Source: Candidatus Pelagibacter ubique HIMB058 (lineage in GTDB: Bacteria; Pseudomonadota; Alphaproteobacteria; Pelagibacterales; Pelagibacteraceae). From it: a DNA stretch of 64,000 nt. Positions 1 through 64,000 of the stretch are shown piece by piece. The stretch lies in NCBI GenBank assembly GCA_000419545.1, contig ATTF01000002.1, forward strand, positions 4,093 through 68,092, given 5' to 3'. Numbering within the stretch: position 1 is the stretch's first letter; each line of letters starts with the position of its first letter. Both the position numbers and the translations under genes were made by a program. The notes under the pieces are model-generated. The model searched no databases, was not told the DNA's origin, and saw only the letters and a list, made by a program, of their open reading frames with translations.

Positions 1-75
1 AAATATAGGTGCTGGTAAATTTTTTTTTGCTAGTTTTCTAAAATCTTCAAAATTATAACAATCTTTAAGACTCAT
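1..75 (-). CDS. N-terminal 25 codons of an FMN-dependent alpha-hydroxy-acid dehydrogenase (L-lactate dehydrogenase/glycolate oxidase-like); CDS runs off the window edge
   Basis: The minus strand from ATG at 75 reads MSLKDCYNFEDFRKLAKKNLPAPIF. This resembles the DFRxLAKxxLPxxxF N-terminus of LldD-type enzymes. Only 25 aa are visible. Confidence 0.4.
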   Translation of the reverse strand, partial: MSLKDCYNFEDFRKLAKKNLPAPIF

Positions 76-80
76 TATAA

Positions 81-584
81 TTAAAATTTTTTAGAAAAAG
101 TTATTTGTTCGTTATCTGTACCTGGATTTGTATCACCCCAGTCATTATTCGAAATATGACTGTAACTATAACTTAATTTTGAGTTTTCAAATAAATCTAA
201 ACCTACTTTAATTTCACTTTTAAATTCTAAAACGCTGCCTAAATCTTTTCCATCACCTTTTTCATAATATCCAGGTGCAAAGCTAGGTAAAATTTTTAAC
301 GGACCAATACCATATTGTCCCTCTACACCAGTGTAAAGATAAACAGAGCTATCGCCTGTCATAAATCCTCCTGTAACAGGTTTAAATTTTCCTAAAAATG
401 TATCTCTAAATAAATTTGGATTTTTATGTTCTATTCCAAACAAAGAGGTTTGATCGTCACCCTCTTTATCAATTACATCAAAAGTTCCGGTATAAAACGA
501 AATATCAGCGTCACCTTCATCTGCAACTAAATTGCTTGTTGCAAATAATGTAAATACTAAAACTAGTAGGCTTTTTAAATTCAT
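81..584 (-). CDS. Outer-membrane acyloxyacyl hydrolase / lipid A 3-O-deacylase (PagL)-like protein
   Basis: Signal peptide MNLKSLLVLVFTLFATSNLVA, beta-strand-like alternation, C-terminal Phe, and an SHISNN motif resembling the HxSN catalytic motif of PagL-family proteins. Confidence 0.5.
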   Translation of the reverse strand: MNLKSLLVLVFTLFATSNLVADEGDADISFYTGTFDVIDKEGDDQTSLFGIEHKNPNLFRDTFLGKFKPVTGGFMTGDSSVYLYTGVEGQYGIGPLKILPSFAPGYYEKGDGKDLGSVLEFKSEIKVGLDLFENSKLSYSYSHISNNDWGDTNPGTDNEQITFSKKF

Positions 585-620
585 GCGAAAAAATACAACT
601 AATTGTTTAATAAGTACAGT

Positions 621-992
621 TTACTTTGCTATTTTATTTTTTTTATTAAAAAGTTTTATTATAAAAAAACCTCCTAAAATTAAGGCCATATAAGGCAAGA
701 TCCATAATAATGAATTTTGAATATTTAATTGAGGCTTGAAAACAATCCACTCACCATATTTATCCGACATAAAGGAATATATCTCCTCCTCTGTTAAACC
801 TTCATTAATAAGATCATCTACGACCATTTTTATAGTCTGAGCAAAATCAGAATTTGAGTCTGAAATTGATTGACCTTGACAAACTAAACAACGTAAATTT
901 TTCTGAACCTCCTTCGGATCTATCTGTTTTTCGGATGCAAATATACTTTGAGAAGCTATTAACAATATAATTAAGAGATATTTTATATTCAT
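621..992 (-). CDS. ccmH: Cytochrome c-type biogenesis protein CcmH
   Basis: LRCLVCQGQSISDS (LRCxxCQ) motif, signal sequence plus C-terminal TM, and position in the ccm operon. Confidence 0.85.
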   Translation of the reverse strand: MNIKYLLIILLIASQSIFASEKQIDPKEVQKNLRCLVCQGQSISDSNSDFAQTIKMVVDDLINEGLTEEEIYSFMSDKYGEWIVFKPQLNIQNSLLWILPYMALILGGFFIIKLFNKKNKIAK

Positions 993-1507
993 TACTTAAT
1001 AATCTCCTTAATATAATTTAAATCATTTTCAGATAAAGGTCCTACAAATTTTTTTATTACAATAAGCTCTTTATTTATAAGAATACTTTCTGGAATTCCA
1101 TAAATTCCAAATAAAACTGATTGTTTTCCATTCGTATCTTTTGTGGACACGTCATATGGATTTCCTAACTCATCCAAAAAATTTTTTGCTTGTTCTTTTT
1201 TATCTTTAAAATTCACACCAACTATTTTCATATTTTTTTCTTCAGATAACCTAATTAATAAGGGATGTTCAACCCGACAAGGAGCGCACCATGATGCCCA
1301 AAAATTAATTAATGTAAAATTATTTTTTCTCAAATCATTTTTTGTAAAGAAATTTTCTTTATTAAGATATGAAACTTTAAAATCTGGTATCTCTTTATTT
1401 ATCTGATTAGCGGTATTGTAATTTGTGTCTCTATTTAAACCTATAAAAAATACACTTAATATAAATAAAAAAATAAGTAAAATTATAGTCTTAACTATTT
1501 TTTGCAT
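992..1507 (-). CDS. ccmG: Thiol:disulfide interchange protein CcmG/DsbE
   Basis: Thioredoxin-fold motif WASWCAPCRVEHP, N-terminal TM anchor, and ccm operon context. Confidence 0.85.
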   Translation of the reverse strand: MQKIVKTIILLIFLFILSVFFIGLNRDTNYNTANQINKEIPDFKVSYLNKENFFTKNDLRKNNFTLINFWASWCAPCRVEHPLLIRLSEEKNMKIVGVNFKDKKEQAKNFLDELGNPYDVSTKDTNGKQSVLFGIYGIPESILINKELIVIKKFVGPLSENDLNYIKEIIK

Positions 1508-3368
1508 TTTTAAAAAATCTTAATAGACCTCCAATAACAACCATGATGACAGAAAGCCAAATCCAGATCATTAAAGGTTTTTCTTGAAACTTAATATTAT
1601 AATAATCTGATCTATCAATATTACTCATGGTCAAATAATGATCTTTAATAAAGCTTGTTTTGATTGAAGCTTCATAAGTAAGAGTTTTTGGATTACTGTA
1701 AATTCGAATCTCTGGTTTTAAAATATTTCTGTCTTTTCCATTAAATATTTCAAATTCACCAACTACAGCTTGATAATTGGTAAAATCTTTTAATTCTAAG
1801 TTTTTAAATTCAATTGAATAGTTGTCAAATTTTTTTATCTCACCAATTTTCATATTGTAATCTTTTTCGATTGAGAAAATGTAATTTAACCCGATAAACA
1901 AAACTAAAAACCCAAATGATCCATGTGAAATTATTCTACCTAAGTCTAAATTGTTCTTCTTTTTTGAAACAACAAAATCTTTTATGGACGAGAGAATTAG
2001 AAATAAAGCACTTATAATTATAAAATTTGATAAAATACTAAAATTTTTAAAAAATAAAATAATCATCAAATTTATCAAAATTGCTCCGAGCAATATTGAA
2101 AAATATAATTTAATGTTATCAAATTTATTTTTTATCCAGCTTGCATTTGGTCCTATGGACATAAAAATTAAAAAAATTACAACTACTGGAAAAATAATGG
2201 CGTTATAAAAAGGGGGGCCTACAGAAATTTTATTTTGGGAGAGAGCATCAGTAAAAATCGGATAAATTGTTCCTAGTAAAACTGTTACTAAGTAAAACAT
2301 CATGAACCAATTATTAACTAAAACAAACGTTTCTTTGCTGTTTTGATTCAAATTATAATTTTCAGTTTTGTATTTCTTAAATAAAAGAAAAACTGAACCA
2401 AAAATCATTAAACTTAAAAATGATAATATGTAAATTCCTCTTGTAGGATCACTAGCGAAAGTGTGCACTGAGTTTAAAATTCCAGACCTAACTAAAAATG
2501 TTCCTGTAACACTTAAAATAAAAGTCATTAGGCATAAAATAATTACCCAAAAATAAAATAAATTTCTTTTTTCAAAAACTATGATGGAATGAAATAAAGC
2601 TGTCATTGCAAACCAAGGGAGCAAAGAGGCATTTTCAACTGGATCCCAAAACCAAAACCCTCCCCAGCCTAATTCATAGTAAGCCCATATAGATCCAACT
2701 AAAATTCCAAGAGTTTGAAAACTCCAAGAAATTAATATCCAATTTTTTATTGAACTAGCAAAATTTTTTTCAGAATAATTAGAGATTAAAGATGCAATTG
2801 CAGCAGAAAAATAAATAGATGAACCCACAAAGCCTATATAGAGTAAAGGCGGGTGTATAGCTAAAGCAGGATCTTGTAAGATTGGATTTAATCCGAGGCC
2901 CTCTTTAGGAATTGGAGATAAAGGACTAAACGGATTAGAATTTAGCAAAATAAAAAATAAAAATCCTATTATTAAAATATTCTGAATAATTAATGTTAGT
3001 AGTCTAAATTTTTTTGGGTGATTTTTATTGTAAATTAAAAATAAGAATGAAAAAATTGATAAAATAATTACCCATAACATTAAGCTTCCTTCGTGATTTC
3101 CCCAGGTACCAGTAATCTTATAGAAAATTGGCTTCATTGAATGTGAGTTTTGATAAACTGTAATTAAAGAAAAATCAGAAACAATAAATGCAGCTATTAA
3201 AGTGAAAAAACAAATTATAACTGTAGTGCTTTGAATTAAACTTAACTGAAAAATATGCTTAGTAATTTGATTGCCATTTAATTTAAGATTTTTATTTGAG
3301 AGATAAATAATACTTAAGCTTAAAACTATACTTGCAAATAATAATAAATTTCCAAAATTACTTATCAT
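1491..3368 (-). CDS. ccmF: Cytochrome c heme lyase subunit CcmF
   Basis: 625-aa polytopic membrane protein with the WGGFWFWDPVEN tryptophan-rich (WWD) motif; lies in the ccm operon. Confidence 0.9.
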   Translation of the reverse strand: MISNFGNLLLFASIVLSLSIIYLSNKNLKLNGNQITKHIFQLSLIQSTTVIICFFTLIAAFIVSDFSLITVYQNSHSMKPIFYKITGTWGNHEGSLMLWVIILSIFSFLFLIYNKNHPKKFRLLTLIIQNILIIGFLFFILLNSNPFSPLSPIPKEGLGLNPILQDPALAIHPPLLYIGFVGSSIYFSAAIASLISNYSEKNFASSIKNWILISWSFQTLGILVGSIWAYYELGWGGFWFWDPVENASLLPWFAMTALFHSIIVFEKRNLFYFWVIILCLMTFILSVTGTFLVRSGILNSVHTFASDPTRGIYILSFLSLMIFGSVFLLFKKYKTENYNLNQNSKETFVLVNNWFMMFYLVTVLLGTIYPIFTDALSQNKISVGPPFYNAIIFPVVVIFLIFMSIGPNASWIKNKFDNIKLYFSILLGAILINLMIILFFKNFSILSNFIIISALFLILSSIKDFVVSKKKNNLDLGRIISHGSFGFLVLFIGLNYIFSIEKDYNMKIGEIKKFDNYSIEFKNLELKDFTNYQAVVGEFEIFNGKDRNILKPEIRIYSNPKTLTYEASIKTSFIKDHYLTMSNIDRSDYYNIKFQEKPLMIWIWLSVIMVVIGGLLRFFKNAKNS

Positions 3369-3786
3369 TGTTCTTCATAATAGATTGTAACTCGGGTGGC
3401 ATATAATTTTCATCATGTTTTGCTAATATTCTATCAGCTATAAAAAATGATTTATCTTGTAGTTTGCCTTCAGCGACAACACCTTTTTCTTCAGAAAATA
3501 AATTTGGCACAGTTCCGCTATAACTAATCATTAATTCATTTTTAAAATCTGTAATAACAAATTTTATCTCTTGCTCTTTAATTTCGAGAGAGTTTTTCTT
3601 TACCATTCCTCCAACTCTGATTTTTTTTTTAGAAAATATATCTTGATCGTTTTTAATATCTGTCGGGGATTTAAAATATAAAATGTTCTTATCTAAGGTT
3701 TGAAGAATAAAAAAAATTGCTAAAATTGATACTAACAATAAAGCAGCTAAAAGAGACGCTCTTTTTTTAACTTTCTTTTGAAGCAT
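3358..3786 (-). CDS. ccmE: Heme chaperone CcmE
   Basis: N-terminal TM anchor and C-terminal LAKHDENYMPPE heme-binding motif. Confidence 0.9.
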   Translation of the reverse strand: MLQKKVKKRASLLAALLLVSILAIFFILQTLDKNILYFKSPTDIKNDQDIFSKKKIRVGGMVKKNSLEIKEQEIKFVITDFKNELMISYSGTVPNLFSEEKGVVAEGKLQDKSFFIADRILAKHDENYMPPELQSIMKNNDK

Positions 3787-3794
3787 TTAATGCT

Positions 3795-4028
3795 TTAGAT
3801 AGTTTTGCTATATGAAGATATAACTTGTGAAGCTATTTTTGAATTTTCAATAACAGAAGCTTTTTGTTCTCTAGATAATTCATTAATTTCTTTTGCAAAT
3901 TCACTCTCATATTTCTTTAATGTTTTGTAAGTTTTGTAGTAAACAACTCCACACACAAAAAATGTTATTGCAAAAGATGACCAAACAAAAATGCCGTAAC
4001 CGTTCATTGATATTAAATTTTGAATCAT
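3795..4028 (-). CDS. ccmD: Heme exporter protein CcmD (small membrane protein)
   Basis: 77-aa single-TM protein between ccmC and ccmE, with a 4-nt overlap with ccmC. The call rests mainly on position. Confidence 0.6.
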   Translation of the reverse strand: MIQNLISMNGYGIFVWSSFAITFFVCGVVYYKTYKTLKKYESEFAKEINELSREQKASVIENSKIASQVISSYSKTI

Positions 4029-4732
4029 AGTCTTTTTAAATTTTTTTTCTTAATTCTAATGATTTCTGTCTTATATTTCATTAGAAAAATTAACGCACAA
4101 TATAACAATAACACAAAAAACATAAGAAATAATGGCATAAGCATTGAGGAATGAATTGTGCTTGTGCCTGTTAGTTTAATACTTGCTGGTTGATGTAGTG
4201 TGTTCCACCAGTCAACAGAGTATTTGATAATTGGCACATTAATAAAACCAATTATTGCTATAAGACTTGAGGTCCTGTCAGCTTTATCTTCTTGTGCTAT
4301 TAATTTATTAGCTAAAATAAACCCTATATAAAATAAAGATAGGACTAACATAGAAGTTATTCTTGCATCCCAAGCCCACCAAGTTCCCCAAGTTGGCTGT
4401 CCCCAAATAGCTCCGGTAACAATTGCTAGACATGTAAACATGAGTCCTATTGGTGCAATACTTTTAGTAATTAATTTTATGTTTTTAATTTTAAAAATAA
4501 AATTTGCTAATGATAATAACGCGATTGAAGAAAATGAGGCTAAACCTATCCAGGCCGCAGGAACATGCACGTACATTATTCTCACACTATCCCCTTGTAA
4601 ATAATCAGGTGGAGATAAAATTAAAGCGAATGAAAGTGCAACTAATAATAAAATAAAAAAAATTGAACTAATGAATTTAGTTAATTTTTCTATCCAAATA
4701 AATGTGTTACTTAAACTAAAAAATCTAAACAT
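4025..4732 (-). CDS. ccmC: Heme exporter protein CcmC
   Basis: Polytopic membrane protein with the WGTWWAWDARIT WWD motif. Confidence 0.9.
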   Translation of the reverse strand: MFRFFSLSNTFIWIEKLTKFISSIFFILLLVALSFALILSPPDYLQGDSVRIMYVHVPAAWIGLASFSSIALLSLANFIFKIKNIKLITKSIAPIGLMFTCLAIVTGAIWGQPTWGTWWAWDARITSMLVLSLFYIGFILANKLIAQEDKADRTSSLIAIIGFINVPIIKYSVDWWNTLHQPASIKLTGTSTIHSSMLMPLFLMFFVLLLYCALIFLMKYKTEIIRIKKKNLKRL

Positions 4733-4777
4733 TTAAATTGATTACAATAATATTAATTTTATGGGAAGGTGTTTTTA

Positions 4778-4833
4778 AGCCCAACTGAGAATTAGGAGGG
4801 AGTTAACTAAAGAAGTTTATCCTCAATCGGGCT
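4778..4833 (-). other. Long-stem hairpin in the hspQ-ccmC spacer, strand-specific for the minus-strand transcript
   Basis: The minus-strand RNA AGCCCGAUUGAG..(32 nt)..CUCAGUUGGGCU forms 12 contiguous pairs, 2 of them G-U. On the plus strand the same two positions are A-C mismatches. No U-run follows the stem. Confidence 0.35.
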
Positions 4834-4905
4834 AAAACATTTTTAAATCTAAATGATTTCTTTGACTTCTATTTGAGTAAAAATTGTTAAATTTTAGGCA
4901 GAGAA

Positions 4906-5229
4906 TTAGTTAGAAATTTTATGGTAACTAGAACCTTTTTTTCCTGAAAAAATTTCCTCTATAAGGGGGTGCTTAACTGGCTCTTTCGATTGATCCAATA
5001 ATAGATTTTGCTCTGAAACATATGCTTCGTAAGTCACATCATTGCTCTCTGCCAACAAATGATAAAAAGGTTGGTCTTTTCTAGGTCTTACCTCTTTAGG
5101 AATTGACTGATACCATTCCTCTGAATTATTGAACTCAAAATCTACATCGTAAATGACACCTCTAAAATCAAAGTGTCTGTGCTTTACAACTTCTCCTATT
5201 GAAAATTTTGCAGTATTGCTTGTAGCCAT
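4906..5229 (-). CDS. hspQ: Heat-shock protein HspQ / hemimethylated-DNA-binding YccV-domain protein
   Basis: FSIGEVVKHRHFDFRGVIYDVD matches the YccV-domain signature; 107 aa. Confidence 0.75.
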   Translation of the reverse strand: MATSNTAKFSIGEVVKHRHFDFRGVIYDVDFEFNNSEEWYQSIPKEVRPRKDQPFYHLLAESNDVTYEAYVSEQNLLLDQSKEPVKHPLIEEIFSGKKGSSYHKISN

Positions 5230-5306
5230 AGGTAATAGTTAGTAATTTTTATATTAAAATCAATATCTAATTTATTAAAATTTTATAATGTGTTAAAAAT
5301 CTTGTT

Positions 5307-5852
5307 GTGAATAAGTCTTTTTTAAAATTTATCACCGACTTTGGACCTCTTCTTATTTTTTTTACTATTTATTACAAAAGTGGAAATAATTTAAAAGCTG
5401 CAATTCCTCCACTAATAATTTCAACATTGATTGCCGTAGCCATAATGTACGTAGTTGAAAAAAAAATTCCTTACGTTCCTTTAATTGGAGCCATTGTAAT
5501 TTCTTTATTTGGAGGGTTAACTTTATATTTTGATAACCCAATATTTATTTACATGAAGCCAACGATAGTAAATGTAATTTTTGCCTTAATACTAATAGTT
5601 AGTAAGGTTTTTTATCAAAAAAATTTTCTAAAATTGTTTTTACAAACAGCTTTTCAATTAAATGAGGAGGGATGGAGTAAGCTTAATTTTAGATGGGCAT
5701 ATTTTTTTATTTTTTTAGCAATTTTAAATGAGATAGTCTGGCGGACACAACCTGAAACAACATGGGTAAATTTTAAAGTTTGGGGAATGTTGCCAATTAC
5801 AATTATTTTCACTGCAATGCAGGTTCCTTTAATTAACAAATATAAAGTATGA
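5307..5852 (+). CDS. yciB: Intracellular septation protein A (YciB/IspZ family)
   Basis: GTG start. The N-terminus xxLKFITDFGPLLIFF and five-TM layout are typical of YciB. Confidence 0.8.
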   Translation: MNKSFLKFITDFGPLLIFFTIYYKSGNNLKAAIPPLIISTLIAVAIMYVVEKKIPYVPLIGAIVISLFGGLTLYFDNPIFIYMKPTIVNVIFALILIVSKVFYQKNFLKLFLQTAFQLNEEGWSKLNFRWAYFFIFLAILNEIVWRTQPETTWVNFKVWGMLPITIIFTAMQVPLINKYKV

Positions 5853-6196
5853 ATAAAATTAAATTAGTAATAAATAATACCAACCAACAAAGAGAGAAAG
5901 AAAAGTTTTTTATTAAAAAAGAATTGCAAAGTATATTAAATTTATATGCCAAGATGGTTTCTAACGGTTCATGGAAAGATTATTCATTCTCATCAGGTAT
6001 CAAAGAAGTTTCATTTAATATCTACCAAAGAGCATCTGAAAAACCTGTAATAAGAATTTCGAAAAATCTTAAACCTAAGTATTTTAATGAAAGATATTTT
6101 ATTAAAGATAGAGACGGAACTATTTTAAAAAAATCGGAAAATCTAAATCAACTTATTAATAAAATGAGTTGGAATAAATTAAGAATTATAAAGTAA
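5849..6196 (+). CDS. Conserved alphaproteobacterial protein (DUF2794-like)
   Basis: 115 aa with a 4-nt overlap with yciB. The pattern LQSILNLYAKMVSNGSWKDYS resembles the DUF2794 family from memory. Confidence 0.45.
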   Translation: MNKIKLVINNTNQQREKEKFFIKKELQSILNLYAKMVSNGSWKDYSFSSGIKEVSFNIYQRASEKPVIRISKNLKPKYFNERYFIKDRDGTILKKSENLNQLINKMSWNKLRIIK

Positions 6197-6949
6197 TTAC
6201 CTTCTTTGACCAAAAAGTCTTAGAAGCATTATGAAAAGATTTATGAAATCTAAGTAAAGTGTTAACGCACCCATAACAGCTTTTTTGCCCATTAGTTCTC
6301 CGCTGTCGCTAACTAGATACATGTTTTTTATTTTTTGAGTATCGTAAGCTGTTAATCCAACAAAAATTAAAACACCAATGATTGATATTACAAAATACAT
6401 CATAGGTGATTTCATAAATATGTTTACTAATGAAGCAATGATAATTCCGAAAAGACCCATCATTAAAAACGAGCCAAGCTTAGTTAAATCTCTTTTAGTA
6501 GTGTAACCATAAATGCTCATAGCACCGAACGTACCTGCGGTTATGAAGAATACCCTAGTTATGCTCGTGCCTGTGTACATTAAAAAAATTGAAGAAAGTG
6601 AAGCTCCCATTAAAGCTGCAAAAATCCAAAAAGTTGTTTGTGCTTTAGCTGCAGACATTTTTGCAATTCCAAAACTCATATAAAAAACTACAGCAAGTGG
6701 AGCCAGCATAATTACCCATTTAAGCCCAGATGCATAAATTGTGTTTCCAAAATTTGTCAAACCTAAAATCTGTCCACCATCAGAAGTTACAACTGCCATT
6801 TTAAAAAATGCTAAAGCAATAAAACCAGTTAATAATACTCCTGAAGCCATATAGTTATAGACTTTCAGCATGTATGATCTTAATCCTTGATCTATGATTG
6901 CTTCTGAAGCAGAAGATCTTACAGTGGATGTTTGTTTGTTTAATTCCAT
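6197..6949 (-). CDS. Bax inhibitor-1/YccA family membrane protein
   Basis: Seven-TM protein. The N-terminal IDQGLRSYMLKVYNYMASGVLLTG and the C-terminal basic tail are typical of BI-1/YccA. Confidence 0.8.
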   Translation of the reverse strand: MELNKQTSTVRSSASEAIIDQGLRSYMLKVYNYMASGVLLTGFIALAFFKMAVVTSDGGQILGLTNFGNTIYASGLKWVIMLAPLAVVFYMSFGIAKMSAAKAQTTFWIFAALMGASLSSIFLMYTGTSITRVFFITAGTFGAMSIYGYTTKRDLTKLGSFLMMGLFGIIIASLVNIFMKSPMMYFVISIIGVLIFVGLTAYDTQKIKNMYLVSDSGELMGKKAVMGALTLYLDFINLFIMLLRLFGQRR

Positions 6950-7028
6950 ACTTTATATATAAGATTTTTTAATAACTTTTCAATAGGCAAAATATGACCT
7001 AAAACTGTTAAGAAAACATTATAAATTT

Positions 7029-8066
7029 ATGAAATTCAAAAAACTTGGAAATACCGATCTCGATGTGAGCTTAATTTGTTTAGGCACTATGACATGGGGA
7101 ACTCAAAATACTGAGAAAGATGCTTTTGAACAAATGGACTATTCTATCAGTCAAGGCGTAAATTTTTTTGATACTGCAGAAATTTATTCGGTTCCACCAA
7201 CCTCTGACTCTTACGGAAAAACAGAGATCATGATTGGTAATTGGTTTGAAAAAAGAAAAAATAGAGACAAAATAATTTTGGCGTCTAAAGTAGCTGGACC
7301 AGGTTGTGATTGGATTAGAGGTGGTGGGAATAATTTTGATGAAAAGAAAATAGGAGAAGCAATAGAGGGTAGTTTAAAAAGATTAAAAACTGATTATATC
7401 GATTTATATCAATTACATTGGCCAGAACGCTCGACTAATTTTTTTGGAAGAAGAGATTATTCGTACAATAATAAAGAAGGTGAATGGAATAGTTTTGAAA
7501 ATATTCTAGATGCTCTAGGCAAATATATAAAGAGTGGCAAAATTAGGTATATAGGCATGTCCAATGAAACTCCTTATGGATTATCTAGGTATCTTGAAAT
7601 TTCTAAAAACAAAGGCGCTCCTAGAATGATGTCAGTTCAAAACCCTTACAGCTTAGTGAATAGAACTTATGAAATTGGAATGTCTGAAATCTCAATTAGA
7701 CAAAAGTGTGGTTTGCTCGTTTATTATCCTCTTGCAGCTGGAGCATTGTCAGGAAAATATAGAAATGGTGAGATGCCAAAAAATTCTAGAATGGCTCTTT
7801 TCAAAGGTTGGGAACGTCATTTAAACCCTTTGGCAATGCGAGCTTATGATGAGTATTATAAACTTGCCAAGGATTTTAATTTAACCATGGTTCAGCTTGC
7901 ACAGTCTTTTGTTAACTCAAGACCATTTGTTACTAGTAATATTATTGGGGCCACAACGATGGAGCAACTTAAAGAAAATATTGACAGTGTTAATATTGAT
8001 TTCACAGATGAAATGATGGAAAGAGTTGATAAAATTCATAATGAAAATCCAAATCCTTCGCCATAA
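7029..8066 (+). CDS. NADP(H)-dependent aldo/keto reductase (Tas-like)
   Basis: MKFKKLGNTDLDVSLICLGTMTWG, FFDTAEIY and DLYQLHWPER are AKR family signatures. Confidence 0.85.
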   Translation: MKFKKLGNTDLDVSLICLGTMTWGTQNTEKDAFEQMDYSISQGVNFFDTAEIYSVPPTSDSYGKTEIMIGNWFEKRKNRDKIILASKVAGPGCDWIRGGGNNFDEKKIGEAIEGSLKRLKTDYIDLYQLHWPERSTNFFGRRDYSYNNKEGEWNSFENILDALGKYIKSGKIRYIGMSNETPYGLSRYLEISKNKGAPRMMSVQNPYSLVNRTYEIGMSEISIRQKCGLLVYYPLAAGALSGKYRNGEMPKNSRMALFKGWERHLNPLAMRAYDEYYKLAKDFNLTMVQLAQSFVNSRPFVTSNIIGATTMEQLKENIDSVNIDFTDEMMERVDKIHNENPNPSP

Positions 8067-8107
8067 ACAATCTTTATAATAGAATAAATTTAGTATAAAA
8101 AAGAATC

Positions 8108-8608
8108 ATGTCCTTTAAAAAAATTTTGGTATTTATTTTCTTCATTACTTTCTCACTTGAAGCCTTTGCTAACACTCCAAGATCAACCGGAAAATATAAA
8201 AACTGGGAAAGTTTTGTTGCAGAAACAGATCAAGGAAAAATATGTTTTGCACAAACAAAACCTACTAAAAGAGCACCTGGTGCTATTAAAAGAAATGAGT
8301 CAAAATTATTCGTAACCTTTAGACCTGCAGATAGCATAAATGATGAAGTAAGCATTACTAGTGGCCATGATTATAAGGCTTCGAGTGTTACTGCTAGCTC
8401 AGGAAAAAGAAAATACTCATTCTTTTCACAAAAAGATTTCGCCTGGTTATTAGATGATCAAGAAGAAGAAAAATTCATCAAGCTAATGAAAAGAGCAACA
8501 GATTTAATTGTAAAAGCTAGAACTACTAAAGGTGCAGAAACTACTGATCATTATTCGATGATGGGGTTTACGAAAGCTTATAACACAGCAAAAAAAACCT
8601 GCGGCTAA
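8108..8608 (+). CDS. Secreted invasion-associated locus B (IalB)-like protein
   Basis: Signal peptide and a W-x-C pattern (KNWESFVAETDQGKICFAQTKP) with a C-terminal Cys, as in the IalB family. Confidence 0.5.
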   Translation: MSFKKILVFIFFITFSLEAFANTPRSTGKYKNWESFVAETDQGKICFAQTKPTKRAPGAIKRNESKLFVTFRPADSINDEVSITSGHDYKASSVTASSGKRKYSFFSQKDFAWLLDDQEEEKFIKLMKRATDLIVKARTTKGAETTDHYSMMGFTKAYNTAKKTCG

Positions 8609-9794
8609 ATGAAGAAAATTGTTTTAGCTTATTCTGGAGGTTTGGATACCTCAATTATTCTTAGATGGTTACAAGAAAACTATAAAGCAGAAGTAATTGC
8701 TTACACCTCAGATATTGGACAAGAAATTGATAGAAAAAAAATTATAAGAAACGCTAAGCGCCTAGGTGTTAAAAAAATAATTATTGAAGATCTAAAGAAT
8801 ATTTTTGTTAAAGACTACGTCTTTCCCATGATAAGGGCTCATGCGGTTTATGAAGGAGTTTATTTACTTGGAACATCAATAGCTAGGCCCTTGATTGCTA
8901 AAAGACAGATTGAAATAGCAAAAAAATTTAAAGCTTATGCTGTATCACACGGAGCTACTGGAAAAGGAAATGACCAGGTGAGGTTTGAACTTGGTTATGC
9001 TTTTTTTGGAGGTAAAAAAATTAAAACTATCGCTCCATGGAGAGAATGGAAATTACAATCAAGAGCAGATTTAATAAAATATGCAAAGAAAAATAACATT
9101 CCAATACCTAAAGACAAAAAAGGTGCGCCACCTTTTTCTGTAGATGATAATATTTTTCATACTTCAACTGAGGGAAAAGTTTTAGAAAACCCAAAAAATT
9201 CAGCTCCAGAATTTATTTTTCAAAGAACTATATCTCCAGAAAAAGCTCCAAATAAAAAAAACAAAAGTAAGAATTACTTTTAAAAATAGTGATCCCATAG
9301 CTATTAACGGAAAAAAATTAAAACCAGAACAAATTTTAGAGAAATTAAATATACTCGCTGGAAAAAATGGTATCGGAAGAGTTGATCTTGTTGAAAATCG
9401 TTTCATCGGCATCAAGTCAAGAGGAGTTTATGAGACACCTGGAGGAACTTTATTATACGCTGCTCACAGGGCAATTGAGTCTGTAACTTTAGATAAAAAA
9501 ACAGCACACGACAAAGAAAGAGTTATGCCTGAATATGCTGAGTTAGTTTACAATGGATATTGGTTTTCAAAAAAAAGAATAAAACTTCAAAAAATAATTG
9601 ATAAAAATAAAAGTAAGGTCTCTGGAGATATAATTCTTGGATTGTATAAAGGAAACATTACAATTCTTTCAAGAAAGACGAAAAATAAAGCTTACTCCAT
9701 GAAAAAAGTTTCGTTTGAAGAAAATAAAACTTTTAATAAGAAAAAAGTTGAGAGTTTTATAAATTACCATTCAAAACAGTTAAATAAGTCCTAA
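8609..9794 (+). pseudogene. argG: Argininosuccinate synthase, interrupted by a +1 frameshift in an A8 run (9254-9261)
   Basis: The 5' ORF (8609-9283) begins [15 protein letters not shown] (ArgG N-type ATP-PPase motif). Removing one A from the A8 run reads through as [22 protein letters not shown]...GIGRVDLVENRFIGIKSRGVYETPGG...MPEYAELVYNGYWFS, ending at 9794. That gives a contiguous 395-codon ArgG. Confidence 0.85.
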
Positions 9795-9812
9795 TAATCT
9801 GTTAAGATTATT

Positions 9813-10202
9813 TTGATGAGCAATACGATTCGAAATATTCAGCTTACCGCGGTTTTTATTCTTTTAATATCTACAGTCATAGCTTTTATCATTGAAATGA
9901 AAACAATGTATGACAACCAGACTATAACCTTGGCTGACTTGCTTTTAATGTTTATTTATATTGAAGTTATCGGCTTAGTAAAATCGTATTGGGAAACTCG
10001 AGCTGTACGAATAACTTATCCATTAGTTATAGCAATAACAGCACTTGCTAGATTTATAATTTTACAAGATAAAGAAAGTGATCCTACAAACTTAATTTAT
10101 ATTTCGTTAGCTATTTTAATTGTAGCTATCTCGACGGTGATAATTAAGTTTAGAAATAGTAAATATCTGAAGATTGATAATTCTAGATCTGGGAAGCTTT
10201 AA
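9813..10202 (+). CDS. PsiE-family (phosphate-starvation-inducible) membrane protein
   Basis: 129-aa four-TM protein. YIEVIGLVKSYWE...ITALARFIILQDKESDPTNLIY parallels E. coli PsiE YFEFIALIVKYFQ...[21 protein letters not shown] (recalled from memory). Confidence 0.55.
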   Translation: MMSNTIRNIQLTAVFILLISTVIAFIIEMKTMYDNQTITLADLLLMFIYIEVIGLVKSYWETRAVRITYPLVIAITALARFIILQDKESDPTNLIYISLAILIVAISTVIIKFRNSKYLKIDNSRSGKL

Positions 10203-11025
10203 AACACTCAAGAGTATTCTTTAATAAACAAGCTATCGTCATAGGACCCACTCCTCCTGGTACCGGTGTAATTGCTTTTGCAATATCTTTAACTTGATCA
10301 AACTCAACGTCACCAACAATTTTATCATTAAGTTTATTAATGCCAACATCAATAACTATCGCATCTTTTTTTACCCAATCCTTTTTAACCAAGTTTGGAA
10401 CACCTACTGCGGCAACTAATATATCTGCTTTCAAACATTCTTGCTGAAGATTTTTAGTTTTAGAATGAACGATGGTTACAGTACAATTTTCTTTTAATAG
10501 TAACTGAGCCATAGGTTTTCCATTAAGATTTGACCTGCCAATAATCACAGCATGTTTTCCGCTTAAATTTTTTTCCACTTTTTTTATTAGCATCAAACAT
10601 CCCATTGGAGTACATGGGACTAAACCTTGATACCCAGAAGACAAATTACCAACATTGACTGGATTAAAACCATCTACATCTTTAGATGGATGTATTGCAT
10701 TAATAATCTTTTCTTTATCAATTTGTTTTGGTAGGGGGAGCTGAACTAAAATACCTGAAACATTTTGATCATTATTTAATTCTTTAATTTTATCAAGTAT
10801 TTCTTTTTCAGTAACGTCATCTGGGTATTTAATTACATCAGAATTCATTCCCACTTCTTTTGAATTTTTTTCTTTATTTTTTACGTAAATTTGGCTTGGC
10901 GTATAATTTCCAATAAGGATAACTGTTAAGCCAGGTACTTTATTTTTAGATTCTTTTATTTCCAATATTTCTTTTTTTATTTCTTCCCTTAATAATTCAG
11001 CTTCTTTTTTTCCATCTATGATCAT
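10183..11025 (-). CDS. folD: Bifunctional methylenetetrahydrofolate dehydrogenase/cyclohydrolase FolD
   Basis: MIIDGKKEA..., YVKNKEK, VQLPLP, GRSNLNGKP and PVPGGVGPMT motifs. Confidence 0.9.
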   Translation of the reverse strand: MIIDGKKEAELLREEIKKEILEIKESKNKVPGLTVILIGNYTPSQIYVKNKEKNSKEVGMNSDVIKYPDDVTEKEILDKIKELNNDQNVSGILVQLPLPKQIDKEKIINAIHPSKDVDGFNPVNVGNLSSGYQGLVPCTPMGCLMLIKKVEKNLSGKHAVIIGRSNLNGKPMAQLLLKENCTVTIVHSKTKNLQQECLKADILVAAVGVPNLVKKDWVKKDAIVIDVGINKLNDKIVGDVEFDQVKDIAKAITPVPGGVGPMTIACLLKNTLECFKASQI

Positions 11026-11027
11026 CT

Positions 11028-11318
11028 TTAAAATAAATTTGGTGCAAACATTTCAAAAACTAAATTTCTAATAAACATCAATGCTAAAATTAGAATTATT
11101 GGAGAAATATCTATTGAGCCTAAATTTGGAAGAAACCTTCTTATATAATTCAGAGGCGGCGCGGTTAACTTATAAGAAACATCTAATAAAGAATAAACAA
11201 ATCTATTACTTGTATTTAAGACGTTGAAAGCAACTAACCAACTAATAATAACGTTAATTATTAAAATCCATATATAAAGACTGATTACGTTATCAAAAAG
11301 TATTAAAACAGATTTCAT
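11028..11318 (-). CDS. YggT family membrane protein
   Basis: 96-aa two-TM protein with a YggT-like layout (..IISW.....N..N......L...T.P.L...R). Confidence 0.65.
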   Translation of the reverse strand: MKSVLILFDNVISLYIWILIINVIISWLVAFNVLNTSNRFVYSLLDVSYKLTAPPLNYIRRFLPNLGSIDISPIILILALMFIRNLVFEMFAPNLF

Positions 11319-12409
11319 TAATTTTTCTCCACATAAATTGAGGTGCTTGGGAAGGCAAATGAAGCTTTATTTTTTTCTACAATTGATTTTATTTCAATCG
11401 CTAAAGTGTCTTTTACTTGCATCCATTCCAAATATTTATTCGTTTTAGTGAAACAAATTAATCTTATATCAATTGAGCTGGCAGCAAATTGATCTATATT
11501 TACAGTTAAAAAGGTATCTCCATCGGTAGAGAAATCTTTATTATTTTTGATATAATTTTCTATTTGTTCTTTTATGTCAGATAGCTGTTTGCTAGTTGTT
11601 CTATATTCTAAACCTATCAACCAATTAATTCTTCTGTTAGTTGTTTGAGAGTTATTAATTACTGCCTTTTCTGCAAATTGAAAATTAGGAATAGTTGCTA
11701 AGGACTTATCAAATCTCCTAACTACAGTTGATCTAAAGCCTATAGACTCTACTGTACCTTCTATAACTCCGTCTACATAAATCCAATCTCCGACTTGAAA
11801 TCTTCTTTCAACTAGAACTAAAATTCCTGAGATTAAATTTTTAAATAAATCCTGAGCTCCAAGCGCAACTGCAACACCAAAAAGTCCTAGACCTGCAATA
11901 ATTGGTCCTATTTTTATACCCCATAACTCTAATACTGCTGCAATACCTAAAATAAAAATTAAAACTTTAATTGCCTTTATTATCCAGTTTAATAAGTCTC
12001 TAGAGAGCAAATCTCCAATTGACCGTATTACTACTGAGAACGGGGCGATTATTTGGTGAAAAGTCCAAAATATAAGTATAGTAATTAAAGATCTGTTTAC
12101 TGTCTCTAAAAATTCAGCTGCCTGTGTTTCTATAGTTAAGTAACTTGTTGAAACAAAAAATCCTAAAACGATGGGAAAAAATTTGGCTGGCCCTTCCATT
12201 GATAGAACAAGCGAGTTATCAAAGTTATTTGAAGATTTTGAAACATAGTTTTCAAGTCGTTTCACAACAAATTTTGAAAAAATTCCTCTAAGGAATAGAA
12301 AAAATAAAAATATAACAACAGCTATAATTATTTCTGAAATATTTACTCCAGAAATTCCTTTAGTCCAAACATCAAAAAACAAATCTTTAAAATTTTGTAA
12401 AACTTCCAT
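11318..12409 (-). CDS. Mechanosensitive ion channel (MscS family)
   Basis: TM helices followed by LISGILVLVERRFQVGDWIYVDGVIEGTVESIGFRSTVVR, the MscS beta-domain signature. Confidence 0.8.
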   Translation of the reverse strand: MEVLQNFKDLFFDVWTKGISGVNISEIIIAVVIFLFFLFLRGIFSKFVVKRLENYVSKSSNNFDNSLVLSMEGPAKFFPIVLGFFVSTSYLTIETQAAEFLETVNRSLITILIFWTFHQIIAPFSVVIRSIGDLLSRDLLNWIIKAIKVLIFILGIAAVLELWGIKIGPIIAGLGLFGVAVALGAQDLFKNLISGILVLVERRFQVGDWIYVDGVIEGTVESIGFRSTVVRRFDKSLATIPNFQFAEKAVINNSQTTNRRINWLIGLEYRTTSKQLSDIKEQIENYIKNNKDFSTDGDTFLTVNIDQFAASSIDIRLICFTKTNKYLEWMQVKDTLAIEIKSIVEKNKASFAFPSTSIYVEKN

Positions 12410-13105
12410 TTAAGACCCCAATTTTATAATTTCTTCACCTGGTTCAAATACTTCTAATTTTTTCCATCCTAATTGCTTGAACACATTTAAAACTTTTTCA
12501 CTTATACATAATACCCTTGAGCCTGTCATTAAACCATTCAAGGTGTATTTTTTTACTAATTCTACAAAGCTTTCTGCGCTTCTTTTAGAATAAACAAATA
12601 TTATGTCAGGAGGATGGTTATTTAAGATTTTTTCATTTTCATTATTAAGGTCAACAATTTTCTCAGAAGAATAGTTAATTACTTTATCGATGATATATCC
12701 CTCCCTCTTAAGATCTAAGTCTAAATCTGTTGAAATATAGTCTCCACAGAAATAAGCAATTTTTTTACTCTTATCAAAGTCAGAATTTAAAATAATATTC
12801 TTTAAAGCATTCACATTTCCACCAGCAGAAATAGTATTAGAATAACCTTTTTGCCTAACTATTTTTTCTGTTATTGAACCAACACAAAAACAAAGTTTTT
12901 TTTTATCTTCATTTAATAATTTTAAATTTCTAATCGCATTTGCACTTGTAAATATAAAAGCGTCGTAATTTTTTGCGTCACATTTCTGATTGGTATTGGG
13001 TATAACTTTTAAAGTTGGTATGTGAATAATTTTATGGCCTAAGGAAAACAATTTTCCCATCAAATCTTCCGCATCAATTAAAGGTCGCGTAATTAAAATA
13101 TTCAT
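12410..13105 (-). CDS. hemD: Uroporphyrinogen-III synthase
   Basis: MNILITRP start, HemD-like two-lobe pattern (FTSANA), and a 4-nt overlap downstream of hemC. Confidence 0.7.
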   Translation of the reverse strand: MNILITRPLIDAEDLMGKLFSLGHKIIHIPTLKVIPNTNQKCDAKNYDAFIFTSANAIRNLKLLNEDKKKLCFCVGSITEKIVRQKGYSNTISAGGNVNALKNIILNSDFDKSKKIAYFCGDYISTDLDLDLKREGYIIDKVINYSSEKIVDLNNENEKILNNHPPDIIFVYSKRSAESFVELVKKYTLNGLMTGSRVLCISEKVLNVFKQLGWKKLEVFEPGEEIIKLGS

Positions 13106-14022
13106 TTTTTTTTAAATTTATCTCCAGCTTTTAATAGAATCTCTTCACCAACTTTTTTTCCAATTGTTATTGCTTCGTTCAAATTTCCAGTAGTTTCACA
13201 TTCAAAACTCTCATCGCCTATATCAGAAAACAATTGAGCTCTTAATGTTATCTTATTATTTTTAATAATAGCTAAACCTCCAATAGCGGTCTCACAATCT
13301 CCTCCTATTGTTTTTAATAGTGATCTCTCGGCTTTTGCACAAAGTTCTGTCTCATTATGATTAATCTTTTTTAAAATACTTTTAATATTATCATTATCCT
13401 TTTTACATTGAACCGCTATTACACCTTGACCTACAGCTGGCAAAACTCGATTTGTTTCAAATGTAAAAGCTATTTGATTATCCAAATTTAAAGACCTTAA
13501 ACCTGCGGCAGCTAAAATAATACCATCTAGTTCATTATCGTCTATTTTTCTTATTCTGGTATCAATATTCCCTCGAATATTTTCAACTGTAATTTTTCTA
13601 CTAATCTTTTTTAGTTGTAATTCTCTTCTCCGAGAACTTGATCCAATTTTTAATTGGTTGTTTAATTCTTCTAAGTTTTTAATTTTTTTGCTAACGATGA
13701 CGTCTCTAAAATCATTTCTTTTTATAAAAGCTCCAATTAGAAGATTTTTATTCTCAATTGATTCCATATCTTTTAATGAGTGAACAGCTATATTAATTTC
13801 ATCTTTTAACAATTTTTCTTCAATCTCTTTACAGAACAAATTTTTACCTCCAATTTCAGAAAGTTTTATGTCTTGATTAATGTCACCTGAAGTTTTTATG
13901 GTCTGAACGGTTATATCTTTCTCTTTGAGATTTTTATTCTCTTGTAATAATAAATCTTTAACTTTAGCTACATAAGCTAATGAAAGTTTACTACCTCTTG
14001 CGCCAATTGTAATTTTAGTCAT
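13102..14022 (-). CDS. hemC: Hydroxymethylbilane synthase (porphobilinogen deaminase)
   Basis: ITIGARGSKLSLAY, IAVHSLKD, RGNIDTR and GGDCETAIG motifs. Confidence 0.9.
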   Translation of the reverse strand: MTKITIGARGSKLSLAYVAKVKDLLLQENKNLKEKDITVQTIKTSGDINQDIKLSEIGGKNLFCKEIEEKLLKDEINIAVHSLKDMESIENKNLLIGAFIKRNDFRDVIVSKKIKNLEELNNQLKIGSSSRRRELQLKKISRKITVENIRGNIDTRIRKIDDNELDGIILAAAGLRSLNLDNQIAFTFETNRVLPAVGQGVIAVQCKKDNDNIKSILKKINHNETELCAKAERSLLKTIGGDCETAIGGLAIIKNNKITLRAQLFSDIGDESFECETTGNLNEAITIGKKVGEEILLKAGDKFKKK

Positions 14023-14078
14023 TTATAGTTTATATATTTAAAAGAACTAATTTATACTATCTAATTAAAGAACGCACG

Positions 14079-15155
14079 ATGACGAAAAAATTAACTTTTT
14101 TAGGAATAGAAACTAGCTGTGACGAGACAGCTGCAGCAGTCATAAGAGAAAATGATAATGGTACTGCAGATATTTTATCTAATATTGTCTCAAGTCAAAT
14201 TGATGAACATAAAAAATTTGGTGGAGTAGTGCCAGAATTAGCAGCAAGAGCTCACCTAGAAAATATTGAGTTTATAATAGACTCTGCGTTATCTGAAAGT
14301 AAAGTTTCAATTGAAAAAATTGATGGTGTGGCTTCAACTGCAGGACCAGGGTTAATAGTATGTCTAACAGTTGGTTTGAATATTGGAAAATCTATTGCAG
14401 CTTTTGCACAAAAACCTTTTATAGGGGTAAATCATTTAGAAGGGCATGCTTTAAGCCCTGGCTTGATTGAAAAAATAAATTTTCCTTATTTATTATTGTT
14501 AATATCTGGCGGTCACACTCAATATTTAATAGTTAAAGATATAAACGAGTACGAACAATTAGGTACTACGATCGATGATGCTCTAGGAGAAGCATTTGAT
14601 AAAACTTCTAAAATGTTGGATTTAGGTTATCCAGGTGGACCTAGTGTAGAAAAATTTGCAAAACTAGGTAATGAAAATTTTTTTAAATTACCAGAGCCAA
14701 TTATTAATAAAGCTGGATGTAATTTATCTTTCGCCGGCCTTAAAACAGCAGTGTTACGTGAGTCTAAAAAGATTAATGGAGAGGAAAAATTAAAATATAA
14801 TTTAGCTGCTTCTTTTCAAAAAACTATTAATAAAATTTTATATAAAAAAACTAAAATTGCAGCTGAAATGTTTATTGAAAAAACAAAAGTAAAAAATTTT
14901 CATTTTGTTGTAGCAGGTGGTGTTGCTGCCAACAATTCAATACGAGAAAATATTCTTAAACTTTCAAAAGAAATAGGATTTAAGGCTATATTTCCGGATA
15001 AACAATTTTGCGGTGATAATGCAGCAATGATTGCTTGGGCCGGAATACAAAGATTTAAAAAAAATCTTATCAGTGAAATTAATGTACCTGCTAGATCTAG
15101 ATGGCCTCTAGATAGCAAGGCTCCTTACATGAAAGGACCAGGTTTAAAACTTTAA
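14079..15155 (+). CDS. tsaD: tRNA N6-adenosine threonylcarbamoyltransferase TsaD
   Basis: LGIETSCDETAAAV, GVNHLEGH, LLISGGHTQ and GDNAAMIAW motifs. Confidence 0.9.
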   Translation: MTKKLTFLGIETSCDETAAAVIRENDNGTADILSNIVSSQIDEHKKFGGVVPELAARAHLENIEFIIDSALSESKVSIEKIDGVASTAGPGLIVCLTVGLNIGKSIAAFAQKPFIGVNHLEGHALSPGLIEKINFPYLLLLISGGHTQYLIVKDINEYEQLGTTIDDALGEAFDKTSKMLDLGYPGGPSVEKFAKLGNENFFKLPEPIINKAGCNLSFAGLKTAVLRESKKINGEEKLKYNLAASFQKTINKILYKKTKIAAEMFIEKTKVKNFHFVVAGGVAANNSIRENILKLSKEIGFKAIFPDKQFCGDNAAMIAWAGIQRFKKNLISEINVPARSRWPLDSKAPYMKGPGLKL

Positions 15156-15577
15156 TGCAGTATTGGTTAATGAAATCTGAACCAGATGTTTGGTCTTTAG
15201 ATCAGCAAGAAAAGGCGGGAGCTAAAGGAGCAACCTGGGATGGTGTAAGAAACTATCAAGCTGCCAATAATCTTAAAAAAATGAGAATTGGAGATTTATG
15301 TTATTTTTATCATTCCAATATAGGCAAAGAAATTGTGGGAGTAGTAGAAGTTATCAAAGAAGCTTTTATTGATAAAACTGACCTTAAAAAAAGATTTGTT
15401 GCTGTCCAAGTTAAGTTTAAAAAACGCCTAAAAATTCCTATTACCTTAGAAAAAATCAAAAAAAATAAGGCTCTTTCTCGTCTACCTCTTATTAGACAAA
15501 GCAGGTTGTCAGTTATGCCGATTGATTATAAAAGCTGGAAAATAATAGATAAGATGAGTAGAATAAAATCTGTTTAG
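15155..15577 (+). CDS. EVE (PUA-like, DUF55) domain protein
   Basis: [14 protein letters not shown]...[15 protein letters not shown]...YHS is the classic EVE-domain N-terminus. Confidence 0.75.
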
Positions 15578-15585
15578 GAGAAATT

Positions 15586-17727
15586 GTGGCTAAAAAGAAA
15601 AAAAAGAAAAAAGTAAAAAAATCTAGAAAAGCATTAAAGTCTAGAAAAAAAACTAGAAAAGCTAAAAAATCTAGAAAAGCTTCAAAGCCTAGAAAAAATA
15701 AAAGAAAAAAATCTAAAACAAAATCTAGAAAATCTAAAAAACCTAGAAAATTAAGTTTTAAAGCTCCTAAATTAGTTGAAGATGGAGATGGAAAATCTCT
15801 AATTAAAGTTTCTGATAGTTGGGCTAACCACGCATATGTAAATAAATCTCAATATTTAAAAAAGTACAAGCTTTCAATTAAAGAAAATGAAAAGTTTTGG
15901 GCTAAAGAAGGAAAAAGAATTACCTGGATTAAAAAATACTCAAAAATTAAAGATGTAAAATATAGCAAGGAAGAAGTTAAAATTAAATGGTACTACGATG
16001 GAACTCTTAATGCTTCTGCTAACTGTATAGATCGTCATCTTAAAAAAAATGCGAGCAAAACTGCAATTATCTGGGTTGGGGATGATCCTGCAGATACTAA
16101 GAAAATTTCCTATAAAGAATTACATCAAAACGTAAGTAAAGTTGCTAACGGACTAAAAAGTTTAGGAATTCAAAAAGGTGATAGGGTAACAATTTATCTT
16201 ACAATGATTCCAGAACTAGCTTATGTAATGCTAGCTTGTGCAAGAATAGGTGCTGTTCATTCAATTATTTTTGGAGGCTTTTCTCCAGACTCAATAGCCA
16301 CAAGGATTAATGACTGTGAGTCTGATTACTTAATTACAGCAGATGAAGGGGTAAGAGGAGGTAAAATTATTCCTCTTAAGAAAATTGCAGATGAAGCTCT
16401 GCAACAATGTCCAAATGTAAAAAAATGCGTTGTTGTAGAAAGAACTGGAAATCAAGTTAATTGGAACGATGAAAGAGATATTTCATATAAAAAATTAATT
16501 TCCTCTATGCCTACAAAATGTGATCCTGAAGAAATGAGTGCAGAGGATCCTTTATTTATTCTTTATACTTCTGGTTCAACTGGCAAGCCTAAAGGAGTTT
16601 TACATACTACAGGCGGTTACATGGTTTATGCTTCAATGACACATCAATATATTTTTGATTATAAACCTAACGATATCTACTGGTGTACTGCTGATATTGG
16701 ATGGGTAACAGGACATAGTTATATTATTTATGGTCCACTTGCTAATGGAGCTACAACAATAATGTTTGAAGGAGTTCCAAATTATCCAGACAATTCAAGA
16801 TGGTGGCAAATTGTAGATAAACATAAAGTTAATATATTTTATACTGCTCCTACTGCAATTCGTGCTTTGATGAGAGAAGGCGATGGTCCAGTTAAAAAAA
16901 CTAGCAGAAAATCTTTAAAACTACTTGGAACAGTTGGTGAGCCAATAAATCCTGAAGCATGGATGTGGTATTATAAAACTGTTGGTGACTCAAGATGCCC
17001 AATAGTTGATACGTGGTGGCAAACTGAAACTGGAGGTATATTAATTGCACCTCAACCAGGAGCCATTGATTTAAAACCTGGCTCTGCAACTAAACCTTTC
17101 TATGGAATAAAACCTTTATTAGTAGATAAAGACGGGAAAATTATAAAAGGCGAGGGACAAGGAAGATTATGTATGGCTGGTTCTTGGCCTGGACAAATGA
17201 GAACTGTTTACGGTGATCACCAAAGATTTATCGATACATATTTTTCTCAATTTGATGGAAAGTATTTTACTGGTGACGGCTGCAGGAGAGATAAAGATGG
17301 TTACTATTGGATTACAGGACGTGTTGATGATGTAATTATTGTATCTGGACATAACCTTGGTACTGCTGAAATAGAAAGCGCTTTTGTTGCTCATCCAAAA
17401 GTAGCTGAGGCTGCTGTTGTTGGTTTTCCACACAGTATAAAAGGAAACGGATTATATTGTTATGTAACTCTTAATGCTGGAGAAAATCCTACTGGCGATT
17501 TAGAACGAGATTTAAAACAGTGGGTAAGAAAACAAATCGGTCCTATTTGTTATCCTGATGTAATTCAATTTGCTCCAGGTTTACCTAAAACAAGATCTGG
17601 AAAAATTATGAGAAGAATTTTAAGAAAGATTGCAGCAAACGAACCAGATAATTTAGGTGACACTACAACTTTGGCTGACCCAAGTGTGGTTACTTCATTA
17701 GTAGAAAATAGACAAAATAGAGATTAA
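15586..17727 (+). CDS. acs: Acetyl-CoA synthetase with a ~55-aa poly-Lys/Arg N-terminal extension
   Basis: [25 protein letters not shown] and SGKIMRR motifs. GTG start at 15586 lies 5 nt after AGGAG (15576-15580). I see no in-frame ATG, GTG or TTG between this start and the conserved Acs core, which begins around residue 70. Confidence 0.9.
15621..15750 (+). repeat. In-frame degenerate tandem repeats: seven copies of CTAGAAAA encoding [S/T/P]-R-K units
   Basis: I counted seven CTAGAAAA copies by eye, starting at about 15623, 15641, 15653, 15671, 15689, 15725 and 15743. All are in the acs reading frame. Confidence 0.8.
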
Positions 17728-18353
17728 TTAAATTTTAAATTTTTAGTTAATTTTTTAAATTCATCAATTTTTAAATTCCACTTTAATCTCATTGAATTTA
17801 AAACTATTTCTTTATCTAAAGTTTTAAGTTCGTCTGCAATTGGAGCCCAGTTGTAAAGCGCTAAGCAGCTTTCTTTAAAAGGATTTTCTAAATAATATTT
17901 ATTAAAATCTATTTTTTCATATCGATTTAAAAATTCTTTTTTTGCTCTTTGGTAAATTTCGTCTGTTAACCCGTTTAATTTCTCATTTTCAATAATTTCT
18001 AGATAAATTTCTTTACAATCATTTTCTTTAAGATTTTTTTCTACCATCAAATATGAGTATGCATAAAAAGCACAGTCTGCTATTGCAGCCATGTAGATGT
18101 TCCATTTGGCAATATTTATTGATTTTGAAAAAACATCATCTTCAACCATTGCTGTAAACTTAACGCCTATTCTCGTCTTCAAATAACCATACAAAGTTGT
18201 CTGGGTGACATGAGCTGATCTTTGTTGAATAAATTTTTGAAGATCTTTTTTGGAATTTATACTGCCAAAATAACTAGTAATCTTCTCAATTGGGAAAAGA
18301 TACTCCCTCATGATTTTTAGGGTATTTAGTATATGTTTAGTATTCAATTTCAC
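17724..18353 (-). CDS. Hypothetical soluble protein, function unknown
   Basis: 209-aa ORF with no TM or signal and predicted helical. I recognise no motif. It fills the gap between acs and the transporter promoter region. Confidence 0.4.
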
Positions 18354-18467
18354 GTTGTATTTAAAAAACCCTTATTTTTCTTATCTTATAGCACCTCAAT
18401 GTGGTTTTAGGGCGCTTTTTTCTCTTTAAATTCAACTCATAATGGGTATGGTTTCAACAATTAAAGT

Positions 18468-18485
18468 ACTTTTTACGTAAAAAGT
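18468..18485. promoter_or_regulatory. Perfect 18-bp palindrome ACTTTTTACGTAAAAAGT; candidate operator or 5'-UTR hairpin
   Basis: Exact inverted repeat (9+9). It ends 21 nt upstream of the ATG at 18507 and just upstream of the GGGGGA Shine-Dalgarno. Confidence 0.3.
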
Positions 18486-18506
18486 TAAAAATAAATAGGG
18501 GGAAAT

Positions 18507-18764
18507 ATGTCAAATAAAGACGCATATTGGGAAAAGACCAAGAACCACATGTTTGTAACATTGGCTCTTTGGGCTTTCTTCTCATTGGTCATTTTCATGT
18601 TTGGTTCTGAACTGAACACGATGTCTTTTCTTGGCTATCCTTTAGCATATTACATGACAGCGCAAGGTTCACTTCTTGCATTCGTGATAATTTTGTTTTG
18701 GACAGCAAATAAACAAGAAAAAATCGACGAAGAACATGGCTTCTCAGAGAGAGGAGATGACTAA
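18507..18764 (+). CDS. DUF4212 small membrane subunit of a sodium:solute symporter
   Basis: 85-aa two-TM protein (YWEKTKN...LGYPLAYYMTAQGS). Its stop overlaps the start of the large SSS gene (TAATG), the typical DUF4212 arrangement. Confidence 0.75.
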   Translation: MSNKDAYWEKTKNHMFVTLALWAFFSLVIFMFGSELNTMSFLGYPLAYYMTAQGSLLAFVIILFWTANKQEKIDEEHGFSERGDD

Positions 18765-20617
18765 TGTTTAAAGGTGATTTTATAAAAAACCTTCCTAAAA
18801 TATACGGGACCTACACTGGTGGTTTCTTAGTATTCATCATTTTGATGGCTATTGCGGAACAAGCAGGTGTGTCAGCTAAAAACATCGGAGTGATGTTCGT
18901 GGCTTTCACGGTTTTGATTTATGCCGCAATCGGTTATTTATCAAGAACCATAAATGTAGATGCCTACTATGTTGCAGGAAGACAAGTGCCAACCGTATTT
19001 AACGGGATGGCGACAGCAGCTGACTGGATGTCAGGTGCTTCTTTCGTAGCCTTAGCGGGTGGAGTTTACTTTGGTGGCTATACTTATATGGCCTTCTTAG
19101 TAGGTTGGACAGGTGGATACGTACTTGTTGCAACTCTAATGGCTCCGTACTTAAGAAAATTTGGATGTTACACAGTTCCTGATTTTATCGGAACACGATA
19201 CGGTGGTAATCTTGTAAGAGCTTGCTCTGTATTCGTGCTTTTCATAGCATCATTTACTTATGTAACAGCACAAATTAACGCTACGGGAACAATTGCTTCT
19301 AGAGCTCTTGGTATTCCATTCGAAGCAGGTGTATGGGTAGGATTAATAAGTATCCTTATCTGTTCAATGCTTGGAGGGATGAGAGCCGTAACTTGGACTC
19401 AGGTTGCTCAGTACATTGTATTAATCATCGCTTACTTGATACCAGTATTCTGGATCAGTTCTAATGTTGGTGGAGGAATTTTCCCTCACTTAATGTTAGG
19501 TGATGAGGTTGCAAGACTTGGTGAACTTGAACAACAATTTGGACTAGTTAAAAACAGCGCCGCAGATATGAAAGCAGCTGGGGTACCAGGAGGATTGAAA
19601 TACATCTCTGGTTCTCACTCTGGAGTACCTGAAGGTGGAATGGCTGTCTGGAAATACTTATCGTTAGCGATTTGTATGATGGTGGGAACTGCATCGTTAC
19701 CTCATATCTTAATGAGATACTTTACAACTCCTTCTGTTAGAGCAGCAAGAAAATCAGTAGCATGGTCGCTATTCTTTATTTTCTTACTTTACTCTTCAGC
19801 GCCTATGTTAGCGACATTGTCTAAGTTGGCATTGATGGATCCAAATCTACCAACTGGAATTATTGGAAAATCTATTTCTGAAGTTCAGTCGATAGAGTGG
19901 GTGCAAAGATGGTCTGAAGTTAAACAAGTATTTATCGCAGACTTTAATGGTGACGGTATACTTCAGTTGAACGAATGGTTCATGAGAGGTGACGTTGTAG
20001 TATTAGCTACTCCAGAAGTAGCGGGACTACCGTTTGTAATCTCTGGATTAGTGTTTGCTGGAGGTATGGCTGCTGCTATGTCAACTGCAGATGGTCTTGT
20101 GTTAGCGATATCAAATGCTTTATCTCATGATATTTACTACAAAATCATAGATCCAAAAGCTGATACAGCTAAAAGACTTTTAGTTGCTCGTGTACTATTA
20201 GTAATAATCGGAGCTGCTGGTGCTTACATAGCCTCTTTCAGGCTAACAAGTATTTTAGGTTCGGTTGCTTGGGCGTTTGACTTTGCGATGTCAGGCTTAT
20301 TCTTCCCACTTGTGCTTGGTGTATGGTGGAAGAGAGCTACAAGACAAGGTGCAATCGCTGGTATCATAGCTGGAATTGTTTCAGGAACATTATACTTAAC
20401 GTGGGTGTTCCCTAAATTCTCAGTGCCAATGTGGGGCGGGGTTAATACTCCATTCTTAGGTATCGACCACTTAAGATTTGGATTAATCGGTGCTCCTATC
20501 TGTTTAGTTGTAATGGTTGTGGTTAGTTTAATGACTAAAGCGCCATCTCCTTCTGTACAGAAAATGGTAGATGATACTAGAATACCAACGGGTAAACCAA
20601 TCCTTGGTAAACAGTAG
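18764..20617 (+). CDS. Sodium:solute symporter family permease (VC_2705/ActP-like, candidate acetate/monocarboxylate transporter)
   Basis: 617-aa protein with about 13-14 TM segments. It has SSS-type motifs (YYVAGRQVP, AADWMSGASF) and is paired with DUF4212 next to acs. Confidence 0.85.
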   Translation: MFKGDFIKNLPKIYGTYTGGFLVFIILMAIAEQAGVSAKNIGVMFVAFTVLIYAAIGYLSRTINVDAYYVAGRQVPTVFNGMATAADWMSGASFVALAGGVYFGGYTYMAFLVGWTGGYVLVATLMAPYLRKFGCYTVPDFIGTRYGGNLVRACSVFVLFIASFTYVTAQINATGTIASRALGIPFEAGVWVGLISILICSMLGGMRAVTWTQVAQYIVLIIAYLIPVFWISSNVGGGIFPHLMLGDEVARLGELEQQFGLVKNSAADMKAAGVPGGLKYISGSHSGVPEGGMAVWKYLSLAICMMVGTASLPHILMRYFTTPSVRAARKSVAWSLFFIFLLYSSAPMLATLSKLALMDPNLPTGIIGKSISEVQSIEWVQRWSEVKQVFIADFNGDGILQLNEWFMRGDVVVLATPEVAGLPFVISGLVFAGGMAAAMSTADGLVLAISNALSHDIYYKIIDPKADTAKRLLVARVLLVIIGAAGAYIASFRLTSILGSVAWAFDFAMSGLFFPLVLGVWWKRATRQGAIAGIIAGIVSGTLYLTWVFPKFSVPMWGGVNTPFLGIDHLRFGLIGAPICLVVMVVVSLMTKAPSPSVQKMVDDTRIPTGKPILGKQ

Positions 20618-20643
20618 TACCAACTAAATATTTAAAATTAAAA

Positions 20644-20671
20644 GGGGCGATTTTTTCGCCCCTTTTTTTTT
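20644..20671 (+). terminator. Rho-independent terminator
   Basis: GGGGCGA-TTTTT-TCGCCCC stem-loop followed by a run of 9 T. Confidence 0.85.
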
Positions 20672-20696
20672 GACTAAATCATGATATTTTAAAAAT

Positions 20697-21032
20697 ATGA
20701 TACCTACTTGGGCAATTGTTTTAGATTATGTTCTTGGAACAATAATGTGGACTTTGATTGGCAGAGCTTTCATGAACATTTTTCAAAGAGAAGACTCTAC
20801 TTTCTTTTTTATGAGAGTTTTTGTTAAATACACTAATCCGATCATAAACTTATTTAAATTTATAACCCCAAGTTTTTTATTTGGGCCTTTTATTGCACTT
20901 TATGTTGCATGGTTTTTTTATCTTTTTAGATTTTACGCAATGCCATACATTTTAGGTTATGACGTCTGGGGAATGTTAGCGTTTCCCTTAGAAAGCGATT
21001 TTTCAAGACAGCTATATCAGTTATTCAACTAG
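20697..21032 (+). CDS. Small integral membrane protein (possibly YggT-like)
   Basis: 111-aa ORF with 2-3 hydrophobic segments. The family assignment is uncertain. Confidence 0.4.
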   Translation: MIPTWAIVLDYVLGTIMWTLIGRAFMNIFQREDSTFFFMRVFVKYTNPIINLFKFITPSFLFGPFIALYVAWFFYLFRFYAMPYILGYDVWGMLAFPLESDFSRQLYQLFN

Positions 21033-21079
21033 ACTTTTAATTTTTTTGACAAAGTTTTAGTTTAAAATATAAACAAAAT

Positions 21080-21742
21080 ATGAGCAGTTTAATTAAAATT
21101 TCACCTTCAGTTTTATCTGCCGATTTTAGCAAATTGGGACAAGAAGTAATCTCATTAGAAAAGGCTGGAGCTGACTATATCCATATTGATGTAATGGACG
21201 GACATTTTGTGCCAAATTTAACTATTGGCCCTGAAGTAATAAAAAAACTTAGACCGTTAACAAAAAAGATATTTGATGTTCATCTGATGATTTCACCTGT
21301 CGATAATTTTATTAAAGACTTTGCCAATGCCGGTGCAGACATCATTACTTTCCACCCGGAAGCAACCACTGATGTATCCAAAACAATTAGACTAATTAAA
21401 GAACATAACAAAAAAATTGGAATATCACTAAAACCAAAATCAAAAATTGATTTGATAAAAGAACATCTGAATGAAATAGACTTGGTTCTCATTATGAGTG
21501 TTGAACCTGGATTTGGGGGTCAAAAGTTTATGCCGGAAGTTTTAGAAAAAACTAAGGCTGTAAGAGAATTAATTAATAAAAATAATTTAAATGTAGATGT
21601 TGAAATAGATGGTGGAATTAACTTTGAAAACTGTTCTAAAGCAAAGAATGCTGGCGCAAATATACTTGTGTCTGGGTCAACTATCTTTAAAGAAAATAAG
21701 GGTGACCTTAAAAAAAATATAGAAATTCTTAGAAATAATTAA
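21080..21742 (+). CDS. rpe: Ribulose-phosphate 3-epimerase
   Basis: ISPSVLSADF, HIDVMDGHFVPN, MSVEPGFGGQKF and VEIDGGIN motifs. Confidence 0.9.
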   Translation: MSSLIKISPSVLSADFSKLGQEVISLEKAGADYIHIDVMDGHFVPNLTIGPEVIKKLRPLTKKIFDVHLMISPVDNFIKDFANAGADIITFHPEATTDVSKTIRLIKEHNKKIGISLKPKSKIDLIKEHLNEIDLVLIMSVEPGFGGQKFMPEVLEKTKAVRELINKNNLNVDVEIDGGINFENCSKAKNAGANILVSGSTIFKENKGDLKKNIEILRNN

Positions 21743-21745
21743 TAA

Positions 21746-23383
21746 ATGTTTGGACTGAAAAGTGTCTACTTTTATTTGATTGCCTGCCAAATAACCTTAA
21801 TCAAATTTTTTAAAAAAATATATTTCTCATCAAAAAATTATAATAAATCATTAGAGTCTAAAACACCGCAACAGGTTTATTATAATCCAAATTCATTTTT
21901 ACTATCAATTATTACGTCATACAGGACTCACTCATTTAAAGTTAACGAAATAGATCCAAATATTTTTTGGTTAGATGATGAAAAAAAAGATGAAAAACAA
22001 ATGCATAGTTTTTTATGGCTTAGCCTTATTGATAGAAAAACAGACCACACTAAAATAAAAAAAATTATTTATATTTGGATGTTAAAAAATTCAAAATATA
22101 GAAAAAAAACTTGGGAGACTTCAACATTAAGCACTAGAATTATTAGCTGGATTCTTAATGTAGATATTATTTTAAATAATAGTACTTTTGATTTTAGAAG
22201 AAATTTTTTAAATTGTATAATTAGCCAAACCAATCATTTAAGACGAAATATAAGATTTGAAAGTGATACAAAAAAAAAGATCGAGATTTTAACTGCTATA
22301 ATTCTAACTGGACTTGTTTTTAAAGAGTACGAAGAAAATTATAATATTGGTATCAAAGAATTAGAAACACTAATAAAAGATTTTTTTGACAATGATGGTT
22401 TTCCACTATCACGAAATCCAAATGATTTAATATTTTTTGCAAAATATTTAATATTTTGTAAAGAGCTTATTAAAGATAGTCAAAAATATGTACCTGAATT
22501 TTTACAAGACATAATAGATAAAAATCTAAATTGTATTCATTTTATAAAAACACCAAATGAGCAACTGCCACTATTTAATGGAGCTTCTGTTGTAAACTTA
22601 AATCAAATTCAAAAGTACTTAGATGAATTTAAACCTAATAGTAAAAATAAAAATATAGGTGGATTATTTAAGATAAAACATAAAAATCATTTTTTAGTAA
22701 TAGATACGGAAAGACCTCCAAAGCAAAAATTTTCAAAATCATATCAATCGGGGCCTCTCTCTTTTGAATATTTTTTAGATGGGATAAAAATTATTACTAA
22801 TTCAGGATTTGGTGGTCACATATCAAAAAGAGCTGAAGCACTGAGTAGACTTACAGCGTGCCAATCAACTTTAAGCATTAATGATACATCTGTCACAAAG
22901 TTTGAGAAAAGTGAAATGATAAAAAAAGTTTTTGGAAACTCCATTGAAGACACCTTTAAATCTTTTGAGTTGTTTTCTAAAGATGAAAATGGACTAATTG
23001 GTTGTTCATCTTCTAATAATGGTTACGAAAAAAAGTTTGGATGCACTCATAAAAGAGAAATTTATATAGACAAAGTAAACAACTATTTAAAAGGGATAGA
23101 TCACATCATTAAAGCAAAAGATGGATATCCAATAAGATACGCATTTAGATTTCACATTAATCCAGATCTGAGTGCTGTTAAAACTATGAGCGGAAATAGT
23201 GCTTTAATTCAAATTTCTAAAAATAAATCACTCATTTTTACTGTCAAAGATGAAATTTTAGAAATCGAAAAAAGTATATTTTTAGGTGGAAAAAAAATAT
23301 TAGATAATACATGTATAACAATTAGTGGTAATTTGGTTAATAAAAATAAAACTTTTAACTGGGAAATTAAAAAAAATATTTAA
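21746..23383 (+). CDS. Heparinase II/III-like family protein (conserved alphaproteobacterial gene upstream of purH)
   Basis: 545 aa. GPLSFEYFLDGIKIITNSGFG resembles the Hepar_II_III C-terminal region, and the rpe/purH neighbourhood matches other alphaproteobacteria (from memory). Confidence 0.5.
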   Translation: MFGLKSVYFYLIACQITLIKFFKKIYFSSKNYNKSLESKTPQQVYYNPNSFLLSIITSYRTHSFKVNEIDPNIFWLDDEKKDEKQMHSFLWLSLIDRKTDHTKIKKIIYIWMLKNSKYRKKTWETSTLSTRIISWILNVDIILNNSTFDFRRNFLNCIISQTNHLRRNIRFESDTKKKIEILTAIILTGLVFKEYEENYNIGIKELETLIKDFFDNDGFPLSRNPNDLIFFAKYLIFCKELIKDSQKYVPEFLQDIIDKNLNCIHFIKTPNEQLPLFNGASVVNLNQIQKYLDEFKPNSKNKNIGGLFKIKHKNHFLVIDTERPPKQKFSKSYQSGPLSFEYFLDGIKIITNSGFGGHISKRAEALSRLTACQSTLSINDTSVTKFEKSEMIKKVFGNSIEDTFKSFELFSKDENGLIGCSSSNNGYEKKFGCTHKREIYIDKVNNYLKGIDHIIKAKDGYPIRYAFRFHINPDLSAVKTMSGNSALIQISKNKSLIFTVKDEILEIEKSIFLGGKKILDNTCITISGNLVNKNKTFNWEIKKNI

Positions 23384-23385
23384 TC

Positions 23386-24936
23386 ATGAATTTGAAAATT
23401 AAGAATGCTTTGATATCAGTTTCTAATAAAGAAAACTTAGTTTCGCTACTGAAAACTCTTAAAAAATTCAATATTAATATTATAAGTTCTGGAGGAACTT
23501 ATGCTTCAATTAGAAAGCTAGGATATCAGTGTACAGAGCTTTCAAAATATACAGGCTTTAAAGAAATGCTGGATGGAAGAGTTAAAACACTCCATCCAAA
23601 AATACATGCTGGAATTCTTCATGATAGACAAAATAAAAAACATAAAAGTGAAATGTCTAAACAAAATTTTCCTGCTATTGATTTAATAGTTGTTAACTTT
23701 TATCCTTTTCAGAAAATTGTTTTAAGCTCAAAAAATCCAAAACAAATTATTGAAAATATTGATATTGGCGGACCAACAATGGTAAGAGCCGCTGCAAAAA
23801 ACTTTAATAATGTTACAATTATAACAAATAAAGATGATTATGGTTCTCTGATTGAAGAATTAGAAAACCTTAAAGGAAAAACTTCCTTAAAATTTAGGGA
23901 ATTAATGTCCTCAAAAGCATTTGGTTTAACCGCATATTATGATGCAATGATTGCTAATTGGTTTAATAAAAAACTCAAGATTGAATTTCCTGAAAGAAAA
24001 ACAATATTTGGGAGAAAATTGCAAAGGCTGAGATACGGTGAAAATCCACATCAACAAAGTTCAATTTATGTAAACGACTATAATGATAAACATTTAAAAT
24101 TTGATCAAATTCACGGTAAAGAACTCAGCTACAACAATTACAATGATATGTTTGCATCATTGGAAATCTTAAATTCTTTAAAGAAAAATTCCGGGACTGT
24201 AATTATTAAGCATGCAAATCCTTGTGGTGTATCAGAAAATAAAGTTCCTTTAATCTCTTTTAAAAATGCATATGCCTCAGATCCTATTAGTGCTTTTGGT
24301 GGAGTTATAGCTTGTAACTATAAGATAAATAAAAAAATAGCCCTAGTAATAAATAAAAACTTTTTAGAAGTTATTCTCGCCAATGGATTTGATAAAGATG
24401 CCTTAAATATTCTTAAAAAAAAGAAAAATTTAAGGATTATTGATATTTCAAATTTTAATTTGAAAAATCTCTCTTCTATAAAAACATTTGATGGTTCTTT
24501 TTTAGTACAAAGCAAAGATAATATCGTAATAGATAAAAAAAAATTGAAGTGCGTGACTAAATTAAAGCCAACCAAAAAAGAATTAGCTGAAGTACAATTT
24601 GCATTTAATATTTGTAAATATGTAAAATCTAATGCGATAGTATTATGTAATAATTTTTCAACTATCGGTATTGGAGCTGGACAACCAAGCAGATTAGATA
24701 GTTGTAAAATCGCTGTTCAAAAAGCAAAGCAATTTCAATCCTCAAAAATTAAAAATTCAATAGCAGCATCGGACGCTTTTTTTCCTTTTGCTGATGGAAT
24801 TAACGCCTTAATCAAAGCTGGTGTAAAAACTATTGTGCAACCAGGTGGTTCAATAAGAGATCAAGAAGTTATTAATGCTGCTAATAAAGCAAAAATAAAA
24901 ATGATTTTTACAGGCATCAGACACTTCAATCATTAA
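23386..24936 (+). CDS. purH: Bifunctional AICAR transformylase / IMP cyclohydrolase
   Basis: ALISVSNKENL, GRVKTLHPKIH, DIGGPTMVRAAAKN and QPGGSIRD motifs. Confidence 0.92.
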   Translation: MNLKIKNALISVSNKENLVSLLKTLKKFNINIISSGGTYASIRKLGYQCTELSKYTGFKEMLDGRVKTLHPKIHAGILHDRQNKKHKSEMSKQNFPAIDLIVVNFYPFQKIVLSSKNPKQIIENIDIGGPTMVRAAAKNFNNVTIITNKDDYGSLIEELENLKGKTSLKFRELMSSKAFGLTAYYDAMIANWFNKKLKIEFPERKTIFGRKLQRLRYGENPHQQSSIYVNDYNDKHLKFDQIHGKELSYNNYNDMFASLEILNSLKKNSGTVIIKHANPCGVSENKVPLISFKNAYASDPISAFGGVIACNYKINKKIALVINKNFLEVILANGFDKDALNILKKKKNLRIIDISNFNLKNLSSIKTFDGSFLVQSKDNIVIDKKKLKCVTKLKPTKKELAEVQFAFNICKYVKSNAIVLCNNFSTIGIGAGQPSRLDSCKIAVQKAKQFQSSKIKNSIAASDAFFPFADGINALIKAGVKTIVQPGGSIRDQEVINAANKAKIKMIFTGIRHFNH

Positions 24937-25271
24937 TCTAACTTATCAATCTTTGCTGCTAATATAAAATCACTCTCAGCTAATCCTTTGATGGCATGGG
25001 TAAAAATTTTTATCTTACAATAGCCCCAGCCAAAAGTGATATCTGGATGATGATTTTCTTGCTCTGCTATCTCTCCAACCTTGTTAGTGAAGTTTAAGCT
25101 ATCCTCAAAATTTTTAAATTTAAAATCTTTAATTAAATAATAACTTTTATCATCATTGCTTTTTACATCCCAATCATCAACTTTTTTTAAGTACTTGTGT
25201 ATTTCACTTGTATCAAATGGTGGAATGCTACCATCACATGCTACACATTTTTTTTTGGATAAATCTTCCAT
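24933..25271 (-). CDS. phhB: Pterin-4-alpha-carbinolamine dehydratase
   Basis: EQENHHPDITFGWGYCKIKIFTH is the PCD signature. I moved the start to MEDLSKKKC (ATG 25271) because the longer ORF reads through the tRNA gene. Confidence 0.85.
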   Translation of the reverse strand: MEDLSKKKCVACDGSIPPFDTSEIHKYLKKVDDWDVKSNDDKSYYLIKDFKFKNFEDSLNFTNKVGEIAEQENHHPDITFGWGYCKIKIFTHAIKGLAESDFILAAKIDKLD

Positions 25272-25276
25272 TATTT

Positions 25277-25351
25277 TGGAGCGGGCAAAGGGGTTCGAAC
25301 CCTCGACCTTCTCGTTGGCAACGAGACGCTCTACCACTGAGCTATGCCCGC
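25277..25351 (-). tRNA. tRNA-Gly (anticodon GCC), CCA encoded
   Basis: The minus strand reads GCGGGCATAGCTCAGTGGTAGAGCGTCTCGTTGCCAACGAGAAGGTCGAGGGTTCGAACCCCTTTGCCCGCTCCA. It has a 7-bp acceptor stem, D-loop AGTGGTA, anticodon loop TTGCCAA and T-loop TTCGAAC. Confidence 0.92.
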
Positions 25352-25442
25352 AATTAAATTAGTATAGTATAGGCTGCAACAAATGGTCAACCATTATAAA
25401 ATGCCGCTACCCGCAAGTTATTTTTTTTTATATAATATAATC

Positions 25443-26060
25443 ATGAAAAATTTACCTTCGACCCTTCCTGTATTTCCATTAAGTGGGGTAATTTATTTTC
25501 CTAAAACTAACTTACCGTTGAATATATTTGAGCAAAGATATTTAAATTTAGTAAATGACGCTTATAACGGAGATAAATTAATGGGCATGGTTCAATCTAA
25601 AAAAGAAAGTGGAAGCGTTTATCAAGTGGGTTGTTTAGGTAAGATTAGTGATTATCAGAAGAGTAAAGATGGCAGAATTTTAATAAACCTTACAGGCATC
25701 TCCAGGTTTAAAATTTTGGAGGAAATCTCAAACAATAAATTATACCGGGAATTTAAAGTCGATTATAAAGATTTTAATGAAGATAATATTGAGACTAACA
25801 ATCTAATAGATACGAAGCCTTTAATGGATAGTGCAAAAAATTTTTTCAAGAGAAATGGGCTTTTATTGAATTGGAAAGAGTTTGAAAAATTAGATCAATC
25901 TCAAAAAATAAATACTTTAGCAATGATTGCTCCGATTACTAATGAAGAAAAACAAAAATTATTAGAGTCTATTTCTTTAAAAAATAAGGTAGAAACATTA
26001 GAGAGTATAATTAGTTTCTATTTACACGAAACAAATTTCAACAATCAAACGGTACAATAA
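25443..26060 (+). CDS. LON peptidase N-terminal (substrate-binding) domain protein
   Basis: LPVFPLSGVIYFPKTNLPLNIFEQRYLNLV is the Lon N-domain signature. The ORF opens at 25383, but ATG 25443 gives the typical N-terminus. Confidence 0.7.
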   Translation: MKNLPSTLPVFPLSGVIYFPKTNLPLNIFEQRYLNLVNDAYNGDKLMGMVQSKKESGSVYQVGCLGKISDYQKSKDGRILINLTGISRFKILEEISNNKLYREFKVDYKDFNEDNIETNNLIDTKPLMDSAKNFFKRNGLLLNWKEFEKLDQSQKINTLAMIAPITNEEKQKLLESISLKNKVETLESIISFYLHETNFNNQTVQ

Positions 26061-26062
26061 TA

Positions 26063-27337
26063 TTAATTAGCTGATTTGTTCATTGAATCGAAGAAATCAG
26101 CATTATTTTTTGTATTTTTTAATTTTGCTATTAGAAACTCGATACCATCCATCGTACCCATTGGACTAATTATTCTTCTTAGAACGTTCATTTTTGAAAG
26201 GTCATCTTTCTGGAATAATAACTCTTCTCTTCTTGTTCCTGATCTTGTTATATCAAGAGCTGGATAAATTCTTTTATCTGCGACTTTTCTATCAAGAATT
26301 AATTCTGAATTACCTGTTCCTTTAAATTCTTCAAATATCACTTCGTCCATCCTACTTCCTGTATCGATTAAAGCTGTGGAAATAATAGTTAATGAACCAC
26401 CTTCTTCTACGTTACGGGCTGCACCAAAAAATCTTTTAGGTCTTTGAAGTGCATTAGCGTCGACACCACCAGTTAAAACTTTTCCCGAGCTTGGTATAAC
26501 AGCATTATAAGCTCTTCCCAATCTTGTTATCGAATCTAATAAAATTACTACATCTTTCTTGTGTTCAACCAATCTCTTAGCTTTTTCGATTACCATTTCT
26601 GCTACGGCTACGTGCCTTGAAGCTGGCTCGTCAAATGTTGACGCTACTACTTCACCTTTTACCGACCTTTGCATATCTGTTACTTCCTCTGGTCTTTCAT
26701 CAATTAAAAGAACCATTAGATAACATTCAGGATGGTTTGCTGTAATTGACTGAGCAATGTTTTGAAGAATTATTGTTTTACCAGCTCGTGGTGGTGAAAC
26801 AATTAATGAACGCTGTCCTTTACCAATTGGACTAACCAAATCTATAAGCCTTGCAGTATTATCGGGTTTCTTTTCAACCTTTGTGCTTTCAACTTCTAAC
26901 TTTATCCTCTCATTCGGATAAAGAGGTGTTAAATTATCAAATGCAATTTTATTTTTTCCTTTTTCAGGTTCATCAAAATTAATTTTATTTACTTTTAACA
27001 GAGCAAAATATCTTTCTGCATCTTTTGGCCCTCTAATTTCTCCCTCTACTGAGTCCCCTGTTCTTAAACCAAATCTTCTGATTTGGCTTGGACTTACATA
27101 GATATCATCTGGTCCTGGCAAATAATTTGACTCAATCGCTCTAAGAAATCCAAAGCCGTCTTGCAATACTTCTAGTACACCTGTGGCTGTAATTTGCTCA
27201 TTCTTCTCTGCTAATTTCTTTAATATAGCAAAAAGAATTTCCTGTTTTCTTAGTGTGCTTGGGTTTTCAATTCCAAGCTTTTCTGCCTCATTAATAAGTT
27301 CTGCCGGGTTCTTTTGTTTTAGTTCTTGTAAGTTCAT
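26063..27337 (-). CDS. rho: Transcription termination factor Rho
   Basis: N-terminal [18 protein letters not shown]-binding GFGFLR, and Walker A SPPRAGKT. Confidence 0.95.
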
Positions 27338-27403
27338 GTGATTGAGTTGATTATTTGGGAAGTACTAAAAATATATGTTTTTTTTAGAAAAATTCAAGAC
27401 CTT

Positions 27404-27835
27404 TTATAATGGTTTAAAAACCACAAGAAATACGACGACAATGAGTATTATTGTAGGCACTTCGTTAATAATTCTAAAGTACTTTGAAGGTTTAGTATTA
27501 TTATCTATTGCAAATTCTTCAAGATATTTTCCAAGTAAAAAATGGTAAAAAGTTAATATAACAACTAATGCTGTTTTTAATTGCATCCACAATTCAGAAA
27601 AAACATTAAATCCAAGGCTGTGTATTAATAACATGCCAAACAACCAAGATAACAACATAGCCGGCATCATAATATAATTATAAAGTTTTCTTTCCATTGT
27701 CTTAAATACTGTTTTCTGGGACTCGTGGTGTGCTTCTGAATGATAAACAAATATTCTCGGCAAATATAAAAGTCCTGCCATCCATGAAACAACTGCTATA
27801 AGATGTAAGGATTTGAACAGGAGGTAAGTATTCAT
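27404..27835 (-). CDS. hemJ: Protoporphyrinogen IX oxidase, HemJ type
   Basis: KSLHLIAVVSWMAGLLYLPRIFVYH signature, four TM segments, adjacent to hemH and hemE. Confidence 0.8.
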   Translation of the reverse strand: MNTYLLFKSLHLIAVVSWMAGLLYLPRIFVYHSEAHHESQKTVFKTMERKLYNYIMMPAMLLSWLFGMLLIHSLGFNVFSELWMQLKTALVVILTFYHFLLGKYLEEFAIDNNTKPSKYFRIINEVPTIILIVVVFLVVFKPL

Positions 27836-27837
27836 CT

Positions 27838-28830
27838 TTAAATATATTTTTTAACTAGCTTTTCAAACAGATTAATATGATCTGAATTGTCATTTAGGCA
27901 AGGTATTAAATCAAAATTTTCACCGCCATTATCCATAAAGCTTTCTCTTCCTTGAATATCAATTTCCTCTAAGGTTTCTACACAGTCAGAGGCGAAACCT
28001 GGGCATATAACTAATAAATTTTTAACCCCTTTATTTGGCAAGCTTTCTAAAGTTTTATCTGTGTAAGGTGTTAACCACTCTTGAGGACCAAACCTCGACT
28101 GAAAAGTAGTTTGAATATCTATTTCATTAAAGTTCTCTTTCATTAGTCTTGTGGTTTTATGACAGTAACAATGATAAGGATCGCCTTTGTCAAAATATTT
28201 TTTTGGAATACCATGATATGAAGAAATAATTAAATCTGGTTTCCAATTTATGCTTCCTAATTTTTTCTTAACACTTTTTACAAGCGCATCTATGTATGTT
28301 GGCTCACTTTCATAATGAGGTATAACCTGTAAACTTGGTTGCCACCTCATGCCCATCAGCGACCTGTAAACCTCATCACAAACAGTTGCTGTAGTTGCTG
28401 CTGCATACTGTGGATACAGAGGAAGAATTATTATATTTTCGCATCCAGCATCTTTAAGAATATTGAGTTTTGATTTTATGCTAGGGTTTCCATATCTCAT
28501 TGCAAAATCAACAATAACTTTTTCATTTCCTACTTTTTTATTTAATTTTTCTGCCTGGCTTCTTGTAAAATAAAGCAGTGGGGACTCGTTCGACTCTTTT
28601 CTCCAAATTTTTTTGTATGCGTGTGCTGTTTTGGATGGTCTAAAAGTAAGTATAAATAAGTTTAAAATGATTTGCCACAGTATAGGATTAACTTCTATTA
28701 CCCTTCGGTCAGATAGAAATTCTTTTAAGTATTTTCTTATATCCAACCAGCTTGTTGAATCTGGTGTTCCTAAATTTATTAAAAGAACACCTGTTTTGCC
28801 AAATTTTACTTCTGGGTGATCGTTTTGCAT
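27838..28830 (-). CDS. hemH: Ferrochelatase
   Basis: GVLLINLGTPDS, ILPLYPQY, SYHGIP and FQSRFGPQEWL motifs. Confidence 0.9.
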   Translation of the reverse strand: MQNDHPEVKFGKTGVLLINLGTPDSTSWLDIRKYLKEFLSDRRVIEVNPILWQIILNLFILTFRPSKTAHAYKKIWRKESNESPLLYFTRSQAEKLNKKVGNEKVIVDFAMRYGNPSIKSKLNILKDAGCENIIILPLYPQYAAATTATVCDEVYRSLMGMRWQPSLQVIPHYESEPTYIDALVKSVKKKLGSINWKPDLIISSYHGIPKKYFDKGDPYHCYCHKTTRLMKENFNEIDIQTTFQSRFGPQEWLTPYTDKTLESLPNKGVKNLLVICPGFASDCVETLEEIDIQGRESFMDNGGENFDLIPCLNDNSDHINLFEKLVKKYI

Positions 28831-28832
28831 TA

Positions 28833-29837
28833 TTAATATTCTCTATAAAATTTTATTAATTTATCTACTTTGTCTGGGTTTGTTTCTGGAAGCATACCAT
28901 GTCCTAGATTAAAAACATAAGGCAAACCTTTGAATGCGTCTAAATATTTTTTAGCATTACTGTATATTTCTTCATCTGATAATAATAAAGTTTTTGGGTC
29001 TAGCCCTCCTTGAATTACTGTGTCTTTCAGATTTTCTTTAGCCCAATTGGGATTAATAGTGTAATCTATATTTATCCCGTCTGGCTTTACCAAACTATTA
29101 AAATCTTTGTAATTCTCTTTAATACCTCTTGGAAAGCAAATTACAGGTATATTTTTCTTTTTACAAAACTCTACAATTTTAGAATTTGGAGAATAACAAA
29201 AGTTATTAAGATCTTCTTGTGGTATTGATCCAGCCCAAGAATCAAAAATTTGAACTACGTCAGCCCCTGCTTTAACTTGATTTTCAATATGCAAACAAAG
29301 ATAGTTAATTAATTTTTCTAGTATCAAATTAATTTCATCTTTTTTTTTATTAATTATTTTTAAATCAATTTCATTTTTATTTTGTTTAGCTCCAATCATG
29401 TATACTAATAAAGTCCATGGAGCCCCTATAAAAGATATTAATGATTTTTCTTTATTTAATTTTTTTCTAGTAATTTCTATCGCTTTATAAACTGGTTTAA
29501 GTTTCTCAGTAAATTCGAGATCATCATTTTTTAAAAAAAATTCTAAATCAAAATTTGCTAGTTTTGGACCATGATTTTTTAAAAATTCCACTTTTTGATT
29601 AAGTGCATAAGGTACCATCAAAATATCCGAGAAAATTATTGCAGAGTCTAGATTAAATCTTTCGATTGGTTGTAGTGTAATTTCAGAACTTAACTCGCTA
29701 TCGAGACAAAGATTAATAAAATCTTGATTTTGTGATCTAATTTCTCGAAACTCAGGTAAATAACGCCCAGCTTGTCTCATAAACCAAACTGATTTACAAA
29801 TTTTTTTATTTTTTAATATTTCTTTAAGACTATTCAT
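28833..29837 (-). CDS. hemE: Uroporphyrinogen decarboxylase
   Basis: VWFMRQAGRYLPEFRE, IFSDIL, VQIFDSWAG and FNLGHG motifs. Confidence 0.9.
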   Translation of the reverse strand: MNSLKEILKNKKICKSVWFMRQAGRYLPEFREIRSQNQDFINLCLDSELSSEITLQPIERFNLDSAIIFSDILMVPYALNQKVEFLKNHGPKLANFDLEFFLKNDDLEFTEKLKPVYKAIEITRKKLNKEKSLISFIGAPWTLLVYMIGAKQNKNEIDLKIINKKKDEINLILEKLINYLCLHIENQVKAGADVVQIFDSWAGSIPQEDLNNFCYSPNSKIVEFCKKKNIPVICFPRGIKENYKDFNSLVKPDGINIDYTINPNWAKENLKDTVIQGGLDPKTLLLSDEEIYSNAKKYLDAFKGLPYVFNLGHGMLPETNPDKVDKLIKFYREY

Positions 29838-30108
29838 TAAATAATAAAAAGTTTTTAAGTGTAATAAATGCTTTAGGTCCTGTTATTTAGTTATATAACG
29901 AATTATACACTTTTTATACATAAGACCATTTATAACTTTCCTTGAAAAATATGATTTTGGAACGTTTATTGATTTTATAAACATCAAAAAAACCATATTA
30001 TTAACATTCAACAAAATGTTTAAATAGTGTTAATTAATGTTAGTTATTTTTTCTACTTTTTTTTAAATATGTAAAAAAGTAACTAATTAATACTTTATTA
30101 ACAAAGTT
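29838..30108. other. Candidate chromosomal replication origin (oriC) in the hemE / DUF299 divergent spacer
   Basis: This is the largest non-coding gap in the window (271 bp) and is very AT-rich. The flanking genes diverge from it. The synteny hemE | spacer | DUF299-maf-aroE-coaE-dnaQ matches the conserved alphaproteobacterial Cori locus. There are four same-strand 8/9 matches to TTATNCACA (29903, 29914, 29975, 29998) but no perfect DnaA box. Confidence 0.5.
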
Positions 30109-30927
30109 ATGAACGAAAAATACAATGTATATCTTGTGTCTGACTCAACTGGAGAGACATTAGATAGAATATTTTTATCTCTCAAATCTCAATTTGCCAA
30201 CTTCGAGTATGATAAGAAAGAATTTGCCTTTATAAGAACTGAACAGCAAATAGACAAGATAATCAAAGAATGTGATCAAATTGATAATGCTATAATATTG
30301 TATACGATTGTTGAGACTAAATTAGCCAAATACCTAGCAAATCAAAGCGAAAAGTTCTCTGTTCCATGTTTTGGTGTTTTAGGAAACTTAATTTTAAGCT
30401 TTTCTAAATTACTTAACCAAAAAGCTATACATAAACCAAGCGCTCAACACGTTCTAGATGAAGATTACTATAAAAGAATTGAGGCTATACAATTTACAAT
30501 GTCCCACGACGATGGAAAAAAAGTAGATGATATTAATAATGCAGATGTAATTTTATTAGGTGTAAGCAGAACCAGCAAAACCCCAACTTCTATATATCTA
30601 GCTAATAGAGGTTATAAAACAGTCAATATTCCTTTAGTATTGGATCAGAAAATACCTGAAAATTTAAAGTCTAATAACACTTCTTGTATAATAGGTTTAG
30701 TAGCAGACCCAGAGAGATTATCTGACATTAGAAGAAATAGAGTAGCAATAATGAAAGATCAAAAGCTTAAAGATTATACAGATTTAGATGCAATTAAAAA
30801 AGAAGTCGAAGATTCTAAAAAACTTTTTAAAAAAAACAATTGGCCTGTAATTGATGTTACTAGAAGGTCTGTAGAGGAAACTGCTGCTTCGATTTTAAAG
30901 ATCATTGATATAAAAAGAAATAAATGA
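30109..30927 (+). CDS. Pyruvate, phosphate dikinase / PEP synthetase regulatory protein (DUF299, PDRP/PpsR)
   Basis: VYLVSDSTGETLDRIF N-terminus and P-loop GVSRTSKTPTS. Confidence 0.85.
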   Translation: MNEKYNVYLVSDSTGETLDRIFLSLKSQFANFEYDKKEFAFIRTEQQIDKIIKECDQIDNAIILYTIVETKLAKYLANQSEKFSVPCFGVLGNLILSFSKLLNQKAIHKPSAQHVLDEDYYKRIEAIQFTMSHDDGKKVDDINNADVILLGVSRTSKTPTSIYLANRGYKTVNIPLVLDQKIPENLKSNNTSCIIGLVADPERLSDIRRNRVAIMKDQKLKDYTDLDAIKKEVEDSKKLFKKNNWPVIDVTRRSVEETAASILKIIDIKRNK

Positions 30928-31508
30928 AAATAATTTTAGCTTCGAAAAGTGGTGTTAGAAAACAAATTTTAGACAAATATAAGATTAATAATGAGGTTAT
31001 GGTCTCAAATGTGGACGAAGATGAAATCAAAGACTCCCTTCTCGCAGAAGGAGCAGATCCATTAATTATTTCTAAAAACCTTGCTGAAATAAAATCTATT
31101 AAAGTAAGCAATAAAAATCCAGATCGTTTAGTACTCGGTGCAGATAGTGTTGTCTCATTAGATAATGAGTTAATTAATAAACCAAAATCAAGAGAAGAAG
31201 CTTTCTCAATTCTAAAAAAACTTAATAATTCGATACATTATTTAATAAGTTCAGTTTGTATATCGAAAAACGGAGCAATGATTTGGAATCATACCGATTC
31301 TTCAGAATTGAAAATGAAAAATTTAGATGACTCTTCACTATTAAAATATTTAGATAAAATAAAAACAGAAACGTTATTAGCATACGGTGTATACCAAATC
31401 GAGGCAGACGGATTAGAACTATTTGAATATGTAAAAGGAGATAGAGATTCTATTATGGGTTTACCTATAAAAGAAATAATTAGCTATATAGATCAATTTA
31501 AAAAATGA
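30924..31508 (+). CDS. maf: Maf-like nucleoside triphosphate pyrophosphatase
   Basis: IILASKSGVRKQIL, LGADSVV and YGVYQIE-type motifs; 4-nt overlap with the upstream gene. Confidence 0.85.
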   Translation: MKIILASKSGVRKQILDKYKINNEVMVSNVDEDEIKDSLLAEGADPLIISKNLAEIKSIKVSNKNPDRLVLGADSVVSLDNELINKPKSREEAFSILKKLNNSIHYLISSVCISKNGAMIWNHTDSSELKMKNLDDSSLLKYLDKIKTETLLAYGVYQIEADGLELFEYVKGDRDSIMGLPIKEIISYIDQFKK

Positions 31509-32320
31509 AAAAGAAATTTGGAATTATTGGCAACCCTATCAAACATTCTTTGTCACCAGTTTTACATAAATATTGGTTTGATAAATACGACTTAGATGCA
31601 AGTTATTCGATAATAGAAGCAAAAGATGAAGATTTAAAAGATATTGTAAAGAAAATAAGAAATCATGAATTAACTGGAATTAATGTTACTTTACCTTTTA
31701 AACAAAAAATAATTAATCAAACTGATAAGATTGTTAATGATGCTGATCTTACGGGGTCAGTAAATACTGTTTTGTTAGATAATGATAAAATTGTCGGTGA
31801 AAACACTGATGTGTTTGGGTTGCAGGCTGCATATCTTAAAGAGATTGATAGTAACTTACATAAAAGTGCTCTAATTATTGGAGCAGGAGGAGTGTCTCCT
31901 TCGGTTATTTTATCCCTTCAAAAATCAGGGATTAAAGAAATATCAATAACTAATCGAACCAATGAAAAGTGTATATTTTTAAAAAAAAGATTTTCTTATC
32001 TCAATATAACTCCATGGAAAAATTTGAGAGATGAAATAAAAAAATTTGATATAATTATAAACGCTACAAGTCTGGGTTTAAAAAATGGAGATGATTTTGA
32101 TTTCAACTTCTTAGGCACGAAAGAAAATATTATTTATATTGATACAATTTATAATCCATTAGAAACAAAGACTTATAAATTTCTCAAAGAGGAAGGCAGA
32201 AAAGTTTTCAATGGTCTTGATATGTTTATATATCAAGGGCAAAAATCCTTTTACTTATGGAATAAAATTAATCCAGAGATTGATAATGAATTAATCGAAC
32301 TACTAAATTCAAAGCTTTAA
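31505..32320 (+). CDS. aroE: Shikimate dehydrogenase
   Basis: GIIGNPIKHSLSPVLH, GINVTLPFK, NTD.FG and GAGGVS motifs. Confidence 0.85.
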   Translation: MKKKFGIIGNPIKHSLSPVLHKYWFDKYDLDASYSIIEAKDEDLKDIVKKIRNHELTGINVTLPFKQKIINQTDKIVNDADLTGSVNTVLLDNDKIVGENTDVFGLQAAYLKEIDSNLHKSALIIGAGGVSPSVILSLQKSGIKEISITNRTNEKCIFLKKRFSYLNITPWKNLRDEIKKFDIIINATSLGLKNGDDFDFNFLGTKENIIYIDTIYNPLETKTYKFLKEEGRKVFNGLDMFIYQGQKSFYLWNKINPEIDNELIELLNSKL

Positions 32321-32886
32321 TGATTAAAATTGGCATTACAGGTTCATTGGCATCAGGCAAATCTACAGCTAGCAAATTTTTGTCTAGTAAGTACGGTCCA
32401 TTATTTAGTGCTGATAGTGCAGTTAAAGAACTTTATAAAAGCTCTAGTTTTAAGAGCTTGATTAGTAAAAAGTTCAAAATAAAAAACAATAATCAAATTA
32501 AAAAAAACCTCAAAAAAATGATTTTTAATAATAGCGCTGAACTTAAAAAATTAGAAAAAATAATTCATCCCTTAGTTAGAAAAAAAATGAAAAAATTTAC
32601 GTTTAAAAATAAAAATAAAAAACTCTTATTTTATGAAATTCCACTATTAATTGAGAGCAAGCTCATGAAATATTTTGATAAAATAATTTTTATAAAATCA
32701 AAAAAGCAACTTAGATTGAAAAGATTTAAGTCAAAGAATGGAGACAAAAAATTATTTAATTTATTAAACAGTAAGCAAATGAGAGATAATAAAAAAATCA
32801 AGTTTTGTGATTATGTTATTGTGAATGAAAAAAATTTAAAGATTTTAAAAAAAAATCTATCAACTATAATATCTAAATATGAATGA
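32320..32886 (+). CDS. coaE: Dephospho-CoA kinase
   Basis: IGITGSLASGKST P-loop and IHPLV motif; lies between aroE and dnaQ. Confidence 0.8.
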   Translation: MIKIGITGSLASGKSTASKFLSSKYGPLFSADSAVKELYKSSSFKSLISKKFKIKNNNQIKKNLKKMIFNNSAELKKLEKIIHPLVRKKMKKFTFKNKNKKLLFYEIPLLIESKLMKYFDKIIFIKSKKQLRLKRFKSKNGDKKLFNLLNSKQMRDNKKIKFCDYVIVNEKNLKILKKNLSTIISKYE

Positions 32887-33538
32887 AGTCTTTTTAGACA
32901 CTGAAACTACAGGGTTGTCATTTAAAGAAGGCCATAAGGTTGTTGAAATTGCTTGTATTGAAACTAAAGATTTAATTCCTACGGGAAAAGTATTTCATAA
33001 ATTAATTAATCCAAAAAGAAGTATGCCAAACGAGGCATTTAAAGTTCATGGTTTTTCAGAAGAATTTTTAAAAGACAAAGATACATTCGATATTATCGCT
33101 GATGAATTTTTAACTTTTGTAAAAAATAAAAAAATTATAATTCATAATGCGCCTTTTGATCTAGGGTTCTTAGATGGAGAACTAGGATTACTTAAAAAGG
33201 AAAAAATGGATAAAAAGTTAGTAATTGATTCATTAGAAGTCGCTAGAAATAAATTTCCTGGAACCTCAAATTCACTAGATGCACTATGTAAAAAGTTCAA
33301 TATAGATCTTTCTAGAAGGACAAAACATAATGCTTTATTAGATTGTGAGTTGTTAAGAGAAGTTTATATTAATTTGTTAGATGCTAAGGAACCAAAATTT
33401 GATCTTTCTAATAATATAGAAGCTCAGCGTTTAAATAAGACTAAAGATTATAACAAAACAATTGTGAAAATCTCGGAAGATGAAATTAAAAAACATAAAG
33501 ATTTTTTAAAATCGGAATTAAGAAAAAATTTTTATTGA
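32879..33538 (+). CDS. dnaQ: DNA polymerase III epsilon subunit (3'-5' exonuclease)
   Basis: Exo motifs FLDTETTGL, IIHNAPFDLGFL and HNALLDCELL. Confidence 0.85.
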   Translation: MNEVFLDTETTGLSFKEGHKVVEIACIETKDLIPTGKVFHKLINPKRSMPNEAFKVHGFSEEFLKDKDTFDIIADEFLTFVKNKKIIIHNAPFDLGFLDGELGLLKKEKMDKKLVIDSLEVARNKFPGTSNSLDALCKKFNIDLSRRTKHNALLDCELLREVYINLLDAKEPKFDLSNNIEAQRLNKTKDYNKTIVKISEDEIKKHKDFLKSELRKNFY

Positions 33539-33951
33539 ACCTTTCTCATATTATATAATTTTTCAAAATCGACAGTCTCATTTATTTTCACATCCTTAAA
33601 ACCAGAATTTTCAAATAAAAAAACAAAAATTTGTCTTAATTCAGAATAAATTTCGCCTGGAACATTAATTAATATAATTTTTTCCATTTCATCTTTTTGA
33701 ATTTTTTCATTTTCTAACTCGACAATAGTTGAATAAATGATTTTGGTATTTATTTTTTCAAAATCTTCTTTTATCGGTGTTAGGCTCAAGCTGGTTAACA
33801 CTTCAATTATATTTTGTTTAACTTGCGCGCTCTTAATATCAATATTTATCTTGTAGTTAGATATATTTTTGGAGAGTAGAAAAAATGTTTTTGGGTTAGG
33901 AATGTTAAAGTTCAAATCCTTTATATATTTTCCAATTATTTTATAGCTCAT
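33532..33951 (-). CDS. secB: Protein-export chaperone SecB
   Basis: 139 aa. The YIKDLNFNIPNP N-terminus is typical of SecB, and the synteny with fxsA and tim44-like matches. Confidence 0.8.
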   Translation of the reverse strand: MSYKIIGKYIKDLNFNIPNPKTFFLLSKNISNYKINIDIKSAQVKQNIIEVLTSLSLTPIKEDFEKINTKIIYSTIVELENEKIQKDEMEKIILINVPGEIYSELRQIFVFLFENSGFKDVKINETVDFEKLYNMRKVQ

Positions 33952-34360
33952 CTTTTTTATGATCGACTATTTCTCCATCAATAGCTCCGTCTTCACGGTT
34001 CACTACTGATTGAGATTTATTTTTTAAAACTAAACTAAATATTATTTTTCTTGTAAAAGGAATTAATAATAAGAATCCAATTAAATCTGTAAAAAAACCT
34101 GGTATTATAAGAAGGAGTGCAGCTATAGCTATAGATGCTCCCGACATGATTTCGTAAATAGGCATTTTATTTTGGTACAAATTAACCATTCCAGATTTTA
34201 ATGTTTGAATTCCTTGTAATTTTGCAAAATAAACACCAATTATTGCAGTTAGAAAAATAAGCGCGACAGTATTTAATGCTCCTACTTGCCCGCCTATCTT
34301 AATAAATAGAAATATTTCAAGTGCAGGAAGAGCTATAAAAAATATAAAAAATGGGTTCAT
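33941..34360 (-). CDS. fxsA: FxsA family membrane protein
   Basis: LPALEIFLFIKIGGQVG and IPGFFTDLIGFLLLIPFTR signatures. Confidence 0.75.
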   Translation of the reverse strand: MNPFFIFFIALPALEIFLFIKIGGQVGALNTVALIFLTAIIGVYFAKLQGIQTLKSGMVNLYQNKMPIYEIMSGASIAIAALLLIIPGFFTDLIGFLLLIPFTRKIIFSLVLKNKSQSVVNREDGAIDGEIVDHKKDEL

Positions 34361-34386
34361 TTGTCTGATACAAAAATATATGATTA

Positions 34387-35007
34387 ATGTATATTTATCA
34401 AATTATGAGTAATAGTTTTGGTTATATTGACATAATTTTATTAGGAATGATTGCAGGATTTATTATCTTGCGACTTAGAAGTATTTTGGGCAGAAAAACA
34501 GGCCATGAGTCAAAAGTTTACCCAAGTTTTGCAGAAGAAAAATTCAACATACCAAAAAAAGAAATAAAACCAGTTAAACAGAACCTTGAAACTTTAGAAG
34601 GTAAAGACAAAAAAGAATTTTTAAAAGGAGCAGAGATTGCTTACGAAACTATTCTTACAGCTTTTGCAAGTGGAGATACTAAAAAATTTAAAGGTCTTTT
34701 AACTGCAACAATGAGCAATAACTTTAAAAGTGCTATTGACGCAAGAAATAAAGAAAACATGAAATCTGAATTTACATTCATTGGAGTTAAAGAATCTTCA
34801 GTAGAAAAATATGAAAAAATTAAAGATGATCTATTTGCAACAGTAAAATTTGTAGCTGAAGTTATCTCTGTCAAAAAAGATCAAAATGATAAGATTATCG
34901 AAGGAAGCCCAGACAAAATAAAATTTGTTTCAGATGTTTGGAAATTTACAAAAAACATTAAAAATTCAAGTCCTAACTGGTATCTAGCTGAAATCGTTAG
35001 TCAGTGA
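34387..35007 (+). CDS. Tim44-like domain protein
   Basis: N-terminal TM, then a Tim44-like C-terminal domain ending DVWKFTKNIKNSSPNWYLAEI. An alternative start is ATG 34405. Confidence 0.7.
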   Translation: MYIYQIMSNSFGYIDIILLGMIAGFIILRLRSILGRKTGHESKVYPSFAEEKFNIPKKEIKPVKQNLETLEGKDKKEFLKGAEIAYETILTAFASGDTKKFKGLLTATMSNNFKSAIDARNKENMKSEFTFIGVKESSVEKYEKIKDDLFATVKFVAEVISVKKDQNDKIIEGSPDKIKFVSDVWKFTKNIKNSSPNWYLAEIVSQ

Positions 35008-35420
35008 TTAAAAAAAAAGACCTTTCAAATGAAGATAGCGAAGTATGGCAATCTTATATTAAAAACCCCACTGACGTTTATGATAAAGACTTAGGAAAGA
35101 AATCAATAAACAGAAAAGAAAGATTCAAATTTGATCTTCACGGCTACACTTTGGATGAGGCAAATAAAAAAGTAAAAGAAATTATTATTTCTTGCTCTAA
35201 AAATAAATATAGAGAAATTTTATTAATAACTGGTAAAGGTTTACACTCAACGTCTGGTGAAGATACATATGTTTCGAATGATCTTAGTAAACTAAGGTAT
35301 TCAGTTCCTGATTTTATAAGCTCTGATGAAGAATTAAAAAATTATATTATTTCAATAGAAGAGGCTGAAAAAAAAGATGGAGGTGATGGAGCCATCCTTA
35401 TTAAGCTTAAGAATTTATAA
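35004..35420 (+). CDS. Smr-domain protein
   Basis: [11 protein letters not shown]...[10 protein letters not shown] are Smr motifs. The GTG start overlaps the upstream stop (GTGA). Confidence 0.75.
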
Positions 35421-36791
35421 TATAAACTTAGAAAGATCTGTATCTTTTACTAAATTGCCTAAGTTATCTTGTACGTATTTTTGATTAACAGTTATAGTTT
35501 CACCTGCTCTATCAGTTGCGTTAAAACTTATATCATCTAGAACTTTTTCAATAATAGTATGAAGTCTTCTAGCTCCAATATTTTCCACTGAAGAATTGAC
35601 CTCAGCTGAAATTTTAGCAAGCATATCAATACCGTCATCTGTGAATTCTAAATTTACGTTTTCCGTTTTAAGAAGCTCTTTGTATTGCTTGATTAAACTA
35701 TTATCTGGTTCTTTAAGAATTCTTTTGAAATCTTCTTCTTTTAATGCGTCTAACTCAACTCTTATAGGAAGCCTTCCTTGTAATTCAGGTAATAAATCAG
35801 ATGGCTTTGCTAATTGAAATGCTCCTGAGGCAATGAATAAAATATGATCAGTTTTAATTGGACCATGCTTAGTGCTTACAGTTGTTCCCTCTATAAGAGG
35901 TAGTAAGTCTCTTTGTACACCTTCTCTCGAAACATCACCGCCAACCCTATCGCTTCTCGCAGATACTTTATCTATTTCATCTAAAAATACTATTCCGTTT
36001 TCTTCTGTGGCTTTTTTTGCTTCAGTTATAATTTTATCTTCCTCGATCATTTTGTCTGACTCTTGGGCTACTAGAATGTCGTGTGACTCCTTAACAGTCA
36101 TCTTTTTCTTTTTGCCTTTTTTACCACCCATAGACTTTCCAAGAATGTCTCCGAGATTTACCATTCCAACGTTTCCACCAGGCATTCCAGGTATTTCAAA
36201 ACTTTGTAGTGGAGAAGAAGTATTTTGTACCTCTATTTCTATTTCATTATCATCTAAATCACCGTTTCTTAATCTTTTTCTAAAACTCTCTCTTGTAGCA
36301 ACACTTGCCTTATTGCCTACAAGAGCGTCTAATACTTTCTCTTCAGCCTTTAACTCTGCCTTAGCCTTAACTTCTTTTCTCTTCTTCTCTCTTTCCATAG
36401 CAATAGCTATTTCAATTAAATCTCTAATGATTTGTTCTACATCTCTTCCTACGTAGCCTACTTCTGTAAATCTTGTTGCTTCGACTTTAATAAATGGAGC
36501 TTCTGCTAATTTTGAAAGTCTTCTAGAAATTTCAGTTTTACCAACACCTGTTGGCCCAATCATTAAAATATTTTTTGGAAGAACTTCATCTCTCATTTCA
36601 TCTGACAAAGCTTGTCTTCTCCACCTGTTTCTTAACGCAACGGCTACTGCTTTCTTTGCATCTTTTTGGCCAATAACGTATCTGTCTAATTCAGAGACAA
36701 TTTCTCTAGGTGATAAAGCGCTTACTTTAGAAGTCTCTTTACTTTTATTTTTTACTACTTTTAAATTTGTAACTTTATTAGTTGGTGCCAT
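35415..36791 (-). CDS. hslU: ATP-dependent protease ATPase subunit HslU
   Basis: [15 protein letters not shown], Walker [11 protein letters not shown], and [10 protein letters not shown]. Confidence 0.95.
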
Positions 36792-36792
36792 G

Positions 36793-37332
36793 TTAAACTT
36801 TTTCTACTGTAATGTTGTTATTAGTAAATACACATATGTCAGATGCAACTTTGATAGATTTTCTAGCTATATCCTCCGCGCTCATATCAGTTTCAGCTAA
36901 TACTTTTGCAGCGGCTAAAGCATAATTACCACCTGATCCAATTCCAATTATTCCATCCTCTGGTTCTAAAACATCACCTGTTCCAGAAATTATAAAACTA
37001 TGTTTCTTGTCTGCAACAGCCATTAAAGCTTCTAATCTTCTTAAAAATTTATCACTTCTCCAGTCTTTTGCTAATTCAACAGCAGCCCTTTGTAAGTTTC
37101 CAGCATGTTTTTCAAGTTTTGCTTCTAACCTTTCAAATAAGGTTAATGCATCAGCAGTTGAACCTGCAAACCCAGCAATGACTCCTCTGCTTTCAATTTT
37201 TCTTACTTTCTTTGCTTTGCTTTTTAAAACTGTGTTGCCAAGACTAACTTGGCCGTCACCTGCAACTACTGTTTCACCATTTTTTCTAAGTAAAACAATT
37301 GTAGTACCGTGCCATTTTTCAGCTGTATTCAT
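36793..37332 (-). CDS. hslV: ATP-dependent protease subunit HslV
   Basis: HGTTIV (catalytic Thr after processing), GDGQVSLG and GSGGNYA motifs. Confidence 0.95.
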
Positions 37333-37432
37333 AACGTTATATGTGGAGATTAATTTAAGATCTTCAATAGGTAATCTACTTTATTGATAAAATGAGTGAA
37401 TATATATATATCAAATATTAATCTGCGTTATT

Positions 37433-38023
37433 ATGGCAAGAAAAGCAAAAATAAATAGAAAAACAAAAGAAACCAGCATTTCAGTTTCCGTTAATTTAGA
37501 CGGCAAAGGTAAATACAAAATAAAAACCGGAATTGGTTTTTTAGACCACATGTTAGAACAGCTTTCTAAGCACTCATTAATAGACTTAGAAGTAAGTGCT
37601 CAAGGTGACACGCACATTGATTTACACCACACTACTGAAGATACAGGAATAGCAATTGGTGAAGCTATTAAAAAAGCTGCAGGCAATCGAAAAGGAATTA
37701 CAAGGTATGCCTCAACTATAATTCCAATGGATGAAACCCTTAGCCGAGTTTCAATTGATGTATCAAATAGACCTTATTTAATTTGGAAAGTTAATTTACC
37801 AGTTGAGAAACTTGGTGAGATGGATACAGAATTGTTTAAAGAGTGGTTCCAAGCATTCTCTCAATCTGCCGGAGTTACTTTACACGTAGAAAATATTTAC
37901 GGTGAAAATAGTCACCACAAAATTGAGTCTTGTTACAAAGGTTTAGCTAGATCATTAAAAGATGCGTTAGCGATAGATAAAAGAATTAAAAATTCAATAC
38001 CTTCGACAAAAGGCTCTATTTAA
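37433..38023 (+). CDS. hisB: Imidazoleglycerol-phosphate dehydratase
   Basis: [31 protein letters not shown] and NSHHKIES motifs. Confidence 0.92.
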
Positions 38024-38028
38024 TTTTG

Positions 38029-38655
38029 ATGAACGTCACTATTGTTGACTACCAATCGGGCAATATAAGCTCAGTCATTAACTCTTTTACTGAGGCCGCT
38101 AAAGGTAAAGTTAAATTAGAAGTAACTTCTGATATAAATAAAATAAAATCTAGTGATAAAATTGTTTTACCTGGCCAAGGATCATTTAAAAGTTGTGCAG
38201 ACTCCTTAAACAGTATTGACGGATTGGTAGATACGCTAAAAGATTTCGCAATTATGAATAAGAAACCATTATTAGGAATCTGTGTGGGTTTACAAATGTT
38301 TGCCGATATTGGCTTTGAAGAAGCAGAAACAAAAGGTTTAGGATGGATTGCCGGTAAAGTTTCTAAAATTGATAATCAAAATGGTAAATTTAAACTTCCG
38401 CATATTGGTTGGAATGAAATAGACATTCAAAAAGAAAGCAAAATTTTTAAAGATATAAAAAATAAATCTCACATGTATTTTGTGCACAGTTATGAATTTG
38501 TTCCACAAGATAATTCGGTTATCTCAGCAACAACAGATTATTCATCTAAGATTGTTTGTGCGGTTGAGAAGGATAATTTGTTTGGAACACAATTTCACCC
38601 TGAGAAGAGTGATAAAACAGGATTAAAAATAATTGATAATTTTTTAAAATTATAA
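38029..38655 (+). CDS. hisH: Imidazole glycerol phosphate synthase, glutamine amidotransferase subunit
   Basis: VLPGQGSF, GICVGLQM, HIGWN and QFHPEKS motifs. The ORF opens at TTG 38026; ATG 38029 is more likely. Confidence 0.9.
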   Translation: MNVTIVDYQSGNISSVINSFTEAAKGKVKLEVTSDINKIKSSDKIVLPGQGSFKSCADSLNSIDGLVDTLKDFAIMNKKPLLGICVGLQMFADIGFEEAETKGLGWIAGKVSKIDNQNGKFKLPHIGWNEIDIQKESKIFKDIKNKSHMYFVHSYEFVPQDNSVISATTDYSSKIVCAVEKDNLFGTQFHPEKSDKTGLKIIDNFLKL

Positions 38656-39380
38656 TGAAAATATTTCCAGCTATAGACATAAAAGATAAAAAATGTGTGA
38701 GATTAATCAAAGGAGATTTTGACAATAAAACTGAATATGAAACTTCACCAATTGATCAAGCTGGTAAATACAAAGATCATGGTTTTAAAAATTTACACAT
38801 TGTTGATTTAGATGGAGCTTTAACTGGAAAGACAATTAACCTAGATGTTATTAAGCAGATAGTTAGTAAATATGATTTAAAAGTGGAAATAGGTGGCGGT
38901 GTAAGATCACTAGATAGCATTAAACAATATATCGAAGCAGGTGTTGAGAAAGTAATCTTAGGAAGTGGTGCTATAAAAAATAAAGAATTTTTAAAAGAAG
39001 CTTGTGAAAAATTTAAAGACCAAATTGCTCTAGGATTAGATGCGAAAGATGGAAACCTTTCCGTATCAGGTTGGAAAGAAAATCTTAATATTAAAACTAC
39101 AGACTTTCTTAGAGAGGTGAACAGTTATGGTGTGAGCCGAATTATTTATACAGATATTAATAGAGATGGAATGAAAAGCAGTCCTAATTTTGATGAAACT
39201 GTAAAAATTGCAGAGCTTGCTAATTGTCCCGTTGTGATTTCAGGAGGCGTCTCTTCGCTTAATGATATAAAAAAAGCTAAAGAATTAAATAACAATAAAA
39301 TAGAAGGTATCATTGTAGGAAAGGCAATTTACGATGGTGATATTAAACTTGAAGAATTAGCGAGGGAGATCAGTGCTTAA
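38655..39380 (+). CDS. hisA: 1-(5-phosphoribosyl)-5-[(5-phosphoribosylamino)methylideneamino]imidazole-4-carboxamide isomerase
   Basis: [29 protein letters not shown] and YTDINRDG motifs. Confidence 0.9.
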
Positions 39381-40131
39381 AAATAGAATTATACCCTGCC
39401 TTGATGTTAAGAATGGAAGAGTAGTCAAGGGTATTAACTTTATTGAATTAAAAGATGCTGGAGATCCAGTTGAGCAAGCTAAAATTTATAGCGATGGTGG
39501 TGCTGATGAGATTTGTTTCCTGGATATAACAGCTTCTAACGAGAATAGAGAGACAATTATTGATATTGTAAGAAAAACAGCAAAAGAATGCTTTGTTCCT
39601 CTTACGGTTGGAGGTGGTGTTAGAACTATTCAAAATATAACTGATTTATTATTAGCAGGTGCAGACAAAGTATCTATAAACACCGCAGCAGTTAAAGATA
39701 TCAATTTTGTTAAAGAAGCATCTAAAAAATTTGGTTCTCAATGTATTGTAGTAGCCATCGATGCTAAAAAAGTTTCCGAAAACAAATGGGAAGTTTTTAC
39801 CCACGGCGGAAGAAACAAAACAGGTATTGACGCTGTTGAATTTGCTAAACAGGTAGAAACAAACGGTGCTGGAGAAATTTTACTAACTTCTATGGATAGA
39901 GATGGAACTAAATCTGGCTATGACGTTGAATTATTAAAAGTCATTACAGACAGCACTAATATTCCTGTTATTGCTTCTGGTGGAGTAGGCACTTTAGATC
40001 ATCTGCATGATGGCATAGTTAAAGGTGGTGCGAGTGCTGTTCTTGCTGCTTCTATTTTTCATTACGGTGAATTTAAAATAAAAGAAGCTAAAGAATATTT
40101 GAAATCAAAAAATGTATCGGTAAGATTATAA
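39373..40131 (+). CDS. hisF: Imidazole glycerol phosphate synthase cyclase subunit
   Basis: [37 protein letters not shown] and ASGG motifs. Confidence 0.92.
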
Positions 40132-40132
40132 A

Positions 40133-40405
40133 ATGTTTGAAAATCTAGAGCAATTAATGAAAACTATTAGAGAGAGGAAAAATTCTTCTCCTGATAAGTC
40201 TTATACAAATAAACTTCTTAACGATAAAAGTTTAAGTGTTGCAAAAGTAAAAGAAGAAGTAGGTGAATTAATCGAGGCTGTAGATCAAGATTCTAATAAA
40301 ATACACGAGGCTGCGGATGTTCTTTATCATTTAATGGTTTACCTAGAAGCCAATAATATTAAGATCGAGGACGTAATGAGTGAACTTAAAAAAAGACAAA
40401 AATGA
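40133..40405 (+). CDS. hisE: Phosphoribosyl-ATP pyrophosphatase
   Basis: 90 aa; SYTNKLL, KVKEEVGELIEA and EAADVLYHLMV motifs. Confidence 0.85.
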   Translation: MFENLEQLMKTIRERKNSSPDKSYTNKLLNDKSLSVAKVKEEVGELIEAVDQDSNKIHEAADVLYHLMVYLEANNIKIEDVMSELKKRQK

Positions 40406-40758
40406 GTTACAACAAAAATAATATATTTGCAAAAATACTTAGAGGAGAAATTCCTTGTAAGAAAGTTTATGAAAATGAATACGTTCTATCTTTTCACGAT
40501 ATAAATCCCCAAAAAAAAATTCATGTTTTAGTAATACCTAAAGGTGAATATATAGATTTAGATGATTTTACTGCAAACGCCTCTGATAAAGAGATCGTTG
40601 AGTTTAATAAAGCTATAACCCATGTTTCAAATTTGGTTGGAGCTACAGAGTCTGGTTATCGAGCGTTAACAAATTTAGGAAGTGACGGAGGTCAAGAAGT
40701 TCCCCATTTACACTTTCATATTTTTGCTGGTGAGAAAATTGGAAAAATGGTGAACTAA
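40402..40758 (+). CDS. HIT-family (histidine triad) nucleotide-binding protein
   Basis: IFAKILRGEIPC N-terminus and the histidine triad VPHLHFHI. Confidence 0.85.
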   Translation: MSYNKNNIFAKILRGEIPCKKVYENEYVLSFHDINPQKKIHVLVIPKGEYIDLDDFTANASDKEIVEFNKAITHVSNLVGATESGYRALTNLGSDGGQEVPHLHFHIFAGEKIGKMVN

Positions 40759-41264
40759 TGGTTTCAAGAGTTCAAAGATATTTTTTAGAAATAAAGGATT
40801 TTAGTAAACTTATTGATCTAAACTTACCTGAAAACCATAAAATAATTTTAGATGATAAAAAAGACTTTCAACTAAATAAGTTTTTTTACAAACAAATAGG
40901 TATTGATCATTATTGGAGAGATCGACTTCTTTGGTCTGATAAAGAATGGTTAAAATATGTTTCAAATAAAAATTTAGAAACACATGTATTAAAAAATGGA
41001 GATGACTTAATTGGTTATTATGAGCAAGAATATCACCCAAATTTAAATGAAGTAGAATTAATAAATATGGGAATATTAAAAGAATTTAGAGGACAAAAAT
41101 TAGGCTCAACACTTTTAAACCATGCAATAGCTAGTGCTTCTAGAAAAAACCCCAATAGAATGTGGGTACACACTTGTAGCTTAGATCATAAATATGCTTT
41201 ACAAAACTATAAGTCAAAAGGTTTTGAAATTTTCAAAGAAGAAGAAATAGATTTTGTGGCTTAG
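40758..41264 (+). CDS. GNAT family N-acetyltransferase
   Basis: The acetyl-CoA-binding motif FRGQKLGSTLLNHAI (R/Q-x-x-G-x-G/A) sits in the C-terminal half. Confidence 0.7.
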   Translation: MVSRVQRYFLEIKDFSKLIDLNLPENHKIILDDKKDFQLNKFFYKQIGIDHYWRDRLLWSDKEWLKYVSNKNLETHVLKNGDDLIGYYEQEYHPNLNEVELINMGILKEFRGQKLGSTLLNHAIASASRKNPNRMWVHTCSLDHKYALQNYKSKGFEIFKEEEIDFVA

Positions 41265-41821
41265 TTTATTTCAGGTATTTTAAAAGTATCTTTTTTATAG
41301 ACATCGTTTTTAGCAACAACATTCAATGTAAAATTTATATTATTGTTGTATTGATCGATGATTTCCCAACCTTTTAAGTCTAAATTTTTTCTATCAAACA
41401 AAACAGATACTTGATTTTCATTAGAATAATTTAGCCTTATCATTTGATCTTCTAGTTCTAACTCACCCAATTGAACTATTTCTAATAATTTATCTTTATA
41501 CAAGATATTTAAAAATGGAGATTTTGATATAGGGTAATAGTAAGTTTTATTATATTTTTTCTGAGTAATTGCTAATCTCTTATTATTTATAATTAATTCC
41601 TTCTCTTTATCATCAAAGTAATCACATTTTAATTTTCCTGGAAACTCTAAGAGGCAGCTTCCTTTTTCTGTTTTGTCATTTATTAATTGATTAAAAGTAA
41701 ACTCTAATGAATTTAAATTATTTAGTTGATCTACTATTTGATTTTTTTCATTTGCAAAAAGGTTTGCTGTTAGAAAAAAAAAAATTAAGAATTGTTTAAA
41801 GAACTTCACGTTTACCAACAT
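41261..41821 (-). CDS. lolA: Outer-membrane lipoprotein carrier LolA-like protein
   Basis: Signal peptide, size, the F.Q pattern (LEFTFNQ), and position directly downstream of ftsK as in many proteobacteria. Confidence 0.6.
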   Translation of the reverse strand: MLVNVKFFKQFLIFFFLTANLFANEKNQIVDQLNNLNSLEFTFNQLINDKTEKGSCLLEFPGKLKCDYFDDKEKELIINNKRLAITQKKYNKTYYYPISKSPFLNILYKDKLLEIVQLGELELEDQMIRLNYSNENQVSVLFDRKNLDLKGWEIIDQYNNNINFTLNVVAKNDVYKKDTFKIPEIN

Positions 41822-43892
41822 GATTTGCTTTACTAACGATACCTTTTTCTTCCATCATATCAATAATTCTTGCAGCTCTATTGTAGCCAATTTGAAGTTT
41901 CCTTTGTAAGAAACTTGTAGAAGCTTTACCTTCTGATTTTATTATATCAACTGCTTGTGTGTATAATTCATCTTCATCACCATCACTTTCATTTGCTGAG
42001 GCGCTTCCAGTTGTTTCTAAAGCTGTAATTTCATCCATATAATCTGGTTCACCCTGAGCTCTAATCGAGTTAGTAACTTTCTCTATTTCATTCTCCGATA
42101 CAAATGGACCATGAATTCTAACAATTCTGTTTGCTGATGACATGAAAAGCATATCTCCTTTTCCTAAAAGTTGCTCTGCCCCCTGCTCTCCTAAGATCGT
42201 TCTACTATCTATTTTAGAACTTACTTGAAAAGATATCCTTGTTGGAAAGTTTGCTTTAATCGTTCCTGTAATGACATCAACACTTGGTCTTTGAGTTGCC
42301 ATAATAATATGAATTCCAGCTGCTCTTGCCATTTGAGATAATTTTTGAATATAATTTTCTATTTCTTTGCCAGCAACAAGCATTAGATCTGACATCTCAT
42401 CAACGACTACAACAATGTAAGGCATTTTTAATTTATGTTTAGCGTTATAACCATCTATGTTTCTAACCCCAACCTTACTCATTAACTTGTACCTGCTATT
42501 CATTTCTTTAACCGTCCAAGCGAGTGCTGAAGTTGCTTTTTTTGCATCTGTAATAACTGGAGTTAATAAATGGGGTATCCCTTCATAAGTAGAGAGCTCT
42601 AACATTTTAGGATCGATTAAAATAAATTTACAAAGATCAGGATTTAATTTGTATAACAAAGAAACGATAATTGTATTGATACAGACTGATTTACCTGAAC
42701 CTGTAGTTCCAGCAATTAATAGGTGAGGCATGGTTGTTAGATCACCTACAATAGGCATCCCTGAAATACTTTTTCCAAGAGCTATAGGAAGTTTTACATC
42801 TTTCTTTTGAAATTTTTCATAAGAAATTATTTCTCTTAGTGAAACACTTTCTCTTGTCTCATTAGGAATTTCTATACCAACTGTATTTTTACCAGGTATA
42901 ACTGAAACCCTTGCTGATGTTGAACTTGTATTTCTAGCTAAATCTTCTGATAGGTTTATTATTTTTGAAACTTTTACTCCTGGTGCAGGTTCAAATTCAT
43001 ATAAGCTAACAACAGGTCCGTTATTGATAGCTTTAATTTTTCCATCAATTCCAAAATCCAATAATATTTTTTCCATAAACTCACCATCAGGACGATTTTT
43101 ATTAAGTTCCGTAGCGCTCAATTTTGAAGTGTTTTTTTCAAGATAATCAATTGCAGGTAATTTATATTTTGATCGTGGTTGAGCAATTTCCTTACTTGGA
43201 GTTAACTGTTCATCAAAAGCAAAAGATTGTTGCGGTTTTTCGATAATTTCACTTTTTTCCTCCAGAGGTACATTTTCTAAATTTATATCAGGTATTGTAG
43301 CTTCTTTTCTTTTAAATAAAGAAACAATCAAATACCAAATACCTGTAAAAATTTTTTTAAAGTTAATATCAGATGAAAAAATAAAAAGTGTTAAAGTTAA
43401 TAATAACAAGCCATAAGTTGTATAAATCTCATCTGTCCACGGAAACCAAGAGCTTAAAAAATTATATCCTATTTTTCCTACAAAGCCTGAATTACCGTTA
43501 TCGATTAACCAAAAGGAATTATTAAATGTTATATAAATAAAAACAGTACCTAAAGTTAAGTAACAAGTTACAAGAAATAATTTTAGAATAATTCTTTTAA
43601 GTTCTTTTTTAAAAACTAAGTTGATACCCCATGATAGAAAATTAATTAGTAGTAAAAAAGAAACTAGCCCAAAACTTTGTAATAAAAAATCAGCTATACT
43701 GCTTCCATAAATTCCAAAGAAATTTTTAATTTCGAATTCTTTATCACCGTATACAAACGACGGGTCTTCTGGTGAATACGTACTAAAAGCAACAGCTAAT
43801 CCAATACTTACAGAAATTAATATTAAACCGATAAATTCAAAGGTTCGTTTTTTTAAAAAATTTGTTACACTATTAAAAAAGTTTGTATTCAT
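41796..43892 (-). CDS. ftsK: DNA translocase FtsK
   Basis: N-terminal TM segments, Walker A GTTGSGKSV, VVVVDEMSDLM, and a C-terminal gamma winged helix (SFLQRKLQIGYNRAARIID). Confidence 0.9.
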   Translation of the reverse strand: MNTNFFNSVTNFLKKRTFEFIGLILISVSIGLAVAFSTYSPEDPSFVYGDKEFEIKNFFGIYGSSIADFLLQSFGLVSFLLLINFLSWGINLVFKKELKRIILKLFLVTCYLTLGTVFIYITFNNSFWLIDNGNSGFVGKIGYNFLSSWFPWTDEIYTTYGLLLLTLTLFIFSSDINFKKIFTGIWYLIVSLFKRKEATIPDINLENVPLEEKSEIIEKPQQSFAFDEQLTPSKEIAQPRSKYKLPAIDYLEKNTSKLSATELNKNRPDGEFMEKILLDFGIDGKIKAINNGPVVSLYEFEPAPGVKVSKIINLSEDLARNTSSTSARVSVIPGKNTVGIEIPNETRESVSLREIISYEKFQKKDVKLPIALGKSISGMPIVGDLTTMPHLLIAGTTGSGKSVCINTIIVSLLYKLNPDLCKFILIDPKMLELSTYEGIPHLLTPVITDAKKATSALAWTVKEMNSRYKLMSKVGVRNIDGYNAKHKLKMPYIVVVVDEMSDLMLVAGKEIENYIQKLSQMARAAGIHIIMATQRPSVDVITGTIKANFPTRISFQVSSKIDSRTILGEQGAEQLLGKGDMLFMSSANRIVRIHGPFVSENEIEKVTNSIRAQGEPDYMDEITALETTGSASANESDGDEDELYTQAVDIIKSEGKASTSFLQRKLQIGYNRAARIIDMMEEKGIVSKANHVGKREVL

Positions 43893-43948
43893 ATCGAATC
43901 GTTTTACGTACTTTTTATCATTTTTATGAAAGTGAGAAAAATTTTAAT

Positions 43949-45046
43949 ATGAAAAAACAAAGAATTTGCATAGTTGGAGATGGCCTTTCAGGTCTAATGA
44001 CTGCTTTAGCTTTAAACAAACTAGAGGGTTTAGAAGTTCATCTTATATCTAAGAAAAACAAGCTTTTAATAGATAAGAGAACTACAGCTATCTCAGCTTC
44101 TAACTATGACTTTTTGAATCTAGTAGTAGACAAGCTCGACAAAAAATTATTTTGGCCGTCCAACAAGATCAATCTTTTCTATGAGACAAAAGATCAGAAT
44201 ATGAATTTCCTAAATTTTAATGAAGACAAAAAAAATCTCATGTACATCTTTGAGAATGACAAAGTTAAAGTAAAATTACTTAAAGAAATAAAAAAGCAAA
44301 AAATTAAAACTTTAAAAAAAAATATAAATAACCTTAAAGATCTTAAGGGTTACGATTTGAAAATACTCTGTTTGGGTAGGTCATCCAAAATTTATCAAAA
44401 CATCGTAGATAAAAGATCGTTAGACAAAGACTATAAGGAAATTGCTATTACCGGATATGTTAAACATAGTCTAAAAAATTTAAACACAGCTCAATATTTT
44501 CTTAAAGACGGCCCTTTAGCTATTCTTCCTTTTTCAAAAAACAATTTTTCTTTTGTATGGAGCGTAGATAAAGACTTCCCGAAAAAAAACCTTAACAATG
44601 TAATTAAATCTAAAATCTGTGAAATATTAAAAACAAAAAAAATTAAGATATCAAACCAGCAATCCTATCCTTTGAAGTTAGATTTAAAACGATCATATTT
44701 TAATAAAGATGTACTAATTTTAGGAGAAGGCTTACACACAGTGCATCCAGTAGCCGGTCAAGGTTTTAATCTTGTATTGAGAGATATTAATAAATTACAA
44801 GAGATATTTAAATATTATATAGGATTAGGTATGTCTCTTAAAAGCTGCCCTGCCCTTGAAGATTTTACAAGTAATAGAAAAGCAGAAAATATTATTACTG
44901 GCATTGGAATAGATTTAACTCATAACTTCTTTAAACAAAATAAACTATTAGACCCTTTCAAAGAAACTATTTTAAAGAACGTTTCAAAAAATAACACTCT
45001 TAAAAAGATAAGTAAGTTTATTTCTAATCAAGGTTTATCCATTTAA
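43949..45046 (+). CDS. FAD-dependent monooxygenase, UbiH/UbiF/COQ6 family (ubiquinone biosynthesis hydroxylase)
   Basis: ICIVGDGLSGLMTALAL (GxGxxG) at the N-terminus and GEGLHTVHPVAGQGFNL. The ORF opens at 43883, but ATG 43949 gives the usual N-terminus and avoids overlapping the ftsK start. Confidence 0.75.
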   Translation: MKKQRICIVGDGLSGLMTALALNKLEGLEVHLISKKNKLLIDKRTTAISASNYDFLNLVVDKLDKKLFWPSNKINLFYETKDQNMNFLNFNEDKKNLMYIFENDKVKVKLLKEIKKQKIKTLKKNINNLKDLKGYDLKILCLGRSSKIYQNIVDKRSLDKDYKEIAITGYVKHSLKNLNTAQYFLKDGPLAILPFSKNNFSFVWSVDKDFPKKNLNNVIKSKICEILKTKKIKISNQQSYPLKLDLKRSYFNKDVLILGEGLHTVHPVAGQGFNLVLRDINKLQEIFKYYIGLGMSLKSCPALEDFTSNRKAENIITGIGIDLTHNFFKQNKLLDPFKETILKNVSKNNTLKKISKFISNQGLSI

Positions 45047-45050
45047 TTCA

Positions 45051-46379
45051 ATGAACATTTATGCTCTTTCATCAGGCAGAGGTCCGTCAGGAATAGCCAT
45101 CGTTAGAATCTCAGGAAAAGACACTTTAAAAGTTTGTAAAAATCTAACTAAATTAAAAGAGATAAATTCTAACGAAGTAAATTATTGTAAGTTTTATGAT
45201 CCAAAAAATGACAATTTAATAGATCCCGAAGCTCTATTATTATGGTTTCCTGGGCCTAATAGCTACACTGGAGATGATTTAGCTGAATTTCAAGTGCATG
45301 GTAGTAATGCTGTTATTAATGCTTTGTTAAAAGTGCTATCGGAGCAAGATAATTGTAGATTAGCTGAGCCAGGAGAATTCACTAAATTAGCATTTGAAAA
45401 TGATAAGATTGATCTTTTAAAAGCAGAGAGTATTGGTGATCTAATTCATGCAGAAACAGAAATGCAAAGAGCGCAAGCAGTTAAATTAGTTCAGGGAAAT
45501 GCATCAAATTATTATAATGATTTAAGAGAAAAGATTATTAAATCTCTAGCATATATCGAAGCTAAAATAGATTTTGCCGAAGATGATCTACCTAAAAAAG
45601 TTTTAAAGGAAGTACATAACTCCATTAAAGAAATTCATAAAGATATACATAAGATTATTGAAGATAATAAAATAGGAGAAAAAATAAGAGATGGATTTAA
45701 AGTTTCTATTACAGGAGAAGTTAATGCAGGTAAATCTTCTCTTTTAAATTTAATAGCAAAAAGAGATGTAGCTATTGTTTCAGATGAAGCTGGAACTACA
45801 AGAGATGTAATAGAGACATATCTAAATATAGATGGTTATCCTGTAATCTTAGCTGATACAGCAGGCATAAGAGATGCTAAAAACGAGGTTGAAAAAAAAG
45901 GCATATCTTTAGCATTAGGCAAATCAAAAGAAGCAGATTTGAATATTGTTGTAATAGATAATTCATCAAAAAATATAAACGACGAAATCAAGAAAATGAT
46001 TAATAAAGATACGATCGTTTTATTAAATAAATCAGATATACAGAATAAACAAAATCATGAATTTGATACAGATACGGTGTTAGCCTCAGTAAAAGAAAAT
46101 AAAAATATTGACAGTTTGATTAAAAAGATAAAAGAAAAAATTAGTAAAAAGTTCACGTCTAATAACAGCGCTTTAATCACTAGAGAAAGACATAGAGTTA
46201 AACTTAATCAATGCTTAAAAGAAATAGATAACTTTCTTAAAAAAGATCCAAATAAAGATTTAGAATTAGCTGCAGAAGATTTGAGAATGGCTACAAGACA
46301 CTTAGGGAGTATTGTTGGTAAAGTAGATGTCGAAGAAATACTAGGTTCAATTTTTAAAGATTTCTGTATCGGTAAATAA
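45051..46379 (+). CDS. mnmE: tRNA modification GTPase MnmE
   Basis: IYALSSGRGPSGIAIVRISG, G-domain GEVNAGKSSLLN/DTAG/NKSD, and C-terminal FCIGK. Confidence 0.92.
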   Translation: MNIYALSSGRGPSGIAIVRISGKDTLKVCKNLTKLKEINSNEVNYCKFYDPKNDNLIDPEALLLWFPGPNSYTGDDLAEFQVHGSNAVINALLKVLSEQDNCRLAEPGEFTKLAFENDKIDLLKAESIGDLIHAETEMQRAQAVKLVQGNASNYYNDLREKIIKSLAYIEAKIDFAEDDLPKKVLKEVHNSIKEIHKDIHKIIEDNKIGEKIRDGFKVSITGEVNAGKSSLLNLIAKRDVAIVSDEAGTTRDVIETYLNIDGYPVILADTAGIRDAKNEVEKKGISLALGKSKEADLNIVVIDNSSKNINDEIKKMINKDTIVLLNKSDIQNKQNHEFDTDTVLASVKENKNIDSLIKKIKEKISKKFTSNNSALITRERHRVKLNQCLKEIDNFLKKDPNKDLELAAEDLRMATRHLGSIVGKVDVEEILGSIFKDFCIGK

Positions 46380-46421
46380 AATACCTCTTGTAATATTACA
46401 TCAGCAGAGTACATTCCTTGT

Positions 46422-48290
46422 ATGTCAATCGTTAATTATGATGTTGTAGTAATAGGAGGAGGGCACGCAGGCTGTGAAGCAGCTGCTGCGTCCGCTCGAT
46501 TAGGCGTAAATACTGCACTTTTTACTCATAAGATAGAGACCATCGGCGAGATGTCTTGTAACCCTGCTATAGGAGGTTTAGGCAAAGGACATCTTGTTAG
46601 AGAGATAGATGCTTTAGATGGGGTGATGGGTGTTGTTGCTGATAAATCAGGTATTCAATTTAGATTATTAAATAGAAGCAGAGGTCCTGCTGTTCAAGGT
46701 CCTAGAACTCAATCTGACAGGGTTCTTTACAAAGAACATATGCAAAAAATACTTCTTAATTATAAAAATTTAGAAGTAATTGCAGATCCGGTTATAAAAT
46801 TTTTGTTCGATAAAAATAAAATTATTGGCTTTGTATGTCAAAGCGGTAAGGAATTTAGAACAAAGGAATTAGTTTTAACTACAGGAACATTTCTTAATGG
46901 CTTAATTCATATTGGGGAAAAACAAATACCAGCAGGTAGATATGATGAAAAACCTTCTACTGGTTTAAGTGAACAGCTATCTAAATATAAGATGAAACTA
47001 GGTAGACTTAAAACTGGAACACCACCTAGATTAGATGGAACTACTATTAACTACGACGATTTAGAACTACAACCAGCAGATCAAGATCCATATTTCTTTT
47101 CTTTCTTAACTAACAAACTAGATAATAAACAAATTTCTTGTGGTATTACTCACACTAATGAAGCCGTACATAAAATTATATCGGATAATATTAATCGTAG
47201 CGCAATGTATTCAGGAAGCATCAAAGGTGTTGGACCTAGATATTGCCCATCTATTGAAGACAAAATTGTAAAGTTTAAAGAGAAACAACAACATCAAATA
47301 TTCTTGGAGCCAGAAGGACTAAAGGACAATACTATTTACCCAAATGGTATATCTACATCACTTCCAGAGGAAATACAGCTTCAAATATTAAGTAAAATCA
47401 AGGGTTTAGAACAAGTTAAGATGAAAAGAGCTGGGTATGCAATTGAGTACGATTACGTGGATCCTAGGGAGTTAAAAGTTACCTTAGAAACTAAAAAAAT
47501 TGAGTCTTTATTTTTAGCCGGACAAATTAATGGAACAACAGGTTACGAGGAGGCTGCAGCACAAGGTTTGATAGCTGGTATTAATGCTGCTTTAAAAGTT
47601 CAAAAGAAAGATGAATTTTCTTTAAGTAGAAGCAATTCATACATTGGTGTTATGATCGATGATCTAATTACTAAAGGTGTTAGTGAACCTTATAGAATGT
47701 TCACGTCTAGAGCTGAGTACAGATTAAGTTTAAGAGCGGATAACGCTGATCAGAGATTAACAATGTTAGGTATAAACTTAAATTTAATCTCAGAAAATAG
47801 AAAAAGGTTTTTCTTAGAAAAAGAAAAAAAATTACAAAGTATAAAAGACTCATTAAAAAATAATTTTATTACTCCAAATAAAGCAAAAGACTACTCAATT
47901 AAAATTGCCATGGATGGAGTTAAAAGATCTTGTATGGAGGTGATAGGTCAGCGAAATGTTCAACTTTCCAAACTAAGAGAGATTTTTCCTTCTATTCCTT
48001 CTTATGATTCCTCTCTTGATAAGCAGGTTGAAATCGATGCACACTATGCTGGATATTTATCTAGACAGGATAGAGACATTAAAGCCTTCAATAAGGATGA
48101 GTCCCTAGTTATACCTGAGAATTTTAATTATGATGTCTTAAGTGGCCTCTCAAATGAGGTGAAGAGCAAATTGAATCACATCAGGCCTAAAACACTCGGA
48201 CAAGCTCTTCGTATAGACGGTATGACTCCATCAGCTGTGATCATAATCCTCTCGAACATCAAGAAAAGACGTGCTAAGCAGTCAGCTTGA
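46422..48290 (+). CDS. mnmG: tRNA uridine 5-carboxymethylaminomethyl modification enzyme MnmG (GidA)
   Basis: [27 protein letters not shown], and [19 protein letters not shown]. Confidence 0.95.
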
Positions 48291-48904
48291 TGAGTCCAAA
48301 AGAAATTGTAAAAATTCTAAAAAAAAACTACTATTTTTCAACCGATAAAATAGCCCAAATTGAACATTTTGTTAATTTACTGCTTAATTTTAATAAAAAA
48401 TATAATTTAATCAGTAAGAGCACAGAGATAGACATTTGGAAAAGACATGTTTTGGATAGTGCTCAAATTATAAAGTTAATAAATTTTAAAAAGCCAGGTG
48501 AATTATCAGATTTAGGTAGTGGCGCAGGCTTCCCTGGAATTGTTTTATCAATATATAATGATAATCCCTCATTTCACGTGAAACTATTTGAAAAGTCTCC
48601 AGTAAAAAGATCTTTTCTAAAAAAGTTGATGTCGGAAAATAACAAATTTGAACTACTCGGAAATATATATGAATATAACGATTTGAGCTCAAAGTACGTA
48701 GTTTGCAGAGCCTTTAAGAAGCTTTCCCCAATATTTAAGATTTCACGTGAAATATTTAATAATCCACACAAATTAATAGTATTAAAGGGCAAAAATGCAG
48801 AAAAAGAGCTTAAAACTGTTTCAAATATTAAAAATTATAGATATAAAATGGTATCGAGCGTCACAGATATTGATTCTAAGATAATAGTCGCAGAAAAAAA
48901 ATGA
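48290..48904 (+). CDS. rsmG: 16S rRNA m7G527 methyltransferase RsmG (GidB)
   Basis: W.RHVLDS, SAM motif DLGSGAGFPGI, and VCRAF. The ORF opens at TTG 48287; ATG 48290 overlaps the mnmG stop. Confidence 0.85.
   Translation: MSPKEIVKILKKNYYFSTDKIAQIEHFVNLLLNFNKKYNLISKSTEIDIWKRHVLDSAQIIKLINFKKPGELSDLGSGAGFPGIVLSIYNDNPSFHVKLFEKSPVKRSFLKKLMSENNKFELLGNIYEYNDLSSKYVVCRAFKKLSPIFKISREIFNNPHKLIVLKGKNAEKELKTVSNIKNYRYKMVSSVTDIDSKIIVAEKK
48570..48585. promoter_or_regulatory. parS-like ParB binding site (CATTTCACGTGAAACT)
   Basis: 13/16 match to the canonical TGTTTCACGTGAAACA, with a perfect 12-bp core TTTCACGTGAAA. It lies inside rsmG, about 320 bp upstream of parA. Confidence 0.7.
48739..48754. promoter_or_regulatory. 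parS-like ParB binding site (GATTTCACGTGAAATA)
   Basis: Perfect 14-bp palindrome ATTTCACGTGAAAT with the same 12-bp core. It lies 169 bp from the first site and about 150 bp upstream of parA. Confidence 0.7.
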
Positions 48905-49692
48905 AAAATAAAATTATATCAGTGATAAATCAAAAAGGAGGAGTGGGAAAAACAACCACTGTAGTAAACCTTGCAGCATCACTGTCCATTTTGGGTCAAA
49001 AGACTTTAGTCATAGACTTGGACCCTCAAGGAAACGCAACAACTGGATTAGGCAAATCAAATACAAATAATGAAAAAAATATTTACAATCTTTTGATAAG
49101 AAAATTAAATTTAAATGAAGTTATTGAATCAACAAGTGTACAAAATTTAGAATTAATCAGCTCTACAGTAAATTTGTCAGGCCTTGAAGTTGAAACAGCG
49201 ACTAATGAAGATAGAGCTTTTACACTTAAAAAAATATTTGATGAAAATAAAAATATTTTAAATAAATATGATTATGTATTTATTGATTGTCCTCCATCAT
49301 TAAGTTTACTTACTGTTATAGCATTAGTTGGATCAGACGAATTAGTAGTTCCATTACAAACAGAATTTTTTGCACTAGAAGGCATCACTCAACTTATTAA
49401 AACGATAGATAGAGTGAAAGAAAATTTAAATCCTCAATTATCGGTAAGAGGTATTCTTTTAACTATGTTTGATAAAAGAAATAAACTCTCAGGTGAGGTA
49501 GATACCGAAGCAAGAAATCATTTTAAATCAAAAGTCTATAATACGGTAATTCCTAGAAACGTAAGGCTTTCAGAAGCGCCTTCTCACGGGTTGCCATGTG
49601 TGATTTACGATAAAACTTGTGTTGGAAGTAAAGCGTATTTTGATCTTGCTAATGAATTTTTATCTAATAAGGAAAGTGTTTCGGCTGCATGA
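48901..49692 (+). CDS. parA: Chromosome partitioning ATPase ParA
   Basis: Deviant Walker A NQKGGVGKTTT, DLDPQGN, and DCPPSL. Confidence 0.92.
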   Translation: MKNKIISVINQKGGVGKTTTVVNLAASLSILGQKTLVIDLDPQGNATTGLGKSNTNNEKNIYNLLIRKLNLNEVIESTSVQNLELISSTVNLSGLEVETATNEDRAFTLKKIFDENKNILNKYDYVFIDCPPSLSLLTVIALVGSDELVVPLQTEFFALEGITQLIKTIDRVKENLNPQLSVRGILLTMFDKRNKLSGEVDTEARNHFKSKVYNTVIPRNVRLSEAPSHGLPCVIYDKTCVGSKAYFDLANEFLSNKESVSAA

Positions 49693-50552
49693 GTAAAATA
49701 AAAAAAAAGGGATTAGGCCGAGGATTATCTGCTTTATTTGGAGATGAAAAATTTGAACCAAAAGAAAAAATTAATTTAACCTCAAGCACTAAAGCTCTAA
49801 TAGGTGATTTGACAAGAAACCCCTTTCAACCAAGACAAATTTTTAATGAAGAAAAACTTGAAGAATTGGTCAATTCTATAAAGAAAAATGGAGTAATTCA
49901 GCCTATAGCAGTTAGACCTGATAAATCTAATGAGGGCAAATATCAAATAGTAGCTGGAGAAAGAAGGTGGTTAGCGGCACAAAAAGCAGGTCTGCATGAA
50001 ATACCAATTGTTATTTTAAATCTTGATGATAATGAAAGTCTAGAGGTTGCTATCGTTGAAAATATACAACGAGACGATTTAAATCCAATAGAAGAAGCAA
50101 AAGCTTACGAAAGATTAAATAAAGAATTTAATTATGATCATGAAAAAATTGCCAGGTTCATGTCTAAAAGCAGAAGTCATGTAAGCAATACTTTAAGACT
50201 ATTAACTTTACCCTCTGATGTGAGAGCAATGATTGAGGAAGGGTTAATTACAGCAGGACAAGCTAGACCGTTAGTAGGTGTAGCTAACGCAACTAATATT
50301 GCAGAACAGATAGTTTCAAAAAAACTTAGCGCTAGAAGTGTTGAAAGTTTAGTAAGAACAAATAAAGGGCCACAAAAAGCAGGTCAGATAAGAGTTGATG
50401 CTAATGTATTAGAGGAGCAAAGACAAATGGAAGAAAATTTAGGAATGAAAGTTGATATTATTAATAAGAAAAATAATTCTGGAAGATTAACAATAAATTA
50501 TAAAAATTTAGAACAATTTGAGCTTATTTCAAAACTTCTTAAGCAGCGTTAG
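49689..50552 (+). CDS. parB: Chromosome partitioning protein ParB
   Basis: KGLGRGLSALF, the arginine patch IVAGERRW, and an HTH region. Confidence 0.92.
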   Translation: MSKIKKKGLGRGLSALFGDEKFEPKEKINLTSSTKALIGDLTRNPFQPRQIFNEEKLEELVNSIKKNGVIQPIAVRPDKSNEGKYQIVAGERRWLAAQKAGLHEIPIVILNLDDNESLEVAIVENIQRDDLNPIEEAKAYERLNKEFNYDHEKIARFMSKSRSHVSNTLRLLTLPSDVRAMIEEGLITAGQARPLVGVANATNIAEQIVSKKLSARSVESLVRTNKGPQKAGQIRVDANVLEEQRQMEENLGMKVDIINKKNNSGRLTINYKNLEQFELISKLLKQR

Positions 50553-51519
50553 CCAAATTACAAATATCAATTAAAAGTTTTTTAAAAATAGTTTCGTTTT
50601 TTAGATTAGAGTTTGATTTAATTTTAATCTCAACATCATAAATTTTGGCAATCGCAAGATTTAATTTTTTTTTATTCCATATCTTTGATTGTTGTAAAAA
50701 GATAGGCTTATCTTTCCAAAAAATGGGTGGCTTTAAGTTATCAATTGCATCAGGATAATTTTTATCATCTAGTTCTTTCAATCTGCTTAGTCTTTGATTT
50801 ATCGAAGCTATGTAGAAGGGCATTCTTTCTTTTTCTAAAATATCACTGTTCAATAGTTCGTTAGTTTTTAAATTTTCCCCTGATAAACTTGCATCTCTTA
50901 GTAAATTAAAATCCTCTTCTTCTTTTAAATTTAATAATTTTTGTAATTGATTTAATTTTATCTGCCTATCGGTAAAAAAAGTTTTTATTTTTAAAATTTC
51001 ATTGTTAAGTTTATTTCTATCGTTACCACTATTTTCGTGAATCATGTTTATTACCTGAGTAGTTAATCCTGAATATTCTCTAAGAGATTTCGTTATTATG
51101 TTTTTAATAGTTAAGTCATTATCCTTGTAACAAGGTATTATTATTTTGTCTTTATCCTTTTCAAATAAGTATCTTAATTTTGATTTTTTTTCCAATTCTC
51201 TTGCAAAGAAAAAAACTTTAGTACTTATTTTTTTTATTGAGATGTTTTCAATAAATTTAAAAATTTTTTCTGATGTTTCTAGAATTAAAATAATTTTTTT
51301 TTCACCGAATAAGGAAGTATTATAAACTTCATTATAAAATAAGTTTTCATTTTTTAAAATTTCATCTTGGGTAAAATTTAAGATAGTACAATCTTTATGG
51401 TGTTCTCTTATTTTAAATCTGAAATCGTTTACTAAACCTATATTCTCTCCATAAATTAAAGTTAGGTTTTGTTTTAAATTTTCTATCTTATTCTCTATTT
51501 GATAACTCTTATAGATCAT
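50539..51519 (-). CDS. holA: DNA polymerase III delta subunit
   Basis: 326 aa in the conserved leuS-lptE-holA order, convergent with parB. Sequence similarity is judged weakly by eye. Confidence 0.65.
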   Translation of the reverse strand: MIYKSYQIENKIENLKQNLTLIYGENIGLVNDFRFKIREHHKDCTILNFTQDEILKNENLFYNEVYNTSLFGEKKIILILETSEKIFKFIENISIKKISTKVFFFARELEKKSKLRYLFEKDKDKIIIPCYKDNDLTIKNIITKSLREYSGLTTQVINMIHENSGNDRNKLNNEILKIKTFFTDRQIKLNQLQKLLNLKEEEDFNLLRDASLSGENLKTNELLNSDILEKERMPFYIASINQRLSRLKELDDKNYPDAIDNLKPPIFWKDKPIFLQQSKIWNKKKLNLAIAKIYDVEIKIKSNSNLKNETIFKKLLIDICNLANAA

Positions 51520-51973
51520 TTAACTTAAGTGATAGATTTTGAATAATTTCATCTGATAAATCGTTTACTAAAGTATTTATTAAACTTTTTTCATTGTTTA
51601 AAGTATCAGAATACTTTTTAGATATGTTGTAGTCACCTTTTTCTATTACTGTAAAGTTATTAAAATCATTTTCAGATATTTTTTTGAATTCTACATTTGA
51701 TGTAATAATAATTTCATATTTTGTAATTTCATTTCCTATATTTTTTTCTTTAATATTCTTTTCTTTTTTTGTGCTTATATTTATCAATATTAAGTTATCG
51801 TTTCCTTTTTTTGAGCTATTTAAAATTTTATTTTTTAATTTATAATTAATTCTTTTGTCTCCATTAGTATTAATTTCGGAAATATTGTAGTTATTTTGTA
51901 AGTTAGCTAATTTAAAACCACAGCTCGAAATTAACATCATGGAAATAAACAATAATATAATTTTTAGCTTCAT
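51509..51973 (-). CDS. lptE: LPS-assembly lipoprotein LptE
   Basis: Lipobox LISSCGF, followed by the KLAN pattern typical of LptE; immediately downstream of leuS. Confidence 0.6.
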   Translation of the reverse strand: MKLKIILLFISMMLISSCGFKLANLQNNYNISEINTNGDKRINYKLKNKILNSSKKGNDNLILINISTKKEKNIKEKNIGNEITKYEIIITSNVEFKKISENDFNNFTVIEKGDYNISKKYSDTLNNEKSLINTLVNDLSDEIIQNLSLKLNDL

Positions 51974-54480
51974 TATTTAATAATATAATTAATTATTTTG
52001 TCTTTTACAAAGATCGTCTTAAAGATCTTTTTATTTTGCAAAAATTTATTTGTTTTAGAATTAGTAAGCACAATGTTATTAATCTCATCCTTATCAGAAT
52101 TTTTCTTAATAGTAATGACATCCCTGGTTTTGCCATTAATCTGGATGGCAAATTTAATTTTCTCCGTCACGTTTCCTTTAATTATTGGCCATTTATCAAT
52201 TTCTTTACATTTTAATATCTCTAAGCATTCATGAGCCAAGTGCGGAGTAAAAGGAATAAGGAGTTGCATAATTTTAGTCAAATTTGTTTTTAAACACTCA
52301 TTGCTTATCTCATTATTTAAATTTTTGTTGAATAAATTAAAGGTTTCGTAAAAGTGTGCTATGCTTACATTAAACCTAAATTCTTCTATAGTTTTGTCTA
52401 TTTTGCTTATCAAGTGATCTATTTGTGAATTAAATTCATCATCAAGTTTTTTATTATTGTTTTTACTTTTTCTGTCTAAAATAATTTTGTTTAAATTCCA
52501 TAATTTTTGTAAAAATTTATTTGATGAAACGACCCCTGCATCTGACCATTGCACATCTTTTTCTGGAGGACTGTCAGAAAGCATGAACCATCTGACCGCA
52601 TCAGCACCATATTGATCAATCATTGTTTCAGGATCAATTGTATTTTTTTTTGATTTAGACATTGATTCAGGCGGTCCAACAGTCACCAATTGTTTATCTT
52701 GTTTTTTAATTACTTTATCTTTAGAAATTCTTTCTACCTCTTCAGGGTAAAGCCAATTTCCATCACAATCTTTATAAGACTCGTGACAAACCATTCCCTG
52801 CGTAAAAAGATTTAAAAATGGTTCTGATAAATTCAGATTTTTGTTAATTTTATTAATCCCCTTAGTAAAAAAACGAGAGTATAATAAGTGTAATATTGCA
52901 TGTTCAATACCACCTATGTATTGATCTACCGGCATCCAATATTTAATTTTTTCTTTATCAAAAGGAGAAAGTTTGTAATTAGGTGAACAAAATCTCAAAA
53001 AATACCAAGAAGAGTCAACAAATGTATCAAGGGTATCAGTTTCTCGAACTGCTTTTTTACCAGTTTTTTTTTGAGTAGTATACTTCCAAGTGGGATGAGC
53101 ATCTAAAGGATTCCCTTGAGAATTTAAGTCTACATCTTTTGGTAAAGTAACAGGCAATTCATCTTTTTCAACTGGAACCACAGTGCCATCACTTAAATGA
53201 ATCATAGGTATTGGACATCCCCAATACCTTTGTCTAGAAATACCCCAATCTTTCAATCTAAACAAAGTTTTTCTTTTACCAATTCTTTTTTTTTCTATTT
53301 CACTAATAATTTTATTTTTTCCCTCAACAATATCTAATTGATTAAGAAAACCTGAATTAATTAATTTTCCATTCCCTGTATAAGCTTCGTTAAGTTCATT
53401 ATTAGAACCATCTGAGACAACTTTAATAATTTCAAGATTATATTTTTTTGCAAATTCAAAATCCCTTTGATCATGCGCAGGGCAACCAAAGATAGCTCCT
53501 GTTCCGTAATCCATTAGTACAAAATTTGCAAAAAAAACTGGTATTTTTTTATCAGCAATAAAAGGATGCTGAGCAAATAAATTAGTATTGAAACCTAATT
53601 TTTCAGCATTAGCTAATGCTTCCTCAGTTGTTCCGGTTTTATTACATTCTGATTTAAACTTTTTAAATAATTCATTATCTGAGAAAAATCTATTTAAAGG
53701 GTGGTCTCCAGATAAAGCAATAAAGCTAGCACCAAAAAGAGTGTCCGGGCGAGTAGTAAAAACTTTTATCGTTTCTGATTTGTCAATGATATTAAAATCT
53801 ATCTCACAACCGTAAGATTTTCCTATCCAATTTTTTTGCATCAATTTAACTTTTTCTGGCCATCCTTTAAGTTGATTTAAATCTTCCAATAAATTATCGG
53901 CGAATTTGGTAATATTGAAAAACCATTGGGAAAGTTTTTTTCTTTCAACTATTGCATTAGATCTCCAGCCTCTACCATTTATAACTTGCTCATTTGCTAA
54001 CACAGTTTTTTCAATAGGGTCCCAATTCACATAAGTTTCTTTTCGAGAAACTAAACCATTATTATAAAAATCAATAAAAAGTTCTTGCTGATGTTTGTAG
54101 TAGTTTTCTTCGCAAGTAGAGATTTCCTGGTCCCAGTCAATTGATAATCCCAGTAATTTTAGTTGAGCTTTCATAGTTTGGATGTTTTTATTAGTCCACT
54201 CACTAGGATGAAGATTATTTTGTTTCGAGGCATTTTCTGCAGGAAGCCCAAACGCATCCCATCCCATTGGATGTAACACATTAAAACCTTTAAGATATTT
54301 AAAGCGAGCTATTACATCACCTATTGTATAATTTCTTACATGACCCATATGAATTTTGCCTGATGGGTACGGAAACATTTCTAAACAGTAAAATTTTTTA
54401 CCTTTTTTATTTGTAAGTTTTTTTTTGGAAAAATATTCTTGCCATTTTTTTTCAATTACTTGAAAATTTAATCTTTCCAT
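51973..54480 (-). CDS. leuS: Leucine--tRNA ligase
   Basis: HIGH motif ([15 protein letters not shown]), KMSKS motif (SMSKSKKN), and CP1 editing domain. Confidence 0.95.
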
Positions 54481-54485
54481 AAAAA

Positions 54486-54992
54486 CTAATCTTTTTCTTT
54501 ATCGGATTTTTCAAGTAAAGCTGCTTTACGAAGAATTGTTGAACGAAGTTCATTTTTTATAAGATTACTATCAGAAATTAAAGTTTGACAGTTTGATTTG
54601 GAGTCGCAAATCTTTTTATGAACTATAATTTTTAAACTATCAGATCTAATTTCATTAGATAGAAATCTTACTGTTAATTTTACAGATTCATCGTTTCCAT
54701 CTTCAGAATACCAATCAGTTATAATAATACCACCGGAATAATCTACAGTTGTGAGTGGAAGAAAATCTAAAGTTTCTAAAGAAGCTCTCCACATAGGGTT
54801 TGAAGTACTAAATTCATAATTTGTCCCCCCCCTTTTTAATAAATTACCTAAAGCTCCACCTCCCTCTTCAATATTTTTTTTTCTTTTATCTTCAGCTGTA
54901 AGAGGTCTGTTAGGATCTAATTCTTTCCCATTTTTACATGAAGTAAACGCTAAGGTTAAAAGTAAGATTAATACTAGTCTAAAATTCTTCAT
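54486..54992 (-). CDS. Lipoprotein, DUF3576-like
   Basis: Lipobox [36 protein letters not shown] resembles the DUF3576 family commonly found next to leuS in alphaproteobacteria. Confidence 0.55.
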
Positions 54993-55031
54993 TTTTTGAA
55001 ATTTTTGTAAAAACTATTTCTAGAAATATTC

Positions 55032-55050
55032 ATATTTCATTATGAAATAT
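55032..55050. promoter_or_regulatory. Perfect 19-bp palindrome ATATTTCAT-T-ATGAAATAT in a divergent promoter region
   Basis: Exact 9-bp arms around a single central T. It lies 40 bp upstream of the DUF3576 start and 169 bp upstream of the porin start. Confidence 0.3.
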
Positions 55051-55175
55051 TGTAAAATGCTAATATTTGCCAAAATAGAAGCAATAAGTGTGATATTAAT
55101 ACAACAGTAAGCAAAAAAGCGCATAGAACCAAGGAAATAAGATGATTAATCTAATAAATTCATTAATTTACCTTC

Positions 55176-55193
55176 AAATTGTAATTACAATTT
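55176..55193. promoter_or_regulatory. Perfect 18-bp palindrome AAATTGTAATTACAATTT immediately upstream of the porin RBS
   Basis: Exact 9+9 inverted repeat ending 25 nt before ATG 55219. It could be an operator or a 5'-UTR hairpin. Confidence 0.3.
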
Positions 55194-55218
55194 AATTAAA
55201 CATAACAAAGGAAACACA

Positions 55219-56268
55219 ATGAAAAAAATATCTAAAATATTAGTAGGTATTCTATTTTCTGCATTAGTTATTGCTCCATCTTACGCAGGTGAGTTAACAG
55301 TAACTGGTGGTGCGACAGCAACATACACAACAAATGGTGATGATGCAGCTGCAGGTAAGAATGTAGGTATCTCTAACGAAGTAAACTTATCAGCAAGTGG
55401 TGAGTTAGATAACGGTTACACTTGGAACTACAGTGTTGAATTAGACGGTGATAATACAGCTAATGATGATACTGCATTAACAATTGGAACTGACATGGGT
55501 ACGGTAGGATTCTTCGTAACAGAAGGTGGACTATCAACTGAATTAAGTGGTGTAGGTGCATTAGGTACAGGTTTTGACTATGCTTCTCCAGCATCATTCC
55601 AAACAGGATATGACGTAAGCTCATACTCAAACATTCAGTACCACACTCCAGCAGATCTTTTACCATACGGTATTGGAATTAAAGTTGGTTACGTTCCTAA
55701 CATGAGCGCAACAACTCAACTTTCTGCTAAAGAGTCTGACACAACATTAACAACACAAGCTGAAGGAAGAACACTTCAAATGGCTCAGGTATCAGCATCT
55801 CCAATTGATGGTTTATCAATCAAAGGTGACGTTGCAGTAACTGACTCAGAAGGTGGTGACGCTAACGGTGACGATGGTGTAGCTGCTAACGTAGGTGGTA
55901 AGTACACTTTTGGTCAAGTATCAGTAGGATACGTTGAAGGTGGATACCAACCAGCTACTGGTTCGGATGCAGACGACGAAACTATTTACTATGAAAATAA
56001 ATTTTATGGTATTCAGTTCGACGTAAATGATGCAGTATCAGTATCTTACAACGTAGATGAGTCAATCAAAAATACTAGAGTAGCAGTAGCTGACACAGCT
56101 TCTGCAGGTACTAAAACTACAGTAGCTATGGAGCAAGAAACTCTTCAATTAGCTTACACTGTAGGTGGTGCTACAATCGGTATTGCTGACATTGAAGTAA
56201 CAAACTCTGATTACACAGCTGGTAAAGCTGAAACTCAGACAGTTGTTTCATTAGGAATTTCTTTCTAA
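55219..56268 (+). CDS. Outer-membrane porin (probable major OMP)
   Basis: Signal peptide ending SYA-GE, alternating beta-strand pattern, rich in Gly/Thr/Asp, no Cys, and a C-terminal VVSLGISF beta-barrel signature. GC is elevated and a strong terminator follows. Confidence 0.65.
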   Translation: MKKISKILVGILFSALVIAPSYAGELTVTGGATATYTTNGDDAAAGKNVGISNEVNLSASGELDNGYTWNYSVELDGDNTANDDTALTIGTDMGTVGFFVTEGGLSTELSGVGALGTGFDYASPASFQTGYDVSSYSNIQYHTPADLLPYGIGIKVGYVPNMSATTQLSAKESDTTLTTQAEGRTLQMAQVSASPIDGLSIKGDVAVTDSEGGDANGDDGVAANVGGKYTFGQVSVGYVEGGYQPATGSDADDETIYYENKFYGIQFDVNDAVSVSYNVDESIKNTRVAVADTASAGTKTTVAMEQETLQLAYTVGGATIGIADIEVTNSDYTAGKAETQTVVSLGISF

Positions 56269-56285
56269 TTAAGAAATACTTAAAT

Positions 56286-56858
56286 TTAAAGAAGCCGGCT
56301 AAATATTTTAGCCGGCTTTTTTTTTATCTCCGACATTAAAGCAACACCTCTACATTTTATTTGATTTAGTTTATTAATATTATTTGAATTTATCCCCCCA
56401 AAAGGAATTAAATCTTTATTAATTTTTAAAAAGTTATTGAATTTTATAACTCCAACAAATGGCGCGTCTTTATCGTAATCAACTAAAAATAATTTAGAAA
56501 ATAAAATAACCTCACATCCTTGCTTAGATTTCATATAAAATTCTTTTTGAGAGTGCGCTGATCCGATTATATGAAAACCTGTTTTTTTTTGTGATAAGGG
56601 CCTGAATGATTTGTTATATGATGACAAATAAATACCATCTGACTTTAACCAAATTGCAAGATCTAAGTTATTGGCAATAAAAAAATCTATTGATTTTAAT
56701 TTACAACTTTTTCTAAATTTTTTTAAATCTTCCTTTTTATCTAGTTTTTTTTTATTTCTATAAATAATTGCAAATTTATTATGTTTTTTTATGTTGTTTA
56801 AGTTAATATCTTTTATATTTTCTATAATTAAATAATATTTTTTCTTTTGGATAAACAT
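56286..56858 (-). CDS. Thiamine-phosphate synthase family (ThiE/TenI-like) protein
   Basis: SDGIYLSS, IIGSAHSQKE and PFGGINSNNI parallel the ThiE/TenI motifs GVHLG, GxSxHxxxE and AIGGI. I set the start at ATG 56858; the ORF track opens at 56924. Confidence 0.5.
   Translation of the reverse strand: MFIQKKKYYLIIENIKDINLNNIKKHNKFAIIYRNKKKLDKKEDLKKFRKSCKLKSIDFFIANNLDLAIWLKSDGIYLSSYNKSFRPLSQKKTGFHIIGSAHSQKEFYMKSKQGCEVILFSKLFLVDYDKDAPFVGVIKFNNFLKINKDLIPFGGINSNNINKLNQIKCRGVALMSEIKKKPAKIFSRLL
56293..56325 (+). terminator. Rho-independent terminator of the porin gene
   Basis: AGCCGGCT-AAATATTTT-AGCCGGCT stem-loop followed by a T run extending to 56325. Confidence 0.8.
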
Positions 56859-57509
56859 GTGAATACAATAATAGAAAGATTTGATAAAATAAAATTGAAT
56901 ATTGCAAAAACTAAACCAGCACAAAATGTAAATGTTATTGCAGTAAGCAAAACATTTTCAATAGAACATATTAAACCTTTAATCGATTACGGTCATTCAC
57001 ATTTTGGAGAAAATAAGGTTCAAGAGGCCACATCTAAGTGGTCAAAAATAAAAAAAAAGAACGATAATTTGAAGTTGCACATGATAGGCAAACTTCAGAC
57101 AAATAAGGCTAAAGATGCCGTGAAGTTATTTGATTATGTTCATTCTCTTGACAGTAAAAAATTAGCAGACGCTCTTGCCAAACATCAAATAAGTTTAAAA
57201 AAAAATCTAAAGTATTTTATTCAGGTTAATATTGGAAACGAAATACAAAAATCCGGAATACCTGTTGGAGAGTTAGATCCATTTTACTATTATTGTAAGA
57301 ATGAAATTAATTTAAATATTAAAGGACTTATGGTTATTCCTCCAAATGATAACAATTCCGAAAAATATTTTAAATCCCTAAATCAGTTAAGTAAGTCTCT
57401 TGCCTTACAAGATCTTAGTATGGGAATGTCGGCTGATTACATAGAAGCTGTTAAACACGGCGCTACATTCATAAGAGTGGGAAGTTCTATATTTGGGAAG
57501 AGATCTTAA
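56847..57509 (+). CDS. yggS: YggS-family pyridoxal-phosphate homeostasis protein
   Basis: VIAVSKT (PLP lysine), FGENKVQE, HMIGKLQTNK, and MGMSADY...IRVGSSIFG. The start is either TTG 56847 or GTG 56859. Confidence 0.85.
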   Translation: MDKHVNTIIERFDKIKLNIAKTKPAQNVNVIAVSKTFSIEHIKPLIDYGHSHFGENKVQEATSKWSKIKKKNDNLKLHMIGKLQTNKAKDAVKLFDYVHSLDSKKLADALAKHQISLKKNLKYFIQVNIGNEIQKSGIPVGELDPFYYYCKNEINLNIKGLMVIPPNDNNSEKYFKSLNQLSKSLALQDLSMGMSADYIEAVKHGATFIRVGSSIFGKRS

Positions 57510-57984
57510 CTTTTGTATTTGGATTTATCTCTTTAATAAGTCTTATTAAATTTATCTTTTTTATAGCTACACATCCTTCAGTTTTTTTATAATTATTCTT
57601 TGAGACATGAATAAATATAGCGCTACCTTTATTTTTTTTGATAGGACTCATATTGTAACTAAGGACTAAAATAATATCGTAGATGTTCTCTTTTCTATAA
57701 AGCTTCTCATGTTTATGAGCAAAAGGTAATTTAACAAGTTTATTATAATGTCTTGATTTAGGATCATTACACCAACCCATATTTTTTTTTATAACCTTTT
57801 TTTTTAATTTTGTTAAAATTTTAACTCTATCTTTTCTATATAAAATAAACTTTATTCTGAATTGACCACTTGGGGTAATTAAATCACCTTCTTTTCTTTT
57901 ATAGCCTATTCCCTTTTTACCTATTGCACATTTTATTTTTAGTTTATTATAAGTGAGATAATTTTTATTTATTAATATATGCAT
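57487..57984 (-). CDS. L,D-transpeptidase catalytic-domain (YkuD-like) family protein
   Basis: KEGDLITPSGQF and SAIFIHVSKNNYKKTEGCVAI match the H-x(n)-[ST]-x-GC active-site pattern. ATG 57984 is preferred over TTG 57987. Confidence 0.6.
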   Translation of the reverse strand: MHILINKNYLTYNKLKIKCAIGKKGIGYKRKEGDLITPSGQFRIKFILYRKDRVKILTKLKKKVIKKNMGWCNDPKSRHYNKLVKLPFAHKHEKLYRKENIYDIILVLSYNMSPIKKNKGSAIFIHVSKNNYKKTEGCVAIKKINLIRLIKEINPNTKVKISSQI

Positions 57985-58584
57985 CAAATAAGAGTTTTAA
58001 TTTTAGGACCTACTTCATTTACAACCACTTTAAATGAACTAAAACCTTTTTTAAAGTTCAATTCTGTGAAAGAAAAAAACCCTTCAGATTTTGAAGTTAT
58101 TTTATTTCATGAGGAAGCTTTAAAAGACAAAGATGACAATGAAATTATTGCCAATAGTAATTGTTTAAAAATTTACAGTTCAAATAATAAAAATTCATCT
58201 AATAATTTTGATGCTTTCCTAAAAATACCCTCATCCTTGAAAGAAATTAATATCACTATTGAAAATGTTGTAGCAAAAAAAGCATTTAGTAGAAATTCAT
58301 CAATAGAAATAAAAAAATATTTATTAAATAAAAATGAAAAAAAATTATCCAAAAATGAAAACGAGATTATCCTTACAGAGAAAGAAATACAGTTATTAGA
58401 ATTATTTTTAAATAGTAAAAAACCTATCACAAAAGATAAAATACTTTCATCTGTTTGGAACTATTCATCGAATGCTGATACTCATACTGTTGAGACTCAT
58501 ATTTATAGGTTAAGAAAAAAAATAAACGATAAATTTTCAGATGAAAACTTTATAGTTAACACCAAAGATGGTTATTCTTTGTGA
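57979..58584 (+). CDS. OmpR/PhoB-type winged-helix transcriptional regulator with a degenerate (apparently Asp-less) receiver-like N-terminal domain
   Basis: The C-terminus LTEKEIQLLELFLNSKKPITKDKILSSVWNYSSNADTHTVETHIYRLRKKI....I.T..GYSL is a Trans_reg_C signature. The N-terminus has a receiver-like beta pattern (RVLILG, VILFHEE, KIYSS, FLKIP) without the acidic residues. Confidence 0.65.
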   Translation: MHQIRVLILGPTSFTTTLNELKPFLKFNSVKEKNPSDFEVILFHEEALKDKDDNEIIANSNCLKIYSSNNKNSSNNFDAFLKIPSSLKEINITIENVVAKKAFSRNSSIEIKKYLLNKNEKKLSKNENEIILTEKEIQLLELFLNSKKPITKDKILSSVWNYSSNADTHTVETHIYRLRKKINDKFSDENFIVNTKDGYSL

Positions 58585-58700
58585 AGAAAAGAAACAAAAT
58601 TGCAAAAGATTTGTTTACAAGTAAGTATAGAAAAAGAATTGTTAAGCCTAAAAAGGGAAAGGGTAGCTTTAAAAGGAAAAAAAATAATTTACCGATTTAG
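58581..58700 (+). CDS. Small basic protein (39 codons) with an ArfA-like KKGKGS[F]xRK motif; candidate alternative ribosome-rescue factor
   Basis: GTG 58581 overlaps the regulator stop (GTGA). The product is VKKRNKIAKDLFTSKYRKRIVKPKKGKGSFKRKKNNLPI. An ungapped alignment to E. coli ArfA residues [32 protein letters not shown] (recalled from memory) gives 14/32 identities by hand. The ORF is too short for the supplied ORF track. Confidence 0.5.
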   Translation: MKKRNKIAKDLFTSKYRKRIVKPKKGKGSFKRKKNNLPI

Positions 58701-59622
58701 TCTTGCGCCAATAATTTGAATTATTTTTGATGACATATCAGTTCCAATTTCTAAACTTTCTTTAATTGATTTTTTATTAATTAAGCCATGTAAAAAACCA
58801 CCAGCAAATAAATCTCCTGCACCAGTTAAATCTTTGATTTTAAGATTTTTTTTTTGCAGAACATTCTGCAACTTCATTATTGTTAATTGCTACAGCGCCT
58901 TTAACTCCACGAGTAATAACAAGTAATTTGTTTATTTTTTTTGCAAAATCAATTACATCTTCAAATCTTTTAACGTCAATTAATGACATTATCTCTTGTT
59001 CATTTGCAAAAGTAATATCTAATTTATTTTTTACTAGATCTAAGAAATGAGGTTTATGCCTCTCTACACAAAACAGATCTGATAGTGACATAGCAACTTT
59101 ATTTGAATGATTAATTGCTTTTTCAAAAGCTTTTTTAGGTTCGCCTTCATCCCAAAGATATCCCTCTAAAAATAAGATTTCACTATTTTTGACAGCATTT
59201 TCATCAATATCATTTTCATTAATTTTTCCTGCTGTTCCAAGAAAAGTCACCATAGTTCTCTCAGAGTCAGGCGTTATTAATATCAAACATGTTCCAGTTG
59301 GAATTATTTCTTTCTTCTTGGAATAAAAATAAATTACATTTTCTTTTTTTAAACCTTCTTCGTATTTATTGCCCAGATCATCATCACTTACTTTTCCTAT
59401 GAAACCTGCTTTGTTTCCAAGCTGCGAGAGACCAACTATTGAGTTTGCTACAGAGCCACCTGAAACAGTTTCTTCAATTTTAAGTGTAGATAAAAGCTTC
59501 TTAAATTCCGCCTCATCTACTAGTTTCATTGTGCTTTTTGTTAAGTTGTTTTGTGTAATAAAGTTGTCATCAACTTTACAAATCACATCCACAATCGCGT
59601 TACCTATTCCTAAAATTTTCAT
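58689..59622 (-). pseudogene. PfkB-family carbohydrate/nucleoside kinase (adenosine-kinase-like), interrupted by a +1 shift in an A10 run (plus-strand T run 58846-58855)
   Basis: The 5' ORF (59622-58840) carries MKILGIGNAIVDV...SGGSVANS. The 3' ORF (58877-58689) carries the PfkB signature DLTGAGDLFAGGFLHGL. Removing one A joins them as ...AECSAKKNLKIKDLTGAGD.... Confidence 0.8.
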
Positions 59623-59625
59623 CTA

Positions 59626-60279
59626 TTAAGCTTTTTTTGTTTTAAAGGGTTTTTTTCTATTGGGATAACAGCTTTTACAAATTTTACAAGTTATTCCATA
59701 ACAATCTCGTGCTTTACAATATTCCCTTCCATACCAAATTATTTGTAAATGAAGTTTGTTCCAATCTTTTTTAGGAAAAATTTCTTTTAAATCTTTTTCT
59801 GTTTGAACAACATTTTTTCCATTAGTTAGTCCCCATCTTTGTGCCAATCTATGGATATGGGTATCAACAGGAAATGCAGGAAAACCAAAACCCTGAGACA
59901 TTACCACACTGGCAGTTTTATGTCCCACACCAGGAAGCTCCTCTAATTCTTCATAAGTTCTAGGAACTTTGCCTTTAAATTTTTCAACTAACGTCCTTGA
60001 TAAATAAAAAATACTTTTTGCTTTAACTCTAAAAATTCCAATTCGTTTTATTAATTTTTCAATCTTCTTTCTTCCAAGTTTAACAAAGTGTTCAGGTTTA
60101 TAATATTTTGGATAAATATCTTTTGTAACATTATTTACATTTACATCTGTACATTGTGCGGAAAGCAAAACAGAAACAAGTAAAGTAAATGTATTTTTAT
60201 AATTTAAAGGTATGGGTATTTTAGGATAAGTTTTATTCAATATTTTTTGAATTACTTTAGCCTTTTCTTTATTATTCAC
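59626..60279 (-). CDS. nth: Endonuclease III
   Basis: HhH-GPD motif LPGVGHKTASVV, PVDTHIHRL, and the 4Fe-4S cluster CxxxxxxCxxCxxxxxC at the C-terminus. Confidence 0.9.
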   Translation of the reverse strand: MNNKEKAKVIQKILNKTYPKIPIPLNYKNTFTLLVSVLLSAQCTDVNVNNVTKDIYPKYYKPEHFVKLGRKKIEKLIKRIGIFRVKAKSIFYLSRTLVEKFKGKVPRTYEELEELPGVGHKTASVVMSQGFGFPAFPVDTHIHRLAQRWGLTNGKNVVQTEKDLKEIFPKKDWNKLHLQIIWYGREYCKARDCYGITCKICKSCYPNRKKPFKTKKA

Positions 60280-61052
60280 TTGAAGTTAAGCAAATCTCTC
60301 ATTGAATAAAGCCCAGCCTTTTTTTTCATTAACCATTTTGCAGCTGTTAATGCACCTTCAGAATAAAGAGCCCTATCAAAAGATTCATGATTTAATTTAA
60401 TGATTTCTTTTCCACTAGAAAAACTAACTTCATGTTCTCCAATTACCTCACCTTTTCTAATAGAATTAAAGTTTATTTTTTTTGAATATGGAAATTGTTT
60501 TTTATTAAGGAATTTTTTACCAATCATACTAGATAGATTTTTATTTTTGCCATCAGCAATTCCTTTTCCTAGCATTAACGCTGTTCCTGACGGATAATCA
60601 ATTTTATGTTTATGATGAACTTCGTAAACTTTACTTAAAAAACTATTATTTAAAGATTTAGAGGCAATTTCAGTTAAGTACATTAATAAATTCACACCTA
60701 AACTCATATTTCCTGCTTTAAGTATTGGAATTATTTTTGAAAATTTCTTAATTAAAATTTCTTCTCTTTTATTAAAACCAGTTGTTCCTATCACTACTCT
60801 TTTTTTTAACTTTGCAGCTAATTTAAGAACTTCTAAGGTACACTTTGGAACGGTGAAGTCTATTATAACGTCAGTTTTTTTAAATGATTCAATATCATTT
60901 AAACTAAGTTTAATTCCTGAAATTTTTTTATTTATAACTTTATTCTCGGTAAGAGAAACTAATTTAAATTCTTTTTTCTTATTAGAAGACTTAATTATTT
61001 GTTGGCCCATTCTTCCCATGCAGCCAGTAACTGATAAATTGATCTTTTTCAT
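60276..61052 (-). CDS. dapB: 4-hydroxy-tetrahydrodipicolinate reductase
   Basis: INLSVTGCMGRMGQ NAD-binding N-terminus and EVHHKHKIDYPSGTA. I set the start at ATG 61052; the ORF track opens at 61103. Confidence 0.88.
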   Translation of the reverse strand: MKKINLSVTGCMGRMGQQIIKSSNKKKEFKLVSLTENKVINKKISGIKLSLNDIESFKKTDVIIDFTVPKCTLEVLKLAAKLKKRVVIGTTGFNKREEILIKKFSKIIPILKAGNMSLGVNLLMYLTEIASKSLNNSFLSKVYEVHHKHKIDYPSGTALMLGKGIADGKNKNLSSMIGKKFLNKKQFPYSKKINFNSIRKGEVIGEHEVSFSSGKEIIKLNHESFDRALYSEGALTAAKWLMKKKAGLYSMRDLLNFK

Positions 61053-61219
61053 CTGCCTATTATGTAAATAATTACAATAATAACCAAAGTAATTATAGTC
61101 CAAATAGATAAATTCTTTAAAAAATCCTTTATTTTATTATTCGTAGATAAAAAGCCTGGCAATATTAAAACCAATACTGCAATTAAAAAAATTGCAGACA
61201 TTATCTGTTCAGTGTTCAT
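61049..61219 (-). CDS. Putative 56-aa two-TM membrane protein between dnaJ and dapB
   Basis: MNTEQIMSAIFLIAVLVLILPGFLSTNNKIKDFLKNLSIWTIITLVIIVIIYIIGR. The ATG lies 5 nt after the dnaJ stop, and its TGA overlaps the dapB ATG (ATGA). It is below the ORF-track cutoff and I recognise no homology. Confidence 0.35.
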   Translation of the reverse strand: MNTEQIMSAIFLIAVLVLILPGFLSTNNKIKDFLKNLSIWTIITLVIIVIIYIIGR

Positions 61220-61223
61220 TTAA

Positions 61224-62345
61224 TTACGAATTTTTCCAAAATTTCTTTGCTTTTTCAAAAAAGGTTTTTATTACAGGATCTGGCTTATTTCCTTCAATTG
61301 TATTGAACTCTTCAAGAATTTCCTTTTGTCTTTTAGAAAGCGAAGTGGGAACTTGTGTATTAATACGAATATAAAGATCCCCAAAAACGCTTCTTCTTAA
61401 AACAGGCATACCTTTCCCTCTAAGTCTAAATTGTTTTCCATGTTGAGTTCCAGCAGGTATCTTTATTTTTGATCTACCACCATCAATTGAAGGAACCTCT
61501 ACTGAAGTTCCTAACGCTGCATCAGCAAATGATATTGGTAACTCGTAGTATAAATTTTCTTCTGCTCTTTTAAAAATTTCATGATTATCTATCGAAACAA
61601 AAAGATATAAATCTCCACTTGCACCGCCTTTAGAGCCAGCTTCTCCCTTTCCTGATACTCGTATTCTTGTTCCATCATCAACACCTTTTGGAATTTTTAC
61701 GGTAACGTTTTCATTTGCTTGAACTTTTCCATTTCCACTACATTTATTACAAGGATCACCAATCATTTCACCGTAACCACTACATTGAGGACAAGTCTGT
61801 TGAACTGTGAAAAAGCCTTGATTAGTTCTTACTTTACCTCTTCCTGAGCAGTAATCACATCTAATTGGTTTTGAACCTTTAGCTGCTCCACTGCCTGAAC
61901 AAGATGAACATGATTTATAAGTTGTATATCTAACATTTTTTTCTATTCCTTTATAAGCTTCCTCTAAATTAATATTTACATCATATCTTAAGTCATTACC
62001 TCTATTGCTAGATCTTCTACTTGATCCTCCACCACCAAAATCACTAAAAAAGTCTTCGAATATATCTGAGAAAGATGATGTATCGAAACCACCAAAACCT
62101 TGACCACCTCCACCTGCACCTTCAAAAGCAGCGTGACCAAACTGATCGTAGTTTGTTTTTCTCTTTTCGTCTGAAAGAATATGATAAGCTTCACTTGCTT
62201 CCTTAAACTTTTCTTCTGAAGCTTTGTCTCCTTTGGTTTTGTCTGGGTGGTATTTTAGTGCGAGTTTTCGGTACGCTTTTTTGATATCGTCTTTAGATGC
62301 GGATCTTGGTACACCTAAGACATCATAACAATCTCTTTTAGCCAC
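61224..62345 (-). CDS. dnaJ: Molecular chaperone DnaJ
   Basis: J-domain DCYDVLGV...YHPD, G/F-rich linker, and four CxxCxGxG zinc-finger repeats. Confidence 0.95.
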   Translation of the reverse strand: MAKRDCYDVLGVPRSASKDDIKKAYRKLALKYHPDKTKGDKASEEKFKEASEAYHILSDEKRKTNYDQFGHAAFEGAGGGGQGFGGFDTSSFSDIFEDFFSDFGGGGSSRRSSNRGNDLRYDVNINLEEAYKGIEKNVRYTTYKSCSSCSGSGAAKGSKPIRCDYCSGRGKVRTNQGFFTVQQTCPQCSGYGEMIGDPCNKCSGNGKVQANENVTVKIPKGVDDGTRIRVSGKGEAGSKGGASGDLYLFVSIDNHEIFKRAEENLYYELPISFADAALGTSVEVPSIDGGRSKIKIPAGTQHGKQFRLRGKGMPVLRRSVFGDLYIRINTQVPTSLSKRQKEILEEFNTIEGNKPDPVIKTFFEKAKKFWKNS

Positions 62346-62365
62346 AGGACGTCTCCTTTATTTTC

Positions 62366-64000
62366 TTAGGCGCTTTTTTCTTTGTCTTCTTCTTTTACGT
62401 CTTCAAAATCTGCATCAACTACGTTGTCTTTATCTTTAGGATTAGCATCTTTTGGACCATCCGCTTTTCCAGCTTCTGGTTTTTGTTGGCTTTTATAAAC
62501 TGCCTCTCCTAATTTCATTGAAACTTGAATTAAACTTTGTGTTTTTTTCTTAATGTCTTCCGCATCAGTTCCCTCTAAAGATTTTTTGAGATCAGCAATA
62601 CCGTTTTCAATTGCTTTCTTCTCTTCAGCTGAGATTTTATCGCCGTGTTCTTTTAAACTTTTCTCTGTAGAAAAGACAAGACTGTCGGCTTGATTTCTAG
62701 CATCAACTGACTCTCTTTTTTTCTTATCAGCTTCTTTATTTGCTTCAGCGTCTTTAACCATTTTGTTTATCTCTTCTTCAGATAATCCACCTGAAGCTTG
62801 AATTTGAATTTTTTGTTCTTTACCGGTACCTTTATCTTTTGCAGAAACGTTAACTATTCCATTGGCGTCAATATCAAATGTAACTTCAATTTGAGGAGTT
62901 CCTCTTGGTGCTGGAGGTATTCCTACTAATTCAAAGTTACCTAATATTTTATTATCTGCAGCCATTTCTCTTTCACCTTGTAATACTCTAATTGATACTG
63001 CAGGCTGGTTATCTTCAGCAGTTGAAAAAACCTGACTTTTCTTAGTTGGGATAGTTGTATTTTTTTCAATTAATTTTGTAGATACTCCGCCTAGTGTTTC
63101 AATACCTAGAGATAGAGGCGTTACATCTAAAAGCAATACATCTTTTACATCACCTTGCAAAACACCACCCTGTATAGCTGCACCCATTGCAACTACCTCA
63201 TCAGGATTTACACTTTTGTTAGGTTCTTTTCCAAAAAAGTTTTTAACCGTTTCAATAATTTTTGGCATTCTTGTCATTCCACCTACAAGAACTACTTCGT
63301 TAATCTCAGCTGCAGAAAAACCAGAGTCTTTTAAAGCAGTCTTGCAAGGTTCTAATGTTCTATCAACTAAGCTTTGAACAAGGGCCTCTAATTTTGCTCT
63401 AGTAAATTTTAAATTTAAATGCTTAGGGCCAGTTTTATCTGCTGTAATAAATGGTAGATTGATTTCAGTTTGTGCTGCAGATGAAAGTTCAATTTTTGCC
63501 TTTTCAGCAGCTTCTTTTAATCTTTGAAGAGCAAGTTTATCGGTTTTTAAATCTATGCCATTATCTTTTTTAAATTCTGATGCAAGATATTCTACTATAG
63601 CATCATCAAAGTCTTCACCGCCTAAGAAAGTATCACCATTAGTTGATTTTACTTCAAATACACCGTCGCCTATTTCTAAAATTGAAATATCAAAAGTACC
63701 ACCACCTAAATCGTAAACAGCAATTTTCTTTCCACCTTTTTTGTCCAGACCATAGGCTAATGATGCTGCTGTTGGCTCGTTAATAATTCTTAAAACTTCA
63801 AGACCTGCGATTTTACCCGCGTCTTTAGTTGCTTGTCTTTGTGAGTCGTTAAAATAAGCAGGAACAGTAATTACAGCTTTTGTAACTGCTTGTCCCAAAT
63901 ATTTTTCTGCTGTTTCTTTCATTTTTTGTAAAACAAATGCAGAAATTTGAGCTGGTGAATATTTTTTACCTTTACCTTCTACCCACGCATCACCGTTATC
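62366..64000 (-). CDS. dnaK: Molecular chaperone DnaK (5' end lies beyond the window)
   Basis: [27 protein letters not shown] and [10 protein letters not shown] motifs. The frame stays open upstream of the track's Met to the window edge (...[27 protein letters not shown]). Confidence 0.95.

Follow-up and report, generated by a model that had tools for sequence, protein, structure and literature searches.

A predicted polybasic N-terminal tail on the acetyl-CoA synthetase of Pelagibacteraceae (SAR11)

The acs locus of HIMB058 and its N-terminal extension

The window analyzed here, a 64-kb stretch of contig ATTF01000002.1 of Candidatus Pelagibacter ubique HIMB058, carries directly after an EVE-domain gene an acs gene whose features are collected in Table 1. 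By family membership, its product is predicted to be a genuine AMP-forming acetyl-CoA synthetase (Acs). It scores 1003.6 bits against the equivalog model TIGR02188 (cut-off 724.95) and 1059.4 bits against NF001208 (cut-off 657), whereas its scores against the propionate-CoA ligase models stay below their cut-offs. The Pfam domains ACAS_N, AMP-binding, and AMP-binding_C occupy residues 90-147, 149-534, and 595-673, and residues 80-710 align with residues 14-646 of Salmonella Acs (2P2F), an alignment in which the two characteristic 11-residue Acs motifs are present. Lys673 matches K609 of the Salmonella enzyme, which we take to be its catalytic and acetylation-regulated lysine. The protein shares with E. 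coli and Salmonella Acs (PDB 1PG4 / 2P2F) the same three domains, the regulatory lysine motif, and the adjacency to an SSS-family transporter. It differs from them at the N-terminus: residue 14 of E. coli Acs corresponds to residue 80 here (62% identity), which leaves an extension of about 66 residues that those enzymes lack. The net charge differs likewise, being +51, the top value in the window, as against -19 for E. coli Acs; the tail adds about +38 to a core of about +15, the latter being typical for the window.

The dense tract at the N-terminus comprises 28 K, 8 R, 7 S, 4 A, 2 T, 2 P, and one each of V, L, N, and M, so that a recount returns the same lysine, arginine, and (zero) acidic totals as a preliminary description of this DNA; the acid-free stretch itself extends through residue 64. 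The seven CTAGAAAA copies reported there were also recovered (at 15623, 15641, 15653, 15671, 15689, 15725, and 15743), and just three more occur elsewhere on the plus strand of the window. Every copy in the tail encodes [S/T/P]-R-K by way of NCT, AGA, and AAA codons, and the recurrence of the motif simply reflects codon usage for [STP]-R-K. The true repeat units are 18-48 nt long and lineage-specific: Tandem Repeats Finder recovers 18-nt and 48-nt periodic units (the latter with 2.4 copies, 83% matches, and a score of 152), and in a repeat search the copies of the 48-nt direct repeat are 83% and 71% identical to the reference copy.

Table 1. Features of the acs gene in the 64-kb window (positions are those of the window)
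Feature	Position	Strand	Remarks
acs ORF	15586..17727	+	GTG start, 713 aa; predicted AMP-forming acetyl-CoA synthetase
AGGAG Shine-Dalgarno-like element	15576..15580	+	5 nt before GTG
GTG start codon of acs	15586..15588	+	first start after upstream in-frame stop
Dense polybasic tail, residues 1-55	15586..15750	+	28 K, 8 R, no D/E
Three degenerate 48-nt (16-codon) direct repeat units	15598-15645, 15646-15693, 15700-15747 (span 15598..15747)	+	carry the seven CTAGAAAA copies
Linker, residues 56-79	15751..15822	+	first acidic residues; clade-conserved; joins tail to core
Acs catalytic core, residues 80-713	15823..17727	+	delimited by Pfam, equivalog model, and alignments
Lys673 codon	17602..17604	+	11-residue motif identical to Salmonella Acs; invariant column K673 in orthologues

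No Pfam family matches the tail, and searches with six diverse tails at E <= 10 returned only noise. There is no hydrophobic run in residues 1-79 that could serve as the h-region of a Sec/Tat signal peptide, and Pfam and equivalog-model scans of the whole protein revealed no nucleic-acid-binding domain. Comparison of the helical hydrophobic moment with composition-matched shuffles gave a mean z of 0.38 over 62 tails, with 5% exceeding z = 2 and HIMB058 itself at z = 0.06; this absence of amphipathic-helix periodicity fits a disordered polycation. An AlphaFold2 model shows the tail as coil with a pLDDT of about 30, but the underlying alignment of 35 close orthologues is too shallow for the model to be informative (mean pLDDT 38). 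At the nucleic acid level, an Rfam scan of positions 14000-19000 produced no matches, and a promoter and terminator scan found nothing above shuffled expectation. A candidate long-range RNA pairing of the Shine-Dalgarno region with CUCCU in the FKAP codons (MFE z = -2.8) was rejected as a chance occurrence, the anti-Shine-Dalgarno element being found in 2 of the 10 clade members compared.

The position of the GTG relative to the AGGAG is as previously described, and we find in addition that the AGGAG shares nucleotides with the TAG codon (15575-15577) that ends the EVE-domain gene upstream. The claim that this element is rare in the window does not hold for the pentamer as such, which occurs 41 times on the plus and 38 times on the minus strand, but it stands for Shine-Dalgarno-positioned copies: among the 60 ORFs that reach 150 aa, 3 have one. 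The closest orthologues (L001, L002, and L006) share the TTAGGAGAAATT-GTG arrangement. The tail lies in frame with the core and, as had been noted, offers no shorter start, since codons 2-110 contain no in-frame ATG, GTG, or TTG; likewise, 62 of 77 orthologues have none of these codons inside the extension ahead of the core. In the orthologues, the start codon falls at the corresponding site, and the protein opens with M-[P/A]-K-[K/R]-K-K-K-K. Given that the frame is kept open among them, translation of the extension, originally proposed from the start site, is on comparative evidence almost certain.

Distribution and evolution of the tail

The tail was traced in the closest 80 loci (GTDB species representatives, 77 of them analyzable; the boundary of the tail toward deeper SAR11 clades and HIMB59 lies outside this sample) and in the closest 120 protein clusters at 90% identity. 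It is present in 76 of the 77 analyzable Pelagibacteraceae loci, including two complete genomes (L071 and L074), the isolate HIMB1838 (L045), and the genus Pelagilacustribacter (L036), with a single-cell genome (L050) as the only tail-less locus. At the protein level, 119 of the 120 clusters, of 701-721 aa, possess it. Outside this group, such a tail is found in none of 150 diverse Acs cluster representatives, which were collapsed at 50% identity and so sample broad Acs diversity with little resolution among proteobacteria, nor is it seen in E. coli Acs or in the solved bacterial Acs structures inspected. The earlier impression that such a tail is no normal feature of Acs was therefore sound, and alignment of the orthologues places tails of variable length in nearly all SAR11 relatives examined. 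As far as sequence comparison goes, the polybasic tail is a hallmark of Pelagibacteraceae (SAR11) Acs, family-wide rather than a quirk of HIMB058. Full-text searching of the literature found no published account of a basic tail on SAR11 Acs; in a Plasmodium ACS preprint, the term "lysine-rich" is applied to another protein only.

This distribution bears directly on whether the tail might be an assembly artefact or the result of a mis-called start, with translation beginning downstream of it. The unusual composition and the GTG start are all that speak for this explanation. The tail is seen independently across single-cell, metagenome-assembled, isolate, and complete genomes, as well as in ENA, JGI, and Tara metagenomes, and there is no canonical start downstream ahead of the residues conserved in all Acs. 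The explanation is effectively refuted, and the possibility raised at the outset, that orthologues uniformly lack the region and the HIMB058 copy is an assembly artefact, fails outright.

Within the family, the tail evolves very differently from the core. Where cores are less than about 95% identical, tail identity is no higher than that of shuffled sequences (about 0.55), and the invariant columns of the orthologue alignment begin only at K59, D66, and G69. Variation between strains, which had been anticipated, is confirmed by extension lengths that differ in 23% of the pairs whose cores are at least 99% identical. Expansion by slippage, as initially suggested, is borne out in the form of in-frame duplication, with perfect 42-nt and 30-nt tandem copies present in orthologues, but not as a simple change in CTAGAAAA copy number, given the larger size of the real units. 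The tail turns over fast, through in-frame tandem duplication, indels, and K/R/S/T substitutions. The resulting tracts range from 10 to 73 residues, and in some lineages measure just 10-17; therefore, together with the tail-less L050, they indicate that a long tail is dispensable in some lineages.

What is retained through this turnover is charge. Acidic residues (D+E) occupy 3 of 2576 tail positions, as against 11.2% of the core. Arginine accounts for 10% of the tail while glutamate is nearly missing, even though each is one transition from AAA; the K:R ratio is about 5:1, and alanine and proline amount to 2.4% and 3.3%. The reading frame is open in every orthologue despite the scrambled sequence. 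Selection thus apparently targets net positive charge and an open frame, not the tail sequence. Across orthologues, the tail charge is anticorrelated with that of the core (Spearman -0.53, ignoring phylogeny), which hints at selection on total charge. A further signal is found in codon choice: AAG makes up 19.6% of lysine codons in tails versus 11.3% in cores, and the longest A-run averages 9.5 as observed versus 12.2 after shuffling those codons over the lysine sites, with 84% of tails falling under the permuted mean (Wilcoxon p = 6e-12, ignoring relatedness). The AAG codons are sited so as to interrupt long A-runs, which amounts to codon-level selection against slippage.

These observations weigh on the view that the tail is a non-adaptive low-complexity expansion, produced by replication slippage in an AT-rich genome and merely tolerated as a lysine-rich insertion. 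The shaping of the tails by tandem duplication and indels, their wide length range, and the tail-less L050 would all be expected of such a process. However, 76 of 77 species-level lineages retain the tail although SAR11 genomes are known to be streamlined, acidic residues and stops are excluded although GAA and TAA are single mutations from AAA, the placement of AAG is nonrandom, and neither in the window nor in the flanks of the 80 loci did any other ORF show a polybasic tract (about 5% of a SAR11 genome scanned). Hence, we regard this explanation as very improbable.

Another view transfers the function from the peptide to the message: the A-rich, purine-only 5' coding region could give an mRNA that for the most part has no Shine-Dalgarno sequence an unstructured zone for ribosome loading, or else a slow ramp, with the peptide as a tolerated by-product. 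It is consistent with the 65% A content of the tail DNA, with the A/T-rich leaders of most orthologues, which lack a Shine-Dalgarno element, and with the fact that the sole position-conserved part of the tail is M-[P/A]-K-K-K-K-K, encoded by AAA/AAG. Yet A-richness by itself would also allow GAA (Glu), AAT (Asn), and ATA (Ile), whereas the tails exclude both acidic residues yet retain Arg, Ser, and Thr. Moreover, the clade with the strong AGGAG has the longest tails, 40-70 codons far exceed the need of an initiation enhancer, and the Shine-Dalgarno/anti-Shine-Dalgarno pairing predicted in the window is not conserved. The A-runs are held short, contrary to a programmed slippery tract; those of the window tail reach at most 8 A, below the runs of about 11 or more of programmed slippery poly(A) tracks. 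Such a translational role for the message therefore seems quite unlikely.

An electrostatic tether and its alternatives

That the tail is real, translated, and under selection for charge we consider highly probable. What it does is a more tentative matter. The reading that we favor, plausible though still short of probable, is that a disordered polycation of this kind would tether Acs to ribosomes, RNA, or the nucleoid. A tail of about +38 on a core of about +15 could act as a non-specific electrostatic tether to cellular polyanions, the likeliest targets being ribosomal or other RNA and nucleoid DNA, and the enzyme might thereby be immobilized, partitioned, or concentrated while its catalytic core would remain unaltered. 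That the tail is disordered, that it binds polyanions, and which of these it binds are all inferred from the sequences, as is, by comparison only, the translation on which they depend. A precedent for the physical principle comes from E. coli, where positively charged proteins bind ribosomes, with their diffusion slowed up to 100-fold, and where essentially every cytoplasmic protein charged above +10 is associated with ribosomes, RNA, or DNA, though a disordered positive protein may show weaker binding (PMC5726854). This result may not transfer quantitatively to SAR11, because the proteomes of these bacteria are basic overall. The very short tracts of some lineages and the tail-less L050 also weigh against the tether. 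By composition, nucleic acids (RNA, DNA) are indistinguishable from polyphosphate or anionic lipid as partners of the tail.

Anionic lipid is the partner invoked by the principal spatial alternative, in which the tail would hold Acs on the inner membrane, next to the DUF4212/SSS (ActP-like) transporter whose genes lie 0.8 kb downstream, and let it capture incoming acetate. The gene order acs, orf209, DUF4212, SSS is kept in 75-78 of 80 SAR11 loci, in parallel to the acs-yjcH-actP order of E. coli, and about 13% of the tail is V, I, L, or F, a trait also of some polybasic segments that bind membranes. However, this gene neighborhood is just as well kept in E. coli, where Acs is tail-less. Amphipathic periodicity is absent, aromatics are nearly missing (F 1%, with no W listed), and in a cell about 0.2 um across, it can be reasoned that there would be little benefit from placing the enzyme near its transporter. 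On balance, attachment to the membrane appears unlikely.

The remaining alternative concerns the lysines themselves. Control of Acs by acetylation is well established in other bacteria, and a lysine-dominated tail on an enzyme that forms acetyl-adenylate, and that also retains the conserved regulatory lysine motif, could be an acetylation sink or charge switch, in which some 30 tail lysines would be acetylated by the enzyme's own acetyl-AMP/acetyl-CoA or chemically and Acs would be released or regulated in the manner of a histone tail. Against this stands the fact that the K:R ratio is as predicted from AT-rich codon bias (AAA versus AGA), and we judge the idea very unlikely. It can also be joined to the electrostatic tether, as a histone-tail-like module whose cationic state parks Acs on ribosomes, RNA, or the nucleoid and whose acetylation at some 30 lysines, fed by the acetyl-AMP or acetyl-CoA produced by Acs itself, would neutralize the tail and free or re-tune the enzyme. 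This combined version is if anything more improbable; were it true, the tail would be a protein-intrinsic acetate/acetyl-CoA sensor in a regulator-poor, streamlined bacterium. A bolder variant would have the tail recruit RNA as an acetyl acceptor, comparable to the recruitment of tRNA by the tails of eukaryotic aminoacyl-tRNA synthetases.

Comparable tails and implications for SAR11

The electrostatic tether would have several counterparts among known polycationic tails. Chlamydia Hc1/Hc2, mycobacterial HupB, the N-terminal extension of Deinococcus HU, TopA, and Dps all possess tails that, like that of SAR11 Acs, are low in complexity, lysine-dominated, acid-free, and disordered, with short in-frame repeats, and in each case, electrostatic binding of polyanions is presumed. 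The combination of acid-free in-frame repeats with length polymorphism, which characterizes lysine-repeat tails of the Hc2, HupB, TopA, and HU type, is found in the Acs tail as well. In Hc2, the number of repeats varies between strains, as the length of the Acs tail does. Among these systems, lysine-repeat tails are described at the C-terminus of actinobacterial TopA (PMC5714199), and the N-terminal tail of Dps is another lysine-rich tail of a bacterial nucleoid protein (PMC12642551). The resemblance has clear limits: these tails are on DNA-binding or DNA-processing proteins, whereas the Acs tail is on an enzyme of central metabolism; they are usually rich in Ala and Pro (AKKA or PAKK units), whereas the Acs tails consist of K/R/S/T/V/I with 2% Ala and 3% Pro; and no homology between the two is detectable. 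The C-terminal domain of histone H1 likewise shares the high lysine content, the absence of acidic residues, and the presumed disorder, but the Acs tail is low in Ala and Pro and has no linker-histone/Hc1 homology (Pfam, E <= 10). The SPKK/H1-like motifs that the preliminary description had suggested could not be substantiated, with [ST]P[KR][KR] absent from the HIMB058 tail and present as two motifs in 2 of 77 tails, so that the likeness is one of charge only.

Two further systems approach the Acs tail from the side of metabolism. The histone-H1-like, lysine-rich tails of the PhaM/PhaF phasins attach PHB synthase and granules to the nucleoid, which provides a precedent for a polycationic tail that links DNA with metabolic machinery, for instance so that the latter is partitioned equally. 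However, PhaM and PhaF are adaptors with AAKP-type repeats and demonstrated DNA binding, whereas the Acs tail is on the enzyme itself, and its binding to DNA is a proposal. Eukaryotic LysRS and AspRS carry lysine-rich N-terminal appended domains that bind tRNA non-specifically and are absent from their bacterial homologues; like SAR11 Acs, they combine an adenylate-forming enzyme with an N-terminal polybasic extension. Their extensions are amphipathic helices with the pattern KxxxK(K/R)xxK on enzymes with a polyanionic substrate, in contrast to the Acs tail with its lack of helical periodicity, and we know of no nucleic-acid substrate of Acs.

SAR11 are the most abundant bacteria of the ocean, and Acs is their acetate-activating enzyme. 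They are also a classic example of streamlining in genome and nitrogen content; even so, 76 of the 77 analyzable lineages pay for 10-73 nitrogen-costly, Lys/Arg-rich residues on this protein. The guarding of charge and frame on so costly a tail points to a real cellular function. In practical terms, the tail can serve to mark the SAR11 lineage among metagenomic acs genes, it escapes tryptic proteomics, and it calls for caution in heterologous expression and kinetics, where SAR11 Acs constructs with and without it may behave differently. More generally, if the tail does tether Acs to ribosomes or the nucleoid, it would represent a clear electrostatic sub-cellular organization of metabolism among the smallest free-living cells, and it would bear on how very basic proteomes cope with ribosome stickiness (PMC5726854).

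The acs gene and its neighbors

On sequence grounds, the product of acs (see table), the only copy in the window, is a canonical acetate-CoA ligase. It scores 1003.6 bits against TIGR02188, the NCBIfam equivalog model (cut-off 724.95), and its Pfam domains (ACAS_N, AMP-binding, and AMP-binding_C) all lie from residue 90 on, with no Pfam match on residues 1-89. Residues 14-646 of Salmonella Acs (2P2F) align to residues 80-710, including a shared 11-residue motif; the offset of 66 residues recurs against E. coli K-12 Acs (62% identity). Ahead of this core lies the tail, for which a recount agrees with the preliminary description: 28 Lys, 8 Arg, and neither Asp nor Glu in residues 1-55, the acid-free stretch extending as far as residue 64. 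The net charge of the protein, +51, is the highest among the long ORFs of the window; that of E. coli Acs is -19. The AGGAG ahead of the GTG and the lack of an alternative ATG, GTG, or TTG start in codons 2-110 were likewise borne out, and the reported rarity of AGGAG holds for the Shine-Dalgarno position (3 of 60 long ORFs) but not for the pentamer itself (41 copies on the plus strand, 38 on the minus).

Features at the acs locus (window coordinates)
Feature	Position	Strand	Remarks
tsaD	14079-15155		adjoins EVE-domain gene; stop overlaps EVE ATG
EVE-domain gene	15155-15577		TAG stop overlaps AGGAG of acs
Shine-Dalgarno region, UUUAGGAG	15572-15580		
AGGAG	15576-15580		5 nt ahead of acs GTG
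acs ORF	15586-17727	+	GTG start, 713 aa
Tail	15586-15750	+	residues 1-55
CTAGAAAA copies	15623 to 15743		seven copies, as first described
CUCCUAAA	15764-15772		F-K-A-P codons right behind tail
209-aa ORF	17724-18353	-	convergent with acs; ends overlap by 4 nt

The window, part of a Pelagibacteraceae (SAR11) genome, has a G+C content of 29.9%; the loci nearest to its acs are from SAR11 single-cell genomes, with Acs 96% identical. The tsaD, EVE-domain, and acs genes are tightly packed (14079-15588), an order kept in 65-76 of the best 80 SAR11 loci. This packing and the stop/start overlaps suggest that the tRNA-modification gene tsaD, the EVE gene, whose product is a PUA-like nucleic-acid-binding protein, and the tailed acs are co-transcribed and translationally coupled. 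The 209-aa ORF, which has no Pfam match, is kept in 78 of the same 80 loci at ~48% identity and is apparently a genuine gene; the DUF4212/SSS transporter pair lies on its other side from acs.

Distribution and turnover of the tail

Orthologue comparison, as proposed in the preliminary description, reveals the tail to be common to SAR11 Acs rather than peculiar to this copy. Among the 120 closest 90%-identity clusters, 119 hold proteins of 701-721 aa with a polybasic start of the same kind but differing sequence. The sole exception is P0001, a chimera in which FolD is joined to a permuted Acs. This 973-aa NCBI protein from a 26 kb contig is also the top-scoring database match, and its order (FolD N-terminus, Acs C-terminal half, short basic tract, Acs N-terminal half) probably reflects a misassembly or tandem-duplication artefact. 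The best 80 GTDB species-representative loci are all from Pelagibacteraceae, including two complete genomes, the isolate HIMB1838, and one Pelagilacustribacter member; 76 of the 77 with an analysable N-terminus carry the basic tract, and its length has a median of 41 residues and spans about 10 to 73. The only tail-less orthologue, L050 (AG-447-P03, contig start, 1-420), begins MFKEFKKENGNTPPE and has a different upstream gene, with 233 nt separating its acs start from the end of the contig. Either this is a naturally occurring deletion/rearrangement variant, or amplification of the single-cell genome produced a chimera. Another locus, L020 (2800-3500), has a normal short tail followed soon after by an in-frame TAA (...KTKK*WISKA), pointing to a sequencing error or else a pseudogene.

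Outside SAR11, sampling was broad but coarse: with sequences clustered at 50% identity, the 150 best representatives yielded no basic N-terminal tract. The tail is also missing from the Acs of E. coli and from the solved structures of the Salmonella enzyme. A typical alphaproteobacterial Acs starts MSEKIYDVPADW, aligning with ...IIKVSDSW of the SAR11 proteins.

Within SAR11, 64 of the 77 tails have detectable tandem repeats, with periods mostly divisible by three; L043 (2.8 copies of 42 nt) and L005 (2.2 copies of 30 nt) provide perfect examples. In the tail encoded in the window, repeat finders recover degenerate 18-nt and 48-nt units. Among metagenomic variants, extension length differs in 23% of pairs with cores at least 99% identical and in 77% of those at 98-99%. 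Tail identity is 0.83 where core identity is at least 97% and falls to ~0.55, the shuffled baseline, below ~95%; the sole position-conserved element is the extreme N-terminus, M-[P/A]-K-[K/R]-K-K-K-K. Thus, the earlier idea of repeat-driven expansion with variation between strains survives in spirit, but not with CTAGAAAA as the slippage unit. That element, found in only three other copies on the plus strand of the 64 kb, is best read as a codon-usage footprint of [S/T/P]-Arg-Lys (NCT-AGA-AAA).

Evidence for selection on charge and reading frame

Despite this turnover, composition is held constant (K 53%, R 10%, S 10%, V 5%, I 5%, T 4%, P 3%). Excluding the last 14 residues of each extension, Asp/Glu occupy 3 of 2576 positions, as against 11.2% in cores; Arg is common and Glu almost absent, though each is one transition from AAA. 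The frame is open in every lineage, and in 62 of 77 orthologues no internal start precedes the core. AAG makes up 19.6% of Lys codons in tails versus 11.3% in cores and is placed so as to interrupt A-runs (mean longest run 9.5 versus 12.2 with codons permuted; p ~6e-12, relatedness ignored), which points away from a programmed slippery tract and toward selection keeping the tail in frame. An initiation or ramp function of the mRNA is a rival reading of the tract. Since no other ORF of the window or of the flanks of the best 80 loci bears a comparable tract, AT bias alone is no explanation. Neutral low-complexity expansion, for which the repeats might speak, is hard to reconcile with acid exclusion, codon placement, and near-universal retention in a streamlined lineage. 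We regard the tail as very probably real, translated, and selected for charge. Extension and core together average +42 +/- 8 across orthologues. Tail and core charge are anticorrelated (Spearman -0.53 over 77 orthologues, L001-L078 and the window, phylogeny ignored), which hints at compensation.

Candidate roles

No Pfam family matches the tail. The SPKK/H1-like resemblance suggested earlier falls away, as SPKK motifs are absent; the tail is also poor in Ala and Pro. A signal peptide was rejected for want of a hydrophobic core, and no amphipathic-helix periodicity is seen; the AlphaFold model is too poor for use here. At the RNA level, no Rfam family overlaps the tail. A predicted pairing of the Shine-Dalgarno region with CUCCUAAA (MFE z = -2.8), which would loop out the entire tail-coding region, is probably due to chance because the complement is missing in 8 of 10 clade members compared.

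With a presumably disordered extension of about +38, an enzyme of +15 would be expected to bind polyanions electrostatically. GFP variants carrying positive charge attach to ribosomes in E. coli, where their diffusion is slowed by up to 100-fold, and native cytoplasmic proteins above +10 are essentially all ribosome-, RNA-, or DNA-associated (PMC5726854); in a model of a minimal cell with a basic proteome, positive proteins likewise lie around ribosomes and DNA (PMC12858079). On this basis we tentatively favor a non-specific tether of Acs to ribosomes, RNA, or the nucleoid. Its rivals include a membrane tether beside the conserved downstream DUF4212/SSS transporter and an acetylation-switchable tail.

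Lys-repeat tails are already known on nucleoid proteins and topoisomerases (e.g., PMC5714199). Our full-text literature search found no description of the tail on SAR11 Acs, nor, in the literature searched, of a Lys-repeat tail on any bacterial enzyme of central metabolism. The function of the SAR11 tail is readily testable.

Follow-up and report, generated by a model that had tools for sequence, protein, structure and literature searches.

The 39-codon open reading frame at 58581..58700 (plus strand) of the window, which is the whole 64-kb stretch of DNA that was analysed, is a genuine gene that is maintained by strong purifying selection. Judged from its sequence, we consider it likely that this gene encodes a minimal ArfA-family peptide of the SAR11 (Pelagibacteraceae) chromosome and that the peptide serves as a backup to trans-translation. 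A relationship to ArfA had been proposed in an earlier, sequence-only reading, and the alignments and profile matches described below support the assignment of the peptide to the ArfA family.

A conserved gene fused to a regulator gene

The frame starts with GTG at 58581 and ends with a TAG stop at 58700, giving a 39-aa product with the translation (V/M)KKRNKIAKDLFTSKYRKRIVKPKKGKGSFKRKKNNLPI, as had been read earlier. The G+C content, previously given as roughly 20% for the spacer, was underestimated, as the ORF has 26.7% G+C compared with 29.9% for the window. The start codon overlaps the TGA (58582-58584) of the upstream ORF (57979..58584, plus strand) as GTGA at 58581..58584 (plus strand), and a second GTGA coupling, claimed at 35004, is likewise present between the ORFs 34387..35007 and 35004..35420, where the sequence reads ...CAGTGATT.... 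The upstream ORF encodes a 201-aa OmpR/PhoB-type winged-helix regulator with a Pfam Trans_reg_C match at residues 128-196, and its N-terminal 131 aa gave no match to the Response_reg receiver domain even at E <= 10. On the other side lies a convergent gene (58689..59622, minus strand) for a PfkB-family kinase, assigned by Pfam, and its 3' end overlaps the 3' end of the arfA-like gene by 12 nt. The kinase gene is split in the window by a frameshift, located at a homopolymer run of ~ten bases near 58846-58857, and PfkB profile positions 32-245 map to 58840..59622 whereas 249-296 map to 58689..58877; in most relatives (~75/80) the kinase frame is unbroken with a length of 301-362 codons.

To follow the gene in relatives we used two sets of loci. 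The peptide itself led to the 81 loci of the first set, namely the window, a single contig from a metagenome and 79 loci from Pelagibacteraceae genomes. For the second set, of 58 metagenome loci, selection relied only on the upstream regulator and was independent of the peptide. Frame conservation in relatives and a synonymous pattern of substitution had been named as checks on the gene by the sequence-only reading, and both came out in its favour. The ORF is unbroken in 81/81 peptide-collected and in 58/58 regulator-picked loci, and the changes are mostly synonymous, with a dN/dS of 0.067 for codons 2-34 of the 81 loci. Synonymous sites are close to saturation (pS 0.66), the summed column entropy at the three codon positions is 11.4, 7.5 and 32.2 (81 loci), and all four Gly codons and all six Arg codons are in use at invariant positions. 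In all other frames dN/dS was >1, with the exception of one antisense frame (0.23), and this value is an expected artefact since the third positions of that frame coincide with those of the ORF. An ORF in the +1 frame (58600..58719) was rejected as a gene by its dN/dS of >1, and no ORF exists antisense to the arfA-like gene.

The junction with the regulator is as constant as the frame, as the NTGA overlap was found in 81/81 peptide-collected and 58/58 regulator-picked metagenome loci; one clade has a TAA directly followed by ATG in its place. The same upstream regulator adjoins the arfA-like gene in loci L001 and L224-L226. Start codons vary between ATG (32), GTG (24), TTG (23) and CTG (2), and stop codons between TAA (60), TAG (18) and TGA (3), among the 81 peptide-collected loci, where the peptide is 35-43 aa long and most commonly 35 aa. 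The host had been called SAR11-like, and this is correct, as the best 80 genome matches listed are all Pelagibacteraceae/SAR11. A relative is encoded by at least 456 species-level genomes, and a profile search gave 495 clusters at 50% identity; looking up the clusters yielded no names for the divergent members of the family.

Relationship to ArfA

The Pfam ArfA family (PF03889), suggested earlier as a check, matched the peptide with an E-value of 2.1e-6 and 27.5 bits as compared to a gathering score of 25.5, the match being limited to peptide residues 13-35 and profile positions 19-42 of 44. No Pfam family besides ArfA was matched at E <= 10, and this includes the ArfT / KGG-repeat family. This was further supported by database relatives, as a precomputed PF03889 match is found on almost all of the 120 closest listed, and by solved structures, of which the peptide matched ArfA chains only. 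With hhalign, SAR11 residues 4-35 were aligned to E. coli residues 13-44 with 94.5% probability (E 8e-8), in a comparison with an enterobacterial ArfA profile that is narrow, since the E. coli ArfA search gave only Enterobacteriaceae among its best 120 matches.

The E. coli ArfA sequence used in the sequence-only reading agrees with the translated arfA of NC_000913.3, and the 14/32 identities counted by hand hold over the segment then aligned; the best local alignment has 15/31 identities. It had been cautioned that a composition-shuffled peptide could align to ArfA equally well, which is not the case. Aligned with E. coli ArfA, the peptide has a Smith-Waterman score of 66, a value reached by 0/20,000 composition-preserving shuffles (mean 26, sd 4.8, maximum 60), and 0/10 shuffled peptides matched Pfam ArfA, even at E <= 10. 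One could still imagine a chance frame in an AT-rich spacer that owes its likeness to ArfA to a Lys/Arg-rich composition, as the peptide is short (39 aa), consists to 46% of Lys+Arg and matched no family in an NCBIfam scan. Against this stand the shuffles, the low dN/dS together with the free use of Gly and Arg codons at invariant positions, and the unbroken frame in every one of the neighbour-selected loci, and we regard such an origin as extremely improbable.

E. coli ArfA (YhdL, PF03889; cryo-EM structures 5MDV, 5MGP, 5U4I and 5H5U), to which the SAR11 peptide is homologous over its residues 4-35, allows the conserved residues to be placed on known functions. Codons 6-15 (KIAKDLFTSK, 58596..58625, plus strand) line up with residues 15-24 of E. 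coli ArfA, a short helix that has a structural role (PMC8012679), and in this stretch and just before it N5, A8, D10, L11 and K15 do not vary among the 81 loci. Codons 16-21 (YRKRIV, 58626..58643, plus strand) align to E. coli F25 and to Q27-E30, the strand that pairs with the RF2 beta-sheet (PMC8012679). Here Y16 (81/81) is aligned to F25, R17 (76/81) and R19 (81/81) to R26 and R28, and positions 20-21, which are always Val or Ile, to V29-E30, so that a hydrophobic strand stands where E. coli ArfA has residues 27-30. At the sequence level, the RF2-binding segment with its aromatic residue at 25 and strand at 27-30 is present. Codons 22-35 (KPKKGKGSFKRKKN, 58644..58685, plus strand) align to the basic E. 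coli tail which, with its KGKGS motif, occupies the vacant mRNA channel (PMC8012679). The KKGKGS motif inside this tail (58650-58667, plus strand; K24, K25, G26, K27, G28 and S29) is invariant in 81/81 loci with all four Gly codons used, and is followed by [FY]xRKK. The C-terminal end, which together with the stop codon covers 58686..58700 (plus strand), is variable. Taken together, the KKGKGS[FY]xRK tail, the aromatic residue at F25, R26 and R28 are common to both peptides, and as judged by alignment the residues with a mapped function in E. coli ArfA are those conserved in SAR11.

The two proteins differ in extent. The SAR11 peptides of 35-43 aa correspond to E. coli residues ~10-44, with the first ~9 residues and everything past ~44-48 missing, whereas E. 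coli ArfA is encoded as 72 aa of which ~55 aa make up the active form. The last residue of the commonest, 35-aa form corresponds to E. coli K44, and this form has no His and no K-H motif, unlike E. coli ArfA. Truncation to 40 residues inactivates E. coli ArfA; the SAR11 tail runs 4-12 residues past the position of residue 40, and Lys and Arg are denser in it than in the E. coli tail. The helix is preceded by 5 residues in the SAR11 peptide as compared to 14 in E. coli. In E. coli ArfA, the N-terminus and the switch loop of RF2 become ordered jointly on activation, and residues 1-14 and A18 are required for switching RF2 to its open form (PMC8012679). The A18T mutation abolishes E. coli ArfA activity, and the aligned SAR11 position is variable (K, L, I or V). 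Thus the N-terminal part and the A18 residue on which RF2 switching depends in E. coli are not found in the SAR11 peptide.

From these alignments we infer RF2-dependent rescue by the SAR11 peptide. The Lys/Arg-rich tail KPKKGKGSFKRKK would bind the mRNA entry channel of the 30S subunit only when the channel is empty, as is the case when the ribosome has read a stop-less message through to its 3' end. The aromatic residue of the RF2-binding segment would then pack against RF2, and the short N-terminal helix (NKIAKDLF) would help RF2 to open, after which the GGQ loop would hydrolyse the peptidyl-tRNA. A job of the same kind is done by ArfT of Francisella tularensis and BrfA of Bacillus subtilis, which like the SAR11 peptide are very small and basic and which bring a class I release factor to the non-stop ribosome (PMC8012679), ArfT using both RF1 and RF2. 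A sequence relationship of the SAR11 peptide to ArfT or BrfA was not detected with Pfam at E <= 10.

A true ArfA homologue could also bind the ribosome and work differently, either with RF1 and RF2 in the manner of ArfT or by constitutively modulating translation or idle ribosomes, in which case it would not be a backup rescue factor. This would fit the shortened N-terminus, the variable A18 position and the missing K-H motif, as well as three features described elsewhere in this text, namely the lack of tmRNA-linked non-stop control, the tight fusion to the regulator gene in all loci and the relatives carried by alphaproteobacterial phages, which point to a use outside a backup role in the host. 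However, the RF2-contacting residues (the aromatic at F25, the strand 27-30 and R26/R28) are exactly those that are kept, and ArfA is the only Pfam family matched at E <= 10, and we consider a differing mechanism unlikely.

Probable synthesis from a stop-terminated frame

The own stop codon, already pointed out as a difference from E. coli arfA, is a general property of the gene, as it was found in 139/139 loci (81 + 58). E. coli arfA has a hairpin, which served as control and folded with -28.8 kcal/mol (z -4.45), whereas an RNase III or terminator hairpin was found in 0/80 SAR11 loci at z < -2, and the best 60-nt hairpin of these 80 loci averaged -7.0 kcal/mol with a mean z of +0.68. The arfA-like ORF of the window folds no better than its shuffles (z +1.18), and no terminator-like site was found within or just after it; the sole inverted repeat, looked for in the window only, consists of two 10-mers made up of A and T alone (58680-58689 and 58719-58728). 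The SAR11 gene thus does not have the marks of synthesis from a hairpin-made non-stop mRNA. BrfA and E. coli ArfA are both made from non-stop mRNA, in contrast to the stop-terminated SAR11 gene. Since the gene has its own stop codon and neither an internal hairpin nor a terminator, the peptide is probably not made from non-stop mRNA and not silenced through tagging by tmRNA as E. coli ArfA is.

According to a review, non-stop control is a conserved property of the ArfA genes of proteobacteria (PMC8012679), and a bona fide SAR11 ArfA could still be produced from non-stop mRNA and repressed by trans-translation without a hairpin, for example through heterogeneous 3' ends arising at the convergent, overlapping pfkB gene or through sliding of ribosomes on the A-rich 3' end. 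The 3' ends of the arfA-like gene and pfkB adjoin or overlap with no space for a terminator, and runs of 7-10 A precede the stop codon in 58/81 loci, which would be in line with this. Nevertheless, every one of the 139 loci has the in-frame stop right after the conserved core, a significant hairpin was seen in none of the 80 loci, and the SAR11 peptide has nothing like the hydrophobic C-terminal extension that destabilises full-length E. coli ArfA; such a hidden non-stop control appears improbable to us.

As read from the junction, translation of the arfA-like gene would instead be coupled to the stop codon of the OmpR-type regulator, via the NTGA overlap or the TAA-ATG arrangement, and this fusion of the start codon to the upstream stop is not seen in E. 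coli arfA. The peptide would then provide a low-level backup to trans-translation, constitutive or linked to the regulator, in a lineage surveyed as being without ArfB. We give about even chances to the full proposal, in which re-initiation at the stop codon of an OmpR-type regulator without a receiver constitutively yields, from a stop-terminated frame, a core ArfA of 35-40 residues that performs RF2-dependent rescue without tmRNA feedback and circulates as the same module in alphaproteobacterial phages. Both arfA genes are small, follow a transcription-factor gene, and are convergent with and overlap the next gene, the E. coli order being zntR, arfA and then mscL on the opposite strand; this common layout is probably a coincidence.

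Distribution in SAR11 and in phages

The host of the SAR11 gene is an alphaproteobacterium, unlike E. coli, and the sequence-only reading regarded an ArfA there as unexpected. This holds against the published literature, as a review confines ArfA to beta- and gammaproteobacteria (PMC8012679), and a survey from 2024, which covered 15,259 genomes, found it in 0/2,376 alphaproteobacteria and confined to gamma- and some betaproteobacteria (PMC11633108). It does not hold against the databases, which already name ArfA in Pelagibacteraceae. NCBI nr lists an 'alternative ribosome rescue factor ArfA [Pelagibacteraceae bacterium]' (MDA9078233.1 and MDC0409113.1) and a 'ribosome alternative rescue factor ArfA [Pelagibacterales bacterium SAG-MED28]' (MBD1146598.1), and near-identical Pelagibacteraceae peptides are labelled ArfA in IMG as well. 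What is new concerns how the gene is built and regulated and its absence from the literature, and not a first detection. The survey probably missed the SAR11 gene because its search used DNA-level profiles. The same survey scored Pelagibacter HTCC1040 as smpB+, ssrA+ and arfB-, i.e. as having trans-translation only (PMC11633108 Table S1), and in Ca. P. ubique HTCC1062 both RF2 (SAR11_0733) and smpB (SAR11_1061) are present and transcribed (PMC12753301 supplement). Within the 64-kb window no tmRNA, smpB, arfB or prfB was found, and its sole RNA gene is one tRNA-Gly; TGA terminates 13/60 long ORFs. ORFs of the window containing GGQ were considered as release factors and turned out to be unrelated proteins.

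ArfA-like peptides of phages share with the SAR11 peptide the core NPIAK[DE][LV]RTPKYKxR[VI]VKPKKGKGSFKR at 60-85% identity. Carriers are Pelagibacter phage HTVC027P (gp30) and Citromicrobium phage RXM (g10), whose products have been named ArfA before (PMC12753301 and PMC8953757, respectively), and unannotated ArfA-like ORFs are present in Roseobacter phage CRP-212 and Caulobacter phage Cr30. In tblastn against cultured phages, a longer phage version as query matched HTVC027P, CRP-212 and Cr30, and neither the SAR11 peptide nor a T4-like version gave a match, probably because of the low-complexity filter. Unlike the SAR11 gene, the phage genes are not linked to a regulator; in phage locus L119 the ArfA-like gene has T4-type clamp-loader genes next to regA on one side and the DNA polymerase gene on the other. 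The phage versions have variable N-terminal extensions and variable, acidic C-terminal tails. Pelagiphages, roseophages and the phages of Caulobacter and Citromicrobium may use the module to prevent ribosomes from being tied up in the course of an infection.

No bacterial lineage in the ocean is more abundant than SAR11, and the presence of the gene in at least 456 species-level SAR11 genomes means that the published distribution of ArfA is incomplete. If our reading is true, a natural ArfA of 35 aa would be the smallest sequence able to recruit RF2. Feedback by tmRNA is considered a hallmark of ArfA, and the absence of non-stop control, if true, would imply that this feedback is not intrinsic to the family. 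Inhibitors of trans-translation are under development on the premise that backup systems are narrowly distributed, and the SAR11 arfA bears on their design.

A conserved small gene coupled to the regulator

The arfA-like ORF (58581..58700, forward strand) runs from a GTG start to a TAG stop and encodes VKKRNKIAKDLFTSKYRKRIVKPKKGKGSFKRKKNNLPI. The stop codon of the 201-aa regulator ORF at 57979..58584 falls within its first four bases, GTGA; reading the window sequence bore out this overlap, proposed in a previous sequence-only reading, and the second GTGA junction noted at 35004 is also real. The G+C content, claimed to be roughly 20%, is 26.7% for the ORF as compared to 29.9% for the window.

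A search of ~5.8 billion proteins returned at least 2,000 relatives of the peptide, nearly all of those listed being 35-50 aa long with the same core. When one genome per GTDB species was scanned, a relative was encoded in at least 456 genomes, and the best 80 of these matches were all from Pelagibacteraceae/SAR11. We analyzed 81 loci picked by the peptide (the window, one metagenome contig and 79 genome loci), and in every one the frame was intact, with the start codon (ATG 32, GTG 24, TTG 23, CTG 2) at the same position and overlapping the upstream TGA as NTGA, and with an in-frame stop giving a product of 35-43 aa. Over codons 2-34 dN/dS was 0.067 (pS 0.66, pN 0.10), column entropy summed per codon position was 11.4, 7.5 and 32.2, and invariant Gly, Arg, Ala and Leu positions used four to six synonymous codons. 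Since these loci had been chosen via the peptide itself, an independent set was gathered from metagenome contigs matched by the regulator alone. In this set 58 loci had enough sequence 3' of the regulator, and each of them carried the intact ORF and the NTGA overlap, with regulators 55% to 92% identical to the query. This frame conservation and synonymous substitution pattern confirmed the coding constraint suspected earlier and show the arfA-like ORF to be a gene kept by strong purifying selection.

The regulator (57979-58584, forward strand) has an OmpR/PhoB-type winged-helix DNA-binding domain at residues 128-196 as its only domain, and no receiver domain was matched in its N-terminal 131 residues even at E ≤ 10. 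By eye only, the His in its 'EVILFHEE' segment seems to lie at the expected phospho-accepting Asp position of a receiver. Downstream, a convergent PfkB-family kinase gene (58689-59622, reverse strand) overlaps arfA by 12 nt at its 3' end, and in relatives the pfkB 3' ends abut or overlap arfA. The window pfkB is split into ORFs of 260 aa and 62 aa by a frameshift near 58846-58857, at a homopolymer of about ten bases. Most Pelagibacteraceae relatives (about 75/80) have an unbroken frame of 301-362 codons, and the split is either a homopolymer sequencing error or a recent pseudogene. The conserved order is porin, TMP-TENI, YggS-like, YkuD, regulator and arfA, with pfkB, nth, dapB, dnaJ and dnaK on the opposite strand, which is a chromosomal housekeeping context rather than a prophage. 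The E. coli arfA locus (L223 6025-7131; NC_000913.3 3438024-3439130) has the same layout, downstream of the transcription-factor gene zntR and convergent with mscL with a 4-nt overlap, comparable to arfA/pfkB in SAR11; this likeness is probably a coincidence.

Family membership and retained ArfA features

The single Pfam match of the peptide was ArfA (PF03889, E 2.1e-6), a significant HMM match whose 27.5 bits exceed the gathering score of 25.5. A phmmer search of all PDB chains matched ArfA chains alone (e.g. 5MGP_w and 5MDV_6, over residues 3-34), and an NCBIfam scan matched zero families. When profiles of 20 SAR11 peptides and 12 enterobacterial ArfA sequences were compared, they matched with 94.5% probability (E 8e-8), SAR11 residues 4-35 aligning with E. 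coli ArfA residues 13-44. The E. coli sequence quoted in the sequence-only reading agrees with the translation of arfA from NC_000913.3, and its count of 14/32 identities to the window peptide holds. That reading had also cautioned that composition could inflate the similarity. The local score against E. coli ArfA was 66, a value reached by 0/20,000 shuffles (mean 26, sd 4.8, maximum 60), and 0/10 shuffled peptides matched Pfam ArfA at E ≤ 10; because shuffled peptides fail in both comparisons, composition does not explain the likeness. Judged by the family's own profile threshold, the gene belongs to the ArfA family.

We mapped the structural roles described for E. coli ArfA (PMC8012679) onto the SAR11 peptide and counted conservation over the 81 loci. 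F25, which packs against RF2, corresponds to the invariant Y16, and R26 and R28 of the RF2-binding segment (residues 25-30) to R17 (76/81) and R19 (81/81), while the strand Q27-E30 added to the RF2 beta-sheet corresponds to K-R-[IV]-[IV]. The counterpart of helix 15-24, which touches the decoding centre, is KIAKDLFTSK with A8, D10, L11 and K15 invariant, and that of the basic tail, which occupies the empty mRNA channel, is KPKKGKGSFKRKK with KKGKGS invariant. There are also differences. Only five residues precede the helix as compared to 14 in E. coli ArfA, whose N-terminal residues gain order together with the switch loop of RF2. The residue aligned to E. coli A18 varies, and the K-H motif is absent. 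The 35-aa form, commonest in SAR11, stops at the position of E. coli K44, and E. coli ArfA truncated to its first 40 residues is inactive (PMC8012679). By this alignment the SAR11 peptide corresponds roughly to E. coli residues 10-44, with the cores for RF2 binding and channel binding retained and both ends trimmed.

The interpretation as an ArfA-like gene is supported by the PF03889 threshold, the conservation and the shuffle controls, and we consider it fairly likely that the peptide has an ArfA-type, RF2-dependent rescue function. One main alternative is an ArfA homologue with a modified action. The SAR11 gene departs from the E. coli model in two respects, lacking both its N-terminal segment and its expression from a non-stop mRNA.

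Own stop codon and translational coupling

In E. coli, RNase III cleavage or transcription termination at an internal hairpin makes the arfA mRNA non-stop, and the ArfA produced from it is tagged and then removed via tmRNA (PMC8012679). We folded the SAR11 ORFs plus 60 nt in 60-nt sliding windows, with E. coli arfA as positive control. The control gave a best hairpin of -28.8 kcal/mol at nucleotides 150-210 (z -4.45, matched by 0/100 shuffles), and the 80 SAR11 loci averaged -7.0 kcal/mol and z +0.68, with no hairpin below z -2 in any of them. The window's own arfA-like region did not fold better than shuffles (z +1.18), and no terminator-like site was found inside or just 3' of its ORF. As the sequence-only reading had pointed out, the gene has its own stop codon, unlike the E. 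coli non-stop mRNA; it is retained in 139/139 loci (81 + 58). Because of this stop and the missing hairpin and terminator signals, the E. coli-type non-stop device is judged to be absent from SAR11 arfA. The other main alternative, a hidden non-stop control, would have to operate despite the stop and without such signals.

Conserved in place of the device is the coupling with the gene upstream. The 139 loci have an NTGA junction, and in a SAR11 clade whose peptide begins MGQRNPIAK (L224 3990-4003, L225 and L226) it is replaced by TAA then ATG with zero spacer, the gene order being the same. TTG and even CTG also serve as start codons, in keeping with a putative re-initiation by the ribosome that has just terminated.

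In 58/81 loci, runs of 7-10 A (Lys AAA codons) directly precede the stop (window 58671-58688). A runs of such length can cause ribosome sliding in E. coli.

Phage relatives and ribosome rescue in SAR11

Relatives with the core NPIAK[DE][LV]RTPKYKxR[VI]VKPKKGKGSFKR were found in 143 IMG/VR contigs. Such ORFs are common in marine phage contigs (L082-L161), and in one of these (L119 4971-5132) the ORF lies between T4-type clamp-loader genes, adjoining regA and a DNA polymerase gene. An ORF of this kind also lies at MN698241.1 15786-15932. Among cultured phages, tblastn matched Pelagibacter phage HTVC027P, Roseobacter phage CRP-212 and Caulobacter phage Cr30, whose records label the ORFs 'hypothetical protein'. 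HTVC027P gp30 (PMC12753301) and Citromicrobium phage RXM g10 (PMC8953757) have already been named ArfA, and the hosts of all four phages are alphaproteobacteria. On a 66-kb Logan contig (SRR13198928_11736, L228 6001-6189), a 62-aa ArfA-family ORF overlaps the end of a CCA-adding-enzyme gene by 4 nt and is followed by acyl-carrier-like, Thg1 (tRNA-His guanylyltransferase) and macro-domain genes; most genes on this contig lack a Pfam match, and the set resembles a phage module for the maintenance of tRNA and translation. In one relative, the 70-aa IMG metagenome protein P0092, a complete unit is followed in tandem by its N-terminal half once more (…NPIAKDLRTPKYKQRSVKSKK…), this second unit being without the KGKGS motif.

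No tmRNA, smpB, arfB or prfB was found within the 64-kb window. A 2024 survey covering 15,259 genomes scored Ca. P. ubique HTCC1040 as smpB+, ssrA+, arfB-, arfA- and rqcH- (PMC11633108 Table S1). In HTCC1062, RF2 (SAR11_0733) and smpB (SAR11_1061) are present and transcribed, and arfA is missing from the original annotation (PMC12753301 supplement). TGA is the stop of 13/60 window ORFs of at least 150 aa. With RF2 present in HTCC1062 and TGA stops in use, the partner needed by an RF2-dependent backup would be available.

ArfA in SAR11, called unexpected by the sequence-only reading, is so for the published literature but not for the databases. A review limits ArfA to a subset of beta- and gammaproteobacteria (PMC8012679), the 2024 survey found it in 0/2,376 alphaproteobacteria (PMC11633108), and we found no mention of a SAR11 chromosomal ArfA in the searchable literature. 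The survey used nhmmer DNA profiles, which would miss a 105-nt AT-rich gene; this is probably the reason for its zero. In NCBI nr, the 35-aa cluster mates MDA9078233.1 and MDC0409113.1 are 'alternative ribosome rescue factor ArfA [Pelagibacteraceae bacterium]' and MBD1146598.1 is 'ribosome alternative rescue factor ArfA [Pelagibacterales bacterium SAG-MED28]', and IMG has the same names; as an annotation, the identification therefore already existed. The searchable literature does not describe how short the peptide is, that its gene has a stop codon of its own and no hairpin, or that it is invariably coupled to the regulator. The published distribution of ArfA is solidly corrected by this finding, and an RF2-dependent backup in SAR11 would close what the literature treats as a gap. 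Though already named by annotation pipelines, SAR11 ArfA is a natural minimal variant worth testing.
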